Assembly (NCBI GenBank): GCA_048013815.1
Contig: CM106586.1
Span: forward strand, 6,076,001-6,140,000
DNA from: Setoptus koraiensis
Lineage: Eukaryota; Animalia; Arthropoda
Direction: 5' to 3'
DNA length: 64,000 nt
The first letter of the stretch is position 1. The number at the start of each line of letters is the position of its first letter. The notes under the pieces were generated by a model. The model did not search any database. It saw only the letters and a list, made by a program, of their open reading frames with translations, and was not told where the DNA came from. The position numbers and the translations under genes are program-made. Positions 1-64,000 of the stretch are shown one piece after another.

Positions 1-294
1 CCGTCGGAGGCTCAAGTTCACGCGTTATATCGCTCGCCAGCCAGCAAGCGTCGTCATGCTCGTCATCGCCGTCTCTAATATCTCCTTCACCGCGGCCCAC
101 TATCTGACACGGGCAGCTCGCGCACACAGATATTAAAGGCCCCGAGAAGTTGGGGCCCCGATATTATCTTATAAGCGCCCGAGCAAAGAGACCGATGCTC
201 CCATTTATGGGGCCCGCCGGCTGCGCTAGCGCTGCCGGTGATTAAACTGGGCCAAGCGAGTTATATCTATTATTGCCGCAGCGACAGTATGTGC

Positions 295-296
<2 letters not shown>

Positions 297-326
<30 letters not shown>
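297..326. repeat. (GT)15 microsatellite, one of many CA/GT tracts (e.g. also 56612-56646)
   Basis: Direct reading. Confidence 0.9.
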
Positions 327-329
<3 letters not shown>

Positions 330-2113
330 GGTGATGCAATGGGAGATAATGTAAACCGAGCTAGCACATCTAATCTCCTGTTTAAATAGAATATGCCGAA
401 CATGACGATAGAGCGAGAGAGCCAGTAGCAGCGCCGGGCCCACACAATGCACAGGCGCTTGCGATTGGCTGGGGCCAAATAGTGGCACCTAGCTCTTTTT
501 GCGCACCTCGCCCCCGTTACCTGGTCGGCGTCGCCTTTTGCGCCTCTTCGTCACCTGGCTGCCTGATGGTGCAAATGGTAGGTGCTAACTGCAGCTAAGG
601 GCCCCAAATTTGGGCCGCCGCCGCCGCTTTAAATGCTTTAAATGCTTTCAAATCAATGTGCGCCAACAAGGGCGCCAGTTTGTTTAGACAGAGTGCGGCG
701 CAAACGGTGCTAGGCGCACTTTGCCCAAAACTAGCACCAACCTATGAACGTAAAAGCGCGTTAAAAGCGCAGATAAGAAAATCTAGAATATTGAAAAAGC
801 CCGCGCACCCACTATTGAATTCATTAAATTTATTCGCAAATTCGCATGCACCAATATTGCGCCGCTCGGCCTGGTCGGCGCAACTTCAGTGGCCAATAGT
901 GGCGAGCAGGGCCCCTGTAATGGCGGCCACTCACCTCACTTTGCAATGGTGCCAATCGTCGGGCGGCCATTAACGGCAATTATCAGCGAGCTTGTTGGGC
1001 CGACCAGTTGTTTGTTTGGGCGCCGGATCTGGGCCCCACACGATGGTGTGTGTGTGCGCCATTTATTGTTGGGTCACACACACACACACAAATTCTCATG
1101 ATGATACGACCACCAGTGAAATTGTCAAATTTGCCCTGTCGGGTTGGCCCAAATCGGCCCGACGTCCGGCCCACTGAGTGGCTGGCTGTAAATAAGGCAG
1201 CCGCGGGCCCCGCAGCACTGGTCCGATCGGGCAAACGTTGGTCGAGCGATCGCTGGTCGGGCAAACGCTGGTCGGGCAAACGCTGGTCGCGCCATACGTG
1301 AGCTCTCTCAGCGAGCCCATTTGATCTCGCGGGGCGCAGGGGGCAGCTCGATAAAGCCGCGAACGTGGACGAGCATTAGCGAGCAACTAATGCCCATCTC
1401 AGTGCACTTACAAGTGGCAAGGGGCCTAGATTATAAAGACAGTCAGAGCGGGTTTGTGCGCAGCAAAGGCATGCGCACTGAGCGGCGCCCCAGTATTTGG
1501 GCGCTACAATCTGGTGGGGCCAGCGAATGGCAGTGCCAAGTTGGCACAGCCAATACAAAGCGCCAAGCGACTGGCTGTGTCCGCCGACACACAACATCAA
1601 ATGGACAAACCGTTTTCGTTCGGCAGCAGCAGCCAGCGAGAGGCAAAATTTAATAATTTAAACAATTGAATTGAAACACTTTTCATTTAGTCACTGGCCG
1701 CTCAATTGCGAGCACATTTTGCTCAGCAAGTGTCATAAGTTGGCATTAGTCGTCTCATAAATAAACAATCAAAAGATTAGTCAGTCTCCAGTTTGCGCGG
1801 CTCATATCATCGCATCGCAAGACATGTGCAACTTGATTATTATTTGTCGCCTAAAATGATAAAATAAAAATATAATGTTCGTCAGCACGTACTGCAAGCT
1901 TACGCACAAACCGGAACAACAGTGGGACCAGCAGCAATAGTTAGACGAATCAAACCAAAGCAACCGTTCAACTGAGCAAAACGGGCAACGACACAGTGAC
2001 AGCGCTTATGTAGTCAGCAGATAAGGTGAGTAGACAAGGTGCAAAGCAAGCGCGCAAAAGGGACCATTTGTCGGTGTTGGTATTTCTCAATTTTCATTTT
2101 TCGGCCCCCAGTT

Positions 2114-2162
2114 TTCAGTGTTCAGTGTTCAGTGTTCAGTGTTCAGTGTTCAGTTTTCAGTG
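2114..2162. repeat. 7-bp tandem repeat (TTCAGTG) x7
   Basis: Direct reading; one unit is variant. Confidence 0.9.
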
Positions 2163-4365
2163 AAATCAGTGTGATTTGTGGGGCGAAATTAGCGAGCTGC
2201 TCGCGCCTGGTGTGTGGCATATAACGAACACAAGTCGCTTGTTGTGAGCGAGAAATGTAAATTAGAGCTGGTTTGCGAGCAGCAGTTGCGAAGGAATTTA
2301 ATTTAAACGATTGACGGGCACTACATGTGTATAGGTGCAAAGCCATAAACAAACAAACAAACAATCATTGCCATTGATCAATGATGATGCCAGACACAAT
2401 GGTCCGACCTAGCAACAACAACGACAACAACAACGACAACAACAGCAACAACAACCACGCAACAGCAACAGCAACACCAACAACCAGGCAACACCAACAA
2501 CAGGGGCACGTATAATTTAATACCTACTGGGGGTATTAATTTAGGCAACAACGAGCGGGCGAAAAGTGGGCCACGGGGGAGCACCGCACAGCCAGCGTTT
2601 AATTTGTTCCTTCGTGGCTGTGGGTGCGGGGGGCCTCAAAGTTTGAGAGGCCGAGTGTTGGAGTTGAGCTCGCCGAGAGTGGGCCCGCTCACTGAGCGGC
2701 AATTGGCGCGCAATTGGCCCAGCGTCATTGTTGCGCCAGCGCTAGGTGTGCAAGTTGTTCAAGTTTAACTAGTGAGAGGCTCACACTGTGAGAGAGAACA
2801 TGTAAAAACAAACGGCGAGCCGTTGCACTTGTGCACGAGCGGACCAGCACGGGCACAGGGCGCACGGGCACAGGGGCGAGCGGGCATGGGAGCGAAAGGG
2901 CGAGCGGGCATGGGAGCGAGGGGCGAGCACAATGAGTAAATGAAAAAACAATCACGTCGAAAGACGTGCTGGCAATGTTGTTGTTTTGGTGCTGCTGGTG
3001 CGTGTAGCCAACTGCAGGCGCATATTGACGTTGCCACACAATGCGCCACTCGTATTGGCGATCGCGTATTGCCTATTGGGTATTGCGTATTGCGTAATAT
3101 GTATTGCGTATTGCGTAATAGTATTAGTGTTGGTAAGCAGCTTATCGGCTGTCGGTTGTTGGATGGTTGTTGTTGGATGGTTGTTGCAGGCTGGTTGTTG
3201 TTGCTGGCGTGCCTGTCTGGCCCGTGCTTGTATGGCGGTTGTGTGGCGGTTGTGGGCCGGTTGTGGGTCGGTTGTGGGCCGGTTGTGAGGCGGTTGTGGG
3301 CCGGTTGTTGGCGTGGTGCCGAGGAGAGGGCGAATTTGCAACTTGTTTGTCGCTGTTGTTGTTGTCGATAGACATCATGTGCATGTCGTGCATAATGCAC
3401 TGCTCATTGTTGCTCGGTTAGTGGACACACTGGGCTCACATCAACTTGTCTGGCACCAATTTGTGACTCACAACCGCTCTCGTCCGGCGTGTTTGCCAAC
3501 GCAAGAATTAGCAAATGTGTGCTGGCGTGTTATGAATAGCCACAAGTCCATATGGTCGTCCATATGGACCTCTTGTGTCTCTCTCGCCAACCACTGCCGT
3601 GTCGGTGTGCGTGTGCGTGCTACATTGGTGTGCGCGCAAACCGCACACCCATATAGCACACACACACACACACACACACATTGATACGGTGCATTGATAT
3701 GGCACAACAACACAACCTTACGTAATGAATAGCTGCTCACGTGCATACGCGTCATAGTGACGGTACTAATAGTGCGGCCGGCGGTGCGCGCCAACGACCC
3801 TATGCGCTCTCCACTAAACACTCTCTAGTCCATTTGTGTGCCATCCTACATACATACTGCACATACTACATACATACGTGGCACATAATACGTACGTGGC
3901 ACACTGCATACATACCGCATATACTGTACATATACTGCAAATGTGCAGTATGTCAGTGTGGCCAACGCATAGACCGGCGCATGATTCTGGGATTATCGGT
4001 GCTGGCACATCGCAATTAATGTTTTGCGTGCCACCTCCACTGTGCGTGTGCGTGTTCGTGTGCCATTCTGCGCGCGCGCGTGTGTGTGCGTGTGCGTGTG
4101 TGTCGTATTCCAACAGTGTGTGCGTGCGTGTGCGTGTGTGGTAGCAAATTAAATGGAGTGCAACAAAAAGAACAAATAATACGCCTAAACGGTTTGATCT
4201 AGTTTGATTTCATCATCCAATCCAATCCAATCTAATCCGATCTGATCGCATCGGATCCTCACCGATCCAATCCGATATCGCTCACTGTGAATAGCGTCGG
4301 AGGTATTCACGGCACTGCCAGCGCGGCACGACTCTGTCACGGAATATAACGCGATACGAGCCGAT

Positions 4366-4449
4366 GCGAGCCAGCGATATAAGCGAGCCAGCGATACAAG
4401 CGAGCCAGCGATACAAGCGAGCCAGCGATACAAGCGAGAGGCGATATAA
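4366..4449. repeat. 17-bp minisatellite GCGAGCCAGCGATA(C/T)AA x4 plus one degenerate copy
   Basis: Units start at 4366, 4383, 4400, 4417 and 4434. Confidence 0.9.
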
Positions 4450-7400
4450 CGGCGCTGCAAAGCTACCTGGCGAGCCTCTCGAGTCGGCCGAGAGCGTCTC
4501 GAGTGGCGAGTGGCGCGACGCAAGACGCCGGCTTGCGCTGCTGAATAATGGCGGGCCAGAGCGAGGCCAAAGGATAAATAAAACAAGTAACTAGCCAGTT
4601 ATTTATTGTCGACAGACACTCTAATTCACTCGCTGCCCGTGTGTGTGTGTGCGTGTGTGTGTTGCCACTACAAATAACAACACTGTTTGTGATAGATGGC
4701 CCATTTGTGTGGCCCCATTAAGTGGGTGCCACAAGCACCACATCACTCACAGGCACAACGACGACAACATCAGACAACGATCAATTGTGCCATACACTAT
4801 ATATAACGCTGGCGCACATCACATAACATAGCCAGTTATATAACATCATATGAAGTTTGGGCCAGATATCCATTGGCGGTTGGCGCAAATATTGATTGGC
4901 CCGCTGTTGGCGGCTGCCGGCCGCCGGCCGCAATCGACTCTTGGCCGCATTACGCTGGCCGCATTACGCTGGCCGCTGGCTGGCTGGCGGGCCGGCCGGC
5001 CGGCTGACCCACAACAGCAGCCAATCAATATTTCATCAGCAGCTTTATTTGATGTAGTGGCGCTTGTAGTGGCTGGCGCATTGAAAAACTAATGGCGCCA
5101 CTTATTCGCCTCTTTGGGGCCCGCGCCCCATCGTTGTAATCGTATATGGCGCGTATGTGGCGTATGCGGCGCATATCGCCAATATCGCTATACACTCTGT
5201 ATTACAGACTGTGTAAGCGTCTGTAAGCGTGCGGCGCCCCAGCAAAGATATATTATATTAGATCTCAGGCCGCCGGCAATAACCTAACTCGAGTATCGAT
5301 CATCGCTTGCACGTCAGCGCGCCGCGATAAAATTGTCTGACCACCGCCAGTGGCGGACAGTGGGCACGGCCAAATGACAAGTCGTCGTCGTCGGCGGCGG
5401 CGGCGGTTGCACAACAATGGCCCCAGCGACGACAGCGCCACCGCGACAGCGCCACCAACAACAACATCGGCAACGACAGCAACATCGCCAACGACGACAG
5501 CAACGACAACCGCGCCGACGACAGCAACAACAAAGCAGAGAAGGGGCACCACTGAAGATGATGGCGATCACACAATGGACAAATCCAGTTGAGTGACCGC
5601 CATCTGACGAGCAGCGCCGACACACATAACGAAAGCACGCGCTCTGCGCGTTTTTGTAACGGTACTCGGCAACGCGGTGACATTGGCATTACGTAACTGA
5701 CACGCACTGTGCGCGACCAGTCATATGAGAGTCGCACTAGCAGCAATCACTAGTCGGGCTCGCTCGTCAGCGCACTCCGCTGGCCACAGCTGTTTACATG
5801 CCATGTGCATGCCCAAAAGTGCATCATGTCGTCGTCGTCGGGCCAGATGAGGCCCGCTTGTCGGCCCGTCGTCGGCCAGTTGTCGCAAGTGGCGGCGCGA
5901 CCCGACAACACGGGCACTCTGGCGGCACCGCTCGCTCCCTTCCGGCGCCGCCAGACGTTGAGCTAGGCAGTGGCTGGCAACGGTGCCAAAGTGGCCCGCA
6001 CCGAGCCGACCGGCAGCGGAGCGGGTGAGTCAGTCAACTTCTCGGTGCGCTTCTCTGGCTCGCCGAGTCACCGGGCATTGGGGCCCTTTGTCGGCGACAA
6101 GCGCGCTGACAGCGACAACAAACGAGCCCGGCTCAGTCGAGACGACAGCGCCATTTGCCACCTCGTTGCAAGAGGCGAAAAAGTTATTCTCGGCACAGGT
6201 TATTGCCGGGCTCGTGTCTCGACTCTCAAGTCTCGCTTGTTCCTGTCACCGTTCTCATTATTCCTTCTTATAAATTCCGCGCGGCTGCCGCTGTCGTCGT
6301 CGTCGGCGTCGCCGTTGTTGTTGTTGTCGGTTGTTGTCGGTTGTTGTTGTCGCGCGAGCTCTCTTGCCGGGCAAATCAGTGCACTGGCATTGTCACATCG
6401 CTCTGCTAGCGAGTCGCAAGCAGAGCCACACAAACGCCAATGAGGGATGGGGCCCCCACTGGCGCAGCAACAGCCCGGCACACAAAACCTGACAGACAAG
6501 CGAGAGCAAGGGGAGCGTGAACCCGTCAGCAGCTCGTGGCGCGCAATTGTCGGCGAAGCGGCCCAAATCCGCACAAATGAATGGGCCGGCGCCGTGGCCG
6601 CCTAATGCACTCGCTTCGCGCTAACTCGTGTTAGACGCGGCCGTGTCTCACTCGTGTTAGCCGCTCTAACACGGCTCGTCGCTCGTTGGTTGGCCGCTCG
6701 AGCGGGATGCCAGCCGGAGACGAGTAAGTTGACTCGTAACCCGGACACAATCCCATGTCGACGGAATCCGGCCCAGCCGGGCCTGACTCGAGTTACATCA
6801 CAACAAATAAGAGAGACGCGCGCGGATAAAAAGCGCGCCCCAGCGAGCCACTGAAATGGCTCCAAAGAAACAACTAATGATAGAGCCAATTAGCGTGCAG
6901 CGTTTCGCGGATGCCCACACGGCCGCACCGACTGCTGGCGACGTCGCGCGATGCCACCACGCCACTAGCGGCACAATAGGTAGGCCAGTGGCCTGGCGGT
7001 ACCTAGCGACTTTCGCGGCGCGTGCTCGCTCTTTTCGCGCTGGCCTGGGCGGCCACGAGAAGAGCGGCCCCGTGGCTGCCGGGCGGGGGGGGGCGAGGCT
7101 GCGGGCGCGCCAAGTAATCCCCCCAAACTCTTACGCTGGCGCACTTAGCCGGGCATAATCTGGCCGGGCTTTGGCAAGATTTCGGCCTGCATCTATTTGC
7201 ATGATTCCGCTTTGCTTTGTTGTTGTCGTGCCGCTGCGGATGCTGCGGATACCGCGTGGATACCGCGTGGATACCGCGCGGATACTGCGTGGATATCGCG
7301 GATATTGCAGCCGTTGCCGAGCCGCCGCAGAAAGAGCCAGGGAAAGAGTCAGAGAGAGAAGGGGGGCGCCAGTCGGGGATAATCGGCGCCAGTTATGACT

Positions 7401-10376
7401 GGTTAGACGCTTCAATGGCGACTCGGTGTAATTGCAATCTAGACAATCTAAATTCAATTTGATTCGAGTCGCGACTCGCGAGTTTATATCAAACGCACGC
7501 ACGCTCTGATTACATGATTGAGACTAATCTCGGCGCAGGCCGCTATATTCCTTGCGCGTCCAAACTGGAACAGCGCGCCGCCTGATTAATGGGGCCCGTG
7601 GTCGCGCGGCGGGCGCATGAGCGTGTTGTTGTTGTTGCCGCTGTCGCTGTTGTTTTTGTCGTTGTTGCCGCTGTTGCTGCTGGTGTGTATCAACGTCATC
7701 GTCGGGTAGCCCGATATTTGGGTTAAGTTGACTTGAGTGGCTGCATGTCGGCCAAACGGGCGCCTTGTCTGGGGCGCGCGGTGGCGCGTCTGGCGCAAAG
7801 TTAGCGCTACGCCGCCGTAAACAACGACGCTTTTCGAGGGGCCCAGTGGCTGCCGACAAGCGACAGCAGACAGCGATTACAATGGGCCAATCATTTGCCT
7901 ATTATGCTAATGTATTCCTCGAGACACTGCGCTGGCCCGCTGCAACGTTGGCCATTCCGACAACCGACAACGGGGCCGACAGCAGCGCCGACAGCGCCGA
8001 CAATGGAGCCGACAATAACTTGGTTTATATATAAGCGGGTTTGAGTGTGGGCGCCAAGAGCAAATATCCGTAATATTTGTTGTTTGACGCTGGCTGTCGC
8101 CACTGTGGGCCTCTGCTGGGGCTGACTGGCTACAACGGCGAGCGAGCGAGTCTCACTTTTGAGCTGGCCAGCTTGGCGTCGTTTTGTTTCGTGTGTCGAG
8201 TGGCGAATCGTTCAAGTTTACACTTGAGCACGGCATATCCACCCCACAACCGTGCAAACCGGTACGCACGCGAGCTGGCCGAGCTGGCCGAGTGGGCCCA
8301 GTTGGCCCAGTTGGCCCAGTTGGCCAAACGGAGACCAACAGTCGACAACAATCGAATCATCATTTCGAGCTATCATTCTTTTTGGGGCCCCTCAACCTTT
8401 GTGTGTCGGCGGCTCGTGAATTTGCGCCCGCTGATCGTATCATTTGTTTGGCGGCGGGCCCCTTTCCTTTCTTCTCTCGAGTGGCTGTGATTTTCTTAAA
8501 CTGGCCACCGATCAGCGAGCCCGACGAGTGGCGAGCACGACAACAATAACAAGCGCCCAACGATGCGCTGAATTCAATTGCGATTCAATGTGGCCCCGTG
8601 GCATTCAACTGCACGAGCCAATGGGCCAGCCCGTTGGACGGGCCGGCGAGCTGGGGCCCAGGAAAAGTCCGAGGAGTTGCTGTGGCGTGGCTAATCCGCT
8701 CTGCTCGGCACGCTCCAATGCGCTAGCGATGTTGTCTGGCAGCGTGAAGCAAGTTGCGAGAGAGATTGCGAGCTGGCCCCATTATACATGATAATGATAT
8801 GTTTGCATTGCGCGCCAATTGGCCAGCCAGCCAGGCAGCCAGCACGCACAATGAGGCACTCACACGAGCATTGTCATGCCGCGCAACACCGTTACGTCAT
8901 ACATGCGGCGGCCGCGATGTGGGCCCCGCGCGCGCCTGGCCGACAAGTTGCACGAGCTGCACGCGCGCGCTGCAAACAAGCTGCAACATGGCAACGTGTT
9001 TTTGTGCTGTTGCTTAGCGCATATTATATAATATATTATATAATATACAATATATTGTATAATGGCCAGCTAGCCAGACAACAAATATCGAGCGCCGATA
9101 TCGACCGATATAAGGCGCCCATTCAATGCAACAATCGGTAAATGTAAACGCGGGCTCACGCACACTTAAATCGCGCGACTTGGCGCCCACACAAACCCGC
9201 GTCTAATGGTCTTGACAGAATGCAAACAATGGCCATCATCGATTGACAGCCAGCCCACACGGCGACCTTTTTAAACCTCTTTCGCATTGTTACATTTTTC
9301 CCCATTTCGCCCGCTCTCCCCCATCCCGCTCTCCCTCTGTCCGGTGCCCCCCGTCTGACAATGCGCACAATGTGAGGCCCCCTATCCGGTGCCCATTGCT
9401 TGACAGAGTCCGTCGAGTTCTGGCCAGCAGCTCGTGTTGGGCCAATAATGGGGCCCGATGGCCAGTTGTTCCGCCAGCAGAGGCAGCGGCAGTGGCGCCC
9501 CCATGCTGCAGCCCAGAGTCTAAAACAGAGTCTCGCTCGCGACAGCCAAAGGTGATGCTCGCACGAGCGCTTGCAAGCGAGCCACACAAAACGCGCCGAG
9601 ACACGCCAAGCAACATGGCGCTTTGTGCACCCAAATCGCCCCTAGGTCCCCTGTCGATAGGTCTGGCGGCACAGCGGCTAGACAGCACAGCTGATTCGCG
9701 GGGCCCCAATGCACGCACTGTCTCGAATCACCTGTGTGCCAGTGGGAGGGGCCAGACAGTGTTTTGTGGCAGATTAGTATTTTTGGGTGTCTCGGCGGGG
9801 CGGTGCGGTGCATTAACTGTTATTGGTGCGCCGGAGTTGGCCAGAGAATTAAATTTATATCACTTGTCTGCGAATCGTTGGCTCGCCGATCGTGTGCAAA
9901 TGGTGCGCTCGCAAATTGTGTCGTGCCAGTGGTCGTGCACGCGCAAATGTCAAATTTGCGCGTCTCGCCAATGTGTGCTCGTTGCGTCTCGCCAGTGAAC
10001 GCTCGTTAGGTCGCGCACAATGAACGCGTGCGCTCGTGCACAAATTGCGCGCGAGCGGCTCGCGGGTCACTGCGGCGCACTGCTGGCGCGCGATAACTCG
10101 TGTTAGCCGGTCACGGGCTCCGCTATCCATCATGGCGGCCGGCGAAAGCTGTCACTTGATGAATGGCCCCAGCCGTAATATACATAATGCGCATTAGTAG
10201 ACTGCATGTGACCACTCACCGATTGATATTGATTCTCGCCGAGAGCTAGGCGACTTTTTGGCGCTCGATACGCGCACCGGCTGCTCTCAGAATGGTGCCG
10301 CCAGTGACTGCCGCTAATGGCACCGATCGGAAGGTCGCCCCTGATACCACCTGATAAATTGAATGGACTCTGCCGC

Positions 10377-10377
<1 letters not shown>

Positions 10378-10440
<63 letters not shown>
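10378..10440. repeat. (GTT)21 pure trinucleotide microsatellite
   Basis: Direct reading. It is the source of the spurious poly-Q/N/T/C/V/L ORFs here. Confidence 0.95.
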
Positions 10441-10442
<2 letters not shown>

Positions 10443-13384
10443 CGCTGGTGTTGCTGTTGTTGTCGGTTCGCTCGACGAGCGACAACAGCGCCGGCAACCG
10501 CAAACTGTCGCGTTCCGTTGCTTTTGTCGAGCTGTGTCAGTGTGCACCAGCGACAACGTGACAGTGATCGATGGACACTATGCGGTTTAAATCTATCAAT
10601 CAACAAGATGCGTCCCGCTGTTCGCCGGCATCGGTGCGCGCTTGTCGGCACCAGATTCCCACAAGGGGGCGTTGCCACTGTGGCAAGCTGCGGCCAACCG
10701 GCCAACCGGCGGGCCGCTAACCGCTCGGACTGGGCCGGAACGGCGCGGTTAGCGCCGAAGAAATAATGAAGCGGTTAGCGGTGCGCCGCAGCAGCAGCAG
10801 CAGTGGGCCCGCATGCCCGGTATCACCGGAAGCTGGCGAGTTGCGCGCCAATATCAACTTGTGCGCGAGCTTGTATCGTGGCCGACTCGGCTTGGCGAGA
10901 CTCGGTTTGGCGAGACTCGGTTAGTTTCCGACAGGGGAAACGCGCACGCAAACCGACAGCGGCGAGCCGGTCGATGGCAATAGATAAGGGCCGATATGTT
11001 GTCATTATAGATGATTGTTCGGCTGCTCGCATGGCGCCCTCAAGAGCTCGTGCGCCTTTGGGGCCGGCGATTGGCGTGCAAATAGCGGGCAAACGGGCAA
11101 ACAGCAACGACAGCGCAGAGATAAATGGAGATATGGATAAAAAATGGCTTGCGCACGAGGAGCAATTGGCTCCATTTCGCCCTCTATTCGGCGTTCGCCC
11201 GCTCGCCCGCTCGCAGTTCGCCGTTCGCCCGCCCGCGCGCCCAGATGCGCTCGTTCGGGCGCATTTTAAATTTTCCATTGCAACCAGATCTTGGCACCAT
11301 TTGTCGCCCGGCTCGCTCGCGTTGCTCGCTCGGTTTCGGCAGCTATTTCTGGCAGCTATTATCCGTGTTTGTAGGCGCGCAACTAGCGCACGGGCGCAGC
11401 CAGCGATACATGTAACGTCTTGACGAGCCTCACACTTCTGGCGCCGTTGCGTTCAATTGGGCCGACTGCTCAAACCGTTACAACTTGACGCAGCTCGCTT
11501 GCCTGGCTTGTTACGTCATCACGGCGCGCCGTTATTGCGAAGGGAGCGCGCGGGCGGGCGGGCCTGCGATTATTATTATTACTATTATTGTTATTATTAT
11601 AATATTATTATTCGTTCGACGTTGCTCGATTCGTAATTGTTTGCATGCCTGCAACGTTGTCGGTTGTCGGTTGTCGGGCCGGCGGGCGTCGTCTGCCAAC
11701 CGTTGGGCTGGCGGATAGCTGCGAGCATAGCGGGCCAATTCGTCGTTTTGCCATTTGCCCGTATCGCCCATTCGCCGTCTCACCGGTTCGCCGTCTCACC
11801 GTTTTGCCGTCTCACCGTTTTGCCGCTTCGCCGTTTCGGCGTCCCGACGTTCGGCGCCGAATGCAAACAAACAAACAGCCGCTGCCGAGAATGTGGCGGG
11901 CTCTCGTGTGGCTCACGACTCTATAATGGCACCCGGGGGTCCAGCCGGCGAACGTGCGGGCGGCCAGCCGGCGAGCGTGAGCCAGCCAGCGAGCGGATAT
12001 GAGAAAGGCGAGCAGCGAGCGAGGGCCTCGGGCAAGACGCGCGCCGCTGGCCAGCCCAAAACAGGTGATAATGGTTGATGAAATGGGGCCCGGTAATGGA
12101 TATTTGCGCCAGCTCATATTGTTTCGTGCGGCCATAAATAGTTTCCAGTTTCACTTTAACTTTGGAGATTTCTCGCCATTTTTGAGTTGGTCGAGCTGTC
12201 GACACTGTGCCAGTTTTGTTAGGCGGGCAACGGTCGAGTGTGCGGTTTGCGCGTGTCGCGTCGAGTGCAACCTAACGGCAATCGATCCGACAATCAGTGT
12301 CCCGCCGGGGCCCGCGCGGTAAATGCGCGCCCAATACGCGCCGAACGCCCGGCAAATAGGCGCCGAATACCCGGCCAATGCGCGGCCAATTCGGAGCAAA
12401 CGCACCGTAAATAGTCGGCCAGATGCACCTGTTCGGGCCGGTGATTGAAATTGCGCCAGCGACAGTGTGCAAGACGCGCCGCACTCAATTAACGGCACTG
12501 CCGATGTTGTCAATTTGGGCGCGGGTGGCGCAAATCGAAACTGGACGATGCCGGCCAACACGGCTGACCGCTCGAGCGGGCCCGCGAAGGCGCCCGGCCG
12601 GCCAAATTGCGCCCGTAGAGCCGCACCGAACTGGCGCCAGCGCACGCAGTTGAGCGGCTAGTCACGACTGTCTCCAGTGACCGGGGTCCGGTGGCGGCGA
12701 GCCGCCAGTTGCTGTCAGTTTGCTCGGGCTTGTCGGGCGCCCGCGTACAAAGTGCGCGCAAACAAAGTCAAAGTCGCTGCTGGCCAGACACAGATACTGC
12801 ACCGATATTGCAAAAGTGGCCACGCTCCCCCGAAACATGCCAACGCGCGGCTGGCAGCCGAGGCCCACCTCCCACGCACACACGCGCGCGGGCGGGCGGG
12901 CACGCACGGGCGGCGGTGCCACTTCCGGCGTTTGTTGGCCTTTGTTTGTTTATTTTATTTGGTAACACACACACACACACACTAATACAAATACACATTC
13001 CAATATATAGAGCGATATTTGTGTGTGGCTACGATTGTGTGCGCGATAATAATTGTTTGTTTTAGACGGCCTGTCGGGCGGTCGGCCAGTCGGGCGGTCG
13101 GGCCGTCGAGCGGCCAGGCAACGTCGTTTGGCTTGATCGGCGTTGCTCGGCGTGCCCACTAGCGATGGTTGTCGCCATTTGTTGGCCATTGTCGCCCATA
13201 GATGCGCGTTTTGCGCCCGCTGGTGTGGCCACTTTTGGCCATTTTGGCCGTGTCGCCGCAGTGCATTTTGGCGCATTGAAGCCAGCATTTTGGGCGCTGT
13301 CAGGCGCTTTTGTGCGCCTTTGTGCGGGCCTTTTGTCATGTTGGCCCGTCATCGCTTTAATTTTCAACTATTTCACTCACTGCT

Positions 13385-13477
13385 CATTTCGGCCCATTTC
13401 GGCCCATTTCGGCCCATTTCGGCCCATTTCGGCCCATTTCGGCTCACTTGGGCTCACTTGGGCTCACTTGGGCTCAC
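13385..13477. repeat. 10-bp-period array: CATTTCGGCC x~6 grading into CACTTGGGCT x3
   Basis: Direct reading. Confidence 0.9.
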
Positions 13478-16296
13478 GGCTCACGATGGCGGCCATTATG
13501 TGCCGGCCGAGCTGGCTGGCTGGCTGACATAATAACACACAAAACCAAACAAACGGATAAACGCAAAAGCAGAGCGGACAAAAGTGTTATCAATATGAAA
13601 CTGTGTTAATGTGTATACATGACCAACAAATTGCAATTAATGCAAACAAACTCGGCGAGACTGTCGGCGCAGAGTTAAATGACAGCCAGTCGCCGCCAGT
13701 CACCGGCTCACACGGCTCAAATGGCTCAACTGGCGGCAGCTATTCGCAATTTGTTGTCCTTGTGTATTGTTTATCTAACACTCTCTCCTCGCCAGCTATC
13801 CGCTGCAACTCATCCGACGCAACGCGGCCGACGCAACGCAGCCGAGGCAACGCAACCGACGCAACGCAACCGAGCCGCCAACTTGTGCCAACAACAACGG
13901 CAACGGCAACGGCAACTCACCATCCCGGCGACAACACTAAAACAGATGCCATACGTTACATTGCGTCGCATGTTATATATTATATTTAATTGCTTGCGCA
14001 ACACATAGAAGCAGCGACGAGCCAACATCAACAAGCAGCCAACAAACACAAACACACTGACAGCCATGACTTGGCGAGCCACGCTGATGCAACACACACT
14101 CATTAGCTCGCTCTCATTCAATCGACGGCAGCCATAGTTATCTCTATGCCAATTAATTATCCAATCGATGCTCACTTGCCGTTGTCGCTCACATTCTAAT
14201 TCTCGTTGGCCTCGTTGCCGCCGTTGCCGCCGTTGCCGCCGTCGCCGCCGTCGCCGCCGTTGTTGTTGTTGGCAGCCATGTAATACAATATGCTCACACA
14301 CACACACACAAACGAGAGCAAGAGAGAGCGAGGGATAAATTAAATCATATTATATAATATGATGATGCCGACTTTTGTCGTGCTCGCTCGTGGCCTGCTC
14401 CCAGTGCCATTCGAGTCAGTGTGCCATTCGAGTCAGTGTGCGGCCGATCGCCGGAAACTGCGCCCATGCGGCAACACGCTCGCCCAAATTGCCGGCAAAA
14501 AGCGCACGCGTGAGCATCAAGCTTGCGCCCGTCTCACTGGGCCCAACATTGTGCTCTGGCACTATTGTGCACTGTTGTGCACTATTGCGCAATATAGCGC
14601 AATATTGCGCAATGTTCCCGGCACAGACCGTTGGAGTTGCGATGGGCGCCTCTGACGAGCAGGCACGCTCAATGCGCTCACAGTCGGACTGCGCGCCGTT
14701 TGTAACGCGACTGTTGGCGATGCGCCTAATCAAAGCTCCGCCAATGTCGCCCCTCTCCACAGTGTGCACAGTTGCATTGTCTGTCTGTTGACACTATTGG
14801 CAGTCAAACAAACTTGTAAGCCGTTGTGATCAAACTAACAAAATGCCAACTAATTCCCGTGCCTGTCGTTGACAAACAAACGACAAATCAACCGGAAGTT
14901 GCCGGTCTATCAGTTGATCAGTGTTAGTTGACGGCAGCGGCGGCGGCAGCTTGTCAGTGTCTGTCAGTTGTTGCACCTGTTAGTGTGTGTGTGTGTGTGT
15001 TAGTTGTTGTTTATCCAATTAGGCGATATCACGTAGACTGTTTACACTTGTTTGCAGTGTGGCTCATCCACGGCGACTGGCCTTTGGCAAGCTATGACTG
15101 TCACAGGCTGCGACTTGGCTGTCACTACGCCATCACTATGCCATCGCTGGGCTCTCGTTACATAACAGTGAGTGTGTGATCCAATTTTGCGATGAATTAA
15201 TTCATTTTCAGCATTATTCAATCAACATCTGGCGCTGATATTGTGGCGCAGACAGCGTGTAGTTTGTGTTAGTCGCTGTGCAAACTTGGCGCCCGCTAAA
15301 CTGGCGCAGATGCTAGATAAAAATCAGAGTCTGAGAATTACAATTGCCACTCTGTTAGAGTTAGGTCATGTGTGCGTTCTCACCAATGGGCCTAACACAC
15401 ACACACACACACACATGACCCAACACTGACACTGCGAACCGATTGGCCGTTGCTCGCTCTTGCTGCGCAACTCTGCATAGGTAAATCAATTATCAATTGT
15501 TGTTTTTGTTGCCAGTTGCAACAACGTGAGCTTGCAACTCGCCGACGACGCCTGATCTAATTTAATTGCGACTCCAACATTGCACAGGCTATGAAATAAA
15601 ATGAAGCTTGACTTTTGTTTTTGCGCATTGTTTTTTGCTGGCCGGCCCAGACTGGCTCGTCAGCTCACTTGTTGTTACACTCGCTTCAGCTCGCTTTTAC
15701 AAGTTGTAAGTTACAACTGACTCAAATTGTCAGCGCCGATTGTCAGCGAGCGATTGCGCAACTTTTTAAATTGCGAGCCTCACTGTGGTCGCATGTCACA
15801 GCGCGAATGGTGCAAGGAAGCCAGCGAAAAAGTGTCAAAGCTGCCAAATGTAAATTGGCAACAAAAAGAAACAGAAATTTCACAAGTTCGTCACACAAGC
15901 GGCCAGCACGAAAACCGTTACTTTGCATTAGTGCAAGTCAGCTGATAACGCGCATTGTGTGTGTCTGTGTTTGGCACAAATATATAGCATTATGTGCAAG
16001 ATGGATATAAATTGATGACGTAATAGCCTGTTATGTGTAGTGCACCTGTTATCGAGTGAGCCGTTGCCTACAAAGGCCGCCAGACGACACACACACACAC
16101 ACACACGCACACACGGTTGCGGTGGTTGCAACAACGACGCTGTTTATCATTAGTTAGTCGCCGGTGTGGTTGAATTGTGTGTTTACTTGCCATCATCGGC
16201 TTGCGAGTCATGGTCGTCATTGGCGGTATGTGACATCAATTAATATTTGACATTAGTTAGTTAAAGTGCTGTCAGCGTTTGCAACGTCACACAACA

Positions 16297-16331
<35 letters not shown>

Positions 16332-18523
16332 AACAGCGACAACAGCGACAACAGCGACAACAGCAACAACCAAAACGACAACGAAAAGGCCGCCCAGATG
16401 AAACATTGATTGTCGCGCTTGCGTCTGGCAGCAACAGCGGCGCAGCCAGCGTAATGAGGCGCAATCATGCAAATTTATTTTCATTATACTCGTATTTATA
16501 TCATGTTATACTATAAAAGGTACCTACACACCAAGCGTGCGATAGCTAATATTAGGGCGGCGATAACTGGGCGAATGCGATACGGTTATCGCGCATCGTA
16601 TCACACTCGGCGGCCATCAACGGCCGGCCTTACGCAAGCCAGCCAGCCAGCCCGCAAAGATAAGAGATCTCATATCGTTCAAAAATTTAATCTGACGCTC
16701 CATTGCAATGCCAGTGTTGTGACACAAACTTGTGTGACAACACTGGCCGGCTGCCACTCGCAACTGGCAGCTAGCGACCAGCCAGCGCCGTAATCCTAAT
16801 TAATTAATGGCCCCGTTAATGGCCTCATCTCTAATCATGTCTGTCTGGCTTGCTCTTTGTTTGTGTATCAACAGCAACCAACAGCGAGCTTGTTGCAGCG
16901 ACACGATTATTCAATGGAATGGCGGGCCATTCTCGATTGCATCACCGACAACAAAACAGGTGAAAACAGCTGACACAGTCCGGTTGAGCGGGCGCATTCA
17001 CATGTGGATATATCGCACATATATCACACATATAAATATCACATATATCTCATATATCACATGCAAATATCACATATTTCGCGCACATACAATTGAGAGC
17101 GCGCCTATTCCAACAACTTGTTAGAGAGGCAATGGCATGTGAGGCCATTGGAAAAAGCTGACACAGTAAGCAAATGCCGAGTGTGTGTGTATTGTCTGTT
17201 TCTGCTGATGACAGCCAACATCCCGTACAGCCCAACATCCCATAAAGCACACGAAGCCGGCCAGACAGGTGAATAGCGCGGTGTGTCACATCGCGCTTGA
17301 CGGGCAACAATGAGCGACACACACATAGCTGAATAGTAGCAGTTGATCATCATGATTCGCATGATGAATATTCAATTTATTAATATATTTTATTTTTGTA
17401 AATTCTCCTCTCTCTTTGGGCTGTCACTTGTTTTTCTTCTCCCATTCTATTTATATGTATGTATGCAGCCACACACACATCCCATTGCCATCCGCTAACA
17501 ACCACGACAACAACAACAGCAACAACAACGGCAACAACAACGGCAACAACGGCAACAACAGCGCCGACAACAACGACAACAGGCAAGCCAAACAGCTAAT
17601 CGCCGGCTAATCAGCCTGTCCCGCGGTGTGCGTGTCGGTGTTTTCTGCGGGCGGGCCGGCGGGCGGGCAGCGGCAAAATATCGGAGCCCGGTAGGCGTGA
17701 CTGAATGGCTAAACACAAAATGACAGTGACACACAAATGTGACATAAGTGACACAAGTGACTCCTCCTATTATCGCTTTACCTCTTTCCCGTTGGCCCCC
17801 TCGGTTGTGCGCCGCTCAGCTGGCCGCTGACTGTTAGCCAGCTTGCCAAGACAATATGCACACACAATGGACGGGATAAATTAATGATGGAATTCACTCG
17901 ATGGTGCAATATGGCCGCCTCACACAATGTCAGCCAGCCAGATGAGTGGCTGTTCGCCGGCACCAACAGCAGCAGTAGCAACAGCACCAACAACTGCACC
18001 AACAACTGCAGCTACAACAACGGCAACAACAGCAACAACAACGGCAACAACAGCCACAACAGCGGCTACAACAATTTGTTGCCAGTGTTCATGCAGTATG
18101 TACTGGCAGTATGTCAATCATAGCCAGTCGGCAGCAGCAGCAACAGCAACCACAACGCCAACAGCAACGCCAGCAGCAGCAGCAGCCATTGCAAACGAGC
18201 CAAACTGCAAACAGTCGGGGTGGAGTCTAATCAAGATTGAAATAACAATGATGATGTATTTATTGCGTAATAATGCTAAAATGGCCACCAGGGGAAAGAA
18301 GTCATCATCTGTTGTCGGTGTTGCCGTTGTTGTTGGCGTTGCCGTTGTTGCTGTTGCTGTTGTTGTCGATCGAGGCTTCTTTCTCTCTCTATCGCTCTTT
18401 TGTCAGTTTAGTGCCAGCTAGCGAGTCAGTTTGCTCTTTTGCACCATCATGGCAACATCACACACAATCGCAATGTTGTTTATTCGTCATCGTCGGCGTC
18501 GTCGTCGCTGTTGCTGCCGCTGT

Positions 18524-18558
<35 letters not shown>

Positions 18559-19422
18559 GAGCAACTCTCACAGCAAGTCTATAATATCGCTCTTATTTTA
18601 TCATGTTATGTAATGTAATGTTAGCAGCTCATTCATATTCAGCCAGTCAAACGTGCCATGTCATAATAGTAGTGCCATAGTTGCACCAATACAAATTGTC
18701 TCGCCATCGGGCGCCTATCAAATATCGGCCAGCAACAACAATCATTAATTGTTGCTATTAATTGTCTATCCTCATACTAACAAACACACACACACAAACA
18801 CACTTGCAACAACAATTAAAACAGTGGCGGCCATTGTTTTGCGGCAACAGCAGCGCCAAATCGATCCCGATAATTCAGATCACAATCAAAGTTGCCTGTA
18901 CCGGCCAATACAACAACTAAAGCCAACAACATCCACTAACAACAACATCATCATCAAGCTTTGATACAACGGCCACTCAACGGCACACTCAAGCTGCTTG
19001 CAAGTTGCAACCGCGTTAATTAATCCAAATTAAATTTGCAAACAAACAGCAAATTTTTCTTACACAACTCATCAGCTGTGTGCCATCAGATATTCCAATT
19101 CAGCCACACATATTGCAATTTTGAGCCATAAATCAAACGCCAATTGGCTCAAAATTGGTCATCATTTGCAAACGGCCCAGGTGACCGGCCCACTATACCC
19201 GGTCACCTGGACAACAGCGTGTGACAATAGCAAAAACTTCATTCTGTCATGACTCGACAATGTTCAGTAGCGAAATTGTAGCATCATCGTTCGCTTGTCA
19301 CAGATCAAATTCAATCTCCCATTTGCATGCTCTTGTTGTCCGAATGAATAGATACAATGGTGAGTATTGCCCAATTGCGGCCACAACAGATACAAACATC
19401 AGCATCAATTATTATTATTCAA

Positions 19423-19510
19423 GCATCGCTCGGCTTGAAACTTTGTCTCGACCTCTGGCCGTAACGTTGCCCAAAGATTAGGTGAGCAAAGTTTCAGGTG
19501 TATCGGTGCC
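19423..19510 (+). ncRNA. mir-87: microRNA precursor mir-87 (mature 3p arm about 19482-19503)
   Basis: 19482-19503 GTGAGCAAAGTTTCAGGTGTAT matches recalled arthropod miR-87-3p (GUGAGCAAAGUUUCAGGUGUGU) at 21/22 nt. The 5p arm CGGCTTGAAACTTTGTCTCGACCT (19431-19454) pairs with it, and basal pairing extends to GCATCG/CGGTGC. Confidence 0.9.
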
Positions 19511-20225
19511 TTGATTATCAGCGGCTTACCATCGGCAACCTGTCATACCTATTATGCCTTCCATTGCACAATCGGCTACAACCATTGCAACCACAAACTT
19601 GGACAAGTCCAATCGATCAAACGAGCATGCTAATTACCGCCATCTATGCGTCTTGATTGGTACTGGCGCAAAAACAGAGATATTGATTAATGGATAAACA
19701 CTGTGAATGAACGATCTAAAAAAATTGATTGATGATGGCGATGAGACACATACAACCATCTCGCCAATCAGACAATGATTAATCTATCGGGCAATCGTTG
19801 AGCGTTTACATAGAATTTTTGTGAAAGTCCGGCGAAAAAGTTGATGTAAGTTTGTGATGTAAAAAGTTGATGAGAACACACACATATATTTGTGATGCTG
19901 CATATATACTGATTATTGTTGTTGTTGTCAATATCAAATGTATTATTTGACGGCTTTAATGATTGTTATCTTATGGTTTACACATCTCTATTAGTCATCG
20001 AGAATGTTCAGTATCCAACAATGATGGGAAATGATAAAATTGTTATGATTATCAAGTATTTTCGCCATTCCAACAACAGGTTACATACATAATAATAATT
20101 CAACTTGAAATAAATAATCTAATTGCACCTAATTGTATCTAATTAGAGCCACACACACACACACGCACACACTCTGGCCAAATTATAATCTCATTGAAAC
20201 TGTATTTGTCATACAGTGTTCACTT

Positions 20226-20362
20226 TCATACAGTGGTTGGATTCACTGAATAGGTCCTAATTATCTCTACCACACTAACGAAGCTGCCAGTGATTAAACC
20301 GAGCACTCCGAACATAATCAACAAGATGTTCTTGGCAATGAACAAGGAACGCCAATGTTTTC
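20226..20362 (-). CDS. SLC36A: SLC36 transporter, terminal coding exon 4 of 4 (absent from the ORF track)
   Basis: Acceptor gaatgcAG at 20364-20363 closes a 166-bp intron. My translation is (G)KHWRSLFIAKNILLIMFGVLGLITGSFVSVVEIIRTYSVNPTTV*, matching the last-TM KN..I...G..G...G pattern. Joined CDS is 2226 nt (741 aa plus stop) with all phases consistent. Confidence 0.88.
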
Positions 20363-20528
20363 CTGCATTCGCGGTATATAATATAATGACGTTAATGGCG
20401 TTGGTTGGCGATAATGAAGATGCGATTCGGTAAATTGGTTAGTTAATTAGTGTATAATTAATTAGTTGAAGTAGTGATGCAGAAATTAATTAGCCTCGTT
20501 ACTATTATTATCACTAGTTTACACCTAC

Positions 20529-20690
20529 CTGTCCTAGGTTGTCCTTGGTGGTGCTGGTGCTCGTCGTCGTCACACCAGAAGGTGGTCATTTGAATAATGG
20601 GCGGAAATATTATGGCCAAACTGCTGCTGGCCAATGCTCCGATCAGCGATATAAACAGGTCAAGTCGTGGAATAAGCGCGGCTGCCACAA
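20529..20690 (-). CDS. SLC36A: SLC36 transporter, coding exon 3 of 4
   Basis: Acceptor ttcgacAG at 20692-20691. T|TT restores the frame to [33 protein letters not shown], the TM9-10 signature. Phase-1 donor GTAGGT at 20528. The preceding intron is 6788 bp. Confidence 0.9.
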
Positions 20691-21760
20691 CTGTCGAAAT
20701 GAGCGCATCAGAATCGAGTTGAATTATATCATGGAGACGATGATAGAGGGTATCATAGGGTATAGAGTTAGTTGTGTGATGGCTGATAATGTTTGAGCGT
20801 CAATATTTAATTGAATATCTATCTGAATTTATCTATCAACATCCGTGTTGATTCGAATCAACTCGAGCTGTCAAATCAATTGTGCCCAACATCATGATGA
20901 TTATTACAATTAGATCATGAGTTTTCTGTTGTCGGTGGGCCTGTTGCGATTATCATATTTCGTTCACGCAAAACTTCGTTATGTTGTGCATGACAGATCG
21001 ATCGATCAGATGGGACACACAGTGCCGAGCGAAGTGAGTGTTTGTGTCATTTGAAACAGCTCGTGACAACACCGAAGCTCCACATTGGGCACATCATTTG
21101 TTTAAAATGACCTTGAGATTGGGCCAGCTCGACAGAAGAATTCACTCGCCGGCAGTGAGCGATGCAAGCGAATATCGCCAGAGAAAAGGGCATTCCATCT
21201 AGCGCTTGTCATTCTATCTATGGCATGGATATTTGGTTTTTAACTGCCTCATTCTGTAATTGGCCAGTTGGTGTCTGGTTTGCTGGCGTGTTGCCACTTT
21301 TGGCAACTATCATCGCTAATTCCATTTAACTCTAAATAAAACTCTCTATCGTTTAAGTAAACACACACACACACACACAATGAGGCAACCAGTGGCCAGA
21401 TATGATGCGATGCTGGTGTGATGTGGACGGCGGTTAGACGGGCAGCACGACTGTTAGTCGGCGACTGGCCAGCTCGCTCATTAAGAGATTTGGTGGTTAT
21501 TTCTGAAATATCTGGCCGGTTCGAGAGAGAGAGAGAGCATGTTGCGTAATGCGTTTGAGTTGCCATGTTAGGCGTGGCCCTGCAAATATCTGCACACAGT
21601 AGATAGATTCATTTTCATGCTTGTTTGCATGATGACGAACGGAGTGTCGCTGTCGTTGCCGGCACAAACAGCGATGCCGGCAACATTCACCTGTCGGCCC
21701 GCTATAAGTGGACAACTGCCACTTGTTGTTGCAGCAGTTGTTGTTGTTGTTGTTGATGAT

Positions 21761-21791
<31 letters not shown>

Positions 21792-23608
21792 TTTTGTTCA
21801 ACAACAAACGACAGAAAGAGGGAGAGAGAGAGAGAGAGATGTTGCTGCCGATAGCATGCTGGACTGGTCGTCGTCGGTTGTTGCAACAGCACACTACTGC
21901 ACTACAGACAGTCAGTCAGTCAGCAGGTGATGGCGTCGTATCGATTGTTTGGAGCACACACACACTCACTCGCTCACAGATACAGGTGAGGGCAACCACG
22001 AAACAAGAATCACACAACAATCAAATGGTTCGCTGAGCAACATCAACAGGTGAATCGGGCAAAAAGCCGGCGATGTTGTTGTTGCTGTTGCTGTTCGTCC
22101 TCACCTGATGAGACCAGATGAGTCTGCGAGTTTACGAGCCACAACAAAGCATTGCTGCAGTTGTCGGCCGGCGCTGTTGGCCGGCGCTGTTGCGGCTGCC
22201 ATCGCCGGCATCATCATGCACTCTCACGTAGCCGCTCGGCGGTTGTAGTGATGAAACAATCGATCTTTGTGTGTCTGTGTGTTATATAACCACTTGTTGT
22301 TGTTGTTGTTGTTTTTTCTTCGTCTTCTTCTTCTTCCATTTGAGCTCGCTCGCTTGCTTGTGTCCAGCAACCACCGGTCACTTGCAAGTCACTTTTTTCT
22401 GCCTCCATCAACTCGCCTGTGTGAGTGTGCTCGTTCTCAAGACGACCGACACACACACACACACACAACTAGACAACTGACATTACTCGACAACAACACA
22501 CAGATGCTTCCTCGTACTAGCTCGCCGCCAAAGTTATGCAATAACGCAATTGAACACAACACACACACACACACATGTGATGCAATGTTTCCATCACTAA
22601 TGCCCGGATTGACGTGGATAATCGCACTGCAGCGATGGATATTCATCGCACGGATATCCATTGCGCAAATGGGCGCCCCGTAAATAGTTGATGCGTGGAT
22701 GGCAGCACAGTTGACTCAGGTGAGAGGCGATGCGAGCAATTCGCTGGCGATTTTCGACTTGTTCACACACACACACACACACGCACAGGTAATGTTGCGG
22801 ACACAGTTACAGTACAAAATATTACATAATTCAACAGTTTCGAGTATCGCCTCGCTGTTGCACACGATGATTGTGTGAGCTGTAAGCCGACTAAAAGCTT
22901 TTGTGCCAGCTTTTCACCTTTGGCTCACCTCTATGGCCGGCCAAGTCACCTGTTAAAATAGCTATGGCCAGGTAATAACTGGCAACTAAGCTGGCCAAAG
23001 AGAATTGAGCTGGCGTTGCCGGTGCCGGTCGATGTCACCCAGGGGCGAGCGACACCATTGTGGCGGCTTTGGGCGGACGCGGCGGCGGCCAACGCAAACT
23101 GTTTCTGGCAAACAACAACATGCTCGACATAACAAGTGGCGGCACTTCGTGACTGACCATTGAAAACAATGGACACTGCACAGATAACAGAGCGGATCGA
23201 TAGCAGTTGTATGGCATATGAGCTTGCAGCAATCAAGCAGCCCAACAAGCCGGCGGAGATGCGCCCCGGCTGGCGAGAAGTTTTTTGCTGTGTTGGTATT
23301 CATTTTCGGTTGTTGGCCACCAACACAAACACAGCGGCTGCGCCAGCAACAACAACGACAAGTGGCTGCTAAAACAAGTTGGCTCGCAATTGATAAAATC
23401 GGCGCGTCGGGCCGGCACAATTATGAATGTATGCAAGTGTATCACACTGGCAAGACTCGCCAGAGTCGCAAGCGCACATGATAAAGATCGCCGAGAGAGC
23501 GAGATAAATTCTCGCCGCTTCTCATATCTCCAGTTCGGCTTCGTTTGGGCACCGTGCTTGTGTCCAACTGAATCGCTGTCCGCGCGGCTGCGAGTCACTC
23601 GTAACGAG

Positions 23609-23651
<43 letters not shown>

Positions 23652-26600
23652 AAATGTAAATGAAAACAGAAATGAAAATAATAGTAATGGCAGTTGGCAA
23701 GTGAGTGTGCACAAAGCCATAAAGCGGCTGTGTTATGCAATGTTATGCAATGTTATGGGCATCGGAATGGTTCGCACATTGGAATTCTTTGTTGGCAACT
23801 GCGCATAGCAGTCGATGATACTTGAGAAAAGAACGACGACCTTGCAGCAACGCCTCAGCTCTTGACAGCAGGCCCTGGCGGCGAGCGAGCGCAACAATGG
23901 CAGAGCCGGCAACACCAAAATTGGCCGGCGCCGGCGCAACAGGTGGCTGCGTAGACGAGACTAGTGGTATGTGTGTTGTTGATGTTGAGCAACAGCGGCA
24001 TCAACAACAACAGCAACAGCAACAACGACAGCATCAGCAACAGCAACAACAGCAACGGCAGCATCAACAACAAGTGCGGCGAGAGAAGCAGTTACACTCA
24101 CAACACACACACACACACTCACAACTGGGCAGAAAAATTAAATGGAACAAGTGGCAATGGCAAAGTCAAACGCCGAGGCGAAGGCCACAGCAGAGGCTGC
24201 ACAGAGCGAGAGCCAAAGAACGGACAAGTGGTGGCCACAACGCACACACCAGTTGGCGTAACAAGTGCAACTAGTGCCGCTGTGTTACGCAACACCAACA
24301 ACAATGGCCGCTGTCAATCATGAGCCGGCCAGCGTGAACGCTGAACAAATGCAACAACAAACTAACACAACAGCAGCAACAGCAACAACAACAACAACGA
24401 CAACAACAACAGCAGCAGAGTCGCTCCAATTGCATTTTTCTAATTCGCCGGCCATCGTGAGTGGCGTGGCAGCGGCAGCCTGTTGACTGAGCCGGTTGCG
24501 TTTGTGAACCGAGGCCAGAGAAGCCAAAGAAGCAGCGAAAGAATTTCAAGTGCAACTGACCACGCTCGCCAATCGAACAGGCGCATTTGTTTGGTTCTGG
24601 CAGCCAATTTGTGCCAGTTTCCTATTCCAACATTTTGCAGCCTCTAAGAGTGTGTGAGCACTCGATGCGCACAGCATCACGCTTCATGATATGTAACGCA
24701 AAATATATCCTCTGATATGATTTGCCGGCCAAACAAACCAGAGACAAACCAGTGATTGGGAGCATGGAAAGCTGCCCAGCTGCTTCTTTTGGCACTGGTT
24801 TCGAGAACTCCTCTCAACTTGAGAAACTCTCAACTGAGAAACTCTCAACTGACAATTCGTCTCAGGTGAATCGGCCGGCATGCGACCATCGGAGACTTTT
24901 TTGAGGCAACATTCAAGCACAGTGTTCATAGTGCACGTTGTGACACTGCTTGCAATGTAAACGCAACACAAATTTGTGCATATGAATTGGGGCCCGTCCA
25001 CCAGGGGGCCACACTGTGAAGTTGGTGGTGGCGACACACAGAGAACAATCAAACAGCTGATGATATATATAGCTGATGTAGCAGTTGTGACAATTGCAAC
25101 AGCTAATAAGTGTTGCTGTCAGTGCAGTTTGACTTTGGTCCGGCTGTGAGCTGTCACAAGTTGTGACAACAAACTGGCAGCATCCTTTCAAAGTGACACA
25201 GCTTAATTGTCGGGCATTGTGTAGTTATTTGTAGTGTGCTGATGTCAATGTTTGTGTCGAGAGTTGAGTTTGTAGGCAAAGGCCGCAAATTAACATTTGC
25301 GGTCGCTCGCTGCCGGCCTGTCCTGTGAGGCGCGTCCGACATGCCACCATCGGCAATAATTGGCTCATCATTGGCTCATGTTGCACAATACGATTGCATT
25401 AGCGGCAACCGGAAACTCGGATGGCAACTCGACGAGGACGTTTGTTGCAACAACAACAACAACAACAACAACGCACGCCCCGTTGCCCGGCCGCACCGGC
25501 CAGCTACCAGCTGGACACTGCTGGCCAGTGCGCACTGTCCGCTGGCTGGACACACAGCGACAACAAACAACAACAACAACAAACAACGACAACAAACAGC
25601 GACAGGCAACAGCGACAAACAACAGGTTTGTGCTGTCATTGTCAAACATGAGCTGCCACACTGTTCTGTGTGGCGTCTCTCGATCTGCTGGCAACACCAT
25701 CTGTTGTATTATTTTATATCGGGTCGAAATGTGAAACGGCCTTGCAATGTTGTGTTATGTAATGTTGTGTTGTGTTGTGTTATGTAATGTTGTGCTGTGT
25801 TGTGTTATGTGGTGCAAGCATGTTGACCGTGTGCTGTATGGCCGCATCATCGGAACCAGCGGGCCGGCGTTGGCCTGGCGAGTGTGGCAACTGTAATGGC
25901 TGTTGTGCGCATTCATTCAACAGTGCAAAGTGTGTTACGCAACAACGACAAGCCAGCCGACGAGGCATCAGAGCTTGTGTTGGGCAACGACACAGTCGAC
26001 AGAGAGGATCGTTGCGTAGAGAGTGTGCGCCATCAACGACAACCTAGCCAATTGATATCGGGACAGTGGGAAGCCGTAATAGTGTAATAGCGCACACAAC
26101 TAAACAAAACACAAAAGCTAAACTGCAAAAGTAAACTGACAACTATCAAATTTAAGTACACGCCGATACACACAGTTGGATGATGATCCTTTGTTACGTC
26201 ATGGCGTGGTGGAAATTAGCGACGGCCAACAAAACAACAGACACGGTGAGATATGATTGTCATGTCGGTCGTGTCGTTGCATTGGATCAGCGCGGCAATA
26301 GGATAATTTGCACTCGCAGCTGATGCCCGATTGATTCCCTGTGTGTCGCTTGTTAGTGGGTATTTGTCGGTTGTCGAGTTACTTTCAGTGGATCGTATCG
26401 CGTCGCGTCGGATCGCGTCGGATCGCGTGGATCCGATGGAATCGACTCGTACAATTATCGTCGTTATCTGTTGTTGTCTGTGTGAGCAGTGTGCCGGCTC
26501 ACACACAACGGCACAACTATCACACACAACAACAACAACAACAACAACAGCTACACCTATCAAGGTATCACAATGGACAATTGCGATGCACTCGTTCCAT

Positions 26601-27478
26601 GCCTCCTCACCTGTGCTCACCTGTAGCTGTAGCCGTAGCCGTAGCTGCAGTATTGGTATAGTAAGTGCTCGCTAGTTGCAGCAGCAGCGGCAGCAGCACT
26701 GGCTGCCGGCCTAGACAAAGACACAATGCAACGACATTAATTTGATGTCGTTGATTCGGACTTACGCTTACAAAAGATGATTTGTCGTAGCAGTGTTGTT
26801 GTGTACAACAACAACACTAATGGTTACGTAATACTAATACCAACGTAATGTTATCTATCATGCTGTCTGGTGTCGGTGCCGCTGGCGCTGGCGCAAAATG
26901 AGCAAACTGGCGCCGATAATGTGCAACTTGGCTCTCAAAAACAACCTCAGACCTCTCCCTCTCTCGCTCTGTCTGGCTCGTTACAAGTATCATACTTTGC
27001 GACGGAGAAGCGCTCAGCCGTTTCTGGCAAGTCGTTGTTGTTTTGCCTTTATCAAACCACTGCTGCCTCATCTGATGCTCATGCTGCTGGAACGCTGTGT
27101 CTATAAGCGTTGCCGCAACAGCAGCAGCAGCAGCAGATACCGGCGCTTGTCAGACAATCAGTAGTCGGTAATATAACGTGGGAGCATTGCTATTATATAA
27201 CAATTACTATTATTTACAATTATTTGTCGTTATTTGTGTTGTGTGTGTGTGTGCCGATGATTATTATTGTGATAGACGCACAATGCCAGATTAAAGATTA
27301 GCCACAGAGAGACAGCATCGCATCAGACAGTATGGCACACACACACACACAATTGCGTAATTATTATTATGCACACTTCAATCTAAAGCTGCAAAAGGTA
27401 TCTAGGGTACCATCGAGGGTATAGTGTACGCACTAGGCTGTGTCTAAAGCATACTGTGTAGTGTATCGATCTACTTAC

Positions 27479-28787
27479 ATGTTAGTGCAACAAACAACAA
27501 TATCACCGTGTATCTCACTAGTTTTCTTTTGCCTCGCATTGATCTCGGCGGTGGGCGCCATTTAACGTCAGGCATGCTACGGGTACTACTTGTTGAATCG
27601 TTGCCTATCACATCCTCATAGCGATTGCGCGCCACCTTGTGTCCGGAACTCACTCTTTCCACTGGTGACACTATAGCGACTTTGGGCGTTACATGCTCGC
27701 CAATACTGGCCACTCTGGAGCCTGGCAAGTCAAAACTCTTGTAAGTGTTGCCATAATGATCGGCTAGGGGTGCTTTAGAGCCCATTTGTTGCTGCTGTGG
27801 ACTTGCAGTTGTCATATTTGTTGCCGGTGTCAGTGTGTAATTGGCTGACAACGTGTATGACGTGGCCATGGTTGCTCCGAATGAATTTTGCATATTATCC
27901 AAATTGTGTCGCTTACGCCAATAACTTGTCAAAAAATCGTTGGCCTGATCATGGGCCGATGTTGGTGTTGTCAGCACCAGATTGTTGTTATTAAATTGCT
28001 GTTGTCTTTGTGAGTTGCATTTGTCGTCGTCGTCGTTGTCTTGTCTCTGCTGTTGTTTGTTTATTTTTGCCATAGACTCTGTCAGGTTGATCTCTTTGAT
28101 TTTGCTCGGTAGGTCTAGCTTGTCGCGGGCCGCTCGAGGTCGATAGGCATAAAATAGACGCTCGTCAATGTAGGGCCACATTATTGTCCAGGGCACATAA
28201 AATTGTAGTCCATAGGATAGGCCGATTGCCATGGCGAACATGAGCCGCACAAATTCATTCAATGTTGTCTTGGGCAAATTGATTGTTATGGATCCATTGA
28301 TAAATTGGCCATACTTGAGGTAACCAAAATAACCCATGGCCATGTATAATAGACCAACTAACATCATTGATGTGTTTAGAACACCATTGAAGCCGGGAAA
28401 CAATTCGGGCCGTTCCATTTCTTTGACTAAAGGCAACACAACGCCAATACCTTCGAAGGCATAGACAGCCGTGGCGAAAAACAAAGGCAGACCAGCAACG
28501 AGATCGCTGCTGACACTATTGACAATTGTACCTCCATCATCCACTATTAACTGTTCCATTGATGTAATATTGTTTATAAATGTTGTCGATGTTGTTGTTG
28601 TCGAGTGTAACTGAAACAAATCGGCAAATATGAGCGACAGGCCAGTTAATTGAAGAACATTGGCAATGGTGCTTATTACGGACAAATGCTTCAGGTTGCT
28701 TATGCAACTGGTCAGTCCAATTACGGGGAACAATATGAGCATGTAGCTAGAGGTGCTCAGATGTATTGTGAACAAATTGAACATGGC
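27479..28787 (-). CDS. SLC36A: SLC36 transporter, coding exon 2 of 4 (contains a very long loop insertion)
   Basis: Acceptor tatacAG at 28789-28788 closes a 109-bp intron in frame. Encodes LPLFFATAVYAFEGIGVVLPL, YMAMGYFGYLKYG, GSITINLP and LSYGLQFYVP. Phase-1 donor GTAAGT at 27478-27473. Confidence 0.92.
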
Positions 28788-28896
28788 CTGTATATGAAAT
28801 AAACCAATATAAATATATAATAATCTCGTTAATTATAAGCCATAACGACACTGAGCTAAGACAAAATCATTGTCTTGTCAACTTGTAGATACTCAC

Positions 28897-29514
28897 CAGT
28901 TGGATATTCTCAATGACAAACATTATATAGACACAGCAGAAACCAAACTGTGTAAACATGAGAAACGAAGTGACCACTGTCTGGGCGATTTTTGCGTAAC
29001 GTCTCGCACATTTTGGACCGATTGCCATAGCCAGGGCGGCCACTTGATCGTAGTCCAATGACTCATAATTAAAACGATCGCACAACCTGTTGTGACTACT
29101 AATTAATATGTGCATACAATGCACACAAATTGTACCAATTATTGGCACCAATAAAAAGCCTAGCCAGAGGCCAACATTTTTAAAGGCATTGGGCATTGCC
29201 AGAACTCCGGTGCCAATATTTGCCTTTAACACGTGCATCATTGTTTGTAAATCGCTTGTTTTGTTGTTTGAGTCGCCACAATCGGCTAACAGTAATAAAT
29301 TGTTACCATTGTCGTCATCGTTGTGGCCATCATTGAAACAATTTCTTCTGCTATTGTCTCTCTCAAATATTATACCGGGTCTGGACTTTCCAGACTGGCT
29401 GTACTGCTGCTGTTGCTGTTGATTGTGTGATTGTGATTGTATTATATCCGGCTTTTTAATTGAATCTCTCAAATTATGCTTATATGATGATGAGGGCGAA
29501 GTTGAATTCTCCAT
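28897..29514 (-). CDS. SLC36A: Proton-coupled amino acid transporter (SLC36/AAAP family, pathetic-like), coding exon 1 of 4
   Basis: ATG at 29514 with an in-frame stop upstream. Encodes TSDLQTMMHVLKANIGTGVLAMPNAF (TM1 signature), LLVPIIGTICVHCMHIL and TQFGFCCVYIMFV. Phase-0 donor GTGAGT at 28896-28891. Confidence 0.92.
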
Positions 29515-30372
29515 AGCTATAATTGTTGATAATTTGCTTCTTGTCTGAGAATACTTTTACGAGATGACTAGTTGGAATATATTAATAGATTTGACTGTTG
29601 CCTGATTGATTCGTCTGTTTGCGCTAATGCGTCTAGATGTTGCTGTTGATACCAATATGATGGCTATAAAGTAATAATTGTTATAATGATGATATAGTTG
29701 ATTATTTGCTCACATTATTATGATTGGTGACAAAGATAGTTATCTGTTTAATTCGGAATGCAATCTAAAGAGCTCCTTGTCGGTGTTGCTATTGTAAATG
29801 TTTATGATGGCTCTTGCTAATATTACTAATACTAATAAATCAAATACTTCTGAGCCACTCATCATACATTGCTTGTTGATTGAATTGAGAAATTGACTCG
29901 ATTGATAGGGTTAATGGGGTTCGCGAAGCGGTTATTCAGTAGTCTAATTAATTACACCATTGACTTGACTGCTGATGTCAATAATTCAACAATCAACCAT
30001 AGATTTGCTTTGTTGTTATTGTATAGTCGCTATCGCGATAGTGTTTGGTATGAAACTCTTACTCGAGTTTGGACAAGTTTAAATGTTTATGATATAATCA
30101 CAATCAAAAGTTACTAGGTACATGCGACACGTTTCAATGATCATTTACACATATGAATAAACAGGATCAATTTACAAGAATTTTTATCGATCTTCATTTA
30201 GGCAACTGGTATCATCGCGCTCACCAATAATTCTATGGTCAACTTTATGAGCTGTAATGATACTTGACAAGTGTACACATTTACTCACCATAAGTGTCTT
30301 GCTAATCTGATGATCTCTATAGAAAAATTTGCAATCATCAACAATCTCCACAGCAAGATGGTCGATCAGTTA

Positions 30373-30872
30373 NNNNNNNNNNNNNNNNNNNNNNNNNNNN
30401 NNNNNNNNNNNNNNNNNNNNNNNNNNNNNNNNNNNNNNNNNNNNNNNNNNNNNNNNNNNNNNNNNNNNNNNNNNNNNNNNNNNNNNNNNNNNNNNNNNNN
30501 NNNNNNNNNNNNNNNNNNNNNNNNNNNNNNNNNNNNNNNNNNNNNNNNNNNNNNNNNNNNNNNNNNNNNNNNNNNNNNNNNNNNNNNNNNNNNNNNNNNN
30601 NNNNNNNNNNNNNNNNNNNNNNNNNNNNNNNNNNNNNNNNNNNNNNNNNNNNNNNNNNNNNNNNNNNNNNNNNNNNNNNNNNNNNNNNNNNNNNNNNNNN
30701 NNNNNNNNNNNNNNNNNNNNNNNNNNNNNNNNNNNNNNNNNNNNNNNNNNNNNNNNNNNNNNNNNNNNNNNNNNNNNNNNNNNNNNNNNNNNNNNNNNNN
30801 NNNNNNNNNNNNNNNNNNNNNNNNNNNNNNNNNNNNNNNNNNNNNNNNNNNNNNNNNNNNNNNNNNNNNNNN
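30373..30872. other. Assembly gap (500 N)
   Basis: Run of exactly 500 N. The round size suggests a scaffolding placeholder. ORFs spanning it are artefacts. Confidence 0.99.
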
Positions 30873-31050
30873 GACACAAAATCGATCCGACGCCTTTATC
30901 CAACATAGGTGATATAATTATTCCAAAGAAGATACCTCACAAGTCAGTCAGTTGAGGTTTTAATAGGTCATTGTTTGCTCAGCTCGATCAACTAAGAAGA
31001 TTCACGCTAAAGTCGGTGCTCATCATGCTGAAGTCGGTTAGAGCTGCGTA

Positions 31051-33183
31051 TCACAGTAAATGAGGTTCACCTTGTAATCCCAACTTTTTTAATTTGCTGA
31101 ATAGAGGCATAACTGTACAATTAAGGTATCCATCAATCTGACTCTCATCAACAATACAATGGGGGTCCTCTCCACCAATCAATATGATCCTTCTCGGTAG
31201 ATGCTGCAAAATTAATCGAACTTGGGGTAAATCAACAGGCTTATTTTGGGTGTCGATGATAATTACTGAATCTACTTTGATCCAGTCCCAATCGATTAAC
31301 CTGGACAAATTATTGTAGGTACAACACAATACTTGTGACTTCTTCACAATCTTATATGCACATTCTGATTGATATCGAATCCAATTTCGTCTTGCTTGCT
31401 CATTAAGTTGAAAATATTCTGACGTTGTGATGACGTTGGTTTGTATTCCAGGGAATGTTACGGGTAATTCTTGCAAACGTTGATCTAAATAGAAAGACTT
31501 TTTGTTTTGGGGCGTATCGTACTTGGGACGAATGCTGACAATATCCAGGTTACCCATCTTGTGAATCCTATCAGCAAAATTGTCTAAAACAACATCTTCT
31601 ACAGAACAAACTAAAATTTTGGAATCTTCATTTTGCCTTGTTTCAAAGAGATGATTGGCCAGTGATGCGACCATCGATTCTTGGTTATCTTCAACAAGAT
31701 GCTTCGAAACTGCTGTTACTCTATGACTGATTGCATGATAAATCAAACTTTTCTGTTTATCATTTAGAATAGTACTCATATTATTCTCGCTTAGTTGAAC
31801 GTATCTGACTGAGTTCCTCACGTCATCGCGCGGAATAGAGTATTTAGAAGTCAGTATAATATCACAGAGGAGACTATCTGATAATACTCGTTGTTCATCA
31901 GATAATGCAAGACTCTTGCTTGCAAGAGCGCTTCGTAGATCTATATTTAAAACTTTGAAATCATCTTCAGCCATATCAGTGGAAAACAGTGAAGGAGTGA
32001 ACCCTCTACCACTGTTATTGAAGACGATATACATAAAAGATTCATCGTAGTCTTCATCGATATGAAAGTCATCTTTCGTTAGAACTATGCCCAGTACTAA
32101 TAATCTCTTTTTCTTACGACTTAAATATATTTGGTCACCTGGCAGTATATTTCGAGTGAACATGGGATCCATTGATTCGAGCTTTATCTTTGCGTAATCA
32201 AAAGTCCTTCTGCCTTCATTGATAGGTCCATAGATCACCGGCACGCACTCTTGTTGATACTCCTCTATCATTTGTTGTCTGCAATTGTCGAATATTGTCG
32301 CTAGCTGTTCTATCTTATCGATCTCTTCATCAGAGTAATCATCGTGGATGGTTTCGTGACCGCCGTCTCTACAATCAAAAAGTAGATGTACATTATCGGG
32401 TAATGCCGCAGATATGGGATCAATACCATTCAAGAGTTTAAGCTTTGGACATCTTCGAATTATTTCTGAGATTTCGTTCAAGGCATGATCTTCTAGTCCA
32501 CTATCGCTGGTCTTATTTTTGAACTGTATCGAAAGATACTCTAAATCTGGGCAAGATTGCACAAAATTTGTTGCATCAAATAGCATAGTGCTTGTTATGT
32601 CGAGTGATTGTAAGCTATATGATCCAGTTGCTTTAATATAAGCATCACTAGTGAAGCCAGGTCTATAGACCGTGACGTTTCGCATCTTAAGACGCAGTAC
32701 TCTATCCCGACAAACATCCATCACTCGACTTAATTCGGCCTCATCGTCCAACCTGGCATAATCCAATATCAGCGTTATTATTTTATCACATTTGGTCACT
32801 ATTGAAAGCAGTTCATGAGAGGCTAGTGGCACTCTGGTCAAATTCAAGCTTAATAAATTTTTACAGTTATCCGTTATAAGCCGATGGTCATTGTGCTTGA
32901 TCCTTCTAATGACACTCATTTTCTTTTGATTTGAGAAATTGGCTTCTTTCAGATTTGGTACCTGTGTTAATAGTGGCTCGAGATCTTGAAACTCGAATGA
33001 TCTTGATTTATACTTATCGAACGATATAGTCTTGATACGCCTGTAAGAGTCAATGACCAGTCTATTAAGGCTCTTGCTGACTTGACACAAGCGGCCGCGA
33101 TCGCCAAAATTGTGGACATGGCTGATGACACACAACCAGATATCATCGGGCAATTGTTCAAATGAGTATTTTTGTTCATCCAT
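31051..33183 (-). CDS. F-box/LRR protein fused to a degenerate Upf1-like (SF1B) helicase module, 710 aa, single ORF
   Basis: N-terminal F-box ([16 protein letters not shown]...RLCQVSKSL) is followed by FBXL-type LRRs ([37 protein letters not shown]). The C-terminal ~420 aa are colinear with Upf1 1B/RecA1: [20 protein letters not shown]...[35 protein letters not shown]. Confidence 0.8.
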   Translation of the reverse strand: [710 protein letters not shown]

Positions 33184-36053
33184 ACTGATTGAATTCTCCT
33201 AGCGCCTGGTTTATCCTGGTTTATCTTTTATATAATGGGAACAATAAAGATCTGAAAAGCATATTGAAATGACTAATCATTTCAAATTGTTAGATACAAC
33301 TTGTATCATACAAGTGCAGTCTATGAGACGTTCGATTTGTTTTTTGCTTACAAGAGCTGCCGGCTGTTTTGTGTATGAGCATGTGTGTGCCATGTTTTTG
33401 ATAAACACGGACGGCAGACGCAAAACGACTTCTCAAGCTGACTTGGTTGACACAAACTCATATTCCAATGAGATGAGGCCAGACCCAAAGTCTGACCTAA
33501 TCTGACCCTGTTGGACCACAAATTCCAGTTATTCGGGAGCCTGAACCTAATCTAGACATGTATCACATGTGACAATCGTATAGATTTTTGCTGAAACTAT
33601 CGTGTCTCTAACTATGACAAACATTAAACAAACAACATGAGATTATGAGAACGATCGGTACACTTAAACAATCGACAAGGCCTACATCGGACTGGACGAT
33701 TACAAAACGATGCGAACGAAAGTGGGACCTGTATCAGATCAATAGAGCTTCCGAGCCAATCAATCGAAGGTACCATCCGTGGCTAGATCCTTGGAGCCTT
33801 ATGTTATGTAAAGATGAATTCTCTGTTGTGATACTACCATTCTAATGATGAGTTAGAGTCATACTAGCACAAGGCTGGTATATCATATACTAATGATCAA
33901 GTTCATATTATTTGAATCTATTCATTGACTTGCTAAGTCCCAGAATTTATCCAGCATGCAGAGAATCACAAGATTATGACAATGGCGACATTGTCACCTC
34001 GTGCAAATAAAGAACTTGAACGATTGGTGAAATCAATGTTCAAAATATTCGATCGGTCTGTATTTTTGCTTACACTGTCATTATGTCATGAATATGTTCG
34101 TTAAAACATTGAGACAACAAATCAGACACATGTGAAAGCATAGATATGTTCCATGGAATACAGGCAAGTAACTCTACGGATGCAAGGTAAATAATAACAA
34201 TGAACAAGACTCGAACATGTTCAATAACTTACATCTCTTCATACTATTCAATATACATATCAAATTAAAACTCTTTATATTTATACAAACTTGTAACAAA
34301 CAAAAACTTTCCTAAAACCAAAACCAACTTTATTAACCTGACTATCGCTAGCGGGCAGTGAGAACGTCTCCGAAGCCGAGGGTCAATACTGTGGATCTGG
34401 AAACTTCTTTTAAGCGTTACCCTTTAACCTGTTTCAATGAATTCGAACCTATCATGCTACTTGTTTATTTCTAGCTAATATCTGACGCCCGTGTTCGAAT
34501 CTCTCAGCAACAGATGTTGTGGAGTCATCTACTGTAAGGTTTGTAACGGTATCTCTATCCTAATAAATATGCAGAAACTTTGCTTGGCCCTTCGAGTTGC
34601 GTCGATCTAGACCAATGAGAAGCCCATCCGAGTCTAGTAACTGAGTGGTAGGTTTTCTTGCGAGCGCTGCCCGAAAATTTCCTCAGGGTATAAGGTGACG
34701 ATCACCAGGTTATCTATTCGTTGCTTTGAAATCATAACATTCCCATAGTATAACTATGGATGACGCAATCATATCATCATATCATATTTGCAAATGGATA
34801 TGGAGAATTTTCACCTTTATCGATGTGTAATCTGCACCTCCCCGATTTTCAAGGTTTCATCGAATTTCCGGCCAGGTTTTCAGCACCTTAAACAAAATCC
34901 AGAATGTTCCAATTAACCTTGTCTAGTTGTGCACTAAATCATTGATTGATCTATCGAGGTGTAAGTTATTCACTGTAAATCCGCTATGAATAACCTGATT
35001 CATTCTTATTCGTGTCTACCCCACCGACAAGTTTTCTTACGAATTCTCTTAAAGAATTGTTCTCTCGCAACAACTGATCTTTTTGATCTTGATTGTATGT
35101 GCTGTCTGTTATATAATGCATGCTTTACTAACTAGACTTGGTACAGACAGCAAACATGTCATAGGACACATAGTTCACACGATCGGAAGTTAGCAGTAGA
35201 TTCGGCTCAAGGGAACAGCATTACTGTTGCATTGTACTGTTGCATAACACTGTTCTGAACTGAACTAAGAATTTTGGAACTAATGACACCTGTGTGTTCT
35301 CTTTCTTCGAATGGTAAACAAACACAAGACACATTATCATGGAATTTCTGTAAGAAAGTTGTAGACGTAATGTGAGAGTTATGATCTCATTATGATTACA
35401 AGTATTCAAAGTGTTGTTGTCTAAGATCGTCAAGATTGGTTTCTTTTGAGCACTAAAGCTCACATAATCATGCTAATCATAGTGGAAAAATGACAAGTTT
35501 TTAAGAGACAATTTTTTATGTTGAAAATATGTTCTCATATCGGCAAGATAATGGATCAAAGTTCTTGGTTGGTTTTCTCCTGAAACGTCGCATAAGAAGT
35601 TGCAATTATTGATTGGTTATTCGAGGTCATATTATGATAATGCAACAAAAATAATGAGCTACCATAATTTGATCTAAGCTAACACCTATCACCCTATTAT
35701 CTATAGCTGCTGAACTTTTTTTTTCTGTCCAAAATAGTGATAAAGAAGGACAACCTTTCGTAGCTGTTATCTCAGACATATCTAACTATATTGTTCATTT
35801 ATACAAAAAGGCGTCTATACAGTAATTATAAGCTAAACAGTGTGCGACATAAATTTGCTTGTTTCGAACATTTTTTCTAGTATAATATTTCGTGCAGAGA
35901 CCCAATACCCCTTCAATCAATTCGAGTCATTCGTTCAGTAATCTTTCAGAAATATATCTTCATCTCAGCCTCAAACTTCTCATTTGTAACAGCAGCATAT
36001 ATATAAAGTTATATTCAAAGTTTAAGGGAATAGTCCATCCTAGCGACAACATT

Positions 36054-36932
36054 ATGCCATCAAAATCCAGATTATGCAGCTATTTGACGATGTTCCTCGT
36101 CTGCGTTATAGGAGCGTCTGAGGCGTTCCCGTTAGATCTTATACCGACAAAGTTGTTCGGTTTTGAGCAACACAACGCCATTGAACATAACGGGGAATTG
36201 AGTGGAGGTGAGTCTAATCATAAACAACAGGTGGAAATGATTCCAGGTGGAAGTGTCATTGGTTCGCTAGATAGAATTGATTCGGTGCCAGCAAAACACC
36301 AATCAGGCAACTTTGGACAGAGATACAACTATCATCAACAACAACAAAACTCTGTTAACGCCAACAACAACAACGACGAATTTAATCCTTCGATTCCGAA
36401 ATTTGAAGCAAGTCACGAGCAATCATACTACAGCAAACAATCAAACGATGCTGATGCATCATCGGGACAAGAGGCAACATCCAGCGATGGACTCCAGCAA
36501 AATTCTGCTCCTCAATCTACCGACAGTAATGACAATGGTAGATCAGCGACAGAGGAGAGCATTGAGAAAATTCAAAGCAAAGTTGAGGCCGAATTGAAAG
36601 ATGTCAAAGATTTTAAACATTACAAAGAGATAGCCTCTGAGCCTCGAGAAGACCATCACGAAGATGAACATCAAAATCATCACGAAGACCACCATGAGGA
36701 ACATCATCACGAGGAGCCAAAGAAACAAGAGGAACACTCTCATGGACATCATCATGAGGAATCATACAAGCATCCCGAACCAGAAAAGAAACATGATCAC
36801 GAGGAACACCATGACAACCACGAAGAGCACCATGGACACCACGAAGAACATCATCACACACCTGAGGCATTTGAGGTTCACCACAAGAAAGGAGGCAAGA
36901 GCTTCCAATATTTTCATCAGAAACATCGTTGA
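36054..36932 (+). CDS. Putative secreted His/Glu-rich protein, 292 aa
   Basis: The first ATG of the ORF (36054) is followed by a signal-peptide-like MPSKSRLCSYLTMFLVCVIGASEA|F. The C-terminal ~95 aa carry about 30 His interleaved with Glu/Asp and end in PEAFEVHHKKGGKSFQYFHQKHR. Confidence 0.75.
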   Translation: MPSKSRLCSYLTMFLVCVIGASEAFPLDLIPTKLFGFEQHNAIEHNGELSGGESNHKQQVEMIPGGSVIGSLDRIDSVPAKHQSGNFGQRYNYHQQQQNSVNANNNNDEFNPSIPKFEASHEQSYYSKQSNDADASSGQEATSSDGLQQNSAPQSTDSNDNGRSATEESIEKIQSKVEAELKDVKDFKHYKEIASEPREDHHEDEHQNHHEDHHEEHHHEEPKKQEEHSHGHHHEESYKHPEPEKKHDHEEHHDNHEEHHGHHEEHHHTPEAFEVHHKKGGKSFQYFHQKHR

Positions 36933-37440
36933 AACTGTCTCCGCTCAAAGACGGATATAAGCGTTGCCAAGAGTGAAGTGGAGCGGATGTGATCTAGGCG
37001 AATATAATGTTTCTTGCCGAACAGCTCAGAACTGTTACTTGGTGCGCGGATAAGTATAATTTCCAATAATTCTGAGCTAGACTTGGGTAATTATTATTCA
37101 AAGTGAGATTATGCTTTCGGTTGTGTGAGCATTCAGTTGATATGTCAACATATTTATCTGGATATATATTTATGCCTAAACTTTTAAATGGTTGGCAACA
37201 AAAACACAAATCAATTAATTCCTCAGTAAATTAAAGTTACTCTTAAAGTTTATCAACAACGCGTGAAGTAAACCTAGCTCCTGTAACATTTCCCCTTCTC
37301 AATATTGTTTCACCTTTTACTCTATTTTGTTTCACCTTTATCCCATGATGTTTCCTCTTCTACTCAATACTGATTTTTCCTTTTCTCTGCAAATATATAA
37401 AAAAAAATATTAAGGGTTTTCCTGAGAGCTTCCACTATCA

Positions 37441-38448
37441 CTACTTGGTTTCTATGAAATTTTTGACTTCTAGCATGATTGTATCGTTCAAACAAATGTA
37501 CTTGTGACCCAAACCCAGAGAACCATCCACAGCTATGAATCTGACTTTATCTGTACCTAAACTTTTAGCGGCTATTTTGTATAAGTTCTCTCCCGAACTA
37601 TAAGGAATTATACCATCATCTCCGGCGTGCATAATCAATATGGGTACGTCTTTGATTTTGACAATGCATTCGGCTGAGTCAAAGTTCAATGCTTTGGAAT
37701 TTCTAATTGGATCAACAAAGAAATACTCAAAATATGGTAAAATTCTGAAAGGACTACTGAACGGATGATTTGTAACAGCATTCGCTAGAGTATCAAATGG
37801 CGCCTCTAATATTAGCTTTCTTGGCTTGGTGCCATCAGTTAGACTTGAGACTAATCTAGTTGCTACGGCCGTTCCCAATGAGTGTCCCCAAACAATGACA
37901 CGATCTGGATGAACATGATCCTGCTTTAGTAACCAATTATACATAAATACTGCATCGTCTGCGAGACCACCGGCCGACGGTTGTACGTCTGTAGAGTCGG
38001 CGTAACCTCTGTAATCAAATGTGATAACATGATAATCGTATTCATAGGCCAATCTCTTATAGAGCAGATTTCTATGATTGCCGGCTCGTGAGCCACCATT
38101 GCCATGAAGATAGAATATTATAAGTGAGTTATCTTTAAATGCATCAAGATCATTAGTTGTTGTTCGGTTGTCGCTGGTAGTAAAACACTTAGCTTCAATG
38201 CTGGATTCTGGTAGAATATGCCATGTTCCGTAGACCAGATCATCATTTTGTATTCTGAGAGTTCTGGTGCATTTCAATCCGATTGTTTGAGGGGTAGTCA
38301 AGTTGAGAAATAATGGCAAATTGATGTAGTTCATAAACAGTAACGAACGTTGTATAAATGTTGAGTATCTGAAAATTACCGGTGATATAAGATAAATAAT
38401 TACCAGCACTAGGATTACATATAGATGGCTTATAATACTTATATGCAT
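37441..38448 (-). CDS. ABHD12: Lysophosphatidylserine lipase ABHD12-like alpha/beta hydrolase
   Basis: N-terminal TM segment, then YLHGNGGSR, FDYRGYADS, nucleophile WGHSLG (Ser codon 37881-37879), LILEAPF, ILIMHAGDDGIIP (Asp) and GLGHKYI (His). The first ATG is 38448, but the frame is open to about 38523, so an upstream exon is possible. Confidence 0.9.
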   Translation of the reverse strand: MHISIISHLYVILVLVIIYLISPVIFRYSTFIQRSLLFMNYINLPLFLNLTTPQTIGLKCTRTLRIQNDDLVYGTWHILPESSIEAKCFTTSDNRTTTNDLDAFKDNSLIIFYLHGNGGSRAGNHRNLLYKRLAYEYDYHVITFDYRGYADSTDVQPSAGGLADDAVFMYNWLLKQDHVHPDRVIVWGHSLGTAVATRLVSSLTDGTKPRKLILEAPFDTLANAVTNHPFSSPFRILPYFEYFFVDPIRNSKALNFDSAECIVKIKDVPILIMHAGDDGIIPYSSGENLYKIAAKSLGTDKVRFIAVDGSLGLGHKYICLNDTIMLEVKNFIETK

Positions 38449-38597
38449 GCTGATATGATGATTGAAGCGATTGTTATATTTTATATTTTGCTTGATCTTT
38501 ATTAAAACTTGATACAAATGAACCTGAAAACAGCCACTCCATATATAATCTCTTTATCTTCTCGCACCTTTTTTTCTCAAGACACGCGGCGGCCTTT

Positions 38598-39479
38598 TCA
38601 AACTAAGTTGAGAAGTTTTTCCTCTTTGAAGTTGCCATAGTGGATACAGTGAGTTGTTTCTATGAGATCCAACATGCAAAATCTAATAAGTAGCTTGCTT
38701 AATGTAACAAAGTCACAATGATCAGTATTTTCTATATCAATGGTTCCCCAGGGATGTTTTCGTATTCTCCTTGTTTCACCACTAGATTCGGTTGTAACAT
38801 TGCTGCCTATGACCGCAAATGGAGCATGAGATTTGAGCTCTTTCATGAGTTTGGCTTTCTCTTCATCGTCCTCTTGCTCCTCGTCAAATTGGTAGATTTT
38901 AATTTTATTCCTATCGAGCGTTTCTAACACTTTGCATTTGAATTTTTGGCACTCTTCGGGCGTCAGAGTATCTGCTTTCGCTATGAGTGGAATGATATTA
39001 ACTTTTTCATGGATGGCCTTCATAAGGTCTATATCGTTCTGTTTTAAGTGGCCGGTTGGCGGAATGAGATACAAACAACAGTGTACTCGTTCGTCAACAA
39101 AACGTGAGCGGGGTTCGCGGATCTCTTGAACGAAAAAATGTTCAAATTTCGAATCGATATATTTTACAATGTCTTTCGTGAAACTGGTGAAAGTTGGAGA
39201 AAATGAGTATCCTGGCGTCTCGACGCATCTCAGCAACAATTTGACCTTGTTTTCTTCCAATTCAATAGATCGTTCGTCGATGGGTAGATTAGGCCGATCA
39301 GATTCTTGATAAATGTCACGTTTGAACAGTGAATTAACCAGAGTAGATTTGCCGACCCCTGTTTCGCCAATGAGCATCAATGTGAATTCGAAGCGTCTCT
39401 TGATTACTGTCCTGTAAAGTTGGTTTGAAATATCGGCGAAATCCAGGTGACGTGTTGATATCTCTTGATCCGTGGCCAT
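38598..39479 (-). CDS. Septin (divergent, no C-terminal coiled coil), 293 aa
   Basis: Polybasic VIKRRFEF, G1 GETGVGKS, G3-position ETPG, DERVHCCLYLI, G4 NIIPLIAKAD, septin unique element PFAVIGS...PWG...HCDF, ending at HYGNFK. Confidence 0.9.
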   Translation of the reverse strand: MATDQEISTRHLDFADISNQLYRTVIKRRFEFTLMLIGETGVGKSTLVNSLFKRDIYQESDRPNLPIDERSIELEENKVKLLLRCVETPGYSFSPTFTSFTKDIVKYIDSKFEHFFVQEIREPRSRFVDERVHCCLYLIPPTGHLKQNDIDLMKAIHEKVNIIPLIAKADTLTPEECQKFKCKVLETLDRNKIKIYQFDEEQEDDEEKAKLMKELKSHAPFAVIGSNVTTESSGETRRIRKHPWGTIDIENTDHCDFVTLSKLLIRFCMLDLIETTHCIHYGNFKEEKLLNLV

Positions 39480-39733
39480 GATTTAGGCTTGCCAAATACT
39501 ATTCACTAGACAATAAATACTAATCCACTAACTAGTGATGAAATATGTAGAATATCTGATGATAACTGTTGTTATTGTGTGAGCGCGCAAAGTGTGTGCG
39601 TATGCGTGCATCGTGCGCTCTTCCTGTAAAACTGGAATATTTTGCCCCCTAGTGGTCATTTTTGAAAACTTTTTGAATTGAACGGCGCGTCTTAAATCGC
39701 TTTTAAGCAAAATATTTTATATTTTTGGACAAG

Positions 39734-39752
39734 AAAAAAAAAAAAAAAAAAA
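39734..39752. repeat. poly(dA:dT) tract A19, about 255 bp upstream of the septin ATG
   Basis: 19 consecutive A. A nucleosome-disfavouring promoter role is inference only. Confidence 0.7.
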
Positions 39753-41003
39753 TGATTTCCTAAAGCCTGATGAGACCCTTAAATGATTTACGGTAAATCA
39801 CAAATTCAACAGATTGACACAAAAAACTTACATTGTGCCTTCACATTGACCATTTTAGAACTCATTTTAAAAGTCGCGTTTCAAAAGTGCAACCATGATC
39901 GATTTCAAATAGTTGCATGGATGACGTTTGATCGGCAATTCAAGGTTCTTCAACACTTGCGACTATCAACTTAATTATTATATCACAAACAAGATAATTT
40001 TGGACATTGGTAGAATATGAGCGGTATGATATCGCGATATGTATTGTTGGTGGTGTCGCACTGAATTGCAACGTGCCATATATCAGTGAGAATTCAATTT
40101 AGCCAACGCAAGGCACGCTTGTAATCATAATAGCTATGATGATATAGAGATAGATGATCAAGATAACTGTTTATTTAGTTAATCAATTGACCGGCGCACA
40201 ATAACAGAGGCCAGTGCAATAGCCATGAAAGAGTGGACTAGACTGGACTGGTTTGCGCTGGAATAGGCAAATAGGAAATTTTGGATACACAAACAGAGTA
40301 AAGGACAACCATTTATATTATCAATCATGGCTACTTAAACATATCGAGTAAAGATACATTATTGTTGCGAATGAATGAAAATGGCTGATGAGTTGATTCC
40401 GTTGACCATTTTACATCCACTGACTATCAGAGACACACACAAAGAGTGTAAAAAGTTGAATAGTAGTAACTTTTGTTGTTACCTGTTCAGCCACCATATA
40501 ACACATTAGGCCTCTCTGTATGTTATTAATTGTACTTGTTAAGATGTTGCCGTGTTGTAAACATTTTTACGTGTTTTCCTCTGCCAATGAGCACAGTATC
40601 TATGCTAGTTTATGCTATTAGAGAAGGAGAGATTGGCCGAAGATTGGTGAGATAATAGTGATAGTAAAAGGAAAAGTGTGTCCAATTTAATCCAATTTTT
40701 AGCTAAACAGCCTAAACAGCTAACAGGCAGGTAACAGTAATTGCTGGCGCGTTCTTTTGATCGCATTTTGATCACTTGGCCTGACGTGAAGTTTAAAAAT
40801 TGAATAACGTGAACGGAGCAAGTTTGATGCTTGCAAGTTGCAACAATCTCTTTTTATTCTTTTGAATAAACTAAACTCTTTCTTGTCTATCCGTGTTGAA
40901 CGTAACAATCGTAAGCGTTCAAACGTACTCAATAGCGATGGTAATGGCGCAAATTAGAATACCAATTTAGAAATTGAACCTATTGAGCACATTTTACACA
41001 CAA

Positions 41004-41044
<41 letters not shown>

Positions 41045-44000
41045 ACGACAACAACAACAACAACAACGGCAACTGAAATTTGATTGATTGGACCAAATTG
41101 ATGCGATTTGATTTGTGTTAGTTGTTGCTGAATAGAGATTGATTGATATCACAGGTTGGTGTTGCTGTTATCTATGTTGTGACCAGCAACTTGTGACCAA
41201 CAACCTGTGAGAGAAAGCTCTGGCATCGTTTGTTGAGTCGTTTTGTGTTCAATTTGAATTTGAAAGTTGCCATTGTCGCTTGCTGGACAGTTGAGCGAGC
41301 GCCAATGGAAAACCAATGCTCGGTCGAGAGTTCCCAGTTGAAAGTTTCGCTCGACCATTGGTTGACTCGACTCGACTCTACCAGCCATTTCGTTGCGCGT
41401 CTGTCGCTCTTTTATATTTTTAAACTGTTTCAGGGCCCGCTTCCATTCATTGTTGGCATCCCATTATGTGAGGAGCCTTAAAAGGGGTGCTGTAGGCTAA
41501 GTGTCGGTCATGCAAGCGGTAAATAGCGGCAAGCGAATGAATTGGAGCAATTTGTTGTGCAGCGCAAAACGTTGTTACACAAACCGTGCTCGGCATACAA
41601 AGTTGCCGTATAAAATACGTTGGTGTATGAAACGTCATAGCGAAAGAGCGTGTCACCGTTGTTGTTATTACGTAATAGGCAATGATAGAGATTTCCTGTG
41701 ATTATTAATTCATCCATTCATTCACAGATGGTCAGTGTGCTGTTGAGTGGTCGCAACACTTGTTGCGGTTGATGTTGTTGGTGTTGTTGTTGATGCTGTC
41801 GGTGTTGTTGTTGATGTTGATGCAGCAGCAACAACAGCAAGTGCTCACCGACAAATAAAGCATTTTGCTCGACTGTCGGCCAGCTTGCCGGATTGTGGCG
41901 TGTGCAAGTTGTGAGCCACAGCAAGCGAGATCACGATAACGACAAGCGAGCGGCGTGTAGCTGCCCGGCCAGTAGATAATAATCGATTGTGTGAAAGCAG
42001 CGGACACAACACATTAGAGAGCCGAATAACTGGAGCTGGCCGATTGAAACGACAAGAAGACGAATCAGATCATTTGATACGACCACTTGGCTTGACGTTG
42101 CAATTTATGGCGTACGACCATATTGCTGGCTGGATATTCTCGGCCGTATAATATATCCTAAATACTGGCGTTGCTGTTCATGTTGGCCATACAAACGGTA
42201 AAAGTGCCAGTTTGTAAGTGTGGGAGAGACCGTTTCTCGCCAGTGAGCGGTAGTTGATGTGCCAAACTGAATCAGGTTGCATCACTGATTTATGGCGGCT
42301 CTCATCAGTGCGCCGACAACGAGTGCGAGTCACTCGACAACGAGCTCGCCAAGCTTGCCGTGTCTTGCCAAGATGCGGCCGCTGCCGCTTGTGTCGTCCG
42401 TCGATTATTATTATTATTATTTCTCCCATTATTATTATGCCATTATTATTTCCTCTGCCTGCCTGCTGCAACTGCATCTGTTGGCGCGTTTGTAATTGTT
42501 GTGACGGCAACAACCTGTCGCTTTTTATCTGGCCGGATGCATTTAGCCCTTGGCCATGCGCACTGGCTGCGAGCGGCTTAGCGGTTCGCTCTGGCCAGTG
42601 GTCAGTCAGTCAGTCAGTCGGTTTCAGCGGTCGGTGGCCGCACTCGTCGCTGGGCCGCCAACAACCGGCAACCACCGGCAACCACCGGCAACCACCGACA
42701 GCAGGCGCCAACAACCGGCAACCACCGGCAACAAGCGTTGGGCGAGCGCCAGCGACGAGCGTGATGCTGGCTGACTTTCAATTGGCAATTCATTCATCAT
42801 ATTATGTATTTTTACAGTCATCATAAATGTTGTTGTTGCTGTCCAAATGATGACCATATCTAGATAAGACACTCTCGGCTCTCGGCGGCTCGCAGCTCTC
42901 GGCTCTCGGCTGGCAACCCTCGGCTCTCGGCTGGCAACCCTCGGCGGTAATGATTAGCGGGCCGGCCGGGCAAACGGTCGCTCTAATCTTGCCTACAATC
43001 GCAAGCCTGCACGCTTGTTTCCTCCAATGAAATAATGCAACTTTAATGTGCCTCATTATGGTTTATATTGGCGCTAAGCAGTTTATCGCTAGCTGCTCGC
43101 CGCTCACCGCTGAGTCGACCGGGCAGCCTTAGCTGCGACTCATGCTGACTGGAGGCTATCCAACTAGTCAACAAGTGGAGCAATTTCCATTCTCGGCCCC
43201 CGTCCATTATCATTCATTATTGTTGTTATTATTATTATTGTCGTATTACCATTATTGTTAGGCGCTTTGTTTGATTTTCTCTGGCGCTCGCAGCGGCATT
43301 ACATAATCATGAGCAGCGTTATAATTTGATTTTTGTTGTGTGTCCGTTCAATACATACACACATATGTTTGACTGGTTAGTATATGTATGTATATATATA
43401 TATATTTCCGTTTCGTTTTGCTGCCAGCGCAAACCGCTCAACAATCGCTCTATGCTGACTCGTTACGTCATGTGCTCGCTGTGTGTGTGTTCAATGTTTG
43501 CCAATGTCCGTCAATTGTCGTCGCTCGTACTTGATGTTTAGTCGGTAAACGTGCAGTGACCATTGGTCAGCCAGTGCAGCCAAGTTGGCAAGCGTCGCAG
43601 GTTAGTTAGTGTAGTCAGTGACTCGCCGATCAGTGCCAGTAATGAAGCGAGAAAGGATTGACGAGCGGCCCATGTTTTGCCTAATCACGTTAGTTAAACT
43701 AGTTGCCGCCAGTCAGTTCAGACGTTATGTAACAACCAGATCACCGTTACACCGTTGGCAAACTTGATACAATAAACATACAAACACTCAAAGTTGCACT
43801 TGTTGTTGTTGACTCACAACACTAGTAGTGCAGCCATTGACTGATGAGATAGTGTGGCACCTGATAGTTCTCACCTGATTCAGGCCACTTCTTTTTTATC
43901 TCTCACATCTAACATCACATTTGCATTTGCGTTTGCTTGACGCCGTTTGTGCAATTTAGTTGTGACTATCAATGCACAAATACTTATCAAGTGTGCGCTT

Positions 44001-45381
44001 GTGTGCAAAACAAATCGCTCTCGGGCCTGGCCATTTAGTTTTATCTGTGTTTTTACTGTATTTTTGCTATGTATTTTCACTATATTTTAACTATATTTTA
44101 TCCACTAGCCAACTAATAGCGACAATGCAGCGACCGTTTGCAAGCGTTGCCATTAGCGAGCATATTGCGCAATGGCAATTAGCAGCAACACTGTTCACTT
44201 GTTGCCGCTCACACCGCTCATTTCAACGCACACAAACTATTTAACAGCGGCTATTCAGCAGCGACCATTCAACAGCGACCATTCAACAGCGACCATTACA
44301 ACACAGCGGCCGGCGTTGGTGCTGGACATCATTTATTACACGGCTACATCGTGTTATGTAATGTCATACACCTGTGCTTTGTTGCATGTGCATGCGTATT
44401 TGTTGGCGTTGATCGCACGTTGATAAATGGAGTATTACCATTATAGTATTACTGTTATAATATTACGAGAGTGTTATCGCCACAGCGACATCGCACTTAC
44501 GTAATGAATAGCACAACACGCACCGACGAGCGCGGCCAAATGACCAGTGGCCATCTAGCAGATGATATATGACTTTTGTGTATACCTTGTATATAAAAGT
44601 ATCGGCCGGCCGCTAAGTGTCGCTTCTGGTTGCGAGTTGCCAGTCGCCAGTCGCCAGTTTCCAGTCGCCAGTCGCCAGTTGCCAGTCGCAAATCGCAAAT
44701 CGCAAGTCGCGAGCTGCTAATCGCGAGCAACAACAAGTGGCACAAAACGGCAAGTGGCAAACAGCGGCGAGTGGCCAACAGCAACAAGTGGCAAGCAACA
44801 CACTTAACATTATTGGAACAGGCAAGTTGCACAAGTGATGACCTAACTGTTGTTAGCCTGGCCTAGCGTTGGCCCAGCGTTGGCCCGACGTTGGCCCGAC
44901 GTTGGCCCAGATACAAACTGTGGTGCCGGTGGCAGTTTGTTTTGGCCGTTGACAGCGCAAACTTGACAGTGCGCAAGGCGATAAAAAGATGAAGCTGCAT
45001 CATTATGGCACAAACAACAACAACTATTATGTAAATCATCACCACAATGGCAAACACTTGGCACAAACTGGCCAGGCCGCTGTTGGCGTAATTGTTGTGT
45101 GCGCTACAAATTGGTTGCTGGACTCAGCGTGGTTGTTAGTTGTCAGTATGACCCACGCAATGACAGTTGCGATCAGCATGCCGCCAATTGATGCTGCGAT
45201 ATCGAGCCGATGATCGACTGCCACCAGTCACTATTGCCAATAATCGCCACTGCAACAACAACAACAACAACAGCGACATCAACGACAGCGACAACAACAA
45301 CTGGCCAAGACAACACAAAAACGACAAGTGTCATGTCGCCTGTTGCATGCGTTGGTTTGTTGCCATGCGACGCCATGTTAC

Positions 45382-45437
45382 GCAATGTTATATAAGCAAT
45401 GTTATATAAGCAATGTTACATAAGCAATGTTATATAA
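45382..45437. repeat. 14-bp tandem repeat GCAATGTTA(T/C)ATAA x4
   Basis: Direct reading. Confidence 0.9.
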
Positions 45438-48150
45438 GATGTCATGTCATGTGATCGATTGATCGGCCCATCTCAGCGATTGTGGGCCAGTGGCGTGGGC
45501 TGGCCCACAATCGCACTTGACATGATGTTGGCAAGAGCGCTGTGAGTGGCGGCCACTCGAGAGTTCAGCGCAGTTGGCCAGCCGTTGCCAGTTGCAATTG
45601 GAGACGAATTGCAATGGAATGGGCCAAAAATGAGACGACTGCCACAAATGAGCATAATGCTAAACATCAGTTGGCACAGTCGAGCGTCGCTTGGGCACAC
45701 CAATGGTAGTGGCAATTATATTGGCCAGCTATGATATGATTGCTGCTGACACCTCGCCGTTGATTGGTCGGCGTCGTCTGTTGGCCAACGACTGTCGTGA
45801 CCGCGGCCAATGACAACAGCCATGAGCCCATTGCAGCTCAGCATGGCCCATTGCAGCTCAACGGTGGCCGCTCCAATAAAGGCCATTGTGTTTGTTGGAC
45901 AGTGCCAGCTAAAGAGCTGACAGTGTCGCCATTGTCGAGCCCAAATTGGCCAGTTAGTGAGTGGTAAAAGTGGCAAGCTAAAAGTGGCGCAAATGTAAAC
46001 GTCAAATGTGTCTGTAATGTGCCCACTAGCAAACGGGCGAGCTTGCCCAAACGAGAAACATTGAAGATGGCCAGTCAGTGAGCCAACACTGACAACACTG
46101 ACAACTTGTAAGCACAACAATGATTATGATAATGATAATAACATTGTTATGCAATGTTATTATCCAATGTTTTGTGCCGTGTTGTGATTTATTTTTTATT
46201 GTTAGCTTATTATTGTGTGTGTGTGCGATTGTTGTCATGATGGACACACACCAACACTCATCATTTCTCACTCATGATGTGCCGCTGCCCCACGCCATGG
46301 GCGACACACATGTCACTTGCGATGCCCGTTGATTATAGTGGACAACAACAATTGAGCAATACAATTATACAATCAAATGTTATGTAATCAAATAACACAC
46401 CACGTGCCCATTTAGGGCTAGCGTAATCATCGGTTGCGCCCACGCGTCGCCACAACAGCCACACAAACCATAAACTGGCAATAAACTGACAATAAACTGT
46501 GAGCGGACAGCCCTTGTTTTCACGCTGTTGTTGTCGGTTGTCGTCGTTGGTTCTCGTCTTTGGTTGTCGTCTTTGGTTGTTGTCGTTGGTTGTTGTCGTT
46601 GGTTGTTGTCGTTGGTTGTTGTCGTGTTGCTGTTGTCGGCCGTTGTCGCTGTCGCTGTCGTAACACCCAAACTGGATGACACACAAACACACAGCGACTT
46701 TGCAATTTTGACAATGCTGCAATTGGTGTACATAACAACAATAATAATCACAGTATGCAAATGCTCGCCACAACCAAATAAGTCCACTCATCGGTTGTGC
46801 GAAATACACACACTCACAGCCAGCAAGATATGGCTAGATATGGACACATTGGGATACTGAGCCCTTGTGATGCCGTCTTGTGATTTGTTTGAGTGTCTTT
46901 CTATGCTAATGAAGTCGTCATGCACGACTGTGATACAGCGGTGTCACTGCAGCCACTCACCTGGTCACGACAACAACAGCAACAACAACAACAACAACAA
47001 CAACAGCAACGCCAACTGTCCAGGCCAATTAAAGCGAGTCAGCCCGTGATGCCTGGTTGGCTGGCCGGCACACTGTCCGTGCTAGAGACCGAAGACTCTG
47101 TCGTATGGACTCTGTGGTGCGGACTCTACAGTATAGAGACATGTCCAAATCAATTGATCAGTTGCGTAGCGGATCACATATCAGATGTCACGTACGAATC
47201 AGATATTATGAGCACAGACACTGGCCAAATGTATTATTACCAATCCGTCCGCTGACCATGATCCACTTCTTATGGCCGCAATCACAACCAACAGCAACAA
47301 GAGAAAAATTGCTATTCCCGTTGTTGTTGTCGTTGTCGTTGTTGTTGTCGTTGTTGCTGTTGCTGTCGTTGTTGTGATTACATGACTCGTTTTGCTATGG
47401 GCAAGACGTGCAGTGAAATGCACAGTGCCATTCACAAGGTTCAGTTCACAATGCAATTGGCAGACACGACAAACAATGGACAACCGACGCCGCTCCAATT
47501 TCGCTCAATTTGTCCCGTTCGTTGCCGTTGCTAGCTCTATTATCCCAGCGCCGAGCTGCGGCCTCTCTCGTTTGGACGACAAGTGCATACATACGTATAT
47601 CATACATAGCTGACGATACAGTGCGAGTTGTGTTATTCGCGCGTAATTGATGACGAGGATAACGGTGCCCAAATGACATGTGATTTGCACAATATGATTT
47701 GCATATCGGGCACAATATGGCATAATGTGTTTGCATACTAATCACAGTATTGCCTGGTGCGCATTCTTCGCACACAACTTGTCTTGTAAGACAACACGAC
47801 AAGTGCCAGTGAGTTGGTCAGTGTGGTTGGGCCAGCCTTGAGTGTGACTGTTTGCGAGCAACAGGTTGTTTGCTCGTTGCAAGCGAATCGTTTATTTGTT
47901 TGTTTGTCCATTCGTCAAATCACAGCACAGTCGAGCAGCAGCAGCACAGTTGGGCTGTGCGGCGCGCAAGATGGCGCTGCCGAGGCCCCTGCACTCGCAA
48001 ACAACACACTGTCATAATGTAATGGTCAGACTAACAATTGTAAGTCTCGCTGTGAGCTTGCCAAGACTCACAAGACTCGCTGCCGAGTTGGCAGTAGCGA
48101 GCAAACAATCTAATAATAATGCCAGCACACAATACAAACACAAATTGTGT

Positions 48151-48202
48151 GCACAGGTGAGCGCAGGTGAGCACAGGTGAGCACAGGTGAGCACAGGTGA
48201 GC
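48151..48202. repeat. 10-bp tandem repeat GCACAGGTGA x5
   Basis: Direct reading; one unit is GCGCAGGTGA. Confidence 0.9.
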
Positions 48203-50887
48203 GAACAGTTATTATCGTCTATATATATATATTAATAATCGATGGGTCGCTGGGCAGGCGAGTGCAGCGGCCAGTGCGTTGGGCGAGCTGTGCAGTGGCG
48301 CTAATGGTGTGATGCGCGACGAGTTAGTGCGTAATCCGAGCAAGTGATTAATAGGTTAATATGGCAAGACGGCAAAACAGTGGCAATGGCTAAATGTTAT
48401 CAGTAAGTGGCCATTGTTAGTTGGGTGTCTGAGTGTGTTGTTTGCATTACATAATGCGGCGGGCAGTTTTGCAGCTTGTTGGCCGCTGTACGGCCGATCT
48501 ATTTTTGGGTTCGCCGGCTTGCTGTGTGCGAGCGAGTGAGTGAGCGGCCAAAAGCGAGCGAGTGAGCGGCCAAAAAGTGGCAACCACTCGACGAGAGCGG
48601 ATCATCCATTAATCCGATCTGTTGCTCACTGACACATGATCGCATGAGCGGACGGTCGGATGGTCGGATGGTCGGATGGTCGAATGGTCGAGCAACAGGT
48701 AGTTGCCGGAGAGCACACACACACAATTAACGGTCGGCGGCGATAACGGATTGACGCTCAGCGGCAGAACTGAGCGAACGTTCGAAACTATCACTCACGG
48801 CTGCGCTCACTCACGCCATCACATTACAAGTGATATAAGGGGCTAAACGGCGCCGGCTGAGCCAAATTAACAAATAAACGACGACACAAACTAGCCATGT
48901 CCGCTATGTCCGGCGAGCCGTATCAGCGAGCCACAGCGAACGGCAGCAGCAAGCCCAATGTCGCTGATGGCGAGCTCGCACTTGCTCATCGCGCTGTTTG
49001 CACTTAGACAGCGGACTCCAATAAGTCAGCGTTTATCTCCCCGTGAAATGTTTGCCCGCGAGCCATATCACCGGCTCATCGGGCAGCTAATCGGACGGGC
49101 GGACCGACTTGAACTTTTCGGGCCGCAACAGATTCGGCGCGGCACCGCTCCGGTTGCCGCATCTGGTAGCCGGCGCAATGAGCGAGAATGTGAAAGTAAT
49201 TACCTGTCCATCAATGATGCTGATGGGTATTGCATTATTGAGGCTGGATATTGCATTATTTAAGATGGATATCATACTATCAAGCTGGATATCATACCTT
49301 CGAAGCTGGATATCATAGCACTCAAGATGGATCGGTCGGCCGCATCGACTAACGGGCCGCTCGCAAGTTGCCGGGCGAGCCCTTTGTATCGTTGGCGCAG
49401 TTGGCCGGCGCCGTGGCGACAAACGAGCCACTGACGGCCACTCGAGTTGGCCGCTTCTGGCGCTCCGATTGCATGTTGGCTCGCTCATTTGGATCTGGCC
49501 GGTTCGCCCATTCACACATTAGCTGGCCGAACGGGAGCTGATATGGCGCGCTGTGTGTTGCGAGATAACATCAGAGCGATAGTTGCAAAAATAGTCGGCC
49601 GATATTATGTTTCGCTCATTTTTTGGCTTCGCTACTTTTTCCGCTACAGTGGCTACAGTGGCCAGAGCGGACAGAGCGGCCAGCGCGATCGGTTGTTCGG
49701 GCAGTTGTTCTGACATTATACATTATTGCAACGGTGTTCTCACTGAGAGAGAGCGCATTCTAACAAACCGGCGAAATGGCACCGCTGCCGCCAATTCATT
49801 AATAACTTTTTGCGTTGCTTCTGCCGGCGTCGTTGATGGTGCCGGCGTCGTTGATGGCACCGTTGCGATGGCCAATATTCATGTCTGTGGCCAAGCCAAT
49901 CGCTCTCTCTCGGCTGTGGCAATTGGTGCATTGCCGCAATCGGTGCTGCCCAAGCTGCCGTCTTGGCGAGATTGTTGGCTCGCAATTGGCTGCACGGCCA
50001 GTTGGAGCGGCCAATCATTGGCGAGCTTGTTCTGCATCTCTTGTTACGAGACTCTCGTTGCTTGTTACGGGACTCTCGTTGCTTGTTGAGATTGGGAGAG
50101 AGCGTCGGTTGTGCGATTCGAGCCGCTTCTCCGTTTTCATTCTGCCGTTCGTCAAGCGTCTTTTTGCCACTCACTTGCCGCTGCCACTCAATTTGTGTGT
50201 GCCTATTTGTGTGCCCACAGCCGGCCTTGTTGTTACACAATATTACATAATACTACATACATACAACACAACTGTGGGCTAATAATAATACTAATGATAA
50301 CAGGTAACGGTAGACGACGCATGCAAGCCAGCCAGGCAGCATAATGAATGAATGGGCCAAGACGAGACAAGCCGAGCCGAGCCGAGAGACACAAGAGGAG
50401 CTGGCAAAAACGTTGCAGGGGCAAAGGGAGAAAAAATTACATTTCATGTTACGACAATTAGAGCATCTCAGGCTCAGCCGGCTACTGTTGTTGTTGTTGC
50501 AACACCAGCAACAACAGCAGCAACGACAACAGCGGCAGCAACAACAACAACAACAACGACAACAACAGCAACAACAACGAAGATGGTTGCGAGAGATGGC
50601 ATCACCTGATTTGCATCATGCTGGTCGCATACTGACAGTATCGGACTGTATCAAAGGCCGCGATTGTTGTGTGTGGCAATGAAGCGAGGCCATAGGCAAT
50701 CAGACATTCGCACATGCGAGCTACTAGTCGCAACTGGATCGGCCATTCAGCCGAACTCAATCAGCCCAATTCAGTTGCCATTCAAACGACGAGCTCGCCG
50801 GCCGGCCGGTCGCATTGTGGAGCCGGCCGGTCAGCAATGTTGTGCCAGCGGTGCGTCGCAGGCCGGCGTGGCGGGCATCCCCGGCCC

Positions 50888-50959
50888 GCCCGACCTGCCC
50901 GACCCGCCCGACATGCCCGACCTGCCCGACATGCCCGACCTGCCCGACATGCCCGACAT
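50888..50959. repeat. 9-bp tandem repeat GCCCGAC(C/A)T x8
   Basis: Direct reading. Confidence 0.9.
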
Positions 50960-51007
50960 GGGCAACAATCGCCCAGTTTGGAGCTGGCTGCCGTTGAATG
51001 GCAAGCC

Positions 51008-51059
51008 CGTTGTGTTTGAGCGTTGTGTTTGAGCGTTGTGTTTGAGCGTTGTGTGTGAG
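51008..51059. repeat. 13-bp tandem repeat CGTTGTGTTTGAG x4
   Basis: Direct reading. Confidence 0.88.
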
Positions 51060-51964
51060 CGGCTCAAAGGGCCAGCGGAACGCGCTCAGCTCGCCCGCTT
51101 GGGCCCTAAAAGGCAAATGGTGGCTGCTCGGGTGTGCATAATTAACTGGCGCCGCTGTCATTAGCAGGGCACAGCGAGTTTGTTGTTGCTGCTCGTTGTG
51201 ACCGCTATGATCCAGGCAACTCAATCCGATCTGATAAATCAACAATCGGCTAAATGTCAGTCAGTGTTTGTTTGCCACCCTCATGATTAGCCGGATTAAC
51301 GGCATCAAGCTATCATCGGTGGCCGGGCGTGCGGATAAGCCCGAGTGCATTACCGCTATCGCATTATAATAATGCCATTACTCAATGCCAGCTTAATGAT
51401 GGCCGGCGAGATGCCAAACGAGCGTCAAATCAATGCTCAGTCTAGACGAGTCCATGAGACCTTGATTGTGGGCATTGTCTCATGATTATTGAGTGATGGC
51501 TCGTCGCTGAGGCCAGTCCGCCAGTCCGAGAGCCTGAGAGCGGCCCCGAGCGCATCTTCCCAGAGGCCGGCGCTCACTTGTTGTGCGCAATTCGTTGCAT
51601 GCTATTGGTTGTTTGTTGTTTGTTATTTGTTATGGAGGCAGGTGCAGGGCCCTCATTGCGAGCGGCGACACAACCACTGACAGGTAATTGTGTGTTTAGC
51701 GGCGCAAAGTCAAACTCAAACTAGTGGGCGCCGCTCGTTGCCACTTGTTGCCGCTCGTTGCCGCTTGCTGTTGCTGGTCGGCGGAGCAGCGTCAGCATCA
51801 CATTGGCTGGCTAATAGCCGCCACTGGTAGCCGACTAAAGCGAGCGGCCATAAGTCACGCCGACAGCGACAGCGACGACAGCGACAACAACAACAACGAC
51901 GACGACACGGCCATTCGGTGCGCTCGGCCACGGTGCCGCTGGCCCACACAATTTCGCTCTGCCG

Positions 51965-52034
51965 AGACAATATTGGCAAGACAATATCGGCAAGACAATA
52001 TCGGCAAGACAATATCGGCAAGACAATATTAGCA
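51965..52034. repeat. 14-bp tandem repeat AGACAATAT(C/T)GGCA x5
   Basis: Direct reading. Confidence 0.9.
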
Positions 52035-53949
52035 ACACACTATTAGCGGCACAATATGTGTGAGTGTGTGTGTTTCTCTCATGCGACCAGACGCATGCGA
52101 CGAGTCGCACAGTGAGCTGAATAATGGCAACAATGATAATGACGATGATAATAACGGGCGTCTTCTTACACGATTATGGTCGACACACTCGAGCGGCCAG
52201 TCAGTGTGTGTGTGTGTGTGTGTGTGTCAGTGAGAAACAATTTCTGAGCTTCGGAGGGAAGCGCCCTTTATCTAGGTTAAGTGGCGCCCATTGCGACCGA
52301 TTGCCGAACACGATCGCGATAGATCGCGCAAATCAAACGGTCGCTGCCATCGCAGCATCAGCAGCAGCCATTGATGTTGGCATCGACAGCGACAACAACG
52401 CCGGCCACTGCAACAGGTAGCCGGCGTCGATTATTAAATGGTGCCGCAGGTAACCCGAGGAGCCACTAGTGAGCATGACGGCATGTGAGCACTCACGAGC
52501 GGCGCGGTTATATTTGTTGTGCGCAGTAATTACATAATTGAGCGCCATAGCTCATGGGCCGAGCGTGGCCGAGCACTAACAACCAACAGATAAACACGGT
52601 CGCTTTCCATTTGAGGTTTGAGCCAGTCGCGAGTCGAGCGTTGAGAGTCGCCAGTCGAGAGTGGCCAAGAGAAGCCCAAGATTTGCGCAGAGACCGTCGC
52701 ATTTAAGCAGCTCGCAATGAGCTCCAAAGCGCCAATTGGCCGCAACAACACACTCTCAAGCCGCATTGTGCAATTGAAATAAAAATAAAAATAATTTCGT
52801 GACTCTCTGGTGACATCATGGCGAGCGAGCGCAATTACGATATAATCTATCACTCTTGTTGTGTGTCTGTCACCTGAGCGGCGATGCTGCGGCCGTCAGC
52901 TCGCTTTTTGTGTTGCTCGCTCAAATGGATCCCGTACAATGAATCTGTTGTGCCCAGATAAGATTGTCTTACACACACACAACAAGAGAATATATACGCA
53001 TAATATATTGACGCCAAGCGAGCTGATAAATTACCGAGTGTGTGTAATGATGTCATAGAGACTCCCATGACCCCTCAGAGCCTTTGAGTGAGAGGCTGTC
53101 GGTGGCACAGGTGAGGCGCGCCAGTATGCTAATGTGTGTGTGTGTGTGTGTGTGCAGTGTCTCTTGCGAGTGTGTGGCGCTAATTGATTTTGGTGATGGT
53201 TTGGCGGAGTGCACACTCTCACTGGACTGTCATAAATTGAACGAGCTTTGATTATCTAATCGCCTTCTGTCGCCTGTTGCCTGGCGGCTGTTGCCTGGCG
53301 CTTGCTGCCAGTGGTCAGTTGCGGCAAACGCAAACTCAAACGGTGCCCACAGGTGGCCAGACAGGCAACACTTGCCTGAGTTTATATTTTGGCCAGGTAG
53401 TGACGTCAACTGATATAATTGCACCAACTAACTTTGTGTTTGTGTGAGAATCAATAAAATAGCGCCGCTCGTTGCAATTGTTTCCCTCAGTTGCATGCTG
53501 TTATTTTGTGTGTGTGTGTGTGTGTGTCGCTTGTACAAACATCATATACTGTCTACTCACTCCAAGTGCCGTTACAATAAAACAACAACAACAACAACAA
53601 CAGCAACAGCAACAAGTGTGCGAATTCCTAGACCGCACACACTCTGTGGCCGCATTGTCACCAAGAGCCAGACAATGTTGACATGACACTTTTACATCAC
53701 CGTTGCACACTTGACTAGAGCACACTATATATCAAGTATATCAGTGTTCGCTACACCAACAACCGTCAGCAACCACCACGACACACACGCCATCGGCCGT
53801 TATTAGTTAGGCCAGACCTGACTGATGTGTCGCTGTGACACGATTCTGGGCCCAGTTCAATAAACTCTCTCTCTCTCGCTCGCCGAGCGGAAATCGGCGC
53901 TCTGTCGATGCAGCCGGTGTGGTGCGGCAGCCCGATGATGCACTCCGGT

Positions 53950-54061
53950 GATCAGAGTCCGACGATCAGAGTCCGGCGATCAGAGTCCGGCGATCAGAGT
54001 CCGGCGATCAGAGTCCGACGATCAGAGTCCGGCTATTAGAGTCCGGTGATTAGAGTCTGGG
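53950..54061. repeat. 14-bp minisatellite GATCAGAGTCCG(G/A)C x8
   Basis: Units occur every 14 nt from 53950; the last two are degenerate. Confidence 0.92.
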
Positions 54062-54394
54062 GCCGGTAACTAGCTCTGCGGCACGTCGCTCTTGCCTGCT
54101 TGTTGCAATGAATTTGCAGAAGCAGCAGCCGCCAGTGATAATAGCGCACAAACAATGTTGCTGTGAACGTGACCCCCAATAATCAATCTGGGCGCCACGA
54201 TGTTATCGCCACGATGGTATCGCCGGCAGCAACAACAACGGCAGCAGCATACACAAACGACGACAACGACAAACAACGGCAACAACAAACACCGACGACA
54301 ACAACACAACGACAAGTGCGGATTATAAGCCAGCGCTAATCATCACACAAAGGGGGCCACTGTTGGCCAAAGACGAGAGACCGTGACCGGCCAG

Positions 54395-54438
54395 TGATGG
54401 ATGATGAATATCAACATATTGATATTCATCATCCATCA
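54395..54438. repeat. Perfect 20-bp inverted repeat with a 4-nt loop
   Basis: TGATGGATGATGAATATCAA-cata-TTGATATTCATCATCCATCA. Confidence 0.92.
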
Positions 54439-55456
54439 TCCGATAAATAGCAACGGCATTCCGTGTGCTCGACGATTCTCATTCCGTTTGTTTGTGTGTG
54501 TGCAAGCATCCAATTTGTTGCTCTGTCTGTCGAGATCGAGACTCTTTGTTGGACAATTGCCGATGCACTGCTGATGGCATGCGAACGGTCGGCAATGTAG
54601 CAATGCGGGATTAGCACGGCCAGCGGCAAGTGAACAACAAGTGCATATGGCTTCGCTTGCTGCTGTCCACTTGGTACTCGTTAACTGTTCGCTTGTTGTT
54701 CACTTGTTGCTATTATAACATCGCACTAGTCGATATTATAATATTATAATAATACTATAATGTTATAATAGGCTGTTGCAGCCATCAGCAAGTCGCTGCT
54801 ACTACAAATGTTAAACGGTTGGACCACACACACTCACACTACATACAAATGAGAGATACAAAAACAAACACTGGCTGAATGGCTGAATGGCTAAATGGCT
54901 AAAATAAAATAAAACTCAAATAAACTCTTGTTAAACTGGCTCGCCGTGTGTGTGTGTGTGTGTGTGCGTTTGCAGACTCTAACTTGGAATTTCTAAGAGT
55001 GTGTCAAACATTTCGCAAACAATTAACTTACTTGTTAAATCAATTTCTGCTGTCATATCAGCTGTAATATATCAGCCAACAGCCAGTTTTAGTGCTAATT
55101 AGCGATAGGCAAACCTTTAGTCGGCCCCATTGGTTCGTTTTGAATGACCAAGTGACCAGTTTGCTGCACAGTGTGCCAGCGCATGCTGCCATGCCCAACT
55201 GACAAGACTGTTAATGCTGTTGCATAATGCAACGCCATGCATGATTAGTCCTGATGATAGCGTTGCTGTTGCCGTGCCTACTATGCGCCGTACGAGGCGC
55301 CTGATACTGGCCGGGGCAGCTGCCGTGTCGGCCAGTATCAGCAGCTAGTGCCAGCAACAGGTGAAACGAAAGGCAAACAACAAAAGAGGGACAGAATGTC
55401 GCCACTTTTTACCGCCACTTTTACTAATATGCTGCTCAGGTGGACGGAAGCCGGCT

Positions 55457-55519
55457 TGTTCGGCCTGTTCGGCCTGTTCGGTCTGTTCGGCCTGTTCGGT
55501 CTGTTCGGCCTGTTCGGTC
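55457..55519. repeat. 9-bp tandem repeat TGTTCGG(C/T)C x7
   Basis: Direct reading. Confidence 0.9.
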
Positions 55520-56608
55520 TGGCCGAATGACAGACAGCTGATGCTGGCGCTCGTCCACTTGTTGCCATACACACACATTGCTATACATAGATAGGGCATA
55601 GAGAGAGTTAATGTTAATCAAGTGCTGACGGGCATTGCAGAGCAACGGACGGACACACAGCCGGACGGACGGACGGACGGACCTTTGGACAGGTAGATGG
55701 AGGATAGATACAGAGATAGCAACAGCGATTAGCTCATGAACGGAGATTTGGAGCGCACTCAAACACAATACACACGCCGTTGCTGTTGTTGTTGTTGTTG
55801 TTGCTGTTGTTGTTGTTGTTGTTGTTGTTGCTGTTGTTGTTGTTGCTGCTGCTGCTGCCCGATAAGCCTGCCAGACCATTAGATCAGCTGTTGCTGTGGC
55901 TGGCTGTTGCATAGTGGCCACTGGAGCGGCGGTCTCGCTAGCAGCAGCAGCATAAAGAGATCGAGTCAAGATTTCAGGATTAGAAGAATAGAAAATGAAT
56001 TGGACTCAACTCACGCACACCTGCTTGGCACACTGTTCCTGTTTAAAGGTAATTCTGTGCGCTGACCTCATCAAGTGTCTGTGCGCCGCCAACGATGATT
56101 AACTGGCCTGTTGTATGTCTGGCAACTGCAAGTCTCTTGCTGCTTGCGAGTGTGTAAGACGCCAAGCTAACAGGCATAACAACACACAGGTAAGGGCAGA
56201 ATGTGGATGCGCACGAAAGGAGTTTGCTGATGATGCTCTCGATTGGTGTCTGCTATAGTTCAACATGTTGTTGAGTCTGTTGTTGCGCTCGAGACTCACC
56301 GTGCACCACCAGCAAGTGTGGCCGGAGTGGCTCAAGTGAGCTGTGAGTCGGCCAGCGGTCTTCTTTTCGTTGGCTCATCGGCTCGGCTGTTTATTTGTAC
56401 TGTAACAAGTGTGCGAGAGCGAACATTCGTTTCGTTTCGTTTCGTCGTTTGCTTTTGTTCGATACTACGACGCTACGTAAGTTACAATTGCGAACTAACC
56501 ACCGCATGTAGCCAGTGTGTGTGTGCTCCCATTTAGCCTGTGTGTGTGTGCTGAGTCCGTTGCTGAGCGAATCGTCTCAGCAGTTCGCTGGTCCGTTGCT
56601 TGTTGGCT

Positions 56609-56648
<40 letters not shown>

Positions 56649-57209
56649 TGCGAGCAAATCGAACGAACGAACAAAATCGAACCAGCAACACATAACAGAA
56701 ACAACGGCGAGTGAACTCGCTCACAGCGAGAGAAATCGAATTTATTGAACGACGCTCAACACACACAGACACAGAGAGAGCGAGAGACACACACAAAACA
56801 GAGACACACATACAGACACACACACACAATTGAGCTCACACTAGCCGAGCGAGCAGAGCGACGGTATCGACGCCAATTCAAGTTCAGCAACAGTCGATGA
56901 TGAGCGCTCCGTTTACCATGTAGCCCCAGTTGTTACATTACACACACACATCAATCCTACATTTATTATTATTACTATTATTATTATTTTATTTTTATTA
57001 TACTGATTATTATTATAATGAATTAATATATCGTCTCAGTCGGCGTCGCTATTAGCATACATTGATCAGTCAGTCTAATTATTATTAATTATTGATTAAC
57101 TATTGATAATTACGAGTCGCGCACACAATCGCCTAACGACAACCGACCAACGACAACAACATTCAACCACATCATTGGCGGCAGCATCACAAATGAACAA
57201 GCAGCCAAC

Positions 57210-60200
57210 ATGTACAATTTACGCCGTCACCTGCACATTTATTTAACGAAATTATTATTATTTTACTATTATTCAAATACAATACTCACACATTCGAGCT
57301 TCATATTGTTACACAACAACCACCAAAACAATTATCACAAGCATGCAGTCGAGGCGCTGCAACAACCGCCACCAAACAACCAAACGCCGCCGCCACTCAC
57401 CCCAAACAGCCAGCCAGTGTCCCCAAGCCAGTCGTCTCAGTGCCAATCAATGTGGAAATATCCGCCTAATTGTATTTCAAATTGTAGCTATCATATTGTG
57501 TGGCGTTACAACCAACAAGACGATGGCATAGATTTCATAGTCACTACTAAATATGCTCAAAGATGGACAGGGGTCGGCTTCTCATTGGATCGATCCATGA
57601 TTAACTCAGATGCCATTATTGCCTGGATAGAGGACGGCAGCAGGTACGTCATGATGGACGCTTGGATGCCCAGTTACAATACGCCTATTGCCGATCAACA
57701 ACAAAATATTCACAATATCAGCGCGGCCACAACAAACGGATTAATATCGTTTAAATTCTCTAGAAAAAGATCAACCGGCGACTCAAGTCAAGATTTGAGC
57801 TTCACAGACGACAAGTGCCTATACATGATTTATCCAGTGTCAGGCGGTAATGTTGACATCAAAAATCGTGTTCTACTCAAGCATGAAACAACACCTATTG
57901 TGTCACAACATCCAATTTGTGTCAGATCGTGCCAATATCAACAACAACAACCAAAACCAAATAGAGCATCATTACCGCCTGCTCCCTCGCCCTCGTCGCC
58001 CTCACCCAACACTTCCACTAGATTGAGAAGTAGTGGCAATCAACAAAGTTCACCAGCAAGACCAGCATTTGTTAATTCATTGTTATCACTACAATCATCA
58101 ATACAAAGGCCCACGAATCTCTTTGGTGCCCCATCTAGCACCTCAACAACATCAACCACAACAACAACGACCACCACTACTACTCCACCGCCACTTACAC
58201 CATCATCACCGTCGCCTTCTTCATCACCACCACCACCACCCCCACCTACAGCATCATCAACTACAACAACGTCCACAACAACCACCACTACGCCGCCCCC
58301 AATAACATCCTCAACCACAACAACAACCACTCCGGCACCAACCACAACATCTACCACCTCCACAACCACATCACCACCAACATCTTCAACAACAAGCACT
58401 ACAACACAGGCCCCAACATCATCATCATCGACAACGACTCAACCAAGTTCAACAACTAGTACCTCAACAACGGCGCAACAATTAGCGCCATCTCTCAGCA
58501 CGAGCTCAACAACACAAACCTCTAGCGCAGAGGCTGCCTCATCCTCAAGCAGCAACGGCCTCAATGTTGACAACATTGATGCTAACCAACAGTGGTGCCA
58601 GGGCAGATTCGCCTATCCAATAAATTGCCGATTCTATCCCTCATCTCAGACACAACACCTACAACTGCCGCCCATTCTCAATCAATTAGATACCATTAGT
58701 CCGTTGCCCCTAGAGCACAGTGATTGTAATTATTACGCTCAGTGGCAGTATTTAGAAGCCTCCGATCAAATTGAGTTTATCATTCAAACTAAAACAAGAA
58801 ACAAATGGACAGGCATTGGATTTAGTAACAATACGAGAATGGCCGACTCGGATGCCATTATTGGATTGGTGGAAGAGAACGGTAGACATTTCATTATGGA
58901 TACTTGGCTGAAAGATCATGTAATGCCTGAGCTAGACAAAGTGCAAAATACCAACAACACCTCAGCGAAAAGAGAGAACGGAACAACTACCGTTAAATTC
59001 AGAAGGAAAAGAATCACCAATGATCCATTAGATTTCCAATTTACTGATGACTCGTGTGCATACTTTTTCTTTCCCGTCTCTGGTGGTATGTTCAATGCCG
59101 TCAATAAGAGATTACGCCAACATGAAAAGATCCCAATCATATCAAAGAATCGCATTTGCATCAAAAGTTGTACGAACAATGCTAAAAACAGCAATTTATT
59201 ACAATCCTCGACAAATAACACTGACAATATTGTCACGACATCTGTTCCCATAAGCGAGGATGTACCAATGAATACAAAAGTTCCTATCAGTTATAATGTT
59301 GACAATAAGTCTCCATCTCAAGATGAGGACGGCAACGATCTGAGCCCATCTACCATTTCATCTATATCCAGCAACTTGGACCCACTGTCCGGTGTTTCAA
59401 CGAGCTCCTCAACTACAAGCAATCCTAATGTGAACGTTCAGGCCAGTAGCAGCACATCGGGGCCACCACTCGACCTTAGTGCCGATCTTGATACTCATCC
59501 GGCTGTTCCATCAACGAAGGCCTCCTCAGCTAGTTATAATCCGTTCAAGAAAATTAATTTCTTGAATGATTCGAGCTTCAGATGGCTAGCGGGAATAGGT
59601 AGTGTTGCTATTTTGGTATTGATGATAATATTGCAGGCATGTTACACAGTTTACAGGAATAAGAAAACAAAGCGTCAGGATGCGATTAATGCTCAATGGC
59701 GATTAGCAGAAGTGGCGGCTGTTCAGCAAAAAGTTGGAAATAAACTTTATAATTTATCCGGAATCAATGGTAATACAGCCATCAACAACGGCGCTACCAT
59801 AGGAACAGGCGTTGGCAATGGTGGCAAACTGGTCTATGATGACGATATTGATTTCGAGCACGGAGATATTCAACGTTTGTCCAGAGATATAACGGCAAAA
59901 GATCCCTATATACATCATCATTCTAATAATCATCTCATCGGCCACAATGGAAATATTAATAATCATCATCACCATCAATATAATGGCAATGATTTAGATG
60001 ATCCAAGGGGTGAGCCATTCTACGATGCCGATGATTATTTCACCAATTCAACAGCAGCCTATTTAAATCCAAACAACATTAATGATTGCACAACGGCCAC
60101 TGAAAGTAGTGGCACAGAGGAGAACGATGGCGATATGATGCAATTACAAAATCAAGACATGAAAATGCCAAATAGCTACTCACTGGGGAGACATAATCGC

Positions 60201-60620
60201 CATGAGGGCAATGATTACATTCACAATAGTCACACTGGACACCGGTCCCATAATAATAGAGTCTCTGGTCACCATAATGGCCGTCATCCAAACAATACAA
60301 ATCATCATCAGCATCATCATCACCATCATCAGCAACAACAGCAACATTATCCTCGATCTCATCACCATCAGCAGCACAATCATGCTGGTTATAATAGCGG
60401 CGGAGGTGGTAGAAGCCATCTGCAATCACGCGAAAATTCTCGCGAAAACTATAACTCCAATTATATATCTCCCTACCCACAACATCAAATGGTTGCACCG
60501 ACCAATAGTTATACCTTGAGACATAATAATGGTTATAACAATCCGTCTACACTTATCAGGCCAGATTCCTATTTTTTGCCATCACAACGCCGTTATTCAT
60601 CTACAAATCCTCCGCCATAG
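57210..60620 (+). CDS. Single-pass membrane protein with two DOMON domains separated by a Thr/Ser/Pro mucin-like linker, 1136 aa, intronless ORF
   Basis: Two homologous DOMON repeats (WTGVGFSLDRSMINSDAII...KHETTP and WTGIGFSNNTRMADSDAII...QHEKIP), a T/S/P-rich linker, TM WLAGIGSVAILVLMIILQACYTVY (59583-59654) followed by RNKKTKR, and an Asn/His-rich tail. The N-terminal signal peptide is only weakly evident. Confidence 0.85.
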   Translation: MYNLRRHLHIYLTKLLLFYYYSNTILTHSSFILLHNNHQNNYHKHAVEALQQPPPNNQTPPPLTPNSQPVSPSQSSQCQSMWKYPPNCISNCSYHIVWRYNQQDDGIDFIVTTKYAQRWTGVGFSLDRSMINSDAIIAWIEDGSRYVMMDAWMPSYNTPIADQQQNIHNISAATTNGLISFKFSRKRSTGDSSQDLSFTDDKCLYMIYPVSGGNVDIKNRVLLKHETTPIVSQHPICVRSCQYQQQQPKPNRASLPPAPSPSSPSPNTSTRLRSSGNQQSSPARPAFVNSLLSLQSSIQRPTNLFGAPSSTSTTSTTTTTTTTTTPPPLTPSSPSPSSSPPPPPPPTASSTTTTSTTTTTTPPPITSSTTTTTTPAPTTTSTTSTTTSPPTSSTTSTTTQAPTSSSSTTTQPSSTTSTSTTAQQLAPSLSTSSTTQTSSAEAASSSSSNGLNVDNIDANQQWCQGRFAYPINCRFYPSSQTQHLQLPPILNQLDTISPLPLEHSDCNYYAQWQYLEASDQIEFIIQTKTRNKWTGIGFSNNTRMADSDAIIGLVEENGRHFIMDTWLKDHVMPELDKVQNTNNTSAKRENGTTTVKFRRKRITNDPLDFQFTDDSCAYFFFPVSGGMFNAVNKRLRQHEKIPIISKNRICIKSCTNNAKNSNLLQSSTNNTDNIVTTSVPISEDVPMNTKVPISYNVDNKSPSQDEDGNDLSPSTISSISSNLDPLSGVSTSSSTTSNPNVNVQASSSTSGPPLDLSADLDTHPAVPSTKASSASYNPFKKINFLNDSSFRWLAGIGSVAILVLMIILQACYTVYRNKKTKRQDAINAQWRLAEVAAVQQKVGNKLYNLSGINGNTAINNGATIGTGVGNGGKLVYDDDIDFEHGDIQRLSRDITAKDPYIHHHSNNHLIGHNGNINNHHHHQYNGNDLDDPRGEPFYDADDYFTNSTAAYLNPNNINDCTTATESSGTEENDGDMMQLQNQDMKMPNSYSLGRHNRHEGNDYIHNSHTGHRSHNNRVSGHHNGRHPNNTNHHQHHHHHHQQQQQHYPRSHHHQQHNHAGYNSGGGGRSHLQSRENSRENYNSNYISPYPQHQMVAPTNSYTLRHNNGYNNPSTLIRPDSYFLPSQRRYSSTNPPP

Positions 60621-61062
60621 AACTAAAAGTTTTATGGGTTGAGGTTGGCCTATACACATACCATACATTTGAATTGAGCATGAAATTGACCACAAGTATG
60701 AGTGTGAGGGCCACTACCGCCATTGGACGCAAGTGATAAAACTACTAAAAACCATAATACTAACAAATTATATAAATATATAAATATAACTTTATCACCG
60801 TTATCCTCTCCATCAATGAGAAGTGGTGTGTGTATTTTTTAATGAATTTCGTTAAATAGTATTGTTCACATTTGTATATATAAATATATATAGAGGTAGT
60901 TGACTATTGTGCAAGCGACACTAGTGCACACATCACATTATTTTGCAACCTGATTGATTTAATGATATTGCCTCTAGCAGGTTGAATGAATGAATCTAGT
61001 TCATGAATGCATCGATACGCACTTATGTTAATATCTCAATCCTGTTCACTTAGTATATTGAA

Positions 61063-61068
61063 AATAAA
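61063..61068 (+). promoter_or_regulatory. Candidate polyadenylation signal of the DOMON gene
   Basis: AATAAA about 440 nt downstream of the stop codon, in an AT-rich 3' region. Confidence 0.3.
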
Positions 61069-62035
61069 AACGTTGATATTATATACAACATCTTTGGGCG
61101 AATGCCCTCAACTTTGATCTGTTCTCTCCGGTGACAAATTCGCGCCTTATGTAGCCGTTGTAAACCCATAAAATGTTGCCAACCTATAAAGGCCCAGTGG
61201 TAACGTTTATGTTGGATCTAAGATATTTATGTTCATCTCTGGAACAATGGTTATTATTATGGAGAAATCAGTAAATACCTTGACCCTTGTATGTTGCTGT
61301 TGACGACTATTAGTAGAGATTAAATTAATACGTGGATATAATGCGCTTTTGGACGCAATCCATTCAACATCAATGACTCGTACTGAGATAGTACTCAACG
61401 AAAACAAATTTGTGTGTACTTCATGAGGCAGATATGTTTATTATACCACCATTGCAATTGTTGTTGTCGGCTGTATGCAAAAATATCTTCATCACGCCAG
61501 CCACATCAATTCTTTCGAAACATTGGCATCACAAAGAGCAGCATGTTCAAGGATTAGTAGGGACAAGATAGGATTCGAATATTTCCATGGATAACAACAA
61601 TAACAAAAGACCAACAGTTTTGATTGGCCATGCAAATAAATTGTCCATTAAGTCTATTTTTATCATTATCCAGATTGATAATCAAGCATGCCGCGAGCAA
61701 CAACAACAATAAACAAACTTATACTACTCCCACTCTTTCTACTATCATCACTAGCACTACTAATGCGAATATTTGGCAACCGTTATATAGAGGCAGAGAG
61801 AATCATTAAAGGGATTAGTTTGCGCGTGTTTCGCCACATTTAATCAATGAAGAAACATGTTTATAATGGTAGACATTAGGCGTGATGCTTATAAACCTAA
61901 TCTCGGCGCTTTGATGGTGGTGGACAATTCTCTCCAAATTTAGACACAACCACCAAACGCCAACGGGCCACAGAGAATCGATATTGTTAATGGTTAATTT
62001 TCTAGGAAACTGTGTACGCGGATGAGAAAGGATGC

Positions 62036-64000
62036 TCATGACGATTTACTAATTTGCACATTCTTGTCATTGGCCGCCTCTTCCATAGTTTTGACTACAT
62101 CTATGTTTAGGTCGTCCGCAACATCTATCAAATCCTCCATGGTCTGTTCATCGTCGTCGTCGTCGTCCTCCTGCTCCTGCTCCCCACTTACAACATCATC
62201 AACATCGTTACTCCGTTGATATATTTGAATTTCCGGAGAGCCGATTTCTATGTCGCTGACATCGTCATCGCTGCTCTCGCGTCCGCCGATGTCGGTCTGG
62301 TCATCATCATGTTCGCTTTTTTCACCAGAATCAGTGTGACAATCACCAACACCAGAGCCTATGTTCAAAATGTCGTCTATCCGATAGGACTTTTTGTTGT
62401 TGACACTTGTCGCTAGAGGCTGATGATGTTCCGATGTCAAATTGACATCATCGTGGCTGCTAATTACTGGCTGGCTTGGTATATTTGGTTTGTGTTGTTG
62501 GACATCAGCACCTATTGAACATTTAGATTTTGTTAAGTTGCGCACGTTGTCTGATCTGTTGTCTTGGAATGGTGTGTCGCTCAATGCAGTTGTTGCATCA
62601 TTACAATCTCTGTTTGTAAGAGATGAGGCGGCCAAAAATTGCTTTGTCACTTGTTGTGCAGCTGCGGCCATTGCAACAAGATTCATTTGCCAGGCTGGCG
62701 GCGATGGCATTAGTAAATTAGCTGATAGATTAGTGGATTGGTCTGGCCGATAAAAGCTCAACTGATTGAGTGTCTGCTTATATGGCAAGGCCGTCATATC
62801 TTGTTGATGGTTGATGGCGGCGGTGGTGGTGGTTGTTGTTGTGTATCTGCCACTATCATGGTGAGCGGTGAAATGTTGATTATGGTGCTGGTGAAGAGGG
62901 GCTTTATTCAATAATTGTTGTGTGTAGTTGTTCAATTGACAGCATTGATTGTTGGCTGTAGCATGCACTGGTGTAGATCTGTTGATTTTGATTTGTTGAT
63001 GTTGTTGGTCATTGCAATTGCGACATGAGCAGCCAGAAGAAGAGGCAGGTAGCTGGTCAAAGTGCTGATGTAATTGTAACTTCAATTGAATTGCTAATGA
63101 TTGACTCCCTAATGATTGTTGTTGCTGATTGGTTGTTGCGCTCGTGTTGTCCTGTTGACTAGTGGTGGTAGCCATTGACTTAGTGTTAGCCAACTGACTT
63201 GACGTGTTGTGCCGATGGTTGCAGTTAACGGATGTTGCTGTCAGTTGTTGTTTATAGTGATGATAGTTGTCTGAAAGATTAACTGGTCGTGATTGTTGTT
63301 GCATAACTTGGGGCTGTTGCAACACTGTTGTTGTTTGTTTCATTTTCGACGAGTGTGTCACAGATAACTGATTTGCAGCGCCACTATTACTACTGCTACT
63401 ACTTTTACTACTGCCATAATTGTACTGTTGCTGCTGTCTAACTGACTGATCATTGTGCAATTGATTGTGATGATGATGATGATGATGGTGGTGACGACGC
63501 CTAGAGCTAGTGACAGTCAAACTAGAGCCCGAGGCCAAAGAGGTTGCCGAGTGTCCAGTTGAACAGTGCGCCTCATTAGTGGCTCGATGTTGAGATGTTT
63601 GTTGTCGTTGGTTGTTGGTGCTGCTGCCGCTGTTTGACTGGCAACAACTGCCGCTCTGACGATTTGTATTATTATTACTATTCTGATGAGAGGGTCTAAT
63701 TGTTTGATTTACTAGATTGTTGTTGTTATGATGTTGCTGCTGTTGCGATGACGACGACGGCCGAGGTGACGAAACGGGCACCGATGACGACCACGACGAC
63801 GCTAGTTGCAATTGATTATGATGATTGGGCAAATTCAACGACAAACTTCCGTTTCTCAGTATACGATTGATAGACGATATTGATGGTATAACAAAATGAC
63901 TGTACACCGATTTGTCCTGTCTAGATTTGGTGCCTGCTCGGCCTGTTGCCTCATTGACGCTGTTGTTGTTGCCGCTATTGCGACTACTGGTGGCCGAACT
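62036..64000 (-). CDS. Poxn: Paired-box transcription factor, Pox neuro-like; 3' portion, 5'-partial (frame open to the window edge)
   Basis: PSISSINRILRN (63886-63851) is the terminal paired-domain helix and matches recalled Poxn. An octapeptide/eh1-like YRIDDILN lies at 62386-62363. No homeodomain is present. No stop occurs in frame from 64000 to 62036. Confidence 0.72.
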   Translation of the reverse strand, partial: SSATSSRNSGNNNSVNEATGRAGTKSRQDKSVYSHFVIPSISSINRILRNGSLSLNLPNHHNQLQLASSWSSSVPVSSPRPSSSSQQQQHHNNNNLVNQTIRPSHQNSNNNTNRQSGSCCQSNSGSSTNNQRQQTSQHRATNEAHCSTGHSATSLASGSSLTVTSSRRRHHHHHHHHHNQLHNDQSVRQQQQYNYGSSKSSSSSNSGAANQLSVTHSSKMKQTTTVLQQPQVMQQQSRPVNLSDNYHHYKQQLTATSVNCNHRHNTSSQLANTKSMATTTSQQDNTSATTNQQQQSLGSQSLAIQLKLQLHQHFDQLPASSSGCSCRNCNDQQHQQIKINRSTPVHATANNQCCQLNNYTQQLLNKAPLHQHHNQHFTAHHDSGRYTTTTTTTAAINHQQDMTALPYKQTLNQLSFYRPDQSTNLSANLLMPSPPAWQMNLVAMAAAAQQVTKQFLAASSLTNRDCNDATTALSDTPFQDNRSDNVRNLTKSKCSIGADVQQHKPNIPSQPVISSHDDVNLTSEHHQPLATSVNNKKSYRIDDILNIGSGVGDCHTDSGEKSEHDDDQTDIGGRESSDDDVSDIEIGSPEIQIYQRSNDVDDVVSGEQEQEDDDDDDEQTMEDLIDVADDLNIDVVKTMEEAANDKNVQISKSS

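Follow-up and report, generated by a model that had tools for sequence, protein, structure and literature searches.

An F-box protein carrying a catalytically dead half of a Upf1-type helicase: an apparently new domain combination in Setoptus koraiensis

Architecture of the gene

The window analysed here is a 64,000-nucleotide stretch of the Setoptus koraiensis genome (contig CM106586.1, positions 6,076,001 to 6,140,000). Its minus strand carries an open reading frame of 710 codons in which an F-box is followed by approximately six to seven predicted leucine-rich repeats (LRRs), then by a stalk with equivalents of the Upf1 domains 1B and 1C, and by RecA1. An earlier, sequence-only reading had described an intronless gene at this position, and both the uninterrupted frame and the motif positions that it gave proved exact (KHLVEDNQ at residues 494-501, DTQ at 644-646 and GGEDPH at 670-675). 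The features, in window coordinates, are:

31051..33183, minus strand: complete coding sequence without introns, 710 aa and a stop codon (0 internal stops, 0 N)
33037..33162, minus strand: F-box, residues 8-49, with the [9 protein letters not shown].H motif (Pfam F-box-like)
32419..32988, minus strand: about 6-7 putative Cys-containing LRRs of the FBXL type, residues ~66-255 (profile and repeat signatures)
32257..32376, minus strand: acidic linker and long helix (stalk), residues 270-309 (AF2 and alignment)
31945..32256, minus strand: beta-barrel that corresponds to domain 1B of Upf1, residues ~310-413 (AF2, hhalign, Foldseek)
31078..31767, minus strand: RecA1-like domain, residues 473-702 (sub-threshold Pfam match, alignment, AF2)
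31348..31521, minus strand: counterpart of domain 1C of Upf1, inserted in RecA1, residues ~555-612 (alignment, model helices)
31681..31704, minus strand: former Walker A (GPPGTGKT), now KHLVEDNQ (alignment)
31246..31254, minus strand: former motif II (DE.TQ), now DTQ, with the Asp kept and the catalytic Glu lost (alignment)
31159..31176, minus strand: former motif III (GDH.QL), now GGEDPH (alignment)
30373..30872, no strand: scaffold gap of 500 N outside the gene, 178 bp downstream of the stop

Beyond the S. koraiensis genome, all relatives of the gene stem from a single further sequencing sample, referred to here as the sister sample. They include a syntenic ortholog (P0001, 73% identity) and the paralogs P0002-P0004, all four of which are colinear with the 710-aa frame from start to stop. 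Searches of 5.8 and 1.84 billion proteins found the same architecture nowhere outside this lineage, and a literature search on F-box proteins with a Upf1-like domain or pseudohelicase returned no paper that describes it. The combination of F-box, putative LRRs and a dead half of a Upf1-type helicase, for which novelty had been suggested, is annotated nowhere else and appears to be new and restricted to a single fast-evolving lineage.

The F-box and leucine-rich repeats

The F-box is recognised above threshold by Pfam (PF12937, F-box-like; E 8e-7, 29.1 bits against a cut-off of 24.3) and is detected in six of seven family N-termini. The LRR assignment is built from sub-threshold Pfam matches together with modest profile E-values: six to seven repeats of ~25 aa with the signature 'C..L..L.L' are visible by eye, the individual Pfam matches fall under threshold (LRR_NXF1-5, 26 bits against 30.5), and sub-threshold matches recur among family members (LRR_NXF1-5 in four, LRR_4 in two). 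Profiles were needed because a phmmer search of the PDB with the single 710-aa protein matched only the TIR1 LRRs, at E 0.34, whereas a profile of the family N-terminal halves matched MAX2/D3, COI1 and TIR1 at E 4e-4 to 2e-2. An AF2 model of the whole protein, made with three sequences, reached a pLDDT of 40 overall and ~30 in the N-terminal half.

The predicted layout resembles that of the FBXL class (Skp2, FBXL3 and the plant proteins TIR1, COI1 and MAX2), in which an N-terminal F-box is followed by Cys-containing LRRs, and the role to be expected in common would be that of a substrate receptor of an SCF (Skp1-Cullin-F-box) ubiquitin ligase. The conserved F-box motif suggests that the 710-aa protein would dock on Skp1 and assemble with Cul1 and Rbx1 into an SCF complex. 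It differs from the class in its short putative LRR arc (~6-7 repeats) and in its 430-aa helicase-derived domain, which no described FBXL protein carries.

The helicase-derived half

The sequence-only reading had expected a Upf1-like fold in the C-terminal part, and both profile and structural matches to UPF1 were found. On the single sequence, Pfam AAA_11 remains sub-threshold (E 4.8e-4, 20.4 bits against 27); it rises above threshold in P0004. A family profile searched against 1.84 billion proteins (hmmsearch) retrieved the helicases P0006 (E 4e-33) and P0008 (E 4e-20) of the sister sample, and genuine UPF1s at 1e-10 to 1e-5. Aligned to CH-bearing UPF1s with hhalign, the family gave a probability of 99.9% (E 4.5e-31, 369 columns) over a span that begins at 1B, stops where RecA1 ends and leaves the RecA2 domain of UPF1 unmatched. 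An AF2 model of the module from 24 sequences had a pLDDT of 75 (65-90 in the RecA1-like domain), with a helix at module residues 3-27, which align with the UPF1 region preceding 1B, and the strands of 1B at module residues 28-131. With this model, UPF1 provided the top 11 PDB and the top 11 Swiss-Prot matches in Foldseek (human residues 309-710; E 2e-15, TM 0.5-0.67) and was also first in the ESM Atlas (TM 0.67), although the alignment behind the model is dominated by real helicases and biases it toward a helicase fold. The module is homologous to the Upf1-like SF1B fold and is not a UPF1 ortholog.

UPF1/Nam7, the SF1B helicase of nonsense-mediated decay (NMD; PDB 2GK6, 2XZO), matches the module better than any other helicase family in both profile and fold, and its stalk, 1B barrel, RecA1 and 1C insertion follow one another as they do in the module. 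The module differs from it in lacking the CH zinc domain, RecA2, Walker A, the motif II Glu and motif III, in an acidic RecA1, and in an overall identity of 14-19%. Among well-known proteins, FBH1/FBXO18 (F-box DNA helicase 1) alone is known to combine an F-box with an SF1 helicase. However, the UvrD-type (SF1A) helicase of FBH1 is complete and active, and FBH1 has no LRRs, whereas the module described here is SF1B, half-length and dead; neither Pfam nor Foldseek gave a significant UvrD match to the 710-aa protein, the best matches being SF1B Upf1-like.

Loss of the motor

The near-invariant residues that helicases have in motifs I, Ia (Asn), II and III are all replaced in the family. The claim that the helicase is catalytically dead holds throughout: Walker A, the motif II Glu and motif III are gone in 5/5 members, and the Walker A site is variable, with indels among the paralogs. 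The C-terminal end of the frame coincides exactly with the RecA1/RecA2 border, as judged by alignment and hhalign. The CH domain (PF09416), present in true UPF1s, has no Pfam match in the 710-aa protein, P0006 or P0008, and a tblastn search (E<=1) of the window and of the DNA downstream of the paralogs found no remnant of RecA2 (AAA_12), so that the absence of both domains, noted from the sequence alone, is upheld. Lacking Walker A, the motif II Glu, motif III and RecA2, the module would be expected neither to hydrolyse ATP nor to close an RNA channel.

The scaffold gap begins 178 bp past the stop and limits what can be said of the 3' end of the gene. An ATTAAA sequence, a candidate poly(A) signal, occurs ~90 nt past the stop. 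We rejected the argument that it is too short to hold RecA2, since 500 N is a conventional placeholder length that implies no true size. It might be supposed that exons hidden in this gap encode RecA2, or that the frame is a young pseudogene. The nearness of the gap would allow this, and the three sequencing runs that cover the locus behave as genomic DNA: over 30880-35800 their reads cover intergenic sequence as evenly as the gene and show no joints and no transcript ends. Against it, the stops of 4/5 family members align to within a few residues of one another (the P0004 frame already ends at motif III), no RecA2 match is present in the window or in the 3.2 kb downstream of P0002, and P0006 and P0008, which retain RecA2, are single ORFs with no intron at the RecA1/RecA2 border. 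Moreover, the frames are intact in two species, with a dN/dS of 0.18 at a dS of 0.88. An incomplete or decaying gene is accordingly extremely improbable.

Orthology and selection

At the ortholog locus a septin, a hydrolase, a 279-aa gene and a Rer1 homolog stand in the same order as in the window. The Rer1 homolog is broken in the window, and septin-7 is at most 49% identical to that of any named animal. As to the kind of animal, mir-87 indicates a protostome. A mobile-element origin of the window copy was considered and rejected, because the ortholog lies in conserved synteny between housekeeping genes.

The overall dN/dS of the ortholog pair is well below 1, and selection is of similar strength in the helicase-derived parts (0.19-0.20; RecA1-like domain 0.19) and stronger in the F-box (0.08). 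None of eight variable sites between sequencing runs falls within the coding sequence. The syntenic ortholog and the overall ratio argue that the gene is functional and not decaying.

The family is multi-copy, with at least four paralogs in the sister sample that are strongly diverged (32-50% identity), and the helicase clade from which the module derives is itself lineage-specific and duplicated. Such features would suit an integrated decoy in a host-parasite conflict: by resembling a Upf1-like helicase with which the lineage counters viruses or transposons, the dead module would trap parasite proteins that target that helicase, and these would be ubiquitinated. However, purifying selection acts on every domain of the ortholog pair (0.08-0.20) without the signature of an arms race, and the idea proceeds purely by analogy to plant NLR decoys and nematode F-box expansions. 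We consider it distinctly unlikely that the module is a decoy, and slightly more doubtful still that an SCF-receptor family is expanding around decoys of the lineage's own Upf1-like defence helicases. Were the decoy reading true, the ubiquitin system would have given animals an equivalent of the integrated decoys of plant NLRs: viral or transposon proteins that normally disable Upf1-like helicases would be baited and marked for degradation.

Origin of the fusion

In a phylogenetic tree the F-box-linked modules are monophyletic (100/99) and have P0006 as sister (98/93), followed by P0008 (100/97) and then by the UPF1s. P0006 and P0008 are thus the closest relatives of the module: all three are arranged as stalk, 1B and RecA1 and carry signatures of the clade, among them LPRRI ahead of strand 5. 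Neither has an F-box. P0008 has all catalytic motifs intact and is at most 37% identical to its nearest named relatives, which are UPF1s. P0006 has a hydrophobic N-terminus and reads GPPGTGVT at Walker A and NES at motif II, so that its losses are confined to the Walker lysine and the Asp of motif II. Collectively these comparisons indicate that the module descends from CH-less Upf1-like helicases that form a lineage-specific clade, and not directly from the NMD helicase Upf1.

The sister sample also contains P0005, a stand-alone F-box-LRR paralog with no room for a helicase half. A plausible route is that a stand-alone F-box-LRR gene of the P0005 type became fused to the 5' half of a CH-less Upf1-like helicase of the P0006/P0008 type, and the parent helicase had probably lost catalysis before the fusion. 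This points to a lineage-specific Upf1-like expansion that would comprise one active form, one that is putatively membrane-anchored and half-dead, and the F-box-fused forms.

Pseudo-enzymes are frequent regulators of their own active paralogs. Given this general tendency and the clade signatures in common with P0006 and P0008, the half-helicase could associate with a P0008-type helicase or its cofactors and place helicase abundance under SCF control. Upf1-like helicases, however, are not known to oligomerise through RecA1 or 1B, and the conserved patches specific to the F-box family are absent from P0006 and P0008. We hold this arrangement to be highly unlikely.

A pseudo-helicase as recognition module

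Conservation unique to the family clusters in two places. The first is 1B, with the patches YGPV, YAKI and YD.SF.Y, and the second is 1C, with the motif FPGIQ.N.IT and conservation at D567, R569, P574, F577-I580, N583, I585, T586, W601 and Y604. These patches suggest that the ligand of the module is most likely a protein.

Motif Ia contacts RNA in Upf1-type helicases. In the family its Asn is replaced by Asp, with acidic residues inserted there in 4/5 members, and in 4/5 members the pI of RecA1 has moved to 5.8-6.5, against 8.2-9.7 in the compared UPF1-type helicases (with the exception of P0010, 7.2). Both changes speak against RNA binding as far as sequence can tell, although the loss of nucleic-acid binding would not be uniform, since the P0004 module is basic (pI 8.4-9.0). 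The same evidence bears on the possibility that the protein is an RNA-sensing receptor, whose half-helicase would bind RNA or RNPs without ATP and bring RNA-bound proteins to SCF. The 1B, 1C and RecA1 folds, which line part of the RNA channel in Upf1, are kept, as are the hydrophobic core of motif Ia (KILVC) and the CCT strand, and the basic P0004 module fits well. Set against this are the acidic motif Ia and RecA1, the absence of the RecA2 half of the channel and of a CH domain or any other NMD-factor interface, and a parent clade that is not Upf1 itself; an RNA-sensing role therefore seems unlikely. The link between ubiquitination and RNA surveillance put forward in the sequence-only reading is not supported, on the same points, the missing CH domain being the one that binds UPF2 and the sister helicase P0006 already being without its Walker A lysine. 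Its idea of an SCF substrate receptor, which the above-threshold F-box favours, is retained as the best reading.

We infer, with a probability of roughly 0.6, that the protein is an SCF substrate receptor that uses its pseudo-helicase as a protein-binding module. The N-terminal F-box would dock on Skp1, the short arc of Cys-type LRRs would serve as a spacer and as part of the binding surface, and the half-helicase would occupy the far end, the place at which substrates are bound in FBXL proteins. There the ATPase-dead module may offer a fixed recognition surface through its family-specific 1B and 1C patches. An analogous case may be the C-terminal cassette of Brr2, a helicase module that has likewise lost its activity but that selection has preserved as a surface for binding or regulation. 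The Brr2 cassette belongs to SF2, keeps both RecA domains and binds ATP. The module described here, in contrast, has a single RecA domain and its nucleotide pocket is gone.

F-box proteins are modular, and a new substrate-binding domain usually means a new class of targets. The practical weight of the present case is limited by the confinement of the family to a poorly known, fast-evolving invertebrate lineage. The putative substrate-binding domain is here a pseudo-enzyme from an RNA helicase lineage, which has been under selection long enough for a synonymous divergence of ~0.9 and for several duplications. It would offer a clean natural case of a motor protein that was halved, inactivated and re-used for recognition.

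Architecture and relatives of the F-box protein

31051..33183, minus strand: F-box gene, a single unbroken reading frame of 710 aa

The sequence-only reading had described this protein as an F-box followed by LRRs and a dead, half-length Upf1 helicase, and its motif strings and coordinates all proved exact on re-checking. The F-box lies at residues 8-49 (Pfam F-box-like, E 8e-7, 29.1 bits; gathering score 24.3). Pfam LRR models stay below threshold on the family's N-terminal halves, and six to seven repeats of ~25 aa with a Cys-type LRR signature can be read by eye, e.g. [52 protein letters not shown]. Built from seven N-termini of the family, a profile matches the solved F-box/LRR receptor MAX2/D3 (E 3.9e-4), as well as the F-box protein 9kkx (1e-3), COI1 (2e-3) and TIR1 (2e-2). 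The combination of F-box and LRRs would place the protein among predicted SCF substrate receptors. AAA_11, the RecA1 half of Upf1-like helicases, is found at residues 473-554, below the Pfam threshold in the single sequence (E 4.8e-4, 20.4 bits vs 27), and a protein-language-model search with residues 290-710 returned AAA_11 clusters only (score 0.97). An exactly 500-N scaffold gap of undefined true length (window 30373-30872) lies 178 bp beyond the stop codon; one public contig (run X1) reaches ~230 bases into it.

Among 5.8 billion proteins searched by word index, only two were related: P0001 (721 aa, 73% identity) and P0002 (723 aa, 48% identity), each with F-box and AAA_11. A profile search run exhaustively over 1.84 billion cluster representatives added two near-full-span members, P0003 (704 aa) and P0004 (670 aa), together with P0005, which covers the N-terminal half only (298 aa), and two fragments. 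P0004 (contig L006, 154-2166) ends at motif III, directly past strand 5 (..RRMILVG), and the last ~35 RecA1 residues are absent. The same search aligned a full helicase, P0006, to profile positions 283-707 (E 4e-33), and found a second, P0008 (E 4e-20), and ~25 weak helicase matches (1e-10 to 1e-3), all at positions ~470-707. UPF1_Zn_bind was present in 10 of the 16 weaker matches scanned, which are thus genuine UPF1 orthologs, whereas P0006 and P0008 have AAA_11 and AAA_12 and lack the UPF2-binding CH domain (Pfam).

P0001-P0005 (contigs looked up), P0006 and P0008 all come from a single Logan sample, SRR33593474, whose four paralogs suggest a multi-copy family. A fragment resembling the family's LRR part (34% identity over 85 aa), tail-to-tail with P0002 on L002 (3518-3985, minus strand), is probably the leftover of another copy. 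The septin-7 of the window is at most 49% identical to that of any named animal; the lineage is fast-evolving and has no annotated close relatives, which explains the family's absence from curated databases. No Atlas cluster of at least 50 members was similar to the whole protein (best score 0.74), and no description of an F-box-LRR-pseudo-Upf1 architecture was found in the literature searched. This architecture is real and conserved, and it appears to be previously undescribed.

A Upf1-type module that has lost its catalytic motifs

The module is colinear with 19 aligned helicases from the helix before accessory domain 1B through the last RecA1 helix, and the ORF stops exactly where the helicases run on into RecA2, at the '..L..QYRMHP' motif. 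When five family modules were compared, profile to profile, with ten CH-bearing UPF1 segments extending through RecA2, the probability was 99.9% (E 4.5e-31, 369 aligned columns). Family columns 21-425 were paired with UPF1 columns 49-426 of 631; the paired stretch comprises 1B and everything up to the RecA1 end, and RecA2 was left unpaired. AlphaFold2, run on the alignment with the helicases (pLDDT 74.8, pTM 0.67), gave a long helix, a beta-barrel and two helices, then a RecA fold of beta-alpha-beta type that carries a helical insertion. The top 11 Foldseek matches in the PDB are all UPF1 (2gk6, E 2.4e-15; 2xzo, TM 0.58), followed by ZNFX1, SETX/Sen1, DNA2, IGHMBP2 and Aquarius. Similarly, the top 11 Swiss-Prot AlphaFold models are UPF1 of fungi, animals, plants and Dictyostelium, with the alignment spanning human residues 309-710, and the ESM Atlas gave UPF1 clusters at TM 0.67 (rmsd 4.5-4.9 over ~375 residues). 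Profile and fold searches both match UPF1 over 1B and RecA1. Because real helicases dominate the model's alignment, the fold match does not count as independent of the sequence comparison.

Helicase motifs in the family
Motif I (Walker A): helicases GPPGTGKT; F-box protein KHLVEDNQ; paralogs divergent, with indels
Motif Ia: helicases APSN; F-box protein SVED; paralogs ASD, ADN, ASD and DVD (Asn to Asp)
Motif II: helicases DE..Q; F-box protein DTQ.K; Glu missing in five of five members
Motif III: helicases GDH.QL; F-box protein GGEDPH

While the motifs are replaced, the strands of the core (KILVC, [10 protein letters not shown] and RIILIG) and the LF.KL helix remain, so that the fold is preserved and the pocket is gone. 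With Walker A, the motif II Glu and motif III all replaced, the claim of a dead helicase holds, and the module is predicted to be unable to act as a motor. RecA2 is likewise absent as proposed: the ORF ends at the RecA1/RecA2 border, and no remnant turned up at E<=1 when the RecA2 halves of P0006 and P0008 were run by tblastn against the window and against the sequence that follows the paralogs (3.2 kb in the case of P0002).

Binding properties of the module

The RecA1 part has a pI of 5.8-6.5 in four of five members, against 8.2-9.7 (one at 7.2) in the UPF1-type helicases compared; in contrast to the other members, the helicase-derived part of P0004 is basic (pI 8.4-9.0). Motif Ia has turned acidic in the family. 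Positions conserved only in the family cluster on 1B (Y318-V321, Y330-I333, Y379/D380/S382/F383/Y385) and on the second accessory domain, 1C (D567, R569, P574, F577-I580, N583, I585, T586, W601, Y604). Together, the acidic RecA1, the acidic motif Ia and this family-only conservation favour the 1B/1C face as a putative protein-recognition surface, with RNA binding by the module the weaker alternative. The suggested link to NMD and RNA surveillance was not borne out: the module derives from a clade of paralogs lacking the UPF2-binding domain, and it shows signs of lost nucleic-acid binding. The protein would be an F-box receptor with a new, pseudo-enzymatic, putative substrate-binding domain.

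Proposed origin of the fusion

In a maximum-likelihood tree of RecA1 columns, rooted by midpoint only, the five F-box modules form one clade (100/99), sister to P0006 (98/93), then P0008 (100/97), then all UPF1-type sequences. P0008 has intact motifs (GPPGTGKT, DECTQ, GDDKQL); among named proteins it is closest to UPF1 orthologs (<=37% identity), and the one closer relative is unnamed. P0006 (L003, 892-3366), which has a hydrophobic, membrane-anchor-like N-terminus, reads GPPGTGVT and NES: the lysine of Walker A and the Asp of motif II are gone, and RecA2 is intact. By its motifs it is another type of pseudo-helicase, the second in the lineage, and it is the sister of the F-box modules. Helicase copies may stand in tandem there, as L003 also carries a RecA2 fragment at 3-128. 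P0005 (L007, 1354-2250) is a complete stand-alone F-box-LRR gene with an acidic tail; a threonyl-tRNA synthetase gene lying 45 bp past its stop leaves no space for a helicase half. The P0005 type is the likely N-terminal fusion partner. In the simplest history, such a gene would have joined the 5' half of a Upf1-like helicase lacking the CH domain, possibly with catalysis already impaired on the branch common to P0006.

Selection and neighbouring genes

The contig of P0001 is syntenic with the window, with septin, alpha/beta hydrolase, a 279-aa gene, Rer1 and the F-box gene in identical order and orientation, which identifies P0001 as the ortholog from a sister species.

Nei-Gojobori dN/dS, F-box gene vs P0001
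Whole gene: 0.18 (dS 0.88)
F-box: 0.08
LRR: 0.17
Residues 271-470: 0.20
Dead RecA1: 0.19

Synteny and low dN/dS mark the F-box gene as a predicted functional gene. Eight sites vary between the reference and three sequencing runs, which behave as genomic DNA; all of them fall upstream of the CDS, which lends this reading weak support.

Neighbouring features in the window
~33562-34294, plus strand: Rer1 homolog, flanked by the F-box gene and the His-rich gene
35892-36932, plus strand: 346-aa ORF with a stretch of hydrophobic residues at the N-terminus and a long tail rich in His and Glu (HHEEHH-type repeats)
27471-29514, minus strand: Aa_trans amino-acid transporter gene, as two ORFs
19424-19509, plus strand: full-length mir-87 precursor (Rfam RF00726; 57.1 bits against a gathering score of 49), which points to a protostome animal

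Rer1 is intact in the sister contig (210 aa); the window copy gives two tblastn pieces only (55% and 43% identity) with no ORF >66 aa, and is probably a pseudogene. The His-rich ORF belongs to no Pfam family; the 279-aa gene of the sister contig shares 85% identity with it. The 82 bp between the transporter ORFs fit one short intron; this and the long intronless genes (710, 1136 and 623 aa) suggest an intron-poor genome.
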